From the NCBI GenBank assembly GCA_035221665.1, contig CM069147.1, positions 1,302,001 to 1,366,000 on the forward strand: a stretch of 64,000 bases of DNA, given 5' to 3'. Shown here in pieces: positions 1 to 64,000 of this stretch. Positions within the stretch are counted from its first letter, which is position 1; each line of letters begins with the position of its first letter. The notes under the pieces are model-generated. The model ran no database searches. It was not told the origin of the DNA and saw nothing but the letters and a program-made list of their open reading frames with translations. This stretch comes from Okamejei kenojei. Lineage: Eukaryota. The translations under genes and the position numbers were made by a program.

Positions 1-401
1 AGTGATGCAAATTATAGGCCACGCTTTAACAAGGCCAGAGATGAAGCTGCGACTGACCAGACAATATATAGCGGACCAAGTCAGCGGACCAAGGCCAGAG
101 ACAGGTGCCGCTGCTACATGGATCCTTCCACATCCGTCATACTGTGGGGAGCAGACAATTCATTCTGGAGCAAAATTGAAAGTCAGAGGCAGAGTGTGAA
201 AGAACAGAGTGACAATAATAAAGTGCCCCGGCTTCACATTAATCTCCGTCACTCCAGGCCTGTCAGAGCCGGCCCGATGGTGACTAATGCCCAGCTTTGC
301 ATACAGTGGTCGCAGACAAGTGCAGCATGCTCCCTTTACAGCAGCCGCAACTCCTGCAGAATCACGCAATAACTCACAGGTAGAACACTGTAGCCTTTAT
401 C

Positions 402-438
402 ATTCAGATTCAGATTCAGATTCAGATTCAGATTCAAA
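402..438 (-). repeat. (TCAGAT)n hexamer microsatellite, the 3' tail of the Rex1/Babar element
   Basis: attcagattcagattcagattcagattcagattca directly downstream of the element's 3' UTR. Confidence 0.85.
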
Positions 439-3400
439 CGTTATTGTCATTGTGCAGTGTACAAGTACAGAGACAACGGAATGGAGTCAGCATCTCACCC
501 AGAAGTGCCAACACAGAATAATGGAACAGTAAATATATATATGTATATACAGTAGCAGTAGTGCAAATTTCGGGGGGGGGGGGGGGGGGTGGGAGATCAG
601 TCACTGGGGGAAGGATGTCCGTGGGGGGGTGACTGGCAATCACCAAGGTGCAGATTAAGCAGTGTAACAGCCGCAGGGAAGAAGCTGTTCCTGAACCTGC
701 TGGTCCGGCAACGGAGAGACTGGTAGCGCCTCCCGGATGGGAGGAGGGTAAACAGTCTGTGGCTGGGGTGAGAGCAGTCCTTGACGATGCTGCGCGCCCT
801 TCGCAGACATCGCTTGCTTTGGACAGACTCAATGGAGGGGAGTGAGGAACCGGTGATGCGTTGGGCGATCTTCACCACCCTCTGCAGTGCTTTCCGGTCG
901 GAGACAGAGCAGTTGCCATACCATACTGTGATACAGTTGGTAAGGATGCTCTCAATGGTGCAGCGGTAGAAGTTCACCGGAATCTGAGGAGACAGATGGA
1001 CCTTCTTTAGTCTCCTCAGGAAGAAGAGATGCTGGTGAGCCTTCTTGACCAGTGTAGAGGTATTGTGGGTCCAAGAGAGGTCATCAGAGATGTTGACCCC
1101 CAGAAACCTGAAACTGGAAACACGTTCCACCTCCGTCCCATTAATATGGATGGGGGTGTGCGTGCAGCCCCAAGACCTTCTATAGTCTACAATGAGCTCC
1201 TTGGTCTTCTTGAAGTTAAGGGCCAGGTTGTTGTCAGCGCACCATGCTGCTAGGAGCTGAACCTCCTCCCTATAGGCCGACTCATCGTTGTCGCTGATGA
1301 TGATGATGGTGTTAGAACCATGCAGTCATAGGTGAAGAGGGAGTAGAGGAGGGGGCTCAGTACACAGCCCTGTGGAACGCCGGTGTTCAGGGTGAGGGTT
1401 GAAGAGGTGTGATTGTCCAACCTAACAGACTGTGGTCTGTTAGTCAGGAAGTCCAGTATCCAGTTGCAAAGGGAGGGGTTGATGCCCAGGTCGCTGAGTT
1501 TGGGATAATGGTGTTAAATGCTGAGCTAAAGTCGATGAACAGCATTCTCACGTAGGTGTCTCTGTTGTCGAGGTGGGGGAGGGCGGAGTGAAGTGCCGTG
1601 GAGATGTCATCCTCCGTACTCCTGTTCTTGCGGTAGGTGAACTGATAGGGGCCCAGTGTGGGAGGTAGGCAGCCTTTGAGGTGTGCCAGGACCAGCCTCT
1701 CGAAGCACTTAGTAAGTGCAACTGGGCGGAAGTCGTTGAGGCTCGCCGCAGTGGAGTGTTTTGGCACTGGCACGATGGAGGTAGTTTTAAGGCATGTGGG
1801 GACAACTGCCTGGGCAAGTGACAGGTTGAAGATGTCAGTCCAGACGTCTGTCAGCTGCGGAGCACAGGTCCTGAGGCCAGGCCCGGGGATGCCGTCAGGG
1901 CCGGCAGCCTTACGTACATTAATCCTGCTCAGTGCCGCATACACGTCGATGGGGTCGAGTGTGAGGGGCTGGTGGTCAGCAGGGAGACAGCCTTGATGGC
2001 CAACTCTTGGTTGTCCCTGTCAAAGCGGCCATAAAAGTGATTGAGTTCCTCGAGGAAGGATGCGTCGCTGGAAGTGGGGGTGGAGTTGGTGGCTCTGTAG
2101 TCAGTGATGGCCTGGATGCCATGCCACATGCGTCGGGGGTCAGAGTTGCTGTCGAAGTGCTCCTCGATCCGCAGCTTGTATCTGTGTTTGGCGTTCTTGA
2201 TGCCCCTCTTCAGATTGGCCCTCGATGAACTATAGGCACGGGCATCGCCTGATCTGAAAGCCGAGTCCCGTGCTTTCAGCAGTAGCCTGACCTCGCTGTT
2301 CATCCATTGCTTCTGATTTGGGTATGTGGTGATTTGTTTGAGAGTGGTGACACTGTTGATGGAGGAGTTGATGAAGTCCAGAACAGAGGAAGTATAGGCG
2401 TCAATGTCAGTGTGGGAGTCAAGGGTGGCCTGAGCTGCAAACGCATCCCAGTCAGTGTTACCAAAACGCTGCTGAAGTGTGGAGTCCGCTTCATCTGACC
2501 AAACCTTGACTGTCCTCACTGTGGGGTTAACGCGGCTGATGAGTGGGGAGTACTTAGGGAGCAGGAACAATGATAAAGTGATCAGACTGACCAAGGTGGG
2601 GGAGGGGGGTGGCTTTGTACGCTTCAGCCATGTTGGTGTAGACTTTGTCCGGTGTTTTGTCCACTCTAGTGGCGAAGGAGACATGTTGGTGGAATTTGGG
2701 GAGTACAGTCTTCAGGTTGGAGTGATTGAAGTCACCCGCAACAATGAAGGCTGCGTCTGGATTGAGGGTCAGTTGTTTGCTAACGGCAATATGCAGTTCT
2801 TTCATTGCAAGCTTGGCATTAGCTTCAGGAGGAATATAGGCTGCAGTCACAACAGTGGAGGTAAACTCTCTGGGCAGATAGAACGGTCTGCACTTAACCA
2901 AGAGGAACTCAAGGTTGGCTGAGCAGTGACTCTCAATGATGGTGGTGTCTGTGCACCATGCTTTGTGTACATACATGCACAGACCCCACCTCTGGTCTTA
3001 CCGGAGTCAGATGTTCTGTCCGCTCGGAGTATATGACGCCCCGTTAGCTCGATGGCGCTATCAGGAACGTCGGTGTTGAGGCAAGTTTCTGTGAAGATCA
3101 TGATGCTGCAGTCTTTGATCCAGTTGTGGGAAGTAAGCCGGAGTTCATCCAGTTTGTTCGGAAGTGAGCGTAAGTTTGCGAGGAGAAGGCTAGGAATCTA
3201 TAGCCAGTGTGGGGCTAGCTCTAACCTAGCCTTTAACCCACCTCGGCATCCAGGGCGGTGTTTGTGCTCGTGTCGCCGTCTGTGGGTGCTTCCGGTCGGC
3301 CGAGCTGGCTTGGTACGCTCCGCTCTTCCACCGCTCCGCTGTTCTGGCTAGTTCAGGAGCGAGACGGAGTTCGCCCAAAAAGTTGTTGCAGCTGCAGGAA

Positions 3401-3553
3401 CCGATGTTCAGAAGTTCCTGTCGGCTGTATGATAGGAACGCAAGACTGCTCCGTGTGAACAGACTTGAAACAATTAAGTAAATTATAGCGAGTTCGCTGA
3501 TTCTCGTTAGACACGGGGCGTTGCGATGTGCCCTCGCCACCGCCATCTTGGAG
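402..3553 (-). mobile_element. Rex1/Babar-clade non-LTR retrotransposon, near full length, frameshifted and internally deleted
   Basis: Collinear minus-strand ORF pieces: N-terminal YSRQELLNIG (3226-3564), APE endonuclease (IFTET, RADR, GDFNH), RT ([40 protein letters not shown] near 1354-1383) and C-terminal FLRRLKK..NFYRCTIESIL..HPSHRLF. The 5' end carries CAAGATGGCG and the 3' end a (TGAATC)n tail at 402-438. Confidence 0.9.
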
Positions 3554-3611
3554 TAATCCATCATATCTATTGATATCTACTTCCTGAGAAGATTACGGAG
3601 AGTCGGTCTGT

Positions 3612-3858
3612 CAAGGAGGACTCTCTCCAACTTCTACAGGTGCACAGTAGAGAGCTTGCTGACCGGTTGCATCGTGGCTTGGTTCGGCAACTTGAGCGCC
3701 CTGGAGAGGAAAAGACGACAAAAAGTAGTAAACACTGCCCAGTCCATCATCGGCTCTGACCTTCCTTCCATCGAGGGGATTTACCGCAGTCGCTGCCTCA
3801 AAAAGGCTGGCAGCATCATCAAGGACCCACACCACCCTGGCCACACACTCATCTCCCT
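3612..3858 (+). mobile_element. Rex1/Babar-like RT C-terminal fragment
   Basis: NFYRCTVESLLTGCIVAWFGN..ALERKRRQKVV..PSIEGIYRSRCLKKAGSIIKDPHHPGH is homologous to ORF 597-1130. Confidence 0.85.
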
Positions 3859-4278
3859 TGGTTTCACGGCATTTGCAGCAGGTACATAGCTTAGGTCTCT
3901 GCATTTCAAAATGAAATGATGTGGAAAGACTGTAGGATTTTCCAGGGTGATATCAGAACGGGAATACAATAGTAAGAAAGAGTGAAAAGGAAAGGCCACT
4001 GATGTTTGCTTTCAACTGACGCACCACTAATAGTACCAGCTTGCTGTAAAAACCGTCTGGTGCGTTGATACCGACAAGGAAGGAGATTTGTCATCTTCAT
4101 TGGCTGCCCATATACAACCAGCTTTGTGAAATGGCTGATCAAACCACTCACTTCACCAGTGATTCCAGACGGGCCATAGATCCCGGCCACGGTGACAATG
4201 ACCACGTTCTGTCACTGAATAAGAAAAAGGAGATGATTCCATTTATGGACAAGTTCAACATTCGGAAAAAAAAAGACA

Positions 4279-5089
4279 CAGAGTGCTGGAGTAACTCAGC
4301 GGGTCAGGCAGCATCTGTGGAGAACATGGATAGGTGACGTTTCACAGAGTGCTGGAGTAACTCAGCGGGTCAGGCAGCATCTGTGGAGAACATGGATAGG
4401 TGACGTTTCACAGAGTGCTGGAGTAACTCAGCGGGTCAGGCAGCATCTGTGGAGAACATGGATAGGTGACGTTTCACAGAGTGCTGGAGTAACTCAGCGG
4501 GTCAGGCAGCATCTCTGGAGAACATGGATAGGTGACGTTTCACAGAGTGCTGGAGTAACTCAGCGGGTCAGGCAGCATCTGTGGAGAACATGGATAGGTG
4601 ACGTTTCACAGAGTGCTGGAGTAACTCAGCGGGTCAGGCAGCATCTGTGGAGAACATGGATAGGTGACGTTTCACAGAGTGCTGGAGTAACTCAGCGGGT
4701 CAGGCAGCATCTGTGGAGAACATGGATAGGTGACGTTTCACAGAGTGCTGGAGTAACTCAGCGGGTCAGGCAGCATCTCTGGAGAACATGGATAGGTGAC
4801 GTTTCACAGAGTGCTGGAGTAACTCAGCGGGGCAGGCAGCATCTGTGGAGAACATGGATAGGTGACGTTTCACAGAGTGCTGGAGTAACTCAGCGGGTCA
4901 GGCAGCATCTGTGGAGAACATGGATAGGTGACGTTTCACAGAGTGCTGGAGTAACTCAGCGGGTCAGGCAGCATCTGTGGAGAACATGGATAGGTGACGT
5001 TTCACAGAGTGCTGGAGTAACTCAGCGGGTCAGGCAGCATCTCTGGGGAACATGGATAGGGGATGTTTTGGGTCGAGACCCTTCTTCAG
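4279..5089 (-). repeat. 12 x 66-bp tandem array derived from the Penelope-like hammerhead element, capped by a degenerate hammerhead core
   Basis: Unit cagagtgctggagtaactcagcgggtcaggcagcatctgtggagaacatggataggtgacgtttca starts at 4279, 4345 ... 5005. The array ends in gggtcgagacccttcttcag, the reverse complement of CTGAAGAAGGGTCTCGACCC. Confidence 0.95.
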
Positions 5090-5369
5090 ACTGATGCTGC
5101 TATCAATCAATTGATGGACTGCACCAGTTTATGTCTGGGCATCAGGTTGAAAACCTTCTCAAACGCTGCAAGAATGAGCCGGGGGAACACATTCTGTCCA
5201 CAGAAACTGCTGGCTTTCTAATGAGAGTGGCTGTTGTCTGCTGTCTGCCGTTGTAAAGTGTCAGAGAAAGAGAGAGAGAGAGAGAGATAGCCCGGCACAG
5301 CCCAGACATCATGGTCAAGGTAAAGCTGTTTGATGCAGAGACTGGAGGAGGAGGCTGGCTCTACAGGTT

Positions 5370-5940
5370 AATAAGGTCATAAGGTAATTGGGAATAGGAG
5401 TCGAATTAGGCCATTCGGCCCATCAAGTCTACTCCGCCATTCAGTCATGGCTGATCTATCTCTCCCTCCTAACCACATTCTCCTGCCTTCTCCCCATAAC
5501 TTCTGACACCCGTACTATCAAGAATCTATCTATCTCTGCCTTATCTAAGTTAAGAGGGGGGGGGGGGGGGGGGGTACGGGCAGATGGCAGGGTGATGGGT
5601 GGGGGGCATTTACAAGGTTTCAGCTTGCAATGTACTGTATGTGAGGCTGATCAGAGTGGCTGCATTCCCCAACAAGGGTGGGAAAAGGAGAGAGAAGTAT
5701 CAGATAGAAACACAACCCTGAGGACCCCCTCAGTAATCCCACCAAAGGTGCTCCAGCCTGTGACAGCCATTGACTTGGTCTCTACTGCCGTCTGTGGCAA
5801 AGAATTCCACAGATTCACAACCCTCTGTGTACAAAGATTCCTCCTCATCTCCTTCCCAAAAGAACGTCCTTTAATTCTGAGGCTGTGACCTCTATTCCTA
5901 GACTCTCCCACTAGTGGAAACATCCTCTCCACATCCAAAT
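5370..5940 (-). mobile_element. CR1 LINE 3' fragment interrupted by an unrelated ~220-bp segment (about 5545-5762)
   Basis: Translation RMFPLVGESRNRGHSLRIKGRSF..EMRRN..TQRVVNLWNSLPQ matches the end of ORF 58077-59975, and the 3' UTR ends in a (CTTATGA)-like tail. Confidence 0.85.
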
Positions 5941-6026
5941 CCTCAGCATCTTTTCCTCTAGTCTGCAAGACCGATTCTGGGGTGGATGTTGCCACAGGAA
6001 TTTCTGCTTCCAAGCATCATGGAACC

Positions 6027-6520
6027 TATTTAATAGGAACCTGAGGGACAACCATTTCACAGAGGATGGTGGGTGTATGGAATGAGCTGCCCGAGGAGGC
6101 TGGGACTATCACAACCAGTTAAACAGGTACATGGATAGGACAGGTTTGGAGGGGTATGAACCAAATGCATGCAGGTGGGACCAGTGTAGCTGGGACATTG
6201 TTGGCCGGTGTGGGCAAGTTGGGCTGAAGGTCCTGTTTCCATGCTGTATCACTCTGTGACTAGTGTAGCTGGGACATGTTGGCTGGTGTGGGCAAGTTGG
6301 GCTGAAGGGCCTGTTTCCATACTGTATCACTCTATGACTATGACTCTGAACCTTTGTTTCAATGGCACTTGGACAGGTACATGGATAGGAAAGATTTAGA
6401 GGGATGTGGGCCAAACACGGGCAGGTAGGACTAGTGTAGATGGGACATCTTGGTTGGCATGGACAGGTCGGGCCAGAGGGCCGGTTTCTGTTCTGTATAT
6501 GTCTCTACAACTCTATGACA
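6027..6520 (+). mobile_element. CR1 3' end with three successive tail copies
   Basis: Repeated tagtgtagctgggacat..gggctgaagggcctgtttcc..ctgtatcactctatgac. Confidence 0.8.
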
Positions 6521-7086
6521 CTATTACAGTGAAGTCTGTAACTGTACAAATGTTGATTTATACCTAAGACAAAGTGCTGGAGTTGCTTAGATTGGACATT
6601 GGAGTTGAGTGTGGCGTGTGAAATGGGAGTGGAGGGTTAACAAATTCCTGCAACCTGCATTACTCCCTGCCTTGGGCAGTGGTTGGGATGACCAAGAGCT
6701 CACATGGGGACAGGATGCATGGTGTGGGTGCAAGGTGAGGATGAAGTGGCCAGTGCAACACACATCCTCGTGTGGGGAATAGAGGATCCCTCCTCTGCAG
6801 CAACATACAGTGTTGGGAGTAACTCAACCGGTCAGTCAGCATATGTGGAGGGAATGGACAGACCCTTTTGGGTCAGATCCTTCTTCTTACTCTCCATTTT
6901 GTTTCTTCCATGAATTGGATGCTGGAGAATAAAGTTCGAGTAAATCATTAAAATGTAACTGAGATAAATTGTGGCTGAATTGGCAACTATGTGTATGTGT
7001 GCGAGGGATTAGAGTTGCCCAATGCTCGACCCGACTGTCACGGATTCCACTGGATCCGGTGGAGGCCTGGAACACACTGCAGCCGG

Positions 7087-7129
<43 letters not shown>

Positions 7130-8734
7130 GGCAGAGACCACAGTGGCATTTAACAGGCTTTGGGATACAGAGGGATAGAGATCACATGCAGGCTGATAAG
7201 AGTTGGACGACATCATGCTAAGCATGGGCATTGTGGGCTGAAGGGCCTGTTCCTGTGCTGTACGGTTCTATGTTCCAAGTTAAGGTGGGTGAAGGAAACT
7301 TAATTTAAGCCAAGTTCACTTCTACATTTCCAGTATTTTCTTATGAAACCATTAAGAATAGCTGATCTCTTGTGAGCAAGCAAATAATTCCACTGGAATA
7401 GTGGAGTCAAAGCGCAAGAGAATGGTGTTCGTAATTCATTTGTCAAGCCGAATGACAGATCACTTGTTTAAAAAGTCTCAGTATTAAAAATAATGAATCC
7501 AGTAGTTTCTCACAGGAGTTCCTTCTGGGGAAACCAATTCCATTTTTAATAGGAATAACCCGGGCAAGATAATTCAATTAGTATTTTTAAAAATCTATCT
7601 TTGATACAGCTTATTTGTAGCCTTTTCAATTCCAGTATTTGTCAGTGTGCTGGAGAAGTCAATCTGAGGAGACTATGTCAGATGCATCACACTCGCGCTG
7701 GTAATTTGAGGGGTGACATTGTGGTTGTTGCATTGTGTGGTCGTAGTCCTCTCCACCACACATGAGCTCCAATAACCTGCCCCAGAAGAGGCAAATGTGG
7801 ACAGTAAGATGTCGGCATTGTCAGGAAGGGCAGCAATGGCTTGCCAATGAATCAATCAATATTACAAGTGATCAGATAATTGATTATATTCTCACATACG
7901 TTGTTGACAGCAACAACACATTACACAGAAGGTGAAATAATTGTTCTGATTGGCCTGCCAACCCTGTCAAGCTAGATTCAGTTTGGGACTGTGGAAAGCC
8001 CTTTGGGCTACACAAATCGCTTGCTTGATTGCTTGTGGGATTGATATGCACAGCTAACACCAGCAGCCCAACCTTACGTCAGGCCAACAAGCCCCTGAAA
8101 TCAATCGAGCGTGTCAGGCTGCAGGTCAGAGACTCATTCTATCTTACATAACAGCTACCGTTACAAAATAGAGCGATATGGTACACATTAGCTCAGGCTT
8201 GTGTACGCTACAGCAACATTTCTGTTAGAATAGGCTTTACACAAAGCACTGCCTAACATAACCCTCACTGAAGGCACGAGACTACATGTCGAATACGCTT
8301 TGTAGGAATTCATGTCAACTGCTACAATGCATCTTTACCAAATCTTTACCAGTAAACATGCGCTGGGTACAGTTCTTTATTCAAAGCAAATGTCTGAACA
8401 TTATCAACTTGGCGTGACTGTAATTAGGACATGGGTTGAAAGTCAAACATGGCATAGTTGGTTAAACTATCATAAAACATGGATCGTAAACATGGTTGGG
8501 CACAGATACATGGTTTACACACCAGACCTTAAGATCCAAAAATCTGCCAATCTCTGGCTTGAGTATACGAGGTGACTGCCTTAAATCCTTTTAGAGTCAC
8601 ACATTCTCCGTAGTGAATATCCAAGAACAAAATAAATAGATCTACTAAAGGGTTGGCAAGTTAGTGTTAATGAGACCTTCTAATTAGGAACGTTTAAAAA
8701 TACTTGTTCAAACATACAACTTTACACGAAACGC

Positions 8735-8835
8735 AAACTCAGCGGGTCAGGCAGCATCTGTGGAGAACATGGATAGGTGACGTTTCACAGAGTGCTGGAG
8801 TAACTCAGCGGGTCAGGCAGCATCTGTGGAGCATG
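8735..8835 (-). repeat. About 1.5 copies of the 66-bp unit
   Basis: Essentially identical to the unit of the 4279-5089 array. Confidence 0.9.
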
Positions 8836-8919
8836 GGGATGGGCTTTACACATTGTGATAATATCACACATTGGTAGCAGGAGTGGGTACACATGGTCTC
8901 TTGAAACTGCTTCTCAGGA

Positions 8920-9375
8920 ATCAACTTACCTCTGGATTCACCATCCTCTGAGGTGAGAGTTAATAAACTTGTAACTCTCTGAGGCATTTATTTTACCTCA
9001 TGTCTTCATGAGGTAGCAATGTCTTACACGGATGACCCCTTATTTTTAAACAATGAACTCCATTGGACTTTCCAACAAGGGGATACAACCCCTCCACATC
9101 TCAAGTGAGTTCCAATCAGCTGCTTTGTTTCAATTTAGTCTCCTATCTTTCCCCCCTAGATACAGGCCCAACTTGCTGAACCTATCCTGGTAAGATCCTC
9201 GACCCATTACCGCTCCTAGTCAAGTAAACCCTTTCTAAACAGCTTCTTCCTCAGTAAATAAAAAGATCCAATCTGCACACAATTCTTCTGCTGTGGTCTC
9301 ACCAAAGTCCCACATAATTGAGGCATAACCTCACGACTCCGGTCTTCAATTCTCCAGTGTTAAATGATAACATTC
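8920..9375 (-). mobile_element. Old, diverged CR1 3' fragment
   Basis: Residual similarity to the reverse complement of the CR1 RT end (ggattcacc.., ccccttatttttaaac, ctccacatc, ggtctcaccaa). Confidence 0.5.
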
Positions 9376-10444
9376 TGTTCCATCTCCTCAATACTTCTGA
9401 GCCATTAGTGAAGCAGACAGTCAGACATTCAGACTGCATCTGTCCAGAACCTTTCTGCTACAGGTCTGTGGGCTGGGATGTCCTTGGTCAGGCAGTGCCC
9501 ATCTACAGGGTCAAGCCTGAGAGATGGGGTTTGGAGGTCAGGTTTGACCTGAGCTGGGGTGGTAAAACCTGCTTGGTCAGACAGTAGCATTGTGTTATTG
9601 TAGACAGAACAAAAGTCAGACAAATAATGAATTTGCAATCACAAGGCAGCTGAGAATTGCAGCATTTTTGAAGATTGAAAATCATTGCTGTGTTCAAATG
9701 GATCATGAAAGATGGTGCCATCTGTTACTGGAGGAAATCAGTCTTGCAGTTTTTTCAATGTTGCTAATGTTATATTTTAGTACCCATAACAAAATATAGT
9801 ATTCATCGAGTAAAACCTCTTAACTAACTCACCGTGAGATGAGGAGATTTATGGAGGTGTCTGCTCCAAAACCTTTTGCTTCTGTTAACGGTGCAGTATA
9901 AATGTATCAGATTCCCTGCACTAAAAACAATTCTGTTATAGATCATAATCTTGATTATTGTACAGTAATTGTTTCCCTCAGATTCCATTTTTTTCTCATC
10001 AACATGAAAATTACAACTCAAGGCAGATTAGAAAGGTGAAAATGAATAATTTCAGAATTATATCTGCTGATCTCGTCTCCCATTATAAAAGTATTCAGTT
10101 GCTGCCTTCACAGTTTTGCTCCTCAATGCCATAAAAAGGAATGACCATATGTGTGCAGTTAAACTCACCTAGATACACATCTCTCACAGTCTAGTACAGA
10201 GCGTTTGGCCTCTAGATGCTGAGGCAAGAGAGAGAATGATGTCTATTGCAGTCCGTCGGGGAGCTTGTGTCCAAGAGCCAAATTTCAGACATTAAATATA
10301 ATGATTTCCCAAGTATCTAACACATATGCTACTTGGCTGTGATGAGATTCTATTTCTAGCATTCTTTGTCATTCGAAAACACCATCATGCCTCTTTTCTA
10401 AATGCTCGTCTGAGTAGCATGACAGCACTATGGCGGGTTTAAGT

Positions 10445-10620
10445 TCAGAGGTCATGTCATAAGGTCATAAGGGATAGGAGTAAATTAGGCCATTCAGCCC
10501 ATAAAGTCTACTCTGCCATTTAATCATGGCTGATCTATCTCTCCCTCCTAACCCCATTCTCCTGCCTTCTCCCTATAACCCCTGACACCCAAACTAATCA
10601 AGAATCTACCTATCTCTGTC
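10445..10620 (-). mobile_element. CR1 3' UTR fragment
   Basis: Nearly the same sequence as 5370-5545, 42228-42465 and 52600-52832. Confidence 0.8.
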
Positions 10621-10684
10621 CACACACTACTGGTGAACATGGGGCCATAATGTAGCATTGACAAACACACAAGTTATTCTATCA

Positions 10685-10884
10685 AAGATTGACACAAAAT
10701 GCTGGAGTAACTCAGTGGGACGATGCTGGAGTAACTCAGCAGCATTTATGGATAGAAGGAATGGTTGACATTTTGGGTCAAGACAGTTCCGTCTCTCCAG
10801 GGATGCTGCATGTCCCGCTAAGTTAGTCCAGCCTTTTGTGTCTATCTTTAGTGTAAAGCAGCATCTGTAGTTCCTTCTTACACT
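10685..10884. mobile_element. Palindromic Penelope-like short element with an imperfect 13-bp TSD
   Basis: Inverted arms tgctggagtaactcag / ctaagttagtccagc, flanked by agttattctatca (10672-10684) and agctattctgtca (10885-10897). Confidence 0.7.
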
Positions 10885-10932
10885 AGCTATTCTGTCACCA
10901 TGTGTGCACAACTCTTCATGGTCACTCTTGTC

Positions 10933-11375
10933 CATTAAGCTGGAAAGAATGCAGAGACGATTTACAAGCATGTTGCCACCAGGGAGAGGTTGGGCAGGCT
11001 AGGACTTTATTCCTTGGAGTGCACGAGGCTGAGAGGTGATCGTATAGAGGTGTGTAAGATCATGAGGAGGATATATGAGGTAAATGCACTATCTTTTTCC
11101 CCGAGGTAGGGGAATCCAGAACCTGAGGACACAGGTTTAAGGTGAGAGGGAGAGAGTTAGTAAAAACATGAGGGGAAATGTTTTCACACAGAGGGTAGTG
11201 AGTATATGGAGTGAACTGCCAGAGGTGGTACCTAGTTGTAAAAACAGCATATAAGAGACACTTGGACAGGCACATGGTAGGAAAGGCTTCGAGGGATGTG
11301 GGACAAGCAGGCAGGTGGGACTGGTTTCAATGGGGCACTTTGGTTGGGTGGACGAGTTTGGCTCGATGACTAGGT
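10933..11375 (+). mobile_element. CR1 3' fragment
   Basis: aagctggaaagaatgcagagacgatttac..ggactttattccttggag..aggtttaaggtgagagg, similar to 20370-21215. Confidence 0.8.
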
Positions 11376-11557
11376 TCAATTTATTTTTAGAAACATGGAA
11401 CTACAGATGTTGGTCCACAAATAAGACACAAAGTGCTGGAGTAACATAGTGGGCCAGAAGGCAGCTCTGGGAACATGGATAGGTGACCAGAAGGCAGCTC
11501 TGGGAACATGGATAGGTGACGTTTTGGGTTTGGAGCCTTCTTCAGACTTGAACATTT

Positions 11558-11862
11558 ACTTTAGACTTTAGACATACAGTGTAGTACCAGGCCCTTCAGC
11601 CCACCGTGTTCATCCTGCCCAGCGATCACCCCCTACACTAACACCATCCTACACACTGGGGACAATTTACAATTACAGAAGACAATTAACCTACAAATTT
11701 GCATGACTTTGGAGTGTGGGAGGAAACTGGAGCACCCGGAGAAAACCCACGCAGTCACAGGGAGAACGTACAAACTCCGTACAGACAGCACCCGTAGTCA
11801 GGATGGAACCCGGGTCTTTGGTGCGGTGAGGCAGCACCTCTACCACTGCGCCACCGTGCCCC
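11558..11862 (-). mobile_element. tRNA-derived V-SINE (HE1-like)
   Basis: Reverse strand shows an A-box head ggcacggtggcgcagtggtaga, a B-box-like gggttccatcc, the central V domain and a CR1-like tail. Confidence 0.85.
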
Positions 11863-14479
11863 CTAAGCCAGGTTCTCTTTACATCGAGTGGGAAACTGTG
11901 ACTCTTTACAGGTAAGACAGTTGTTTTTTGGTAGCTATGGATCTCACTACATTTAATAAAAGATAATTTAATGCATCATTAAATTTAGCCAGAGGAATAG
12001 ACAAACTGGTATTCTTTCCAGATCATGACTAATAGTTAGAAGTGTCCATCTCTTCCTTGAGCAAGTTGAACTCCTTTCTCTCTTCCACACTATAGTGGGC
12101 TGAGAACTTCCATCATGGGGGGGGGGGGGGGGGGGGTGGACAAAAGGAAAAGTGTTCTTCCTGATCTCATCCCTGACCGTGGTGCTGGGCATCTACAACA
12201 GAGTTAGTACCAAGCCTGCAGGAAAAGGGCAATTAAAGGCTATGCTTTCCCTCGATGGATCCAGACCCTCAGCATGCTAAGCTCAGGAACTTGGTTATAT
12301 AGCCAAGGCAGTATTAGGAATGCTTGGAGTTTATCCACACCATTGGCTAATGGCCTTCCACTCCTGTGACCACTTGGTGGCTGTCCAGTGTGCTTTTGTC
12401 TCAGTTAGCTGGAAGGCAACCTCATCTCCATTACACAGCTACATCTCTTCACCAAATAAAAGCTGTCCAGGGTCTGACCTCCCCAGAGGAGCATGGGTGA
12501 AGCTCAACAGACTTGGTACTGGAGTTGGGCATTTCATTGCCAGCGTGTGGAGATGGGGGCTCCGCCAGAGCCCAGCCTGTGAATGACAGCCAACCATGTC
12601 ATCTCTGGGTGCCCGATCAACCACCCACCAACTGGAGCTGTGTCAGGGCCTGGCAGACATTGACACCAACAGAGACAACAACCTGGCTGCTCAACACCTG
12701 GCTTGACATCTAACTATTCCTTTGGTTTATTTATGTTTCATTCACAGGAAGAAGAATATGGGCTAGTGGCCAGCGTAGTCACCTCTCCTGTAATCAGTTT
12801 CTCAGAAGACTGGTGAAGATCTCCTATGTCCTTTATTCTGACGAGAGTTCAAATGTAGAAAGTGGCAGACATGGTGTTCATTGTGTTATTGAGAGCACTG
12901 CAACCTCTGACACCACATTGTTCCAATTTTCAAAGAGAATGCATCATCCAGTAGTGTTAACGTGTTAACGGTTTTGGTTGCTAACCTCCCAAGTGAATCA
13001 TTGTATTGAGGGCCCTTCAGCCTGAGTTGTTGCTTCTGTATTTCTTTGCACCTGAACAGTACAGCACAGGAACTAGCTCTTTGGCCGCAAAGTCTGTGCT
13101 GACAATTATGTCAAGATAAGCTCAGCTCCTGTGCCTGCTCGCGATCCATGCCCCTTCACATCCATGTGCTTATCTGACCAGGTGCTGCCCAACCAAAACA
13201 ATGTTCCCAGCATTTACTTTTATTTAAGATTTGTTTCCTCGTTCACACAGTATGAAGTCTCGGTATGAAAATCTTTCCTTCCCTCATTCTGTTGTAATCC
13301 AAATGCTAATAGCAGCAAGCTACAGTAGAAGGCTGCGAGAATCACAAAAACCCAGAGTGCTTTGAATTAATTCCCATTGCACAACCTCACATGGACCAGG
13401 CGGCTAGACAAAGGCACAGGCAGGTACCTTTAGAATTTGTATGCTAAATAAATAATAGCAGAACAATTACAGGATACTGTCACCAGAACAAGATACTGAG
13501 GAGAATAACAGACCAGTGTGGTAGCTGCTATATCAAGAGATCCTTCTGATTTCTAAAGGCGGAAGATTTAATACACTAACATTACAATATTTTGCCACAT
13601 ACCTCATTTCAGAGACAAATTGATATTAACATATATCATGTAAAGTAGGGATAACTATTTATGCGGTGGAGTTCAATAAATTAGCAGCCAATATTGATAT
13701 ACCTGTATCTTATTGATATTTAGCATATTGATCTGCTGTTTCTAATTACTGTAAATTGATTGGAACAACCCCAGTGACTTAGGAATAAAGCTGATTAATG
13801 ACTTCTTGTTTCTTGCGTGTGTACTTGATACAATCTGCATTAGTTCCTTAAATAACCAAGACTTGCATTTGGATTTGAGAACAGTTTCCTTTTAGCCTCG
13901 AAGTGGAGTCAGACATACGCCATGCGGATTATTCTTGTTTTATTTTACACAGTGATCAAATATAATTAAAAATAGCAGTAGCATAAGGGAGCTTAGAGAA
14001 AAGTGGCATCAAACAGCAATGCTGCTCGGAGTAAACGCATGGCATGGTGAATTCTCAATCATTGATGAGTTCAGTACTCACGGAGTTTCATTATTCAGAA
14101 ACATTCTCTCTGCCCACTGCACCAACCATTAGCACTTTGTTAATCCTTGGAGGGCCCTGAGACATTTGTCCCTCTTTTAAAAAAAAAAAAAAAATAGTTT
14201 TTTATTGGAGGGAAAAAAAAATTCACAGTACATCTGATGTATGGCATTACATTTTCCTCCATTTTGTTTTTTAGAAGTAATAATAATAATAATAATATAA
14301 ACAAAATTCCCGAACCCCCAAATAAACCCAAAAACCCTCCCTAAACGCAATTTGGCAGCTTATTTTTTCACAATCCAAATATTTCACAAAAATCAAATGC
14401 CTTTTTAACAATATTTTAATATAACAAAACAGAATAAAGGCAGATCCCCACTTAATGTCTAGTGCCCTCAGTCAACAGG

Positions 14480-17400
14480 TAGTTCCTTTTGACCCTCAAA
14501 TTATGATAAAGAGGATTCCCATTTTTTCAAATAAACTTTTTCACAGACTCCCTCAATGTGAATTTAATCTTTTCTAATGTTAAAAAAAACATGACGTCTT
14601 CCAGCCAAGCAGCGGCAGATGGAGGAGTGTTAGGTTTCCAGACCTGCAAGATTCTCCTTTTTTTTTTTTTTCGGGCCAAAAGTGATGTAAATGTAAATGA
14701 TATCTGACTGGGTTGTATTTAAACCCAAGGTTTTCTGCTACACCAAATACAGCTACAAGCGGGCTTGGTCTCACTGTCAACCCAAGGACTTCACTGATGT
14801 TTTAAAAACCACGCCCAGTAGTTAAAAGTTTGGGGCAAGACCAGACTGCATCCCCGAGCTAGATTGGGCTGGAGAGAACAGCACCTGTCGTCCCTGGATA
14901 TTGTTTGCAGCTGGCATTGCTTAATGAACCCTTTGTAAAACTTTAAATTGTTATGAGCCCCAATCTAGCACATGATGACGAGGAGTGGTACTTTTTTCAG
15001 CGCTTCATGTCCAGCATTCCTCAGTCAGATTCATACCAAGGACATCCTCCCACCTAGCTTTAACTTTGTTCAGGTTTGATCTCCTAAATGCATCAATCGA
15101 GAATATACGCTGCAGAGATCAGTCCTTTATTTGCAAAGGTAAAGTGAGTTTATTAACACTGTGACAGGAGGGGAGATCAGGAAAAGAAGGAAATTGTTTC
15201 ATGACAAAGTGGCGAACCTGAAGATATATTTAAAGAAATGATTATGTGGGAGACCAGTTTTTGTGTAGGTAGTCGAAACTATCAACTTTATGTTGTTAGT
15301 GTATAAATCCTTAATGGGTCTAAGACCATTCAAACCCCACTGTCGAAAGGTTGCAGTCAAGTGTAGAGGGGGGGTATAATGGTTTATGTGAATGGGACCT
15401 CCAGAACTGAAGCTGATGTAAGCTTATAATGGCGTTCGAAAATTGGTTTAAAATTGTTTGGTTGATAGTTACGACAGGGTTGGATGTAAATTTCTAGAGG
15501 GTTTCAATGGCAGGGGGAGGAATTATACTATAGCTGGGAGGAGACGAGGAGTACAGGATTGTGATTCAAGCAGGACACCAGTCTGGCTCTGGTCGGTGGA
15601 GCCAGTGTAATAACTTTTGGATATTGGGTATGCCCAGTAATAATATTTAAAGCTTAGGAAGGCCCAGTCCACCTACTTCACAATTTATTTGGAGAGTACA
15701 CTTATTGACCCTTGGAATACCTTGTTACCCCATATTTAAAGGAGGTTATAGATTGGTTAACTGAGTTTAAAAAATGACTTGGGTAGGAAACCGGCAAACA
15801 TTGGAACAAGTAAAGAAATCTGGGAAGTACAGTCATCTTCACTGACTGCACTCTCCCAGCCAGTGAGTGGCAGTCTACGCCATCTATCAAAGTCAGCCTT
15901 CATTTGGCTCCCATGAAGGCATGTAGTTATAAAAATAATTAATTTCGCTGCAAACAGGGATGTGAAAAAAGCGGGTGATGTGTATTCCTAAATATACAAA
16001 CCTTCTTGAGATAAGGGAAAGGGCAGGGTTTCCTGTTGGATCTGTAGGGCTTTACGTTGAGGGAAAGCATTTGCTTTTTTGGAGGTTTAGTTTATAGCCA
16101 GAAAAAAAAAAAAGGGGTTTTTCCCAAACTGATCCTACAAGGACACATTTGCAGGGCTACTGGCTATAGGGTGGCTCACATTAAAGAAGGCGGTCTTCAG
16201 CATATTTGAGACACACGATTTTGTTTCCTCTCCTAATGCCCTGGAATATTATGTAGTTGACCTAAGTGTGATAGAGAGTGGCTCAATTGCAATGGCAAAA
16301 AGAAGCGGTGGGTCAGAACGTGGACAGCCTTGACGAGTGCCACGTGTTAAAAATTGAGAAAATAATCAGATCTACAAATATTTGTCTGCATACATGCTAA
16401 GGGTGAATGATATAATAGCTTAACCCAGGCTAGAAATATTTTGCCAAATCCAAATCTCTCCATGACTGAACAAATATGGCCATTCCACTCGATCAAATGC
16501 CTTCTCCGCGTCCAAAGAGATAACAGCCTCTGGGCGCGGAGAAAGCACTGGGCGAATAGACCACGCTGGCCAATTGATGGATATTAGAAGGGAATTTGAC
16601 GATTCTGTTATGAAACCCGTATGATCTTCTAAGATTATTTTGTGAAGTTGTCATTCTAAACGGCAAGCCAGCGCCTTTGTCGGATCCTTGTCTTTTTAAG
16701 AAGAAGTGAAATAGAAGCCTGTGAAAGAGTGGGGGGTAATGAACCTTTTTCCAAAGATTCTTCAAACATTTCTAAAAGAACAGGTGTGAGCTTATCCTTA
16801 AATTTCTTATAAAATTCTAATGGGTAGCCGTCAGGGCCAGGGGTTTTACCACTCCGCATTGCCATAATGGCATTATTAATCTCTTCCTGCCCAAGGGGTT
16901 GGTCTAGATTTTCTACGTCTTCTAATTCCAGAGTGGTATTTCCAATTCGTCTATGTTAAAGTTTTCCATTCCTTTTTATAATATCCAAGGGGAATTCTGA
17001 GGTGTAAAAGAGAAGAATAAAGGCTGTGAATGTATTGTTTATTTTCTTTTGGATGCTTGTTATGTCTTGGTGTATGTCTCTTGTCTGAGGAATAAGTCGT
17101 GACTCGGATTGGCGTTTCAGCTGGTGAGGCCATATGCGGCCTGCCTTATCACCATATTCATAATAAATACCACGAGTCGGTGATTTAGGTTTTGTTTGAT
17201 TAGTAGATAAAAGATTGAATTTCATTTGTAAATCAGCCCGGCTTTTGTTAATTGGGTGTGTTGGGTGCTTCAGAATATTCGCATATCCAGGGTCAAGATG
17301 GATTTTAACAGGGTTTTCCTTTCCTTCTTACGTTCTTATTGGTGTATGAAGTATAAGATATGATTTGAACTTTTAAGTAGGCTTTTAAAGTTTCCCACTA

Positions 17401-18301
17401 ATTAAAAAGAACAGGATACGGACTCAGTTTTATTAATTTCAAGGATATGTGTCTATGTAGCCGACACTTAAAAGTGCAAAATTTTTCATTGGAAGCAAAA
17501 CGGGGGTTGAGTTTCCAAAGAGGTCGTTCTTTAATTATTTAAAGGAAAGCCTATGGTCCAGTATCACAGGTGAGTGATCTGATATTACTATAGCAGTATA
17601 TTCAATTTTCATAACCCTAGGAATGAAGGGGCTAACTATAAAAAAAATAGTCTATTCTGGAAAAAGAATGGTGAACATGAGGAAAAAAAAAAGAATTGTC
17701 TAGCAGTTTGGGATTTCAGAAATCTCAGGGGTCCACACTAAACATTTTGTTGCATAAACAGTGAGAAGGTCTTTGCCATACCAGTAGGTGTCCCCTTAGA
17801 ACTAGACCTATCGAGCAGTGGATTAATAGCACAGTTCAGGTCTCCCGAAAAAATTAACTGGTGCTTGTTCAGATCGGGTATTAATGACAGAAACCTTATT
17901 TGCAAAGTGAACATCAACCCTTATTAGGGGCATATTCATTCACTAAAAAGACAGGTTTTTGAAAAAGACACCCGGAAACTATAATAATTCCGACTGTTAG
18001 GGTCAACTGACTATCGTCAGACGGGGTGTAAACTGTATTCTTTTGTTGATTAATATTGCCACACCCTGGACCTACTATTAAATATTCTGGAGGAGGGTTT
18101 AAAATCTGACTAACCCACGTTTTACGCATTCTGTTATGATCTGCAGTCTTAAGTGAGTCTCTTGTAAAAGTAGTAAATCCGTTTTTAGTTGTTTTTAGGT
18201 GAGAAAAAACTTTAGCTCTTTTAACTGGACCAATTAAGCCCTCTTACATTCCAAGATATAAACCTCACAGGATTGCCTCCATCAATATCACCATTAGCCA
18301 T
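14480..18301 (-). pseudogene. L1 ORF2 (APE endonuclease plus RT), many frameshifts; 3' end approximate
   Basis: MANGDIDGGNPVRFISWNVR start, YAPN, YYEYGDKAGR, MRSGKTPGPDGYPLEFYKKF, RGTRQGCP (~16321-16344), degenerate YAED (~16195-16206), SLAGRVQSVKMTVLPRFLYLFQCLP. Confidence 0.88.
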
Positions 18302-18931
18302 ATTCAAAATATGATTAAAAAAAAATTACATAGAGTGTCTGCCATCCAGAACCATGCGAAGGCTGCATGTGAGAGCCACAATGGGGGGGAAGAGAAAAAA
18401 CAAAAAGGATAAGAGAAAAAAGCAACAAAAAAAAGAAAATTGCATTTATAACAATCAAAGAATAAGCTGCCATTACCCCAAAACCTCTCCCTCTTCCCCT
18501 TATAATAACAACAACAAAAATTAACCCCCAAAAACCTAGATCTTCTTCCTGACTGAGGATGATCGCAGGCATTACACAACAAAAAACTTGCCAAAGTGTT
18601 CCCTAACTTAAATTTTTTTTTTTTTTTTAATCCAATTGAGGGTGGCTCCCTTCTTTAAAAGTTGTACAGTCATTTATTCTACTTTTAATATATATAGGCT
18701 AACGATAACCCCAGACCAGCAAAGCATTACGGGAAAGAGGAAGTGAGAAATTATATCCCAAAGAGTAATCATAGACATTTACTTTTGCTGGCTAAAAGTC
18801 CTCGACTCACTACCCCAAATATGTGGCATTGCAGTTCAACTCAGTCAAATTCCACAAATTAAACTGAAGAACAAACAAATCTTCCAAAGATCCACGCCGC
18901 AGGAGGCCGTGCCAATACCGCACGGATATCC

Positions 18932-19799
18932 TTAAAGGCCATTCTTCTTCACGCTGTCACCTCCCCAGCGCGAGTAGTAAAACGTTTTGGCCGTCTCTGG
19001 TGTATTGAAATAGTACTTTTTACCTTCATGAGTGACCTGGAGCCGGGCAGGATACTGGAGACCAAACTGAGCCCCTTTATTGTAAAGCACGGATTTTATT
19101 TCCCTAAAGGTTGCATGTTTTCTCCCCAACTCCACGCTGAAGTCCTCATAGAAAAACCCCCGGTGCCCTCGGAAGAACAGCTCCTGCCTCCATTTGGTGA
19201 TGATACGATATTTATCCTGGAAGTAATGAAAGAGAACCAGGAACACTCTTGGCTTAGATGATATTCGGCACGTCTGTTGGTGTAGGTCCAATTCGGTGGA
19301 CACACAAAAGCATAAGAGGTCTTGGGAAGAAATCCGCCCCCAGCACTTCTTCAAAAAACTCAGTTATAAATTTAACAGGGTCCGAGCCTTCCATCTTTTC
19401 AGGAATCCCGACCACCCTTAGGTTGGATCTCCGCGACCGGTTCTCAAGGTCATCTAACTTCATTTTCAGGAGTGTGTTTTCACTCTGTAATGCAGCTATA
19501 GCAGTTTCGGCGCTCACCAGTCTGTCACTGTGGTCATGCAGGCCATCTTCAACCTCACGAATGCGTTCATCATGCAATTCATAATGGGATTTAACTTGCT
19601 CCAGACTAGTGTACACCGGCGACAAAGCCACTTCAAGTTCTCTTTTTAGGACAGAGTGTCATATCAGCAAGGAGTGTTGAACAAAGCCTCTCCAAATCCT
19701 CTGGTAGTTCAAGGCCAGCTTCCGGGAGCAATGCAAAGCTGCAGTACTCTTGCTTGAGATTTCACTATCTTTTCCCCCGGTTTTAGTTCGACGGCTCAT
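18932..19799 (-). pseudogene. L1 ORF1 (coiled-coil/RRM RNA-binding protein), frameshifted
   Basis: ATG at 19799 (MSRRTKTGG), LKMKLDDLENRSRRSNLRVVGIPE, HRIGP, FYEDFS, FGLQYPARL. Confidence 0.88.
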
Positions 19800-20257
19800 T
19801 TTACTTACAGTTTCAGATGCTTAAAACTGCTTTGAGTCCTTCATAGCGTTTAATAGTGGGTTATCTCAGAAATATAGCAAAGATAAATGAGTAAACTTGA
19901 GCAGTAATCGGGAGCCACGCTCACACTCAGCTGTTCAACCCATGTTCAACCCGGAAGTCGACATTTGTCTCTCTTTACCACAGCCACCTCACCCCAGATG
20001 GGGACGTCTTGGCTGTGGAGCGAAGAAAGATTCGGAGGTGTAAAAAACTATAAGGCGTTTCGATAATGTAAAGAGAAAGAAGGTGTACCAAGGACCTTGG
20101 GACTGGGATTCAAATGATGGACATGTTATAAGGCCAAGCGAGGATGGATATTTTAACTCAGAGCGTAGTTCTGGCCTGGAACTCACTGCCCGTAACACCG
20201 GTGAAAACAGTGTTCATCTCTGCTTTGAAAAGTGCACTTACTGCAGGAAGGAAAGAT

Positions 20258-21215
20258 GTCAGGAGTATAGACATTGGGAGGTTATGTTGCAGTTGTATAA
20301 GACTTTTGTGTAGCCCCATTTAGAATATTGTGTTCAGTTCTGGGCATCGTGTTATAGGAAAGGTGTTGTCAAGCTGGAAAGGTTACAGAGAAGATTTACG
20401 AGGATGTTGCCAGGACTAGAGGGCCTGAGCTATAGGGAGAGGTTGAGTAGGCTGGGACTCTGTTCCTTGGAGCGCAGGAGGATGAGGGATAATCTTATAG
20501 CGGTGTATAACATCATGAGAGTAATAGAACGGGTAGACGCACAGTGTCTGTTTCAGATTCAGTTTAATTTATTGTCACGTGTACTGCGTGCTAACCAGTC
20601 AGCAGAAAGACAATACATGATTACAATCGATCCATTTATAGTGTATAGACACAGGATAAGGGATAATGTTTAGTGCAAGATAAAGCCCGCAAAGCCAATC
20701 AAAGATAGTGCGAGGGTCATCAACGAGGTAGGTAGTAGTTCAGCACTGCTGTCTGGTTGTGATTGGATGATTCATTTGCCCGATAACAGCTGAGAAGAAA
20801 CTGTCCCCAAATATGATGCTGTGCGATTTCACACTTCTGTAGAAGTTGGTGAGAGTTGTTGGGGACATGCCAAACTTCCTAAGCCTTCTACAGAAGTAGA
20901 GGCTCTTGCTCATAGGTGAATCGAGGACCAGAGGACATAGGTTTAAGGTGAAGGGGAAAAGATTTAATAGGAATCTGAAGGGAAACTTTTTCACACAGGG
21001 TGGTGGGTGTATGGAACAAGCTGCCAGAGGAGGTACTTGAGGCAGGGACTATCCCAAGGTTTAAGAAACAGTTAGACAGGTACATGGGTAGGACAGGTTT
21101 GGGAGGATATGGGCCAAATGCGGGCAGGTGGGACTAGTGTAGATGGGACATGTGGGCGGTGTGGGCAGGTTGGGCTGAAGGGCCTGTTTCCACACTGTAT
21201 CACTCTATGATTCTA
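20258..21215 (+). mobile_element. CR1 3' fragment split by a Rex1-like insertion
   Basis: EVMLQLYKT..MLPGLEGLSYRERLSRLGL (20260-20550) resumes at 20913 with gaatcgaggaccagaggacatagg and runs to the tail ctctatgattcta. Confidence 0.85.
20551..20912 (-). mobile_element. Rex1-like 3' fragment (second family) nested in CR1
   Basis: LYFCRRLRKFGMSPTTLTNFYR plus a 3' tail gtacacgtgacaataaa, also seen at 22470-22495 and 31005-31040. Confidence 0.75.
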
Positions 21216-22124
21216 ATTGTGCAAATGTGTAAATCTCCCCAGCAGGAGCTTGAGGTGATTTGCACTTCGAGCTGTGTAGAATTTCTGGAGTGACACAACA
21301 TGGTAGGGAAATAGCTGTTATGAATTTTGTTGCAGGTAGATTCTATTTTCACTCATGTTGTGTTGAATAAACAGCACAACGTAATTGAATTTCGTGACCC
21401 TGGTATTTTGTGGTGGAATTGAGGCTGGAGACATCAAAAATGCATTGCTATCCTCGCGCTGCACCAAATCTGCCCTCAGGTCCTTGGTAATTAAGTTTTG
21501 AATTAACTTAATTCTAGTATGTGCCAACTTTCAATATCAATTACTTATAAAACATCCAGATTAGAATGAAATTGCACAAGAAATAAGAAAATATTTTCAA
21601 TTCTATTTATTTATTTCCATGAATAAAAGCATTTGGTTCTTTGAAATTATATTTTTCTCTCACTTCTGAAAAAATGAAACCATAGACCTTGAGAAGTAGT
21701 CTTTGATGAGTTAACTTAGATGAATGATCACCTCTGTTTGATTATTTACCGCCACGCATTACTGATGTAAAGCCAGCTTTCCCAGGATTCATCAAATCTA
21801 TCCAATTACAACGTGTAGCTGGGTAAACGATGCATTGTCCAACCATGATGATGTTCCATTAAATTATTTTCACATTCTGATCAGAAGGAAATACAATATA
21901 AAAAACTTGTATTTCTAAATGTATGAGCAAATGTTGCAGAAATGTCACCTTCCTCTGGCAGAATGGCCGCTGTTTGGTCTCCAGTTGATAATTTGGTGCA
22001 GGGATGTAAAATAATCTTGTTAGACTTGGATTCCATTTAAGTAAGACCATTATGCGTGCCAAATTAATCTTTATTTTAAGTATTCAATTTCTTGCCATGA
22101 CATGTTTAAATTGAGTTGTTGTAG

Positions 22125-22585
22125 ACAGAGAACAGTACAGCACCTTCAGCTCACAATGTTTGCACTGAACATGATGCCAAGGCCAATTCGTATCCACGTT
22201 GCCCGTATCCCTCCATTCCCTGCATATCCATGTGCCCATTCCAAAATCTTTTAACACCTCTATTGTATCTGCCTTCACTACCTCCCCGGGCAGTGCGTTC
22301 CAGGCACCCACCACCCTCTTTGTTAAAAAGTCTTGCCCCACCCACCTACTTTAAATTGGCCCCTCTCCCTTTTATCCTGCATCTTGTACTGTGGATGGCT
22401 AGATTGTAATCATGTATAGTCTTTCTGCTGACTGGTTAGCACGCAACAAAAGCTTTTCACTGTGCCTCAGTACACGTGACAATAAACTAAACTGAAGCAA
22501 ACGCTCACCTTAAAGCTAATGCCTCCAGTATTTGAGTTTTTCATCATGGGAAAAAGGTTCTGACTGTCTACCCTATCTACACCTG
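22125..22585 (-). mobile_element. CR1 3' fragment with a plus-strand Rex1-like tail (22378-22500) inserted
   Basis: KRVVGAWNALPGEVV and VDRVDSQNLFP lie on either side of the inserted tail. Confidence 0.75.
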
Positions 22586-22603
22586 GTACTTGTTCCGACC
22601 TTC

Positions 22604-22637
<34 letters not shown>

Positions 22638-23656
22638 AGAGCTCCCGTCCCTTCCCTGGTCCTCCTGCAACTGTATGGACTGCCACAGCCCCCTGGCCTC
22701 AGTGTTTCTGGGGGCTTCACCACTGGGATGGTACCATCAGTGGCGATGTGATGAGTGCCTGGGCATCAGGTTGCACCCCTGCACGGATGGCCACAGCAGC
22801 GCAGGGTACGTTACTGAAATAAAGCACGTACTGAGCAAACCTGAGCAAATTAAACCAAAATACACTTACATCATCTCCTTCTTTCTGTACAGCCTAAAGT
22901 TGCAGGTCAACTTGTTCATTTTGATCTATTTGTTTGTGTTCGTCTGGTTGATTGCATTTGTTGAAACAGGGTGGGCCACGACATAAAGACATAAACATGG
23001 TAAAACACAAAGATGTTGTCAAATTAAAAATATATATAGTAAATTTGCAAAGCTAATGGTGGCGGGGTTGGATTGTATGAGATTATTTGTAGAGGCGGGA
23101 GTTGCCGGGACAACAGTCTTTAGTGTTTGTACTTTGCTGGTCTCTGTGGCTCGGTGAAGGATGAGTGTCGAGTGAGAATCTTGTCTGCTTAGCTTTATGA
23201 AATTTTCTGTCTGAAAGTAAATCGAGGGTAAGCAGAATCTACAGAGCTTTTAATAGCATGATGGGTTGTAAAATGTATTGTCATATGAATCATTGATCAA
23301 ATGAGTGACACAGATGGAAGCCGGGCAGCTAAATGTAGACAGAAGTAAGTATTACACCAGCAGGACATGAAAGGTTGGCAGACAGTCATTTGTCAAAGTT
23401 TTATCTGATTTCAGATCCACTAGATTGATCCGTCACAATTTGGAAACAAAGTGATCTGAGTTTCATTCGATTTCCAGTTTTTATTTGTACGCGCTCTTGG
23501 TAAAGATGCGCTGGAATGGGTGATCAATCCACAGGTGCGGCTGCATTTAAACATTAATTATTCAGTAAGGAAATAATATTCTAAGTAATATCTTTGGTGA
23601 CATTCACATTAAGGAGTTGGAACATTTAAAATGGTCATTGCAAAAGAGGCTGAGTC

Positions 23657-23863
23657 ACAAGGAACTGCAGATGCTGGAATCCTGAGCAAAACACAAAGTG
23701 CTGGAGTAACTCAGCAGGTAGGCAGCATCTGTGAAGGGAATGGACAGATGGTGAATCCACACCCTTCTGAGTCTAAGAAAGGGTCCCAACTCGAATCGTC
23801 AGCTGTCCATTCCCTCCACAGATGCTGTCTGACCCGCTGAGTTACTCCAGCACTTTGTGTTTG
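23657..23863. mobile_element. Palindromic Penelope-like short element
   Basis: aaacacaaagtgctggagtaactcagc..tggacag is inverted against ctgtcca..gctgagttactccagcactttgtgttt, with a decayed hammerhead core in the centre. Confidence 0.8.
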
Positions 23864-23917
23864 ATAGTATAAGAGATTATTAATTAACTGATGGGTGAGT
23901 ATTAATTAGAACACATG

Positions 23918-24085
23918 GCGTACAGGTGCAACTTACAGGTATACAGGTATCACACACAGGTGTACGGGTGCAACACACAGGTATACAGGTATCACACACA
24001 GGTGTACGGGTGCAACACACAGGTATACAGGTACCACACACAGGTTACAAGTAGCACACGCAGATGGTGTACAGCCACCACACAA
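23918..24085 (+). repeat. 21-bp-period minisatellite (acacacaggtgtacaggtacc-like)
   Basis: Tandem YRYHTQV / YGCNTQV periodicity, reverse complement of the 24283-24720 array. Confidence 0.85.
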
Positions 24086-24282
24086 GGTGGTAATTTAATG
24101 TTTTTAGAAGGCTTGAATTTCAAACATTGTATCACAAAGGTGATTTTCTCCTGATTTTAATTAATAGTCCATCAATCTATGGTGAAGTATAAGTCCAAAC
24201 CAAATGAAAGACTGGGTGAAGGTTTTCTGTCCCGTATTCGTCACGAACCTCTTGGGGTCTTCATTTTCATTTTAGTGAGACT

Positions 24283-24720
24283 GCCTGTATGGTACCTGTT
24301 CACCTGTGGGTGGTACCTGTACACCTGTGAGTGTTACCTGTACACCTGTGTGTGGTACCTCTACACCTGTGTGTGGTACCTGTTCACCTGTGTGTGGTAC
24401 CTGTTCACCTGTGGATGGAACCTGTACACCTGTGTGTGGTACCTGTTCACCTGTGGATGGAACCTGTACACCTGTGTGTGGTACCTGTTCACCTGTGGAT
24501 GGAACCTGTACACCTGTGTGTGGTACCTGTACACCTGTGTGTGGTACCTGCACACCTGTGTATGATACCTGTACACCTGTGTGTGTGATACCTGTACACC
24601 TGTGTGGTACATGCTCACCTGTGTGTGGTTCCTGTACACCTATATGTGATAGCTGCACACATGTATGTGGTACCTGTACACCACCAGTGTGTGGTACCTG
24701 TACACCTATGTACAACCTGA
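24283..24720 (+). repeat. 21-bp minisatellite (ggtacctgtacacctgtgtgt)n, about 20 units
   Basis: Direct tandem repeat giving 7-aa periodic ORFs in several frames on both strands. Confidence 0.92.
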
Positions 24721-25795
24721 TACATCAGCAGCTGCAGTGAACAGAGGTTCTGGTAGCTTGTTTAGTGCAGTAGCCCACTAACTCTATAAACCCTTTGGGT
24801 TAATACCTGATGCATACCTGGCACTCAATGTCCAGGTGATGAGACACAAGAACTGGAGTTGGAAATCTCAACAATCAACACACTAAACATATCCACTTTG
24901 ATAAAAACACAGTAAATAATTCTATTGTATATTTTTAGCTTAAGCTGAGTTTGTCATAACATAATTAAATAAAGTTTTTGACATACTTTGATTTTAAAAT
25001 TATAATTCAGAAGAAAATAAAATATTTATCGTATAGTTTAATCATAGAAAATAAAAATGATGAATCTTTTTTAAACAGCAAGTAAATAATGATTTTTAAA
25101 AATTATGTTCATCAGTCTTTAAAATGTACATTAAAACATTTCCCTTATGCATTTGGGGCTGATAATTTATCTGATTTATGCAGGAATTGGGTTTTGTGCA
25201 TTTTCTTTCATTAAATCAGATTTAGAATTTGCTATCTTAGACTGCTTTATTATAATTGAAGCATCACTTTGAACATCTCAACAAATAGCTTTATAAGATC
25301 CAAAGTGCATTTTCAAAGTAATGAAAAAAGTAATAAAAATACGTATAAAGCAGTTACAGTTTCACTCTGTTGCTTCAGGTGCTGTCAGTAATTCCTAGAC
25401 CACATGATGGAAACTTTAGCATGATTTAGCTGCCTGCCCTTATTTCCTAAACACATAACCATTAATATTATTCATCTGAAAACATTTTTTAAAACCATCC
25501 TCATGCTGCAGCTTATTGTCAGAATTTTAAAACAATCCAAATATTAATTTTAATAATTTTGCCAGCATAACATACAATCTAAAAACAATCAGAATTCTAT
25601 TACCAAAATCTGTAGTAAGAAACTAAATATATTGGCAGGTGAACATTATTTAAATCAACTCTTGCATATATGTTACTCGTAAAGTTTAAATGGAAAAGTA
25701 AAATGTACAACAGTGGGTAAATAATGTTTCAGACACTATATTTAGTCATATCATTATTTATTATTTTATGTTGTTTCACTATATTCCTACTTATT

Positions 25796-25926
25796 CTGAA
25801 GAAGGGTCTTAACCCGAAACATCACCCATTCCTTCTCTCCAGAGATGCTGCCTGACCCACTGAGTTACTCCAGCATTTTGTGTCTATCTTCGGTTTAAAC
25901 CAGCATCTGCAGTTCCTTCCTTCACA
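25796..25926 (+). mobile_element. Complete ~130-bp Penelope-like hammerhead element, single copy
   Basis: ctgaagaagggtcttaacccgaaacatcacc...ccagcatctgcagttccttcc, with a nearby direct repeat atattcctac (25781-25790 and 25927-25936). Confidence 0.75.
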
Positions 25927-28454
25927 ATATTCCTACACATTGCTTTGCCTTTAAATTGGCTAATTAGTGTCTGTATTTTCTTAATCACCTTTGAAGTGTC
26001 CGTTTGGGTGCTTGATGACTTGCTGGTGATAAATGCAGAAACTCATTTATTTTGTGAATGATTGAGCACTATTGCTGTTTGGGTTTCTTCATATAGTTGT
26101 ATTACCATGAATAAATAATAAGTATCCCAGGCGTTGTGAATATTTGATTATTTGATGGAATTTCCCTCTTATTTCGCTGTAATGTCATTGTTGGTTGGTC
26201 GGTGGCACAACAGATGCTCTGGTGACGGACCTTTATCATCTCACCTGCAGCAAATAACATAGTGGTTAAACTTGCAAACCCTACACTCTGCCTTCAATCA
26301 AATATGTTCTGAATTTGGAGTTAAAATTAAAGGGGTCATTTCATGGAATCTAATTCAATCTGCACAAGAGATTGACAACAGCTTTTTAAAGGGGATATTA
26401 CAGTATTTGAACGTATATTGAGAGGGGGTCTTCACTTGTAACCACCCAGTCTGAGCAGCATCTGGGAAAGGGTTAAGAATGTAATGAAGTTTGATTGTTC
26501 AGCCAGGTTGCTGATAATGTCAGTTTTATATTATCAGTGATTACAACAAATATTTTCTATCCAAATGTAAAAGGAAAGAAATCATTTACAATCCCTGCTC
26601 TTTTTTTTACAATTGTCCTTCAAAACAACAAATCAGTTCTCGTATATTAAATAACCCAAATTGTCTAACTCCTACCATTTCACAAAGCACCTAATCAGTG
26701 CTGAGCTTGGTCTGATGCTGAAATTAAATGCTGATGACTATCCATGCTAATGCAGAGTTATTAAATGATGTTGCTTTGCAATCATTGTTTAGATTGCATG
26801 CAGAATAAACGCATTGTTCACATATGTTTCTGTGAGTTTGACCAGGATGGTTCTATGTCTGATTTGAACTGAACAAGAATAACATGTCTAAACTTAAAAC
26901 AAAATGTTACAGAGAAGTGTTATAAACATCTGCATATTGTATTAAAGTTTGGAATCTATTTTCTGTAAGAGAAATATGTTTAGTGGAGTACAGAAATGTG
27001 TTGCATTAACTTGCAACTAATGCATTAACACTGAGATGTATATTGCATTAATGTTGCAACCCAGTGTGAATAGCATGAAGAGGGATGCTGTGCTCCGGTT
27101 GGAGATGTGTGGATGATGCCTCTCCATATCACCCATTGAATGGGCAAGTGGAACTCTCTAATCATTTACAATGATGAGCATTAAACTCTTTATATTCGTG
27201 CTGCATGAAGCTATCAAATAGAACCTGGACTGAATCCATCAAATCCTGTCTGTAGGTTCATGGAGGTTCATCATAATTATCATTTTAATTCAACAAAAAA
27301 ATCACCAACGGGTCAAGGTTAGCCAAATGCAGGAATTTTCAAATGTTCAACCAATGCACCACGGCACACAGGAAGCACGAGAGACAATTAACCAAGTGTT
27401 ACAGTACCACCTGCCCATTTCATCATAGTGCCTGATGCAGGGGAAATCAAAGCAATAAGCAATCGAGATGTGTAAGAAAGTTTGTTGAACCGGTTTCTGC
27501 AGTGATAGCTGATAGTTGTTGATTAGTCCAAGTATCAGGGGTTACGGGGAGAAGGCAGGAGAATGGGGTTAGGATGGAGAGATAGATCAGCCATGATAGG
27601 CTGAATGGCCTAATTCTGCTCCTAGCACTTATGAACATATGAATGTATAGCTATTGCCATAGAATTGGCAGTAATACATTTTCTACATTTAATACATTTT
27701 CATGAAGTTCCTTTATACTTTAAAGGTGAAATAAAAGGATATGCATTTGTTAATGTTATTGGCATTGGTAGAAAATGTACACAGAAGTAATAAGACTCCC
27801 ATGATTTGAGGAGCTACACAAGGTGCTGCAAGATTGATGTCTTTGGCTGTATTTCTGCACAGAAATTGTTCTGCTTGTTGAATCAGATTTAGAGAAGAAG
27901 TGCAATGTATAGATCACATTGTTGCTGTCTTAATGGCTTCCTTGCAAATCATCTTCATATCAGTGGGCTAGCCTATCCCCAATGGCTACTTACTAATGCA
28001 TACAGAATAAATGAACAGGTCCTGGAATATTTATGAGTAAGTATGTTGTTTAAAGGGACAGATGGTTCTAAATCATACAGATTATGTCAATATTAGTCTC
28101 TTTGCAAATAAATCCAAATTATCCAGATGTGGGGTAAGTTTTATACAATTAACATTGGTTATTCCCTTTCTAAATTAATTTGACAATTAATTAGAATTCC
28201 TAATTTCAAAAATTTGTTGTTAAGATATAATTAAGATGTCAAGTAGTAATATACATTTTCATCAAAATCATTAAATGCATTAATTGGCAACTTTGGTACA
28301 GTTTGAACTATTAAAGTTCACAATGAAAGATTTTGACAAAACAAGTCCACTTTTGTACCGTCTAAACATGATCTATGTATTTCTCCAGTGGTAGTGTACG
28401 TTAATCACCTAGTTGTAATGTTCCCCTGGCCAGTGGGTGTGGTCACTGTGAAGC

Positions 28455-28542
28455 CTAAAGAATGGTCTCGACCTGAAACGTCACCCGTTCCTTCTCACCA
28501 GAGATGCTGCCCGAGCCGCTGAGTTACTCCAGCATTTTGTGC
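28455..28542 (+). mobile_element. Penelope-like hammerhead element, decayed copy
   Basis: ctaaagaatggtctcgacctgaaacgtcacc..gctgagttactccagcattttgtg. Confidence 0.7.
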
Positions 28543-28770
28543 CTCTCTGTGAACTCTAATATTGACCCGCTGTCTACCGATGGGAAGTGCTTGCCACCAG
28601 GTTGAATTGGCCTCTCCCAGTTATTCCCCACACTAAACACAGAAGAGGTTGTTATTGCACAGTGTACTAGATTACTGCTGTTGATGCTTGGAGGCTGGCC
28701 ATAGGGTACTGCCCGATATTGTTTCCATTGACATTTTCTATCCAAGCAAGTTCCGGTGAGTTCTATCGTC

Positions 28771-28933
28771 ATACGATGCGATACGATATGATAGAACTTT
28801 ATTTATCCCAGGAGGAAAATTGATCTGCCAACAGTCATAAAACACAAGATACATGAAACATGAAAGTGACGAGCGGGAAGTCCAGAGGGGGAGTCAGTCT
28901 ACCCCACGACAGAATGGGAAGGAGTTGTACAGC
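28771..28933 (-). mobile_element. Probable Rex1-like 3' end with a (TATCG)n tail
   Basis: atacgatgcgatacgatatgatagaactttatttatccc, a pentamer tail next to AATAAA on the minus strand. Confidence 0.5.
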
Positions 28934-29167
28934 ACCACTAACATATCTATGCAACATATCTGTCAGATTGGTTTCTCAGCATTTATTCAGATATGATAAA
29001 ATTAAACACATCCAACTGGTTAGTAATGGCTAATAACCTCTGGAAATAACTCATTTGGACAAAATAAGTTGGCTCAGGCACAGACAACCAAATAATTATA
29101 AATGTTAAAATGGTTAAGAATGTAATTAATATATAGCGTCTGGAGTAGGTGATTGGGGGCAGTCCAT

Positions 29168-29443
29168 CTTTAGACTTTAGAGATACAGCACAGAAACAGG
29201 CCCTTCGGCCCACCAAGTCCGCACTGACCAGCGATCGCCCTGTTCACACTAGTTTAGTTTAGAGATACAGCGTAGAAACAGGCCCTCTGAGTCCAGCGAT
29301 CACCCCGTACACTAGCAATATCCTACACACTCGGGACAATTGGCAATTTTACCAAAATCAATTAACCTATAACCCGGTTAATCTTTGGAATGTGGGAGGA
29401 AACCGGAGCACCCAGAGAAATCCCACACAGTCACAGGGAGAAT
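29168..29443 (-). mobile_element. V-SINE, 5'-truncated, with a duplicated tail
   Basis: Two copies of tttagagatacagc..gaaacaggccc followed by the V domain. Confidence 0.8.
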
Positions 29444-29659
29444 GGACTGACATTGACAGGAAGATGTGTACACAGTGGTGGTCGGGTTGGGAGGAAGCAC
29501 ATCTCTTGGTAATAAGTGGGGAAGATGTTCGCAAGGCCATCATCAGTTAGGAAACAGGATGGAATAAGGTACAGCAAAAGAGGTGGTGTGTACGTGCTGT
29601 GTAGTTTTAAATATTGCCTTTGGAACAAATCTGAGAAGTGAACTCATTTAAGTCAATGT

Positions 29660-29752
29660 AAGGTAGACAAAAATGCTGGAGAAACTCAGTGGTTGAGGCA
29701 GCATCTATGGAGTGAAGGAATAGGTGACGTTTTGGGGCAAGACCTTTCTTCT
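29660..29752 (-). mobile_element. Penelope-like hammerhead element copy
   Basis: gtagacaaaaatgctggagaaactcag..ggaataggtgacgttttggggcaagacctttcttc. Confidence 0.7.
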
Positions 29753-31487
29753 GTAAGACTGTTTGGTTGTGAAGATGTGGGTCTTGAGATACAGTTATCG
29801 GTGATTTGATGTAAGTCATGAGATGACCACATCTGGTTGGCTTGTGAAGAAAAGTCTTGTTCCTCCGCAATGTCACAGTAGTAGAACCATAACTTTGAAA
29901 CAAAGCAATTACAATAGATATGCTTTTCCCAGCACCTGCCAAGGGTCCTGGAAGATCTTTCATTGGAACATGTTAACCATTTAAAGGGGAGAAGATGTCA
30001 CTGAGCTCCCAAACATGATGTATTAACATATCCATCGTTTTGTACAGAGATGCTGGCTTGGTGTCAGTACCTGCATTGTTTACTGATTCGGCTGGGCTTT
30101 CACTCTTAGCTTATGTTTCCATTTACTGATGAAAGGGCTAATGTAACGTTAAGCTTATGTGGGTCTATATTAACCACAATGACAGACAATCTCCCATTGC
30201 CTAATGGACTCACCGCCACTGTGGCCTGAGTCTGCACATCAGCCACAACATCTCAATTAGGTTGACTCCAGGAAGGCAGCAATGTTCAGCAACAGTGCAC
30301 TTAAGGTGACCCTACACCACTAAACACTACGGTATGTAGGGAAATGAAACATGATCATCATTTTAGCAGAAGATTGTCTGCTAAATGACTTGTTATACAG
30401 CCGAACTTTGATGATGCACATACCATCAGCCCAATTGGCCAGATTCTGATTGGAGTATTTGATCAAAAACAAGGTGTTTGTTTCATGAACGATTTTCATT
30501 GCAATGTGCGTGAACGGTGGATTTTCAGCGTCGTTTTTTACCCTAACGTTGCTTTTCCCAACAGATGGTTTAAAAAAAAAATATCAGTCTGTAGGTGGAT
30601 AACTTTGCAAATAGTCAATTCAATATTCAGAAGGGAAAAAAATATCGGAAATAAAATCAGTAAGCATTGGCAATCAATATTTATGGCCAGAAACACCTGT
30701 TTATTAGCAAGCCTAAACCTATTGCTAACAGGTTATTGAATGAAAAGCATATTGAAAATCATTTGATGAAAGGAAGCCTTGGTTCTAGTTCTGATGGTGC
30801 CAGGCTACTGATGCTGATGATGATGCAAGGCTATTACTTCTAATGGTGCCATATTACTGATGAAGATGGTGGTGATGACAGTGCCAGGCCAGGCCAGATT
30901 GCTACAACTTCAGTGCATCCTAATGAGGCCTCCACCCTGGCCCTGACATGTCTTGTCTTTCCGCTGACAGGAGAGCACGCAACAAAAGCTTTTCACTGTG
31001 ACTCGGTACACGTGACAATAAACTAAACTCAACTAAACTCGGCTGTCCATGGCACTATTGAATTAGGAACCATTGAAATATTGTAGCCAAAGGCAGAGTA
31101 TTTATAAAGTTGAAATGTTGTCAGCAGGGCTGGAAGAGTTTCCGTTGGATAATGGTGTTGATATTCGTGCCTTAAAAGGTCAAGAGAAAAGTGGGAATAA
31201 AACAACCTATAAAAATGAGCCCCTGTGCTCTTGCTGGTATCTTCATCAAGGTAAGAACAGATAGTTGGTTAGGCATGAAGCTATCTCCATGATACATGCA
31301 AGTCCTCTGTCAGGAGGCTTCGTCTGGTAGAATCCCACTAGGTCTGCTCATCACTTTGCTATTGGGTCATTGAAAGAACTTCTTCAGAATTACAAGACTT
31401 GTAACAATGTACTGCAATCAGATGTCGAATGTAAGGTAGAATAGAAGCCTTTTATGTTTTGAGATGTCATAGGAACAGAGTGGTAAC

Positions 31488-31642
31488 AAAACATAGAAAC
31501 GTAGAAACTAGCTAGCACTTCGAACCAGCACCACCATTCATCATGATCATGGCTGATATCCAAAATCAGTCCCCCGTTCCTGCTTTTCCCCTTAATTCCG
31601 TTAGCCCTAAGAGTTAAACCAAACTCTCTCTTGAATACATTG
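31488..31642 (-). mobile_element. CR1 3' UTR fragment
   Basis: Reverse complement matches 37090-37270, with tail aaacatagaaac. Confidence 0.75.
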
Positions 31643-33197
31643 AAGAACAGCATTCTTCTTCATCTCACAGCTCACTGAGAGAACGGTGTTCCTGCCCTAC
31701 CAACATTCACCCAATTACCAATCCTTCTGATGGGTGGAGATGATCAAAAACGCCATGGAACATGGTTGTCTCCAGGTTATGAAGACAATGGAAATGTCAT
31801 CAGTTGCAACTATGGGCATCTCTGAATGAGCGAGCTGGAAGGTGGAGCTGGATCCTGCAGGCTTTTGTTTGTCTGTCTGTCTGTCAAGGCACGAATATCA
31901 ACACCATTATCTGGAGATTAAATAGCATGTACAGTTTGTGATAAGATCAGTGGTCTTTTTGTAATCCATGTTTTCCCCTTATTCTTTAACAATTAAAATA
32001 TAAAACAATTCAAGATAACGAGCAAATAGACTGCACTCAGTTCACACATTTTAAAGTAAATCTAATTATGAAAGTGCTTCATTTTTTTTGAACCAATTAA
32101 TCAGATATTATCTAACATGTCATCAATTGAAATGCTTTTGGAGATTGTGGCCCATTTAGATTTTTCTTAAAGATGTTATTTTGAGTCATGCACACTGATT
32201 GTGGATGGATCTGCAGTGTATTTACTGATTCATGTCTGAAAGACTATTTATTTTCATTTGTTCGTCAATTGGTATTTTATGATTAATTTACATAAAGCCT
32301 GGATGCTGAATATACCAGTGCTCACAAACTATGGATGTTCCCTGTCCGTCAGGCGCACATCCCGCCTGGTTTCTCAGTTTTATTTTCCCTAGTTGAAAGA
32401 AATATTTACTGCTACAAATTATATTTCATTTTGTCCCATCTTTTGTTTGTTTTTAGGAGTACAAATAAGTTCACCAAAATCTTGCCTCCTCAGCTGGGCA
32501 TCTGGATAGCTTTGTAGTGGGAATGAATGGTGAAGGTCGGAGAATGAGAAACCAAGTGTGGCTGGGATCTGAGCGGCAGCTGAATACGGAGATGGTTAAA
32601 GGGGTTTCGCAGGAGGCTTGGGTAAAGGGAAAGCTATAAACTGTAGCTCAGGTGTCACGTGTTGACAACAGTGGAACGGAGGAAGCAAAGAGCAAGACAC
32701 AGTGTGGGGACAGAGACTGTAAATGCTGGGATCTGGAGACAAGACCAAATTGCTGGAGGAACTTGAATACAACAGTATCTGTGAAAGTACAGGGATGGTC
32801 GGCATCCCCACGGCAAGGACAATGGGGTTGAGAGGAGAAAAATAGATCCGCCATGATCGAATGTCAGAGCAGACTCGACGGGCCGAATGGCTTAATTCTG
32901 CTCCTATGTCTTATGGTTTTATGAGTCGAGAGCGAGTGTGTAGGGAAGATAACCAGTATAAGTGCCCCCTCCTACCCCTTGCTCCCTCACCTAGACAAGG
33001 CAATCATCCTCCCCACATCTGTCGGAATTTAGGACAGAAACATAAGGCAGCGAGAGAGGTGAAACCTGGAAAAACCATTGCGGTTTTGGGGAGTGGACAA
33101 AAGCGGGGAGGAGAACATGAAATAGTGAGGCACTGCAGACAACAGAACTTGAGGATGACAATATTAATTGAAACACTTCTCCATGACCTCTGCCCAT

Positions 33198-33231
33198 CTG
33201 AAGAAGGGTCCCACCCCGAAACGTCACCTAT
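33198..33231 (+). ncRNA. Minimal hammerhead ribozyme motif, Penelope-associated type; activity untested
   Basis: CUGAAGA-A-GGG(ucccac)CCC-GAAAC-GUC|ACC has the conserved core boxes, a short stem II and a palindromic ACGU mini stem III. Stem I is not evident in this copy. Confidence 0.6.
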
Positions 33232-34616
33232 CCATGTTCCCCACAGATGCTGCCTGACCCGCTGAGTTACTCCAGCACTCTGTGAAACGTCACCTATCCA
33301 TGTTCTCCACAGATGCTGCCTGACCCGCTGAGTTACTCCAGCACTCTGTGAAACGTCACCTATCCATGTTCTCCACAGATGCTGCCTGACCCGCTGAGTT
33401 ACTCCAGCACTCTGTGAAACGTCACCTATCCATGTTCTCCACAGATGCTGCCTGACCCGCTGAGTTACTCCAGCACTCTGTGAAACGTCACCTATCCATG
33501 TTCTCCACAGATGCTGCCTGACCCGCTGAGTTACTCCAGCACTCTGTGAAACGTCACCTATCCATGTTCTCCACAGATGCTGCCTGACCCGCTGAGTTAC
33601 TCCAGCACTCTGTGAAACGTCACCTATCCATGTTCTCCACAGATGCTGCCTGACCCGCTGAGTTACTCCAGCACTCTGTGAAACGTCACCTATCCATGTT
33701 CTCCACAGATGCTGCCTGACCCGCTGAGTTACTCCAGCACTCTGTGAAACGTCACCTATCCATGTTCCCCACAGATGCTGCCTGACCCGCTGAGTTACTC
33801 CAGCACTCTGTGAAACGTCACCTATCCATGTTCTCCACAGATGCTGCCTGACCCGCTGAGTTACTCCAGCACTCTGTGAAACGTCACCTATCCATGTTCT
33901 CCACAGATGCTGCCTGACCCGCTGAGTTACTCCAGCACTCTGTGAAACGTCACCTATCCATGTTCCCCACAGATGCTGCCTGACCCGCTGAGTTACTCCA
34001 GCACTCTGTGAAACGTCACCTATCCATGTTCTCCACAGATGCTGCCTGACCCGCTGAGTTACTCCAGCACTCTGTGAAACGTCACCTATCCATGTTCTCC
34101 ACAGATGCTGCCTGACCCGCTGAGTTACTCCAGCACTCTGTGAAACGTCACCTATCCATGTTCTCCACAGATGCTGCCTGACCCGCTGAGTTACTCCAGC
34201 ACTCTGTGAAACGTCACCTATCCATGTTCCCCACAGATGCTGCCTGACCCGCTGAGTTACTCCAGCACTCTGTGAATCGTCACTATCCATGTTCTCCACA
34301 GATGCTGCCTGACCCGCTGAGTTACTCCAGCACTCTGTGAAACCTCACCTATCCATGTTCTCCACAGATGCTGTCTGACCCGCTGAGTTACTCCAGCACT
34401 CTGTGAAACGTCACATATGTACGTTCTCCACAGATGCTGCCTGACCCGCTGAGTTACTCCAGCACTCTGTGAAACGTCACCTATCCATGTTCCCCACAGA
34501 TGCTGCCTGACCCGCTGAGTTACTCCAGTACTCTGTGAAACGTCACCTATCCATGTTCCCCACAGATGCTGCCTGACCCGCTGAGTTACTCCAGCACTCT
34601 GTGCATCTGCAGTTCC
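33218..34616 (+). repeat. About 21 x 66-bp tandem array downstream of a hammerhead core
   Basis: Unit gaaacgtcacctatccatgttctccacagatgctgcctgacccgctgagttactccagcactctgt, terminating in catctgcagttcc, the normal 3' end of the element. Confidence 0.95.
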
Positions 34617-35591
34617 ACCATGCTGGTGGAAGAATCCCAGGCAAGATGTGAAACCCAGCAATCAACATCACAGCAATATTGTAATAGACAGGCTCCGTTT
34701 GCCAGAACCATACCAGGGAAAGATGGGAGAATAATCACAGCGAGTTCCTGGGAGTTTTAAACATTGAAAGTATAACTGGTTTTGCATGCAAAGACGCACT
34801 TGGACAGGACTTTTGGCTTAAAGATGGGAGTTTGTGCGCCCACGTTGAACACTTCAATGCCGCAGGCTCCACTACAAGGCTCCTTGCTGAGAACACACAA
34901 AGTTTTATTCTACTTCAAAGTTTCTTCACACTCAGAGGCACAGATCAACTTCTATCAGAGTTGCAGCAGCATCGTCCCTGATCTGGGCTTTTTACTTTTG
35001 AGCTAAACGCCCGTGGAAAATCCAGCCCTTGTGGTGTATTTGTGAAATTGTGACATTTGGAGTAATTTTTAATTGTTAACAGAGATGACTATCTCCAAGC
35101 ATTCTGTTCATGCCGTTAAACTAATCACAGACAAAACCACATTATTATTTATAAAATATAGCCAGAGTAGTAGGTACTTTTCAACCAATTAAATTAAAAT
35201 TGTAGGAAAATCCAAACATTTTGTATTAATTAGTCAGATTAAACCAAATATAAAATGTGAAAACACATGTGGATTCCCCATGCCTGTTTAGAAATGTAGG
35301 GACGGAGGGAGTTAGTAGCTGAGGAAGCCATTCAGCCCTTCAAGCCTGCCTTGCCCTTCCTTACACTCATGGCCGACCACACAGATTCAGGATCTTGCTC
35401 CTGCCCTCTTCCCATCTGCCCGATCCCTCATGCCGGGAACCATAGCTGACTGCTTCTTCAGAAGACTTCATGATCTGGGTTCAGCTGGGTTCAGTGTTTG
35501 AGATTTCCACCGATTTACCACCTTGACGTGAAGCCATTTCTCCTCATCTCAGTTTTTGATGAATTTAGAAATTCCATGTCTCCTGATCTTA

Positions 35592-35682
35592 AATAGACAC
35601 AGAATGCTGGAGTAACTCAGCGGGACAGGCAGCATCTGTGGAGAGAAGGAAAGGGTGTGGTTTTGGGTGAGACCCTTCTTCG
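35592..35682 (-). mobile_element. Penelope-like hammerhead element copy
   Basis: atagacacagaatgctggagtaactcagcgggacaggcagcatc..gagacccttcttc. Confidence 0.7.
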
Positions 35683-36477
35683 CCCTGATCGGAATGTCGC
35701 CAAACACATCAGGCCACAGGTGAGGAGAGTGAATACAAAGACACCCACCAATATAGTACTAACCAGTGAGGTCAAGTGTGCAGATTCAAGGAACTGCTGA
35801 TGCTGATTTACAATCTGAAAGTGGTCGAGTAATCCAGCGAGTCAGGCAGCGTCGCTGGATAACTCAGCGGGTCTGACAGCATCTCAAGGTGCCTGGTCCC
35901 TACCTGCCTGTGATCTGAAAGCCCTTCCCACAGCATCTAAACACAAGGAATGGGTGACGATTTGGGTGGAGACTCTTCTTCCTCTCTCCTAATTCAGCAG
36001 ATCTATTTATATTCTTTAATTTGTTAAAATATTTGATTGTTGAAATGTAACTCTGTGCTTCTGGCAGGTGTTTAGATGCTGTGGGAAGGGCTTTCAGATC
36101 AGGCAGGTAGGGACTGGGCATCTTGAGTGCATGTCTGAAGGTCTTGGTGCTGCCCAAGGTGTAGTCTCGTGGTGATAGAGGTGGTGACCTCTGTCGATGG
36201 ATCTGCAGGCTCATGAAGTGTCCGTGAGGTCCTGGGGTTTGTACGGAGGGTAAACGTCAGGTCAGGCATGACCTTACCCAATGGTTGCACAGGGTCTGTT
36301 TGCAGATCAGAGAGAAGTGAGAATCACGAGTGTTTCATTGTCATATGTCCCGAAATGGAACAGTGAAATTCTTACAGCAGCACAGTTTACGGAGAGACCT
36401 GTGGCACTGAGCAATGTGATGGTCGGGTCCATACTCTTACCATCCCAATGGCAGGACCAATCAGAGTACCATGTTTA

Positions 36478-37272
36478 CATTAACATTCTTAAAGGATTGT
36501 ACAGGCTAGAAGCAGGCAAAATCTTGGGGGAGTCCAGAACCAGGGGCCTTAGTCTTAGGCCCCCTTCTGTCGTGGCTGACCATGGGTGTCTCCAGGGTGC
36601 TGTTCCCTCTATGGAGGACGCCTGTGCGTGACTTTGTTTAACGTGGGGAGACTGGTGCACAGACAGCCACCCCACGGTCCTTGCCAGATCTGGGTCAGGA
36701 TCCAGTGGCATGGAGTCCAAGACGACCGGAGACCCTTTTCTGCCGCAGCCTTCATCCGCCTTCCCAGCCGTTGTGACGCTCCACTAAGGTCAGCCATCGT
36801 CCTCCGCCTGTTCCACTGTTGAGGTCTTGGTTGGATTGGCTCTTTGTCAGAGACCTCCCCCTAGACCTTACCGCCATGGGTGGCCCTACCAGGAGCGTAG
36901 CTCCAGACGGCATCGCTCTCAGGATCTCAGGACCACACAAGCTTCTCCACCACGACAAGGTGACAATCCACGGAGAATAGTTTAAGAATAAGGCGTAGGC
37001 CATTTAGGACTGAGATGAGGAGAAACGTTTTCACCCAGAGAGTTGTGAATCTGCGGAATATCTGCCACAGAAGGCAGCGGAGGCCAATTCACTGGATGTT
37101 TTCAAAAGAGAATTAGATTTAGCTCTTAGGGCTAATGGAATCAAAGGATATGGGGAGAAAGCAGGAACGGGGTACTGACTGGGGATGATCAGCCATGATC
37201 ATATTGAATGGCGGTGCTGGCTCGAAGGACTGAATGGCCCACTCCTGCACCTATTTTCTATGTTTCTATATT
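36478..37272 (+). mobile_element. CR1 3' fragment interrupted by an RTE-derived insert
   Basis: ILKGLYRLEAGKILGESRTRG stops at 36548 and resumes near 36977 with tagtttaagaataagg, running to the tail ttttctatgtttctat. Confidence 0.85.
36549..36976 (-). mobile_element. Short non-autonomous RTE-derived element (RTE-type 5' UTR plus a (CTAAGA)-like tail)
   Basis: Minus strand begins CACCTTGTCGTGGTGGAGAAGCTTGTGTG..ATGCCGTC..GGTAGGGCCACCCATGGCGG..GACAAAG, resembling RTE/BovB-type 5' UTRs as recalled, and ends GGCCTAAGACTAA. Confidence 0.65.
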
Positions 37273-37907
37273 CTGTTGTGCTGCTGCAAGTAAGAATGTC
37301 ATTGTTCTATCTGGGACACATGACAATAAAACACATGACTCTTAAACCATGCTGCCTTTCGACTTGTGTGATTCTGTGCGGTACAAAGCAAGATTAAAAT
37401 GCAAGTTGGAAAGTTGCAATGGTGTTCTTGCCCCTAATTATGCCAATGTTTGCATTTAGTCAAAATACTGGAAGTTCAATAAATAGGTAAGGCTTAGTTT
37501 TGATGTGCATTTCATTTTCCCCAAAGAATATGTTGAATTACTGTTCAATAAGCATCATCACATTGAGTTGCCCTCAAAGTGTTTGGTCATCAGGATGGGA
37601 CTTTACTAACCATTGTTGAATTGTTTCAGATTATAGTAAGTTATGTAAATTGACTCAGAAAACCAGCGGAAATGAGAACTATGGTGCTCGGGGGACTGCG
37701 CTTGTTTTATTATTTATGAAAGAGAATATCCCTTTTAGATGCTTGGGACCATGTTATTGTGAACTGGAACTGGGTTTTCATGATATCAAGAATGTTTTGA
37801 AAAGTATGATTATTGTGGGCCCCCCAGGTAATAGTGATGGAGACCGTCTAGGTGCGACGTACAGTATATCAGTATATACAGTATGTGATTTACAGTATAT
37901 AGTCTGT

Positions 37908-38683
37908 TTCCTTCTCCTCCGCGTCCTAGCTCTTCCACAGCCTACTGTCTCCGCCTCATCCTTTCTTTTTCCCGCCCCCCCCCCGACATCAGTCTGAAGA
38001 AGGGTCACGACCCGAAACATCACCTATTCCTTCGCTCCACAGATGCTGCCTGACCCGCTGAGTTACTCCAGCACTCTGTGAAACGTCACCTATCCATGTT
38101 CTCCACAGATGCTGCCTGACCCGCTGAGTTACTCCAGCACTCTGTGAAACGTCACCTATCCATGTTCTCCACAGATGCTGCCTGACCCGCTGAGTTACTC
38201 CAGCACTCTGTGAAACGTCACCTATCCATGTTCTCCACAGATGCTGCCTGACCTGCTGAGTTACTCCAGCACTCTGTGAAACGTCACCTATCCATGTTCT
38301 CCACAGATGCTGCCTGACCCGCTGAGTTACTCCAGCACTCTGTGAAACGTCACCTATCCATGTTCTCCACAGATGCTGCCTGACCTGCTGAGTTACTCCA
38401 GCACTCTGTGCAAACGTCACCTATCCATGTTCTCCACAGATGCTGCCTGACCCGCTGAGTTACTCCAGCACTCTGTGAAACGTCACCTATCCATGTTCTC
38501 CACAGATGCTGCCTGACCCGCTGAGTTACTCCAGCACTCTGTGAAACGTCACCTATCCATGTTCTCCACAGATGCTGCCTGACCTGCTGAGTTACTCCAG
38601 CACTCTGTGAAACGTCACCTATCCATGTTCTCCACAGATGCTGCCTGACCCGCTGAGTTACTCCAGCACTCTGTGTCTATCTT
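37908..38683 (+). repeat. Penelope-like pyrimidine-rich leader, hammerhead core (37994) and about 10 x 66-bp array
   Basis: cagtctgaagaagggtcacgacccgaaacatcacc followed by the same unit as 33218-34616. Confidence 0.92.
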
Positions 38684-39707
38684 TGTGAATTGTACTTTAT
38701 AATTTACAATAGCTTAGAGAACATTTTCTGTGGCCATTTTAACAGCCTTAGGAGATGAAATTGAAATGGATTTAAACGTTTTAGTGTGCAAGAAAATGAA
38801 AGTCTAAATTTGGCACGTGTCATTGTTCTCCACCCATGCAATTAGATAACATTATAAGAGGCAGAGACAGGGTAGGCAGCGAGAGGGGAGGGGGCCAGTG
38901 TGATGAGGGTCTGATGATATTGGCTATCTTCTTGAGGAAAAAAATCTAATATTAGGACACTGTTGGCCGGTATGGGCAAGTTGGGTCGAAGGGCCTGTTT
39001 CCACACTGTCACTCTATGACTCTGCCAGGTGACTTTGCTTTGGCCCGGGAGTGGGGGGAAATTAAAGAGATTTTCACTTACAGGAGTCTGGATACTCAGG
39101 GTGTTTTGTTGAGTAACATGTGCAGCCTCATGTTGCTGCTGGCTTGTACGACAAGATGTGGAAGGAACTGTGTGGAGGAACAGTGAGGCTCAGCTCAGCT
39201 CAGCTCAGAATGACGCTCACACACCAACTGTGCTTCGATGTACCTGCTTGTTGGAGAGGTTGCCAGCTACTGTCACAGTGATTAGGCGACCATTTGTACA
39301 AACAGACAATGGGGCAATTTCTGTGTAATCTTCTGTCAGACACAAATTTCAGATTCTCGCTCTGACACCTTCCTACTTTGCAGCTGCCAATCAAAGGAGA
39401 AACCTTCAATTGAGGGTTAACGATATGCAAATTATGCATGGGTGGTATAAAAGTCTGCCACAGATTAAATTTAAAATGGCAGAAAAGAAATGGAAAATAC
39501 ATCGCGAGTCTGCACTTAGAGATTGCAGAGTTGGACTTGAGACACAGGGAGAAGGGTGTGAGGATGGAGTGTGGACAAACACACCCAGTGCGAGCGAGGT
39601 CAGCCGTCGATGTTACAGCACTGGGCAAGAGGTCTCCAAAACGGTCTGGACATGTGCCGGGCGGAGGGCCCCAGTGTCTGACGCATGGTAATAGCTGAAG
39701 CAGTGTG

Positions 39708-39853
39708 CAGGATGGAACTGCAGATGCTGCTTTAAACCAAAGATAGACACAAAATGCTGGAGTAACTCAGCGGGACGTTTCAGGTCGAGTCTGAAGAAGG
39801 GTCTCGACCTGAAACATCACCCATTTCTTCTCTCCAGAGATGCTGCCTGTCCC
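39708..39853. mobile_element. Palindromic Penelope-like element with a hammerhead core at 39791
   Basis: Reverse arm ggaactgcagatgctg..gacgtttcaggtcgag followed by ctgaagaagggtctcgacctgaaacatcacc. Confidence 0.75.
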
Positions 39854-41488
39854 CTAATAGTGGAAGGAAATGCTCTACCAACTATTGGGAGTCACTGTAG
39901 GTGAGAAATGCCAATGCAAGCAGCAGGGAGAGAGAGAGGGGTGGGAGAACCACTGGGACAGGTTAGTGAACTCAATCCCCTGTGATCAGCGATGCCGGGC
40001 AGGACATCATTGTTGCCGCGGTACACACCAACGTACATTTACCCATCAGCTACGCTCATCGCTGCACTTTCTAAAATAGCAACTTATATTTATTTAAACA
40101 ATATCACTTGTGTTAATGATGCAGAAACCAAAAGTGACATTTCTGAACTTTTATTTATTGTGAAAAAAGCAAGTTAATCTTTTGACAATGTAAAACCAGT
40201 TATATTTTTCAAAATAGGTCCCACATTTAAATAATGACTGAGTCTCACTCACAATAAGTGAGGCTTGACAGGTCTGAATAATTATTTATAACATTCTCTT
40301 GATCTTAAGTGATTCATCTCTTGCCTGTCGCACGTTTCACGGCCAGTCATTTCATACACAGATGATACAATCGCTCATGATGTTTCTCTTGGTTTGTGCA
40401 CAATTAATTTGATGCAGATTCAGTAGCAGCTCTTTGCTGGTTGGGAGTGGGTGGTGAACTGGGCTAAAACGCGCGGCCACGGCTAGAGAACGGAACCAAG
40501 TCATCCAGAGATGTTGCCAGTTCCAAATGAGCAATGGCAGCAAATGCTCACAGCTCCTTCTCCAGAGTATTGGGTCGGTTCCATGTTAAGAAAATAATTG
40601 AACATGAGTCTTTGAAAGTGGCAATACAAGTAGAATAGTGCGGTGAAGATAGGCACATGTTCTCCTTGCCTTCATCAGTTGGGGCATTGAGTATAAGAGT
40701 CACGAAGTGGGAGATGCAGGTAAAGGTGATTCATTCCATCTGCCATTGTGTTTGACATGGACACTCTGGGCCAAGGGATCAGTTCCTGGGATCTACCGTC
40801 CTATGTTCAATATCAAATAATGCAGGCAAAAACATTAACTTTGGTAAAGTTTATATTTTGAATCTGCCCAATTAAACATGGACTGATCACCATATCTGTT
40901 TTTAAAAATTATTCATTAAATAAAAATATAAACAAAAAATTACTTTGATAAAAAAAAAAGATTTGCGAGGAAAATCTAATAATTATGCCAGAACAGTTCA
41001 TTTGACTCAAATAGTACTTATAATATGCAAAGTTATGCAAGAGTATTTTGTTGCTTCAAGCTATAGCCTGTAAATCAAAGAATCACACCATTTAAACTGA
41101 CTCCGAGATGCTGTTTACTGACATTCATAACAACGTCACAAAATATGCTTTACTCACTCACTTTGAATAATAAATGCTGCAACTGGGTTTGATTGTGTTC
41201 AGTAACTGCAGGGAGCAGACTGGTGCTGACCTGTGTGCGGCGTGGAGTCTTGTGGAGTAATCCACGTCTCTGCCACTTTTATTCTCTTATTCACATGCAT
41301 TTCATTTGTGCCTGGTTTTAACTGCTCTTATATGAAGAAGTTGAATTTTATACATTTTTGAAATTTATATCTAGCTGTTAATTATCATAACGTTTAATCC
41401 GGCAGCAATCAGGGAGTTTAAAAGCTATTGTGTATTTTTTTCTAAATTTCCTTAACTAAAATCACCAAGGACTCTGTTATTTGATGGT

Positions 41489-41600
41489 TAAGAAAGAACT
41501 GCAAATGCTGCAAAAATCGAAGGTAGACCTGAAGAAGGGTCTCGATCCTTCGCTCCATAAATGCTTTCTCACCTGCTGAGGTTCTCCAGTTTTTTGTCTA
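41489..41600. mobile_element. Internally deleted palindromic Penelope-like element, with an 18-bp direct repeat enclosing it and the adjacent MITE
   Basis: actctgttatttgatggt (41471-41488) and actttgttatttgatggt (42108-42125). Confidence 0.7.
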
Positions 41601-41601
41601 A

Positions 41602-42105
41602 AGGGCCTGTCCCACTAGCATGCGACTGTGGTCGCTTGAGGCGTACGGCCTCGTGGGGCTGGACCCACTTCGATCGTCGGATGCGTATGGAGTTGTGCGG
41701 GGCTGGTCCCGACATCGCGCGGGGCTCCGAAAAACTGACACTACTCAAAAATTCCACGTGGCAACGGCCTGTCGGCCTGCAGCCGCATCGAGGACGTGCG
41801 CAACGTCTCGACGTCGTACGCAGCGTCTTGACGGCGTACGCCTAGCGCATGGTGTTGCGCGATGATGTCACCGCCCGGCGTGCCATTGCGTGATGACGTC
41901 ACCGCCAGACGCCGTGCGATGTCCAAATTCAGTCGGCCCGCCTCCTGCCCAGCTGATTGGTGAGTATGATGTCGGGACCAGCCCCGCACAACTCCATACG
42001 GCTCCGCGGTTGGGCGTGGGACCGGCCCCGCGAGGCCGTACGCCTCAAGCGACCATGTTTGGGCGCGCTAGACGCATGCAGTCGCATGCTGGTGGGACAG
42101 GCCCT
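41602..42105. mobile_element. PIF/Harbinger-type MITE, 504 bp
   Basis: TIR AGGGCCTGTCCCAC(T/C)AGCATGCGACTG (27 bp, 1 mismatch), further subterminal inverted blocks out to ~110-140 bp, 3-bp TAA TSD (41599-41601 and 42106-42108), CpG-rich, no transposase. Confidence 0.85.
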
Positions 42106-42227
42106 TAACTTTGTTATTTGATGGTGTTGGTTGATGTTGGATACTCACTGTGGATCGGAGAGGCTGTTTCTTGGCCGACTGTCTCTGTCACTGCCATGCT
42201 GCGAAACGACTTTATTTTCCTACGTGG

Positions 42228-42465
42228 TTCAGAAGTTCATAAGTAAAAGGAGCAGAATTGGGCCATTCGGCCCATCAAGTTCACTCTGCCATTCAATCGT
42301 GGCTGATCTATCTCTCCCTCCTCACCCCATTCTCCTGCCTTCTTCCCATAACCCCGACACCCGTACTAATCAAGAATCTATCTATCTCTGCCTTAAAAAT
42401 ATCCGCTGACTTTACTTCCACAGCCTTCTGTGACAATGAATTCCACAGATTCACCACCCTCTGAC
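42228..42465 (-). mobile_element. CR1 3' fragment
   Basis: Matches 5370-5545 and 52600-52832. Confidence 0.8.
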
Positions 42466-42672
42466 TAGCACTGTGCCAGGGCTGTTGAAACCTGCTTCCT
42501 CACCATCGCCTTGTTGAGATGCCCAGCACTGTGCACTGTTGGTCATGTCAGCTTATTCACATGCCCACTGGCTAAATCTTAATCATTCTCATATTGCTGG
42601 AAATACCCAACAGGTCAGGCAGCATCTAAAGAAAGAGAATGTCTGTTGAACGTTCTTAGACTGATCTTTGCC

Positions 42673-42984
42673 TGGCACGGTGGCGCAGCGGTTAGAGTCG
42701 CAGCCTTGCAGCCTTGCAGCGCCGGAGACCCGGGTTCGAACCCGACTACGGGCGCTGTCTGTACGGAGTTTATACGTTCTCCCCGTGACCTGTGTGGGTT
42801 TTCTCCGAGATATTCGGTTTCCTCTCACACTCCAAAGACGTCCAGGTTTGTAGGTTAATTAGCTTGGTAAATGTAAAAATTGTCCCTAGTGTGTGTAGGA
42901 TTCTGTCAGTGTGTGGGGAATGCTTGTTGGCGTGGACTTGGTGGGCAGAAGGGCCTGTTTCTGCGCCGTATCTCAAAACTAAAC
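42673..42984 (+). mobile_element. V-SINE (HE1-like), full length, inserted in an old palindromic Penelope-like copy (42590-43085)
   Basis: A box tggcgcagcgg, B box gggttcgaaccc, V domain, tail gaagggcctgtttctgcgccgtatctcaaaactaaac. Confidence 0.88.
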
Positions 42985-45159
42985 CGGAAACGTTGACTCA
43001 GTTTCTAACCCGTTGGGTAAGGAATGTTTCCAGACTTTTCCTTTCTTTTAATTTCAGATTTCCACCATCTTCAGGTTTGTGTGCTGACCAGTAATGTTTG
43101 CTGCTCCTGTCCTGACAATATAATGGCACCAGAATGGAATCAGAACTTGTTCTGAAGCCTAAAGCGCTGCAGGAATATATCAGCATGTTTTTATAAAGCC
43201 TAGGTATGTTTCTTCTTCTATCGTTTGTTTATCCTCTTCCCTTTTGCATGGCCATTTTCAATTGCTTACTGCGACACAATCAGCCCAAGATGCGATTGCA
43301 AAGGTCAAGTGAATCATTTTCTTGTCGTTAAGGTAATTAATTTGGATGAATTCAACTTGCATTTGACTGGATATTTAATATGCCTGTGGCAGAGCCCTAC
43401 TCATGAGGAGACGTTAGTGTTTTGGTGAAGATTTGGCAAATGGATGTACTGGCATGTTTCATGTGCTCATCTGTAGCGAGATGTGGGTTTCCGTCATACA
43501 ATTCAATGAACATTATGATTATATGGCCAGGGAGAAGCTGTGTGCTACTGAGAGGGTGAATTGTACAGGACTGTGTTGTTTACCTGATGCATTTAACACG
43601 GTGATGTTTCATTCTGGTGACCAGGCAATCTTTTACATCTCATCTCATATCCTGAACATCGTGACATTTGGAGAAATGTCTCCTATGCATTGTAAGCAAT
43701 TATTAAGTTGTGCACTAAGCATTGAAACATTTGTAAATTAATCTATGTTTCATACTTCATTACAATCGAGCTAATTTTGGAATTTCTCATGTTAATTGAT
43801 TAGTTGTCTAATAGATGCAGATTAATGGACCCTTGCCTCTTAGAATGCTTTGTGGTGAATTTAATTGTGAGTTTTGGCCTCGTCCATTGAAAACTGAACT
43901 CTGTCCCTTTCCTATCAATTGACTCAGTATTTTGAATCGAGGGTATTGCATGAAAAAAGTATCTTTCTTTGTTTTAGGGCACAACTGATTTGATAATTGC
44001 ATTTGAATTTCCTACTGTACAATAAAATCAATGTAAGGAACGCAGACGAAGGGGTGAACTGGAGCTATTTTTCCCAACACTTATTCCTGTTTGCTGTTAC
44101 TGCTTGTATTCTTCATATGCTGTCATATCTACAGCACATTAAACATGCCTGGGTGTTTTCTCAAAGGAAAAAAAGAACCTTATAATTTTCATGTTCTGAT
44201 CTCAGAACACGCACTGGAATAAACCTATAATTTTCATCCTCTAATGTCATTCATACAGTTTTTAATTACAAATACTGTCTCCATCTGCTTACCAGAGCTG
44301 GCTACTTACCTGCATCACCCGCTTATTATAACAGTCAATTCATAAACTATATCTCAATAAAACCATCAAGCTCTATAAAAATAAGTATGCCATTTATATA
44401 ATATAAACTGATTAGTATTGAGCATGGAACACGGTGCTGACATGCAATATGAATTATACGGAGACTGCTATCACATGTCAACTGGAAAATAAAACTCAAA
44501 TACACAAACAGCATTTGGTTTTCGCAGAACAAACAAGAATCCACAACATAGTATTTTTACAAAAGGGAAATTAATGCAAATAATCTATCTGTTTTTTTAA
44601 TCTATTTCAAATCAAATTAATTAGCTGTAATTGAGATGCATCTTGTTATTGTGGAGTCCTCTAATTTGGTCTGAGTCATTTCACATGTGGGCTGTGTTGT
44701 TCCTCTGCAAAGTGATGACAGATGCAGAAGGACAAAGACTTGGTCGGCAGCACCAGCAACACTTGTGGGGGAATGTGTGATTGTACGAGCCATGGTCGTC
44801 CGACAAGCAAGCAAACTCCGCCAAAGATGGGGTACCAGTTGATGCCATCCCACAGGCACACGCCGACGCGACAGGCGAGGCCAACAGCTGGCCCTCTACT
44901 GCTTGCTTAGTCCTCACCTCAGCTCGCCCTCGTCTCTGAATGTGAACAGTGCCTGTGCAGTTCTGATGCTGGAGATATTAACCTGTATTGTAGACTGTGA
45001 GAGTGCAATATTCACAGAGTGTTGCGCTGGTGAAGTTATAGTCCCTGAGTTGAGATGTAAAACGGAACCTTTGTCTATCTTCTCCAAGGAGAGTAGCGAG
45101 GCCTCTTAATATTCAGACCAACATTTATCAAATCAGAAACATCACCTAAAGAAACCAAG

Positions 45160-45655
45160 TGTGTCGGAAGGAACTGCTTTTTAACTGTTTTAAACCGAAG
45201 ATAGACACAAAAAGGTGGAGTAACTCAGCGGGTCAGTCAGCATCTGTGGAGAACATGGATAGGTGAAGTAACTCAGCGGGTCAGGAGAACGGATAGGTGA
45301 CGTTTCACAGAGTGCAGCGGGTCAGAACATGGATAGGTGACGTTTCACAGAGTGCTGGAGTAACTCAGTGGGTCAGGCAGCATCTGTGGAGAACATGGAT
45401 AGGTGACGTTTCACAGAGTGCTGGAGTAACTCAGCGGGTCAGGCAGCATCTGTGGAGAACATGGATAGGTGACGTTTCACAGAGTGCTGGAGTAACTCAG
45501 CGGGTCAGGCAGCATCTCTAAAGAAAAGGAATAGGTGACGTTTCGGGTCGAGACCTTAGAGTCTGAAGGACGGTTTCAACCTGAAACATCAACTTTTCCT
45601 TCTCTCCAGAGATGCTGCCTGTCCCGCTGAGTTACTCCAGCTTTTTGTGTCTACC
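45160..45655. repeat. Palindromic Penelope-like element whose left arm is expanded by about 4-5 (partly broken) 66-bp units
   Basis: Units at ~45215-45520, then ggtgacgtttcgggtcgagacc|agtctgaagga..ctgaaacatc and an inverted arm to 45653. Confidence 0.85.
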
Positions 45656-46003
45656 AGAAGATACCAAGTCCTTTAACTCAGGTTTTATTTCTAAAACGCT
45701 GCAGTGCATTAGTTGTTCTCCTGTATTTCCTTTTCTTTCAGGAGTGGCTACAAGTAGGTTCTGCATATTTTGGGCTGGGCTTGGAACCTTGTGAGCTAAG
45801 GTTTTTTACTGTTTGCATCAGTGATGCCGCTTCCTGAAGCCGATCCAGTAGGTGATGGAGTGGGTTTGCAAGCTGGAATGTGAAGCTGTAGTATTTCATA
45901 TTGATTGAAGAACAGTTTCATGTTGAGAAGGCTTTTGAACTCCAGTGACATCCACAGTTAACAAGGTAATGAGAACTGTGTGAACATGGTTTGTCAGGAA
46001 CAC

Positions 46004-46300
46004 CTTTAGACTTTAAACTGTATTGCTACAGTACGGAAACAGGCCCTTCAGCCCATCGGGTCCGTAGCGATCCCTGTACACTAGCACTATCATGCACACC
46101 AGGCACAATTTGCAATTTTATCAACACCAATTAACCTACAAACCTCTACGTCTTTGGAGTGTGGGAGGAAACTGGAGCACCCGGAGAAAACTGCAGCGGT
46201 CACAGGAAGAACATGCAAACTCCGTACAGAATGCACCCATAGTCAGGATCGAACCCGGGTCTCAGGTGCTGTGAGGGAGCAACACTACCACCGTGCCACC
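46004..46300 (-). mobile_element. V-SINE (HE1-like)
   Basis: caggatcgaacccgggtc (B box on the minus strand), V domain, tail. Confidence 0.85.
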
Positions 46301-47704
46301 CCAAAAGCGTATCACATATGATGAAGTTCGCAGAAATGATGAAGTTCGCAGAATACCCAATAGTGTAATGAGAAAACGCAGCAGCCAGTTACACGGAATG
46401 GTGTAGGACACTTCCCCATGTGGCCCTGAGCGGTACATTAGATGGACATTGGTTTTGCACGGAGAGCATATTTGACCAGGGCATTTAAAAGAAAACCTAC
46501 TCTTCTTCAGAATGAACATGTGACCAGTTGTCATATTCCATATTGGAATGGAAGTGTCTGCATTAAACCCCTGAGCACCACAGCAGTCACATAGCAGCCT
46601 GGTTCAGACGTGACCCGGCCATGTACAAGCTGCTACCCGGGTGAATCAGGCAGAATGCTCAAACTCTCGGACCATCGAGAAACAGTTTTTCATTTTAGAT
46701 TGTGAATTTACAGTACATCCAAATGCAGAAAACAATAGTTAAATTGATCACCACAGGGTCCTGAACAGCTGGTGAGCAAAATATTTGTTGTGGTAGATCT
46801 TCCTGGTGTAGGTTAATTCCAGGAAGAAAGCACATGTATTCCTATGTTCTGGATGAATATTACAATAACCCACCTTTGAACAGTTGGGTTAAGATGTCCA
46901 TATTAGAAAAATCAAAGTATGATTATGCGATGGAGGTACTGGTACGATGCCATGACATCTCGTTCATCAGTGTAAATCTGACTCATAATATCAACATGGA
47001 TCCAGTCACAAGGTGTCATTCGTAACCAGGTTTTTTAACACATTTGGTAATATGGAATTCACATCCAACGTTGATCGTGTGGGTGGAACCTACAGCATAA
47101 AGCAAGGGCAGTAAAACTCAGTTGTGCCATGCCCATTGCAACAGTCTTTATTGCTAATGTGGCCATGCAGATTTATAGAGACCACCTGCTCCTGTAGCTT
47201 TGCAAGATTACATCAGAGACTGCTCTTAGATGATAGACAATAGGTGCAGGAGTAGGCCATTCGGCCCTTCAAGCCAGCGCTGCCTGGCTGCCTTCAGTAA
47301 ATGACGTCCAGTTGCTAGCTCTATCCTCATTATTGCCGTACTGAAGCTCAGTATTGACGTGTCGATCGACACCGCTAAATCACCTCCTTCTGTCTCCATG
47401 TAGTTATGCCGGGCATGACGGTTGCTTGTCACTGATCTGTTGTGCCTGAGTGTTCTTCTATGTATTGATCCATCAACCTCACTCATTGAGATGGGACAGA
47501 GCACTTTGCAATCCACGGCTAAGGGCCCAATGCCTAACCCCAGGGGGGAGGGAAGATGCTCAGGTTGTCCCCACTGTGTCATGGTAGACACGCGATGACT
47601 GTCCTTCATCAACCACATCCATTTACTTGCAGGCACTCTGTCAGTGGAGGGGTTACTGTTTCATCCCCTTTGCCTATAGTCTTGCACCAGCTTTATTCTA
47701 CAAT

Positions 47705-47832
47705 CTGAAGAAGGGTTTCGGCCCAAAACGTTGCCTATTTCCTTCACTCCATAGATGCTGCCTCACCCGCTGAGTTTCTCCAGCATTTATGTCTACCTTC
47801 GATTTTCCAGCATCTGCAGTTCTTTCTTGAAC
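47705..47832 (+). mobile_element. Penelope-like hammerhead element, complete single copy with a mutated core
   Basis: ctgaagaagggtttcggcccaaaacgttgcc...ccagcatctgcagttctttct. Confidence 0.75.
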
Positions 47833-47887
47833 ATTTTATTTGACAATCAGCCTTGCCTCTGGACCTTATTCATTCTGACCATTCTTG

Positions 47888-47959
47888 GTCACCCATTCCT
47901 TCTCTCAAGAGATGCTGCCCGTCCCGCTGAGTTACTCCAGCTTTTTGTGTCTATCTTCC
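47888..47959 (+). mobile_element. 72-bp Penelope-like fragment with a perfect 11-bp TSD
   Basis: gaccattcttg at 47877-47887 and 47960-47970; the insert starts gtcaccc. Confidence 0.75.
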
Positions 47960-48237
47960 GACCATTCTTGAACCAAGGATAAGATTGAATTTTGAGTTGA
48001 ATTGTTCTGGCTTTTCCTAACCTGCGCATTGGTGCACAGGTTATTTGTGTATAAACAGAGAAACAAGCAACTGAAGATGCTGGTTTACAAAACAAGACCC
48101 AACCTGCTGGAGTAACTCAACGGGTGACGTTTCAGGTCGGAACCTTTTTTCACCTTTCCATGTTCTCCACAGATGCTGCCTGACCCGCTGAGTTACTCCA
48201 GAACTCTGTGAAACGTCACCTATCCATGTTCTCCAGA

Positions 48238-48599
48238 GGTAGAAACATAGAAACATAGAAAATAGGTGCAGAAGGAGGCCATTCGGCCCTTCGAGCCAGC
48301 ACCGCCATTCATTGTGACCATGGCTGATCGTCCACTATCAATAACCTGTGCCTGCCATCTCCCCATATCCCTTGACTCCACTAGCCCCCAGAGCTCTATC
48401 CAACTATCCAGCTCTATCTTATATCCATCCAGTGATTTGGCCTCCACTGCCCTCTGTGGCAGGGAATTCCATAATTCCAGACCGTCACTCCTACTCTTTG
48501 CCAACCAATTTTCTATCCATGTCAATACCCTACCCCCAATACCATGTGCTCTAATTTTAGTCACCAGTCTCCCGTGCGGGACCTTATCAAAGGCTTCTG
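48238..48599 (-). mobile_element. Internally deleted CR1 copy embedded among Penelope-like pieces (48065-48236, 48617-48652)
   Basis: TKIRAHGIGGRVLTWIENWLA is joined to LWNSLPQRAVEAKSLD, segments ~850 bp apart in the 58077-59975 copy; tail (CTATGTTT)n. Confidence 0.85.
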
Positions 48600-49004
48600 G
48601 GGGAGGGAAGGGGAGGGATGCTGCCTGACCGCTGAGTTACTCCAGCACTCTGTATATTTAAACGGAGGTTCATGCCTCCCTATTGCCAGTTGTTTTGCAA
48701 ATTATATTTCCATTGAGGACAACTGCACTTGTGCTTAGGATGACTTTGGGCTATTTTGCCTCACAAATGGTGGCCTTTGGATGTTGACAAAATGACAGGG
48801 TTTAAAGTGATAGTTGTCCGCGGTTGTTCTGAAGACATACGAATGCGTTGATCTCGAGAGGCCATGCACTGGTTGAGAATCTCGATGTGTGTGGTCAAGG
48901 CCTCAGCTGTACTTGTGGCCAACTAACGGTCACAGTATGAAGATGTTTCTGTTGTAAAATGCCACTGTGGAATGACCGAGCTCAGTAACAAACATCACTC
49001 TGAC

Positions 49005-49136
49005 TGTGCGGGAAAGAACTGCAGGTGCTGGTTTAAATCAAAGGTAGAGACAAAATGCTGGAGTAACTCAGCAGGACAGGCAGCATCTCTGGAGAGAAGG
49101 AATGGGTGACGTTTTGGGTCGACACCCTTCTTCAGA
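49005..49136 (-). mobile_element. Penelope-like hammerhead element, complete single copy
   Basis: gaaagaactgcaggtgctgg...gggtgacgttttgggtcgacacccttcttcag. Confidence 0.75.
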
Positions 49137-50472
49137 CACCTGCTGTTTCAGCTTCACTACTTTAAGATACTTGGTCTCCATTTAGTGTATAGTATAACAG
49201 CTAAAATAGTCAATGTATCTGGTTGAAACGTCATAAACCTCCACAACAAGCAATAAAAAGCCAATATCCTTTTTGAATATTCTGCTGTAAGGTGCCAAGA
49301 AAATATTAGCATTAAGTGTATTCAAACTGGTCACTTTAGTAGAACATTTCAGTAATTTTAAACAAAACATGTAAAAATTTATGGAAGATCAGGACCCTGA
49401 TAATTCATATTTCACTGTGGTTACATATTGATACTAATTGTAATACCTCCTGCTCTTTCAGGCTTGTTTTAAACCTTATGGATCATAAATTAGACTTGCG
49501 GGCTCTGATGTTGGTTAAATCACATGATTGACAAGACCAGTGCTGTTGCTTTGACACACACACCACGCCACTATATTTATAGATTAAGATGTAGAAATTG
49601 ATTAACTTACTTGTTGTGTCACTTAACTTCTAGAAATTTCTGTTGTGTTTCAGAGATAAAAAATGATCTCCTTTCCTGCAGCACTATTAGCTTTTCCGAC
49701 ACTTTCCAGGTCAGTAATTTTTCTGCTCAGAGTTCAGGCTGTTTAGACCGATCTGCTGTCTTTTTTTAATGAGGTTATTTCTGGGTTATTAGCCTTGATA
49801 TGATATGATACCTTATGTGTAAGACTTAATTGATGTAAATCCAGTCCAGCACACAGAAGCAAATCAGCAGGATCAGCTGAAAATTGCTTCTTGCAATTGT
49901 TTTTTTTATCCAGTTGCATTTGCCGTTACATGTTTTAGTTGTGTTTCCAAACCGGCTTTGCTTTTAATGAGGAAAATGTTTCAGCTCGCTAATACCTGAT
50001 TGTAAATCTTTGTGTGGGAAGGCAGTTCTGTGGGATGGGAAACTGCTGTGACATTTTGCTTTGCTGAATAAGCCCTGGGTAGAAGTTAAAGTGAGAACCA
50101 TCCACTTGCAGCAATTGTATCGTATGCAACCTCATTAGGGTTTTCTTAATTTTTTTAAATAAATAACAGCAGAGCTTGCAAGTGAAGTCAAGTTTTACGT
50201 GTTTTTTTAAGCAGTTCCCTTTTCTGTAAATGTTTCAATGTAAAAATCAGCAACCTGCTATAAAATAAAAATAAATAAACCTGGTAAAAATGTAAAGACT
50301 TGACAGAAGTATAGAGATATCATGAGAGGCGTAGATAGGGTAGACAGTCAGAACCTTATTTTCCAGCGTGGAAATTTAAAAGACTAGAGGGCACAGCTTT
50401 AATGTGAGAGGGGCAGAGTTTAAAGGAGACGGGGGGGGGGGGGGGGGGGGGGGGGGGGGTGTGGTGGCGTCT

Positions 50473-51378
50473 CACACACACACTACCCCCACACNNNNNN
50501 NNNNNNNNNNNNNNNNNNNNNNNNNNNNNNNNNNNNNNNNNNNNNNNNNNNNNNNNNNNNNNNNNNNNNNNNNNNNNNNNNNNNNNNNNNNNNNNNNNNN
50601 NNNNNNNNNNNNNNNNNNNNNNNNNNNNNNNNNNNNNNNNNNNNNNNNNNNNNNNNNNNACACACACTAACCCCCCCCCCACACACACACACACACACAC
50701 TAACCACCCCCCACACACACACACACTACCCCCCCCACACACACACACACTAACCCCCCCACACACACACTAACCCCCCCCCCACACACACACACTACCC
50801 CCCCACACACACACACTAACCCCCCCACACACACACACTAACCCCCCCCCACACACACACTAACCCCCCCACACACACACTACCCCCCCACACACACACA
50901 CTAACCCCCCCCACACACACACACTAACCCCCCCCCACACACACACACTAACCCCCCCCACACACACACTATCCCCCCCCCCACACACACACACACACAC
51001 GCTAACCCCCCCCCACACACACACACTAACCCCCCCCCACACACACACACTAACCCCCCCCCACACACACACACTAACCCCCCCCCACACACACACCCCC
51101 CCCCCACACACACACACAACCACCCCCCCACACACACACGCTAACCCCCCCCACACACACACACTACCCCCCCCACACACACACACACTAACCACCCCCC
51201 ACACACACACACTACCCCCCCCCACACACACACTACCCCCCCAACACACACACTAACCCCCCCCACACACACACACTAACCCCCCCCACACACACACACT
51301 AACCCCCCCCACACACACACACTAACCCCCCCCACACACACACACTACCCCCCCCCCCACACATATACACTAACCCCT
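50473..51378 (+). repeat. Compound (CA)n-CTA(A)-C(n) minisatellite, ~20-25-bp variable unit
   Basis: Repeated acacacacactaacccccccc on both sides of the gap. Confidence 0.9.
50495..50659. other. Assembly gap (165 N)
   Basis: Run of N inside a low-complexity repeat. Confidence 0.99.
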
Positions 51379-51429
51379 TCCCTTGATATTATATTAATAT
51401 TATTCATTGGCTCCTCCCCAGCCCTATCT

Positions 51430-51814
51430 CGAGGGGCAGAGAGAGATGGGCAGAGAAAGAGAGAGAGGGGAGGGGGGCGGATGAGGGGAGAGAGTGGGGG
51501 GTGAGGTGGGGTGGAGGGAGGGGGGGAGGGGATGGAGAGGGGGTGGAGAGGAGGGGAGAGAGGAGAGGGAGGGAGAGGGGAGATGGAGATGGGGAGATGG
51601 AGAGGGGGAGGAGAGAGGGGGAGGAGGGGGGAGGAGAGGAGGAGGAGAGGGGAGGGGGATGGGGAGAGAGGGGGAAGCGGAGGAGGGGGGAGGGGGGCAA
51701 TGGTGGAGAGAGAGGGGAGGGGGAGGAGATGGGGGGAGGGGGGAGGTGGGGGAGGGGGAGAGTGAGGGGGAGGGGGAGGGGGAGGGAGGAGAGGGGAGGG
51801 GGAGGGGGGAGGGG
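51430..51814 (+). repeat. Polypurine (G/A) low-complexity tract
   Basis: About 380 bp almost entirely G and A with many G-runs. Confidence 0.9.
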
Positions 51815-52303
51815 TGCTGATGATACAAAAGTTAGTAGTTTTGTAGATAGTGAAGATGGTTGTGAAAGATTGCAGCAGGATCTGGGTCGATTGGCCAGGT
51901 GGGCGGAGGAATGGTTGATGGAATTTAATACAAAGAAGTGTGAGGTGTTGCATTTTGGGACGTCGAACAAGGGTAGTGTTGTAGAGCAGAGGGATCTAGG
52001 AGTCCAGGTGCGTGGTTGCTTGAAGGTCGAGTCGCAGGTAGATAAGGCGGTCAAAAAGGCTTTAGGCACTTTGGCCTGCATCAGTCAGAGCATTGAGTAT
52101 AGAGGTTCGGAGGTCATGTTGCAGTTGTATGAGACCGCATTTAGAATATTGTGAGCACCATGTTATAGGAAATATACTGTCAAGCTTGAAAAGATTTACG
52201 AGGATGTTGCCAGGACTAGAGGGTCCAGAGGACATAGGTTCAAGGTGAAGAGGGAAAGATTTAATAGGAATCCGAGGGGTACTGTTTCCACAGAGGGTGG
52301 TGG
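51815..52303 (+). mobile_element. CR1 RT C-terminal fragment with multiple internal deletions
   Basis: ADDTKV..LQQDLGRLARWAEEWLMEFNTKKCEVLHFG..QRDLGVQV..EVMLQLY. Confidence 0.88.
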
Positions 52304-52599
52304 GAGGGCTGACCCGCTGAGCTCCTCCAGCACTCTGTGTCTCCAGCCCGGGTTGCGCCTGGCTTCCCAGCATGCCGTGCAGCCAGATTTCTCGCTGCTT
52401 TCTTCTGCAGCAACTTGTGGCCATTATTTTTAAATATTTATATTTGTTCGTGATATGTGACCATTGTTGGCAAAGCCTTGTTATCCATCACTGTTACCCT
52501 AATGCTGTAATGTGTGACGTGCCCGACGTGAGGGTAGGTTTGTTAGCTAAACAGGTCTTGTCTGCAATGCCCACTCTCTGCCAGATGGCAGTGGCATAG

Positions 52600-52832
52600 A
52601 TCACAAGGTATAGTAAAATTAGACCATTCAGCCCATCAAGTTCACTCTGCCATTCAATCATGGCTGATCTATCTCTCCCTCATAACCCCATTCTCCTGCC
52701 TTCTCCCCATAACCCCTGACACCCGTACTAATCAAGAATCCATCTATCTGTGCCTAAAAAATATCCACTGACATGGCCTCCACAGCCTCCACAGGCAAAG
52801 AATCCCACAGATTCACCGCCCTCTGACTGAAG
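52600..52832 (-). mobile_element. CR1 3' fragment
   Basis: Matches 42228-42465. Confidence 0.8.
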
Positions 52833-54032
52833 GTGACGGGCAGATTGCCCGCCTACACCGCCGCGCTCTTCCCGCCTGGTCCTGGGCGTAGCCAGAACTC
52901 CAGACGTGAGACAGCTGGCCCTGGTGGAAAGTGTCCACTTTCATTTTCAGTCCTGAGATTAGCAGCCAGCGCACTAATGCAGAGTGCCGAGCTATAAAAT
53001 TATAAACCTACACATCAGCCTGGATCACATCAATCAGAGAGCAACATTATGCCACATTATCAGGTGAGGTTCTGTCTGAGTATGCAAACCTATTCTCCCA
53101 AACAGATTTACAACAGAAACTTAATGAGTATGAATAGCGTGCACTTACACGCTGAATTTTATGCAACGACATGACATCTTTCTAAATATGGCCAAAGTGA
53201 ATATCTGCATGGCTGTGATTGGTGTGAGTTGTCGCTGATGGACGTTGTGGACAGATTTAGCCACGCCTGCTGTCTGCAGGTCAGCACAAACCATGTTCAC
53301 GCTAACCCACACTCATTTGACAGTGCACACAGAATGTTCTAGAATCCCATTACGCCCTGTAGCCTGTCAGGTAATCGCCATTAGAGTTGAGTGATTGAGG
53401 TTGACTGACGTTAGACATCTGTAAGATCGTTCTATTGCTATTTCTTGGCAAGAAGCAGTGAGTATCACAAGCAGTCCCAGCGCACTGCATATTGGCCCAG
53501 CGAGGAGCAGCTAACACGTCCTAAGGTGGCATGAATTGATGATGGTTAACGTTGCTTGCAAACAAAGGCCTTAGTCACCAAGGTAAAATAGGAAGCAAAC
53601 ATGTAAAGGTTATCCAGTGGTGACATTATAAATCTCTCATCATTGAAGGATACACTGCTTGCCAGGGCCTTGCACCGACTTAGATAAAAACAGGAGAGGC
53701 ACAAGTTAAACTGGCAGAATGAATTATTCACTCCATTCTGATTATTTTAAAAATGTGTTTTCTAGGAAAATGAAAGATGCCCAGGTCTCTGAAGCCCACT
53801 CACACATAATTAGAAGCTGGTTATGGATATTTATTTATCCTCCACATTCAGAATATGTTGTGGTAAATCTCACAGTCAAATATTTTAAAGATGCCACAAT
53901 CTGCAATAAATCATCTATTCTAACTTCAGATGTAAGGGATTGTGGAGATGAGAAATTTCCAAAGGAATCTCATATTTTAAAAAGTCCCAATACTGCCTCA
54001 GCATTCCCATCCATTAATGTATAATTTATCAA

Positions 54033-54330
54033 GCGGCCCGGTGGCGCAGCGGTAGAGTTGCTGCCTTACAACGCACGCAGTGCCGGACACTACGGCTCCG
54101 TCTGTACGGGGTTTGTACCTTCTCCCGTGACTGTGTGGGTCTTCTCCAAGATATTCGGTTGCCTCCCGCGTGCCAAAGATGCACGGGTTTGTTGGCTAAT
54201 TGGTTTGTAATAAATGTAAATCATCCCTAGTGTGTGTAGGATGGTGTTAGTGTGCGGGGATCGCTGGTCGGCGCGGACCCGGTGGGCCGGAGGGCCTGTT
54301 TCCGCGCTGGATCTCTAAACTAAACTAAAC
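54033..54330 (+). mobile_element. V-SINE (HE1-like), B-box region deleted
   Basis: ggtggcgcagcggtagagttgctgcc head, V domain, tail ctctaaactaaactaaac. Confidence 0.85.
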
Positions 54331-54599
54331 GATTATCTGTCAGGCGGCAGTGTAATGACATCACGGTCAGAGCTGCTCTGGGGCAGCAGCCAGTCTGATC
54401 TGCATTGGTCCTGGCCTGGACAAGAACATACCCCAGGCCGACACCTGGTGTGACTGGTGCTGCTTCGTCACAACATGCAGCTGCCAGGCGTCTGAAATAA
54501 AAGCAGACAAGACTGCAAACTCGCCACTGGTGAGGTTTGTTCAGTATTTGTTAAGATTCCTTTAATAAATTTGCACCCCAGCACACCCCCCACCCCCCT

Positions 54600-54802
54600 G
54601 TATGGAACGAGCTGCCAGAGGAGGAAGTTGAGGCAGGGACTATCCCAATGTTTAAGGAACATTTAGACAGGTACATGGATGGGACAGGTTTGGAGGGATC
54701 TGGGCCAAACACAGGCAGGTGGGAGACTAATGTAGATGGGGCATGTTGGTCAGTGTGGGCAAGATGGGTCGAAGGGCCTGTTTCAGTGCTGTGGAATTCT
54801 AA
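54600..54802 (+). mobile_element. CR1 3' fragment
   Basis: Matches 21008-21215. Confidence 0.8.
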
Positions 54803-54829
54803 CACTCCATGCCTGGAAATTTATATAGA

Positions 54830-55056
54830 CCACAGAGTGCTGGAGTAACTCAACAGGTCAGGCAGCATCTGTGGAGGATGTGGACAGGTGATATTCCAGT
54901 GTGAAGAAGGGTCCCGACCTGAAACGTCGACTGTGCATTACCTCCACAGATGCTGCCTGACCTGTTGAGATACTCCAACACTCTGTGAAACGTCACCTAT
55001 CCATGTTCTCCACAGATGCTGCCTGACCCGCTGAGTTACTCCAGCACTCTGTGTTC
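54830..55056. mobile_element. Palindromic Penelope-like element with one consensus 66-bp unit appended
   Basis: Diverged inverted arms (ctcaacaggtcagg / cctgacctgttgag) followed by a consensus unit from ~54987. Confidence 0.8.
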
Positions 55057-55475
55057 TACACTGAAAGTAAATTAGATGGAAAGAGAAACAGAGGTAATTA
55101 TCATAAACTTACTCTCTTTTCCATTCCTGACAAAGGGTCCACATCGTGAAACGTTCCCCTGTTTCTCTTTCAACAGATGCTGCCTGACCCGCTGCGTGTC
55201 GACCAAAGATAGATGCAGAGTGCTGGAGTAACTCAGCGGGTCAGGCAGCATCTGTGGAGAACATGGATAGGTGACGTTTTGTCTACCGCATGGATTATCT
55301 GCAACTAGAGGTACAGGACCAGGCCAAGACACTCTACTAGGGGGTTGAGGGGTCTCCTGGTGTCCCTCCATGCCTCCTATCGCTAGTTTGTGGGAACACA
55401 CTATTGCAGATAGTTTTCTCTGGGTGAAAAGGACCATTCAAAGTTGCAACTTCAGCCTAATCCAGTGATGTTCCT

Positions 55476-55731
55476 GCGATCATCCTGCACACTAGCACTA
55501 CACTACACGACACTACACACACTGGGGCAAATTACAATTTCTACCAATGCTAATTAACCTACAAACCTGTACGTCTTTGGAGTGTGGGAGGAAACCAGAG
55601 CACCCAGAGAAAACCCACGCAGTCATAGAGAGAACGTACAAACTCCGTACAGACAGCACCCGTAGTCAGGATCGAACCTGGGTTCCTGGTGCTGTGAGGC
55701 AGCAACTCTACTGCTGCGCCCCCGTGCCACT
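55476..55731 (-). mobile_element. V-SINE (HE1-like)
   Basis: caggatcgaacctggg B box, V domain matching 11558-11862. Confidence 0.85.
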
Positions 55732-55865
55732 GAAACTTCATGACTCATATTGAATCTCAGATGAATTGCTACAAAATGCAATCTACAGAGGAATGTGGAG
55801 ACAAACTCTAACATCGTATAGGTGTGCCTTGGACTGTGCCAGGAGTGTGGGTATATGACCTTCCT

Positions 55866-56182
55866 GGGCAGCGGGTAGTGCCGCTGCCTCACAATGCCAC
55901 AGACCCAGGTTCGATCCTGACCTCGGCTGCTGTCTGCATGGAGTTTGCACGTTCTCCCTGTGACCACGTGGGTTTCCTCCGGGTGCTCCGGTTTCCTCCC
56001 ACATCCCAAAGACGTGCGGGTTTGTACGTTAATCGGCCCTCTGTAAATTGCCCCTAGTGTGCGGGAAGTGGATGTGAAAGTGGGATAACATAGAACTAGA
56101 GTGAACGGGTGATCACTGGTCAGCATGGACATGATGGGCCGAAGGGCCCATCTCACTACTGTACAGCTCTGTAACTCTATGA
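55866..56182 (+). mobile_element. V-SINE (HE1-like, second tail subtype)
   Basis: ggttcgatcct B box and V domain; 3' part matches the reverse complement of 63520-63660. Confidence 0.82.
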
Positions 56183-58039
56183 CAAGTAATCCCAGCTGCA
56201 GAGAAATAGATTCCCATTTACTCGAGTTTTCACTTTTAATCTTTTGATCCACAAGTACTTCCCAGTACTTAAAACGGGCATTAAACGCCGCCTGTTATCA
56301 ACAGACTCACTATTAGTTTTCCCACTGACACAGAAACACTGACTTTTGTGGGCTTCCTCTTTCGAGAAATGATCTCTTTGTCTTCACAATTGCTCAGCCG
56401 CTGTTCCGAGGTGGCCCCATTACTTCACAATGAAGTATTTCTTCATGTTGTGTCAGACTCCGTATGTGTTTTTCTTGTCCAGTAATAGACTATTTGTGAA
56501 GTTAATCTCTTTGTCTTGTCTTGCCCATTGTTCACTCACAGTTGATAGCTACCTTCACCACAAGGTACAGTATTCCCAACCATCCCATAAAACTGACAGC
56601 CTTGCCTCAGCTGTGCAGCTGGCCCCGACTTACCACTAACTTTCTGTCACCCTAGCTGTCTTCCTCACCCATTATTCACTCATTGGTTTCAATTGGCACC
56701 GCACATTTGGCTAATAATTTATTTTTAATTAAATATCTTTTTAATCGCTATTTTGCACCCCCCCCCCCCCCCTCTATTGTGGAGAAAAAGCTCTGCTTTA
56801 ATAATGGAACCTGTTTTTGCCAGCTGGTATGTTATCTTTGCATCGGGACACATTCTGTGCACGTTTTTAACCATCAGTAGTAAGAGTGCGTACCCTGGTC
56901 ACCCTGTGTGAGTCTGTGGAACACAGGATGTAGTGAATGTGGCGTGTATTATACAGGAATCCATGGAGGAGCAGAGCAGCACCGGTTTGTTCACAGAGCC
57001 AGGAGACATATTACACTGTGAGTTATTGACTTGCGGTTCTACTGACTAAAAATCTAGACACAAAGCACTTTCACCAGAGACTGTAGTGGACAATGATTCC
57101 CTGTATCATTGTTAGACGATCTATACGGGGTTCAAGCCTTGACATTCAAATGTGCCGATGTTAGTTTTGGCTTAAATAAAATAATCCTGCACGTTGTCTT
57201 GCAGTGTCAGGGTATGGATCGTAAATGATTCGGGCAGTCCTGTTAGTGCTCCATCGGTGTTATTTTTGTCTATTTTTGTTTCATTTTTAAAGTATGGTCT
57301 GCTCTTCCTTTGACATCTAATTTGGGATAAAACCTAGTCGATAAATAAACCGTTGTTTAATGTTAAAGCAAAACAAAGGGGTGTTTGAAGCAAGGATCGG
57401 AGATGAGTAGTTGGGACCATCTAGTTGTGAGCGCTGTGGTTCGGCCCTGCTGACTGTGTCTTCACCACAGTGCGTGAGCCAAGACCATCTCACATATGGT
57501 CTTTCCTGTCCACTACATTTCAGTGTGTGCAGAAATATCTAGATTCACTCACTTTTTCTCTATACTGACTTCCGCACATTTTCCTGGATAATGCATAATT
57601 TGCAGATGAACCGTGTAAATACTGTAATGTTGTGTGAGACAAGGAATGGCAGGGAAACTCTCGTGCAGTGAAGCAGTTTGAAGCTGTGTTGCCTGATGTC
57701 TGGGCAGTGGGCACGGACTTTATACTAGAATTAAAGGAGAGCTTTGGTTGAGCCTTTTAAAACAGAATGACCTTGTTTAAATTAAACATTAGCATGATGA
57801 TTGAATTACTTGGACAGTAATTTAGAGGCCGAGACTAGAGAGGCAAAGAGGCAAGTTCGAATCTGACATGGCAGCTGCAAAATGTAATTTCAGTGAATTA
57901 AATATTCTGAATGTTGGTCTAACAGCCACTGTCGTTAATGGAGACCACGAACCTCCTGCATTTGTAGTGAAACACATCCGGTTCACAATGACCTTTAGAA
58001 AATGTTCCTACACAATGTCCATGTGATGCTAGTGATGCT

Positions 58040-60073
58040 AGTGACGTTAGGGATAGAATAAAACTAAAATAAAAAGATGTATAACACAGCAAAGCGTAGC
58101 CAGAAGCCAGAGGATTGGGAAACTTTCATTGGACAACAGAAAGAAACAAAACGGGCAATACGGGCTGAAAAGATGAAGTACAAAAGGAAGCTGGCCAGGA
58201 ATATAAAGAAGGACAGTAAAAGCTTCTTTAGCTATGTTAAGGGAAAAAGAGTAGCAAAGTCAAATGTGGGTCCCTTGAAGGCAGACACGGGTGAAATAAT
58301 TATGGGGAACAAGGAAATGGCAGAAGAGTTGAACAGGTACTTCGGATCTGTCTTCACTAAGGAGAACACAAACAATCTCCCAGATGTACTGGAGGACAGA
58401 GTATCTAAGGGGGTGGAGGAACTGAAAGAAATTTTCATTAGGCGAGAAATAGTATTGGGTAGGCTAATGGGACTGAAGGATGATAAATCCCCTGGGCCTG
58501 ATGGTCTGCATCCCAGGGTCCTCAGGGAGGTGGCTCTACAAATAGTGGACGCATTGGTGATAATTTTCCAATGTTCAATAGATTCAGGATCAGTTCCTGT
58601 GGATTGGAGGATAGCTAATGTTATCCCACTTTTCAAGAAAGGAGCGAGAGAGAAAACGGGGAATTACAGACCAGTTAGCCTGACTTCGGTGGTGGGAAAG
58701 ATGCTGGAGTCAATTATTAAAGAGGTAATAATGGGGCATTTGGATAGCAGTAAAGGGATTAGTCCAAGTCAACATGGATTTATGAAAGGGAAATCATGCT
58801 TGACTAATCTTCTGGAATATTTTGAGGATGTGACAAGTAAAATGGATGAAGGGGTGCCAGTGGATGTAGTGTATCTAGACTTTCAGAAAGCCTTTGATAA
58901 GGTCCCGCACGGGAGACTGGTGACTAAAATTAGAGCACATGGTATTGGGGGTAGGGTGTTGACATGGATAGAAAATTGGTTGGCAGACCGGAAGCAAAGA
59001 GTAGGAGTGAACGGGTCCTTTTCAGAATGGCAGGCAGTGGCGAGTGGAGTGCTGCAAGGCTCGATGTTGGGGCCGCAACTGTTTACCATATATATTAATG
59101 ATTTGGAAGAGGGAATTAGGAGCAACACTAGCAAGTTTGTGGATGACACAAAGCTGGGTGGCAGTGTGAACCGTGAAGAGAATGTTAGGAGGTTGCAGGA
59201 GGACCTGGACAGGTTGAGTGAGTGGGCAGATGCGTGGCAGATGCAGTATAATATAGATAAATGTGAGATTATCCACTTTGGTGGCAAAAACAAGGGGGCA
59301 GATAATTATCTCAATGGGGTTATGTTAGGTAAGGGGGAGGTACAGCGAGACCTGGGTGTCCTTGTACACCAGTCACTGAAAGTTGGCGTGCAGGTACAGC
59401 AGGCAGTGAAGAAAGCTAATGGAATGTTGGCCTTCATAACAAGAGGATTTCAGTATAGGAGTAAAGAGGTTCTTCTGCAGTTGTATAGGGCTCTGGTGAG
59501 ACCACATCTGGAGTATTGTGTACAGTTTTGGTCTCCTAATTTGAGGAAGGACATCCTTGTGATTGTGGCAGTGCAGCGTGGGTTCATGAGATTGATCCCT
59601 GGGATGGCGGGACTGTCATATGAGGAAAGATTGAAAAGACTAGGTTTGTATTCACTGGAGTTTAGAAGGATGAGGGGATATCTTATAGAAACATATAAAA
59701 TTATAAATGGAGTGGACAAGCTAGATGCAAGAAAAATGTTCCCAATGTTGGGTGAGTCCAGAACCAGGGGCCACAGTCTTAGTATAAAGGGGAGGTCATT
59801 TAAGACTGAGGTGAGAAATTTTTTTTTCATGCAGAGAGTTGTGAATTCATGGAATTCCCTGCCACAGAGGGCAGTGGAGGCCAAATCACTGGATGAATTT
59901 AAGAGAGAGTTGGATAGAGCTCTAGGGGCTAGTGGAGTCAAGGGATATGGGGAGAAATCAGGCACGGGTTATTGATTGGGGACGATCAGCCATGATCACA
60001 ATGAATGGCGGTGCTGGCTCGAAGGGCCAAATGGCCTCCTCCTGCACCTATTTTCTATGTTTCTAGATTCTAT
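58040..60073 (+). mobile_element. CR1 LINE, 5'-truncated, young
   Basis: Uninterrupted RT frame plus a 3' UTR ending ttttctatgtttctagattctat. Confidence 0.93.
58077..59975 (+). CDS. CR1 ORF2 fragment (reverse transcriptase domain, 632 aa open, endonuclease missing)
   Basis: KSPGPDGLHPRVL, GNYRPVSLTS, QHGFMKGKSCLTNL, YLDFQKAFDKVPH, SGVLQGSMLGP, SKFVDDTKL, LVRPHLEYCVQFWSP. Confidence 0.9.
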   Translation: MYNTAKRSQKPEDWETFIGQQKETKRAIRAEKMKYKRKLARNIKKDSKSFFSYVKGKRVAKSNVGPLKADTGEIIMGNKEMAEELNRYFGSVFTKENTNNLPDVLEDRVSKGVEELKEIFIRREIVLGRLMGLKDDKSPGPDGLHPRVLREVALQIVDALVIIFQCSIDSGSVPVDWRIANVIPLFKKGAREKTGNYRPVSLTSVVGKMLESIIKEVIMGHLDSSKGISPSQHGFMKGKSCLTNLLEYFEDVTSKMDEGVPVDVVYLDFQKAFDKVPHGRLVTKIRAHGIGGRVLTWIENWLADRKQRVGVNGSFSEWQAVASGVLQGSMLGPQLFTIYINDLEEGIRSNTSKFVDDTKLGGSVNREENVRRLQEDLDRLSEWADAWQMQYNIDKCEIIHFGGKNKGADNYLNGVMLGKGEVQRDLGVLVHQSLKVGVQVQQAVKKANGMLAFITRGFQYRSKEVLLQLYRALVRPHLEYCVQFWSPNLRKDILVIVAVQRGFMRLIPGMAGLSYEERLKRLGLYSLEFRRMRGYLIETYKIINGVDKLDARKMFPMLGESRTRGHSLSIKGRSFKTEVRNFFFMQRVVNSWNSLPQRAVEAKSLDEFKRELDRALGASGVKGYGEKSGTGY

Positions 60074-60109
60074 ATTCTGTGAATATAATAGAATATAACA
60101 GCAGCAGTT

Positions 60110-60360
60110 CAACAGAGTGGTGGGTGGATGCAACAGGCTGCTAGAGGAGGTAGTTGATGCAGGTATTATAACAGCATTTAGAGACACTTGGACAGGTACA
60201 TGGATAGGATAGGTTTGGAGGGATATGGGACAAACATTGGAAGGGGTTGCATCTGCTGCAATTTTGAGCAAAAAGATTTTCAGGGGAAGTGTAGATGGGG
60301 CATCTTTATCGGTATGGGCAGGTTGGGCCGAAGGGCCTGTTTCCGTGCTCTATCACTCAC
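60110..60360 (+). mobile_element. CR1 3' fragment (other subfamily)
   Basis: cagagtggtgggtggatgcaacaggctgc..gggccgaagggcctgtttccgtgct. Confidence 0.75.
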
Positions 60361-60475
60361 CACTCCATTGTTAAGGGCAGGTTAGGGGCAGGTAGGGAGA
60401 GTTGTGAACGCTGGTCTTGCCCCAGATGCCCACTAGTCCAGCAAAGTAGCTGGGTCTGCCAACACACTGCCCAGC

Positions 60476-60556
60476 CTGAAGAAGGGTCTCGACCCGAAGC
60501 GTCACCTATTCCTTCGCTCCATAGATGCTGCCTCACCCGCTGAGTTTCTCCAGCAC
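60476..60556 (+). mobile_element. Penelope-like hammerhead element copy
   Basis: ctgaagaagggtctcgacccgaagcgtcacc (GAAA changed to GAAG) ..gctgagtttctccagcac. Confidence 0.75.
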
Positions 60557-61014
60557 TGTTGTCCGCCCAGTCTGAGAAGTAATTGATCATGGTCAGAATC
60601 ATTCTGGCCAATTTTAATATCAGTTTATTTCACATATATATAAAATTAAACATTATGAGTTCAAAGGGTTTGCGTCATGGAAGATTATACTTTACATAAC
60701 AGACATGGCAAGGGCATACTTTGCATTCTTACTTGTTTATCTCAACATAGTTTTAGAAAAATGTGCTTTGATCTTCCGTGTGATCCGAGTCCAGAAACAT
60801 CTTTGATTTAGTTGTCAAGATCAGGCAGTAACTGATGTCAGAGGTCCGGCCTTTCATGGGGCATCCTGCTCTGCTTGTCTTGATTATTACAATGCTGGTT
60901 CAGAGTGAGTTATACTGGGAGTGTGCAGTCCTCTCAGCACAGCGTACCATGGGGATGAGCATGGTGCTACCTCCAGCCTTTTACACAGGGCCCCTGCAGT
61001 CTTGCTGACTTGTA

Positions 61015-61109
61015 GACAGACACAAAAAGCTGGAGTAACTCAGCGAGACACGCAGCATCTCTGGGTGATGTTGAATGGGTGACGTCTCGGCTCGAGACCC
61101 TTCTTCACA
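61015..61109 (-). mobile_element. Penelope-like hammerhead element copy
   Basis: agacacaaaaagctggagtaactcagcg..gggtgacgtctcggctcgagacccttcttca. Confidence 0.7.
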
Positions 61110-61757
61110 CCAGTCACTGGGATTGCAACAGATTGTTTCTGTTTCACCAATGTTGCTGTTGATATTGAAGAAAGATTGCTGATCCCAAGCATGAGCCACC
61201 ATATGTACTGTTTACTGAGGCCTGCGTTAAATGGCAACAAATTGCATGTTATCTTTGTGTGAACAATATCAATTAACAAGCTTTTGCAGGAAAAACAGCT
61301 CTATATGTGTGCTTCCCACACGCTGGTTAAAGAAGAAGGTACGATGTGTTTGTTTTGGTGAGTGAAGCTAAGCCATATGTGTTAAGTTTGCAAGCAAGAC
61401 TTTCATTGGTATAATTTAGCAAATGCAGGTGAGAGATTTCACAGGGAAATGCTGGCGGAGTGAGGCAGAAATATTATTCTGCTCGCAAAGCCTATTGATG
61501 TCGTGTTCAAGATTCCTCTGCAATTAGACAGATATAATTATTGCTGCATGCATATACTGCTGCTCCCATTAATATTGTTAGTGCTCAAGGGCTCACACTG
61601 CCATTATCAGATTACCTGTAAAGTTTGCTTTATGAAAAGTTGTGAAATGATAAAATGGCAGTGCAACGTAGTAACCAAAGCGGCTGTGAAGCAAGGCTTT
61701 GCTGGACAATTTTAACATATTTGATGCTATAATACACGTAAAACAATATTAGTTTAT

Positions 61758-61878
61758 TCAGAAGAAGGGTCTCGACCTGAAATGTCACCCATTCCTTCTT
61801 TCCAGAGATGCTGCCTGTCCCACCGAGTTACTCCAGCTTTTTCTGTTTAAACCAGCATCTGCAGTTCCTTCCTACACA
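61758..61878 (+). mobile_element. Penelope-like hammerhead element, complete single copy with a mutated core
   Basis: cagaagaagggtctcgacctgaaatgtcacc...cagcatctgcagttccttcctacac. Confidence 0.75.
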
Positions 61879-62872
61879 ATATTATTTTGTTATGTTTAAC
61901 CAGCTGAGAGTAATATTGTACTGCTGCAGGCTGCAACACTTTGGCTGCAAGGTAAGAATTATACAGCTGTGCGATTCATTGCAGTTTTGTGAGTTTGATC
62001 ATGTAATGGCCAGATCTTCAACATGTATCAGAGGTATGGTCTGTGTGCAAGTGGATGGGAATGGTGGATGGAGTTATCCTCTGTCAATCTTTTACCAACG
62101 ATTCATGGGAACATTCGGAATGGTTCTGCCTGCATTGGCTTCGATTCCATCGTCTTTGTTAATGCTCTAATTATGTAAATATCAGCATCTCCAGACTCCA
62201 CATTGCGAAGTGAGAGAGAATACCTTCCAAGCAACTTTATACAGACAGATTATGTCAGTGATCAATCATTTTTGTTTTCACCTGTTTTTCTTTGTTGAGG
62301 AAAAGCTATTGCAAATTAAAAACAATTGTAACAATGTCTTTATTTTATGTAATATTTGTGAACAAGACAATGTCTGTTAATATCTGAATGCCTTTCCCCT
62401 GTAAGGCCGCCCCACTCCAGAAGGTACCAGTTTCAAAGCCACTGATTGTCCTGAATACTTCACACAACTTGAGGCCGTGTTTGTTCACCTACTCGTAGCT
62501 CCAACGGTGGGAGAGTTTGTAGTCCCTGCCCAATCTGTGGTGCGACTGTAAAAGCACTGACGTTGCCCCATCCTCTACCAGCTCACAGGGTCTGTCTCAT
62601 TTGGCCCCGTACTGGGTCAAACCTTCATCAGCTGAGCCATCAAGAAGCAATGTTCAAAGACAGAACTTTGCCACTTAGTTTCTTGATGATTAATGGCGGG
62701 GCAGGGCGACCCAGCGTTGTGCGCTGGTGTCCGAGCCTGTGTGTCGCGGCAGCCTCCCCCCTGTGATCAGCCCCATGAGAAGCCAGTAGGACATCAGCAT
62801 CAGGCAGGTTGCTGAAAGGATGGTGGGCAGGAACTCTGCACCAAGGTTGCCAGCTTCACAGAGTCATATTTT

Positions 62873-63421
62873 AGTGCCTGTCCACATTTACCTGGGCAGG
62901 TAGTGCCTCTCCACAATTACCTGGGCAGGGAGTGCCTGTCCACATTTACCTGGGCAGGGAGTGCCTCTCCACATTTACCTGGGCAGGGAGTGCCTGTCCA
63001 CATTTACCTGGGCAGGGAGTGCCTCTCCACAATTACTCATGTGGCAGGGAGTGCCTGTCCACATTTACCTGGGCAGGTAGTGCCTGTCCACATTTACCTG
63101 GGCAGGGAGTGCCTGTCCACATTTACCTGGGCAGGGAGTGCCTCTCCACATTTACCTGGGCAGGGAGTGCCTGTCCACATTTACCTGGGCAGGTAGTGCC
63201 TGTCCACATTTACCTGGGCAGGGAGTGCCTGTCCACATTTACCTGGGCAGGGAGTGCCTCTCCACATTTACCTGGGCAGGGAGTGCCTGTCCACATTTAC
63301 CTGGGCAGGTAGTGCCTGTCCACATTTACCTGGGCAGGGAGTGCCTGTCCACATTTACCTGGGCAGGTAGTGCCTGTCCACATTTACCTGGGCAGGGAGT
63401 GCCTCTCCACAATTACTCATG
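62873..63421 (+). repeat. 29-bp minisatellite (agtgcctgtccacatttacctgggcaggg)n, about 19 units
   Basis: Direct tandem repeat with few variants (g/c, g/t, caattac). Confidence 0.95.
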
Positions 63422-63464
63422 TGACAGTGTGTGCAGGAAGGGCTGCAATAACCTCACCGGTGAT

Positions 63465-63762
63465 TTGTTTAGTTTAGCGATACAGCACGGAAACAGGCCC
63501 TTCGGCCCACCGAGTCCAGGCCGACCAGCGATCGCCCGTTCACACTAGTTCTATGTTATCCCACTTTCACATCCACTCCCCACACACTAGGGGCAATTTA
63601 CAGAGGGCCGATTAACCTACAATCCTGCACGTCTTTGGAGTGTGTGGGGAAACCGGAGCACCCGGAGGAAACCCACATGGTCCTGGGGAGAACGTACAAA
63701 CTCCACACAGACAGCGCTCAAGCATCGGGTCTCTGGAGCTGAGGGGTAGCAACTCTACCGCT
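63465..63762 (-). mobile_element. V-SINE (HE1-like)
   Basis: Tail gtttagtttagcgatacagcacggaaacaggcccttcggccc, V domain, head agcaactctaccgct. Confidence 0.85.
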
Positions 63763-64000
63763 CGGCCTGTGTTGTCCTTAATGGGGTAAGGATGTCTCAG
63801 GTTCACAGTCACTACCCCTTGTGGGGTCGACAATTATCCATCACCTACAAAGCACGACAAGTGATTGAATTATTAAAAAGACAATAGAATGTTCTGATAG
63901 GTGTGATTGTAATAATTTCCCTGTTATTTTTGTTTCATGTCATGTTACCATCTTGTTTGGGGGTGGGGTTGGTGACGGTGCTGTTGAAATGTGTGAGCAC

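Follow-up and report, generated by a model that had tools for sequence, protein, structure and literature searches.

The window, a 64-kb stretch of skate DNA, contains three large arrays of a 66-bp tandem repeat, each with a short hammerhead-like core at one end. The longest is on the plus strand, where a decayed minimal hammerhead core (CUGAAGA, A, stem II; 33198–33217), belonging to a resident copy of a Penelope end, is followed by 21 tandem units (33218–34603), six of them with the same T23C variant, and then by a remnant of the 3′ tail of the resident copy (34604–34616), whose tail motif is as in single copies. CCAT is found on both sides of this core-array-tail assembly, at 33194–33197 and 34618–34621; it could reflect duplication of a 4-bp target when the resident copy inserted, or be coincidental. 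The second plus-strand array has 10 units (38014–38675) after the core of a second resident copy (37994–38013), which is followed by ACAT instead of ACGT. Its first unit has alleles of another subfamily at the start and is of the array type after position 21. On the minus strand there are 12 units (4277–5069) and the core of a third resident copy, with AAAA for GAAA (5070–5089). Period-66 repeats were found by TRF at 33218–34603 (21.0 copies, 98%), 38014–38675 (10.0 copies), and 4277–5068 (12.0 copies), bearing out the three large polarised arrays of the initial annotation. The single CTGAAGA-A-stem II core that it placed at the 5′ end is seen in all three and never internally, and the change from GAAA to AAAA in the minus-strand array was confirmed in the sequence. 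Its strict 5′ polarity, and its statement that the units lack CUGANGA and stem II, also hold more widely, with no internal core in any of 131 arrays.

Four further junction-bearing arrays are present in the window, two without a core, one with stem II only, and one with a mutated core. The stem II-only example is a short minus-strand array with four junctions and a first unit from another subfamily (45207–45555). The mutated core precedes two plus-strand units (54901–55052, the junction-bearing part from 54921), an old one with 12 differences and then a perfect array-type one. The core-less pair consist of a unit, a junction, and a partial unit (48144–48236, plus strand) and of a partial unit, a junction, and another partial unit (8736–8832, minus strand). 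There is also a lone array-type unit with neither core nor junction (55215–55280, minus strand), and the copy at 25796–25920 (plus strand) is an example of the parent, a single core-bearing Penelope end of the commonest subfamily. Head-to-head inverted pairs of Penelope end copies are found at 10693–10840, 23692–23859, 45468–45649, and 54832–55052 in the window, and inverted pairs at the sampled loci L042 and L156/L157 have arrays on both arms.

The arrays are far beyond chance. The exact unit junction has 16,112 matches in the 2.76-Gb genome and a reversed control has none; a unit end followed by a core within 30 nt was matched six times. A very rough extrapolation from sampled loci gives ~7,000 arrays genome-wide. 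The same junction is spanned by RNA reads of organism B (possibly not this species), so it is not an assembly artefact. Units at sampled loci L047-L048 and L106 have many small indels, probably from a noisy assembly consensus, and unit counts there are unreliable. The 66-bp repeat seems to be common to related species; sequencing runs of six organisms contain 0.46–0.63 of the words of a core plus two units. A search of open-access literature found neither a description of the repeat nor any account of a lone genomic core cutting units that lack one.

Core, one unit, and a short tail make up a dispersed element with several subfamilies, and the 66-bp unit corresponds to the 3′ portion of a Penelope end repeat that is very abundant, one subfamily of which alone has 11,219 pattern matches genome-wide. 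ORF pieces with RT-like and GIY-YIG motifs lie upstream of several core-bearing single copies in the same orientation, stopping ~260 nt short of them, and an ORF end is also found upstream of the array at sampled locus L252 (minus strand). The GIY-YIG matches have E values of 3e-4 and 4e-3, both short of Pfam's curated cut-off; Atlas clusters agree, with GIY-YIG and RVT_1 at 0.96. Judged by its sequence, then, the parent can be identified as a Penelope-like 3′ end repeat bearing the minimal hammerhead described in PMC4209133. The ORF pieces and clusters uphold the Penelope origin proposed in the initial annotation, and its picture of a satellite living on a ribozyme element agrees with the location of the arrays inside Penelope end copies. 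A composite dispersed repeat in the interior of chromosome C1 (sampled loci L007, about 1170–1900, and L011, about 940–1900; ~90% identical between these two copies over several hundred bases) also contains a Penelope end, with the junction in 36 copies and with one unit in 13. These numbers give no direction, since collapse of two units would yield the same sequence as an original single one.

Array cores are as diverged as those of single copies, at 10.6% (33 arrays) and 10.9% (166 single copies) from the family majority, counting ungapped cores only (33 of 87 arrays, 166 of 437 single copies). The 116 internal units are just 0.85% from one sequence. Mismatch is 12–13% in first-unit positions 1–20, ~1–2% at unit positions 29 to 52, and 20.6% in last-unit positions 60–66. 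In 23 arrays, cores are 10.7% diverged while first-unit positions 21–59 are only 2.1% diverged. Divergence between units is 1.85% within arrays, 1.91% on the same chromosome, and 2.11% between chromosomes, and 103 of 172 units are identical. Independent slippage inside each copy, perhaps aided by a hairpin, sits badly with this gap between core and unit divergence, and with an identity between chromosomes close to that within arrays. In 16 arrays the first unit opens with alleles of another subfamily, and every one of these has a second unit of the array type; in 15 two-unit arrays, two differences are common to both units, 38 are in unit 1 only, and 16 in unit 2 only. The units were therefore not copied from the resident and came from elsewhere, and the fallback position of the initial annotation, that these might be ordinary slippage minisatellites, is wrong. 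Slippage does have some points in its favor. Unit variants recur within arrays, some interior arrays (L004, L005) have private changes common to several units, indicating a local process, and the junction is at the base of the hairpin. It is a likely route of growth; as the route of origin it is contradicted, and as an account of the whole it is extremely improbable.

Transposition of a master element, consisting of a core with its tandem units, or hitchhiking of such an assembly in larger repeats, is shown to be a minor route by the composite repeat, with its junction and single-unit copies, and by a few arrays within segmental duplications. Cores moved in this way should, however, match the units in youth and uniformity, and they do not. 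Flanks are mostly unique; of 128 arrays, only 17 have a shared flank upstream and 11 have one downstream. As the main route this is contradicted, and we find it barely tenable.

What we consider probable is that a young 66-bp satellite, derived from a Penelope 3′ end, has spread near chromosome ends into older resident copies of several subfamilies, with ectopic gene conversion as the likely means. When a resident copy is broken, possibly at an 11-bp hairpin or a Penelope endonuclease nick, it would be repaired from an array elsewhere, with entry in one unit and exit in a later one, and the product would be an old core, n new units, and an old tail. Such a copying geometry by itself gives core-first polarity, so that no catalysis is needed. 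Arrays would grow afterwards by unequal exchange, as the variants recurring within them suggest. The direction, units into resident copies, is the one we infer, and DNA donors and RNA or cDNA donors would leave the same sequence behind. High recombination is assumed at these chromosome ends; no paper on it turned up in a literature search.

The cross-chromosome identity and variable ends could also be accounted for by extrachromosomal DNA circles, excised from arrays and returning to resident copies through homology, with or without an intervening round of rolling-circle copying, as has been proposed for Rsp-like in Drosophila (PMC7403614). A single crossover should nevertheless leave every old allele in either the first or the last unit; at position 27 the old allele was kept in three of 10 arrays, where nine would be expected (n = 10, with three last units cut short or truncated, affecting positions 61 and 63). 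This makes circles quite unlikely in our view. Loss of the resident middle fits gap repair, as in the conversion reading preferred here, though later conversion within arrays could mimic it. Concordance of 5′ and 3′ subfamilies was four of nine versus seven of 44 typed, both sparse counts.

The arrays cluster near chromosome ends, and the parent does not. Of the listed junction matches on C1, 12 are spread over the first 188 Mb of the chromosome, and 88 fall in the 4 Mb beyond. For one variant, 91 of the first 100 copies listed are within 13 Mb of a chromosome end, a zone amounting to 19.7% of the length, by a cut-off picked after the list was seen; in every search, positions come from the first 100 matches. 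The parent runs evenly along C1:0–14 Mb among the 100 matches listed of its 11,219, and in 70 kb of chromosome interior there were no arrays among 19 elements. Junction copies do exist in interiors, short and more diverged, and the 36 of the composite repeat are scattered over chromosomes; it follows that the junction is old, and that only the near-end copies stay homogeneous. Interior clusters of these otherwise subtelomeric arrays (C3:27–36 Mb, C6:17–19 Mb, C11:44 Mb) could be traces of ancient chromosome fusions, or of joins made in scaffolding, and several chromosomes have arrays at one end only. A regional clustering of the A17G variant was considered, as four of five arrays with it in the sample are on C1, but genome-wide it is spread over C1–C9 and so gives no sign of nearest-neighbour transfer.

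This distribution also bears on RNA-templated homing without ribozyme cutting, in which a resident end repeat would be nicked by a Penelope protein and would then receive a copy of a multimeric array transcript. Nicking of DNA at its own ORF-pLTR junction has been shown for the anole Penelope protein, and insertion in vitro does not require hammerhead cleavage (PMC11167929). The family is transcribed, with reads spanning the junction, and the unit retains the 3′ hairpin of the element. Penelope copies are found genome-wide, however, and young arrays are not, while the junction of the dispersed family is scattered over interiors. Insertion in the in vitro study was not of a homology-primed kind (PMC11167929), and the changes in the units are mostly CpG decay, which is symmetric (17 C>T and 16 G>A at positions 43–44). 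We regard homing of this kind as unlikely.

In the initial annotation, the core copy was proposed to cut array RNA at each GUC, in cis or in trans, releasing 66-nt monomers for a Penelope RT; circles are considered here as well. A 2017 report is said to have found that Penelope-type hammerheads cleave as dimers. The core recognised in the initial annotation resembles a minimal hammerhead, and the consensus of CUGANGA, a 4-bp stem II, GAAA, ACGU, and UH is present in the family majority and in 32 of 437 single copies; the three window cores that it named all deviate. That at 33198 has three of four stem II pairs and a 1-bp stem I, the 37994 palindrome reads ACAT for ACGT, and the 5089 core combines AAAA, ACAT, and a 0-bp stem I. 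An Rfam scan of the 64-kb window gave no match. Stem I does not exceed 2 bp in 32 of 33 ungapped array cores or in 158 of 166 ungapped cores of single copies, short of the 4–5 bp of the minimal type I hammerhead.

The initial annotation had suggested counting arrays with and without a 5′ core over the genome. This was done on sampled loci, comprising 1,664 kb of window and genome and drawn mostly from array-rich regions rather than at random, with 87 arrays and 437 single copies; left out were five of 89 arrays cut by locus ends and elements within 100 bases of a locus end. A recognisable core was found in 45 of 87 arrays (52%) and 263 of 437 single copies (60%; p = 0.15), a good one in 18 (21%) and 155 (35%; p = 0.008), and a fully intact one in four and 32, respectively. 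Core frequency in the longest arrays (six of seven, compared to 39 of 80 shorter ones; p = 0.11) is the sole result leaning towards cutting, and none of these seven arrays has an intact core. Cores are absent from about half the arrays, and are neither commoner nor more intact than in single copies. The proposed GAAACGTC cleavage site is no better kept than the unit as a whole (0.9% vs. 0.85%). Core position, which had been expected to separate a ribozyme array from an ordinary minisatellite, is indecisive, because copying of units into a resident element places the core first without catalysis.

Folding does not favor cutting either. The hammerhead fold is 9.6–18.1 kcal/mol above the best fold; when core and unit 2 are made to pair, the cost is 13.3, 15.7, and 18.1 kcal/mol in the window arrays and 9.6 kcal/mol for an intact core elsewhere, and the needed stem III pairs have a probability <0.001. 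None of 80 arrays starts at the cut site, where (position 9) five of 456 single copies begin. There is no clear 5′-end peak at the cut site or stem II base, by a boundary method that is disturbed by subfamily differences at positions 13–15. The family is transcribed on both strands in four RNA runs of organism B (possibly not this species), with no pile-up of read starts or ends at GUC, a weak negative since 66-nt RNAs would drop out of the poly(A) and single-cell libraries used. A Penelope hammerhead has been shown to need protein and to be dispensable for insertion in vitro (PMC11167929), so that a protein-assisted route is possible but unnecessary. On the whole, cutting of array RNA by the core is very unlikely, intact cores in 32 single copies notwithstanding; the core appears to be a passenger and is unlikely to cut the repeats.

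The unit itself is predicted to form a rod in which GUC borders a terminal loop, which speaks for stable monomers and circles of the kind that cutting would release. The GUC-to-GUC monomer has a folding energy of −17.1 kcal/mol (z −3.15), and the circular monomer −10.7 compared to −4.6 ± 2.5 for shuffles; only 14 of 226 single-copy 66-mers are as stable when circular. The array alleles C27 and C63 perfect the long stem. This predicted rod would be the best point in favor of an RNA circle. One could picture a circular, core-less 66-nt rod that is released from array RNA in trans by a protein-assisted Penelope hammerhead, is copied by the RT, and homes into thousands of dead parent copies, a parasite borrowing the ribozyme and RT of a Penelope element, but we would call this a long shot. 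No selection on the rod was found in units with up to five differences; stems and loops mutate alike (2.7% vs. 2.9%, p = 0.77), and pair-keeping transitions are not favored (26, against 34 pair-breaking). A DNA hairpin that invites breaks (11 bp, in unit positions 25–67, with the junction at its base) would account for the fold equally well, and quasi-palindromes are subject to correction.

Among known systems, the closest likeness is to the SINE-derived satellites of squamates, in particular snake sSat3 (Vassetzky et al., 2023; PMC10702118). The sSat3 unit is 67 nt, compared to 66 here, and both are part of a dispersed retroelement. Both sSat and skate arrays have a longer terminal unit reaching the end of the element, and both are subtelomeric, with up to thousands of loci (PMC10702118). 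The sSat traits of a sub-part unit, an extended terminal unit, homogeneous units, and a subtelomeric placement against an even parent are all seen here, the last among listed matches and with some internal clusters. Units are 89% alike in sSat, and the parent copies 64% (PMC10702118); the present units, at ~98%, are more homogeneous. The sSat parent is a tRNA SINE, whereas here it is a Penelope end with a hammerhead, which makes this a variant of the sSat type and not a member. Entry into resident copies of other subfamilies, seen here from subfamily alleles, is not mentioned in the text of the sSat account (PMC10702118).

Rsp-like of Drosophila simulans and mauritiana, which spreads into existing 1.688 clusters (Sproul et al., 2020; PMC7403614), is similar in that a young repeat seeds loci containing an older one by homology, and interlocus conversion and DNA circles are candidate routes there as here. 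In that case two unrelated satellites are joined by microhomology on one chromosome (PMC7403614); the target in the present arrays is the parent transposon of the satellite itself, at many chromosome ends.

Non-LTR retrozymes (Cervera and de la Pena, 2020, PMC7229834; Li et al., 2026, 10.64898/2026.07.22.740005) are also tandem repeats derived from Penelope end repeats, and multimers of this type are enriched at chromosome ends in Xenopus. Every retrozyme unit has a full type I hammerhead, as described in these sources, and the present units have none; no hammerhead in at least two consecutive units was found in 131 arrays. The Penelope-end derivation is therefore common to both, but the arrays are not retrozymes. 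The core itself is like the minimal type I hammerheads of metazoan Penelope-like elements, with CUGANGA, an extra base before stem II, GAAA, and a palindromic ACGU, and like them is located in the end repeat (Cervera and De la Pena, 2014, PMC4209133; Frangieh et al., 2024, PMC11167929). Stem I is typically 4–5 bp in these, and is reported as 2 bp in D. virilis (PMC4209133, PMC11167929); in the present family it hardly ever exceeds 2 bp, and decayed copies are the majority.

The arrays are a retroelement-derived satellite, and the marks left by its spread into resident copies are unusually clear. How satellites arrive at new loci is still argued, with interlocus conversion, DNA circles, and RNA routes all proposed (PMC7403614; PMC10702118 leaves the matter undecided). 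Here there are thousands of short arrays, each with a dated, subfamily-marked shell around incoming units, so that where the units entered and left, how long the tracts are, and which donors served can be traced at single loci, making them a good natural test bed. They also suggest some caution, as a ribozyme core ahead of a tandem array can be a passenger.

Other repeats in the window include remains of LINE reverse-transcriptase ORFs at 597–2711 (minus strand) and 58068–59975 (plus strand), the latter 635 aa from stop to stop. Unrelated minisatellites of 21/42, 23, and 29 bp, along with purine-rich simple repeats, are found at 23911–24711, 50680–51814, and 62873–63416.
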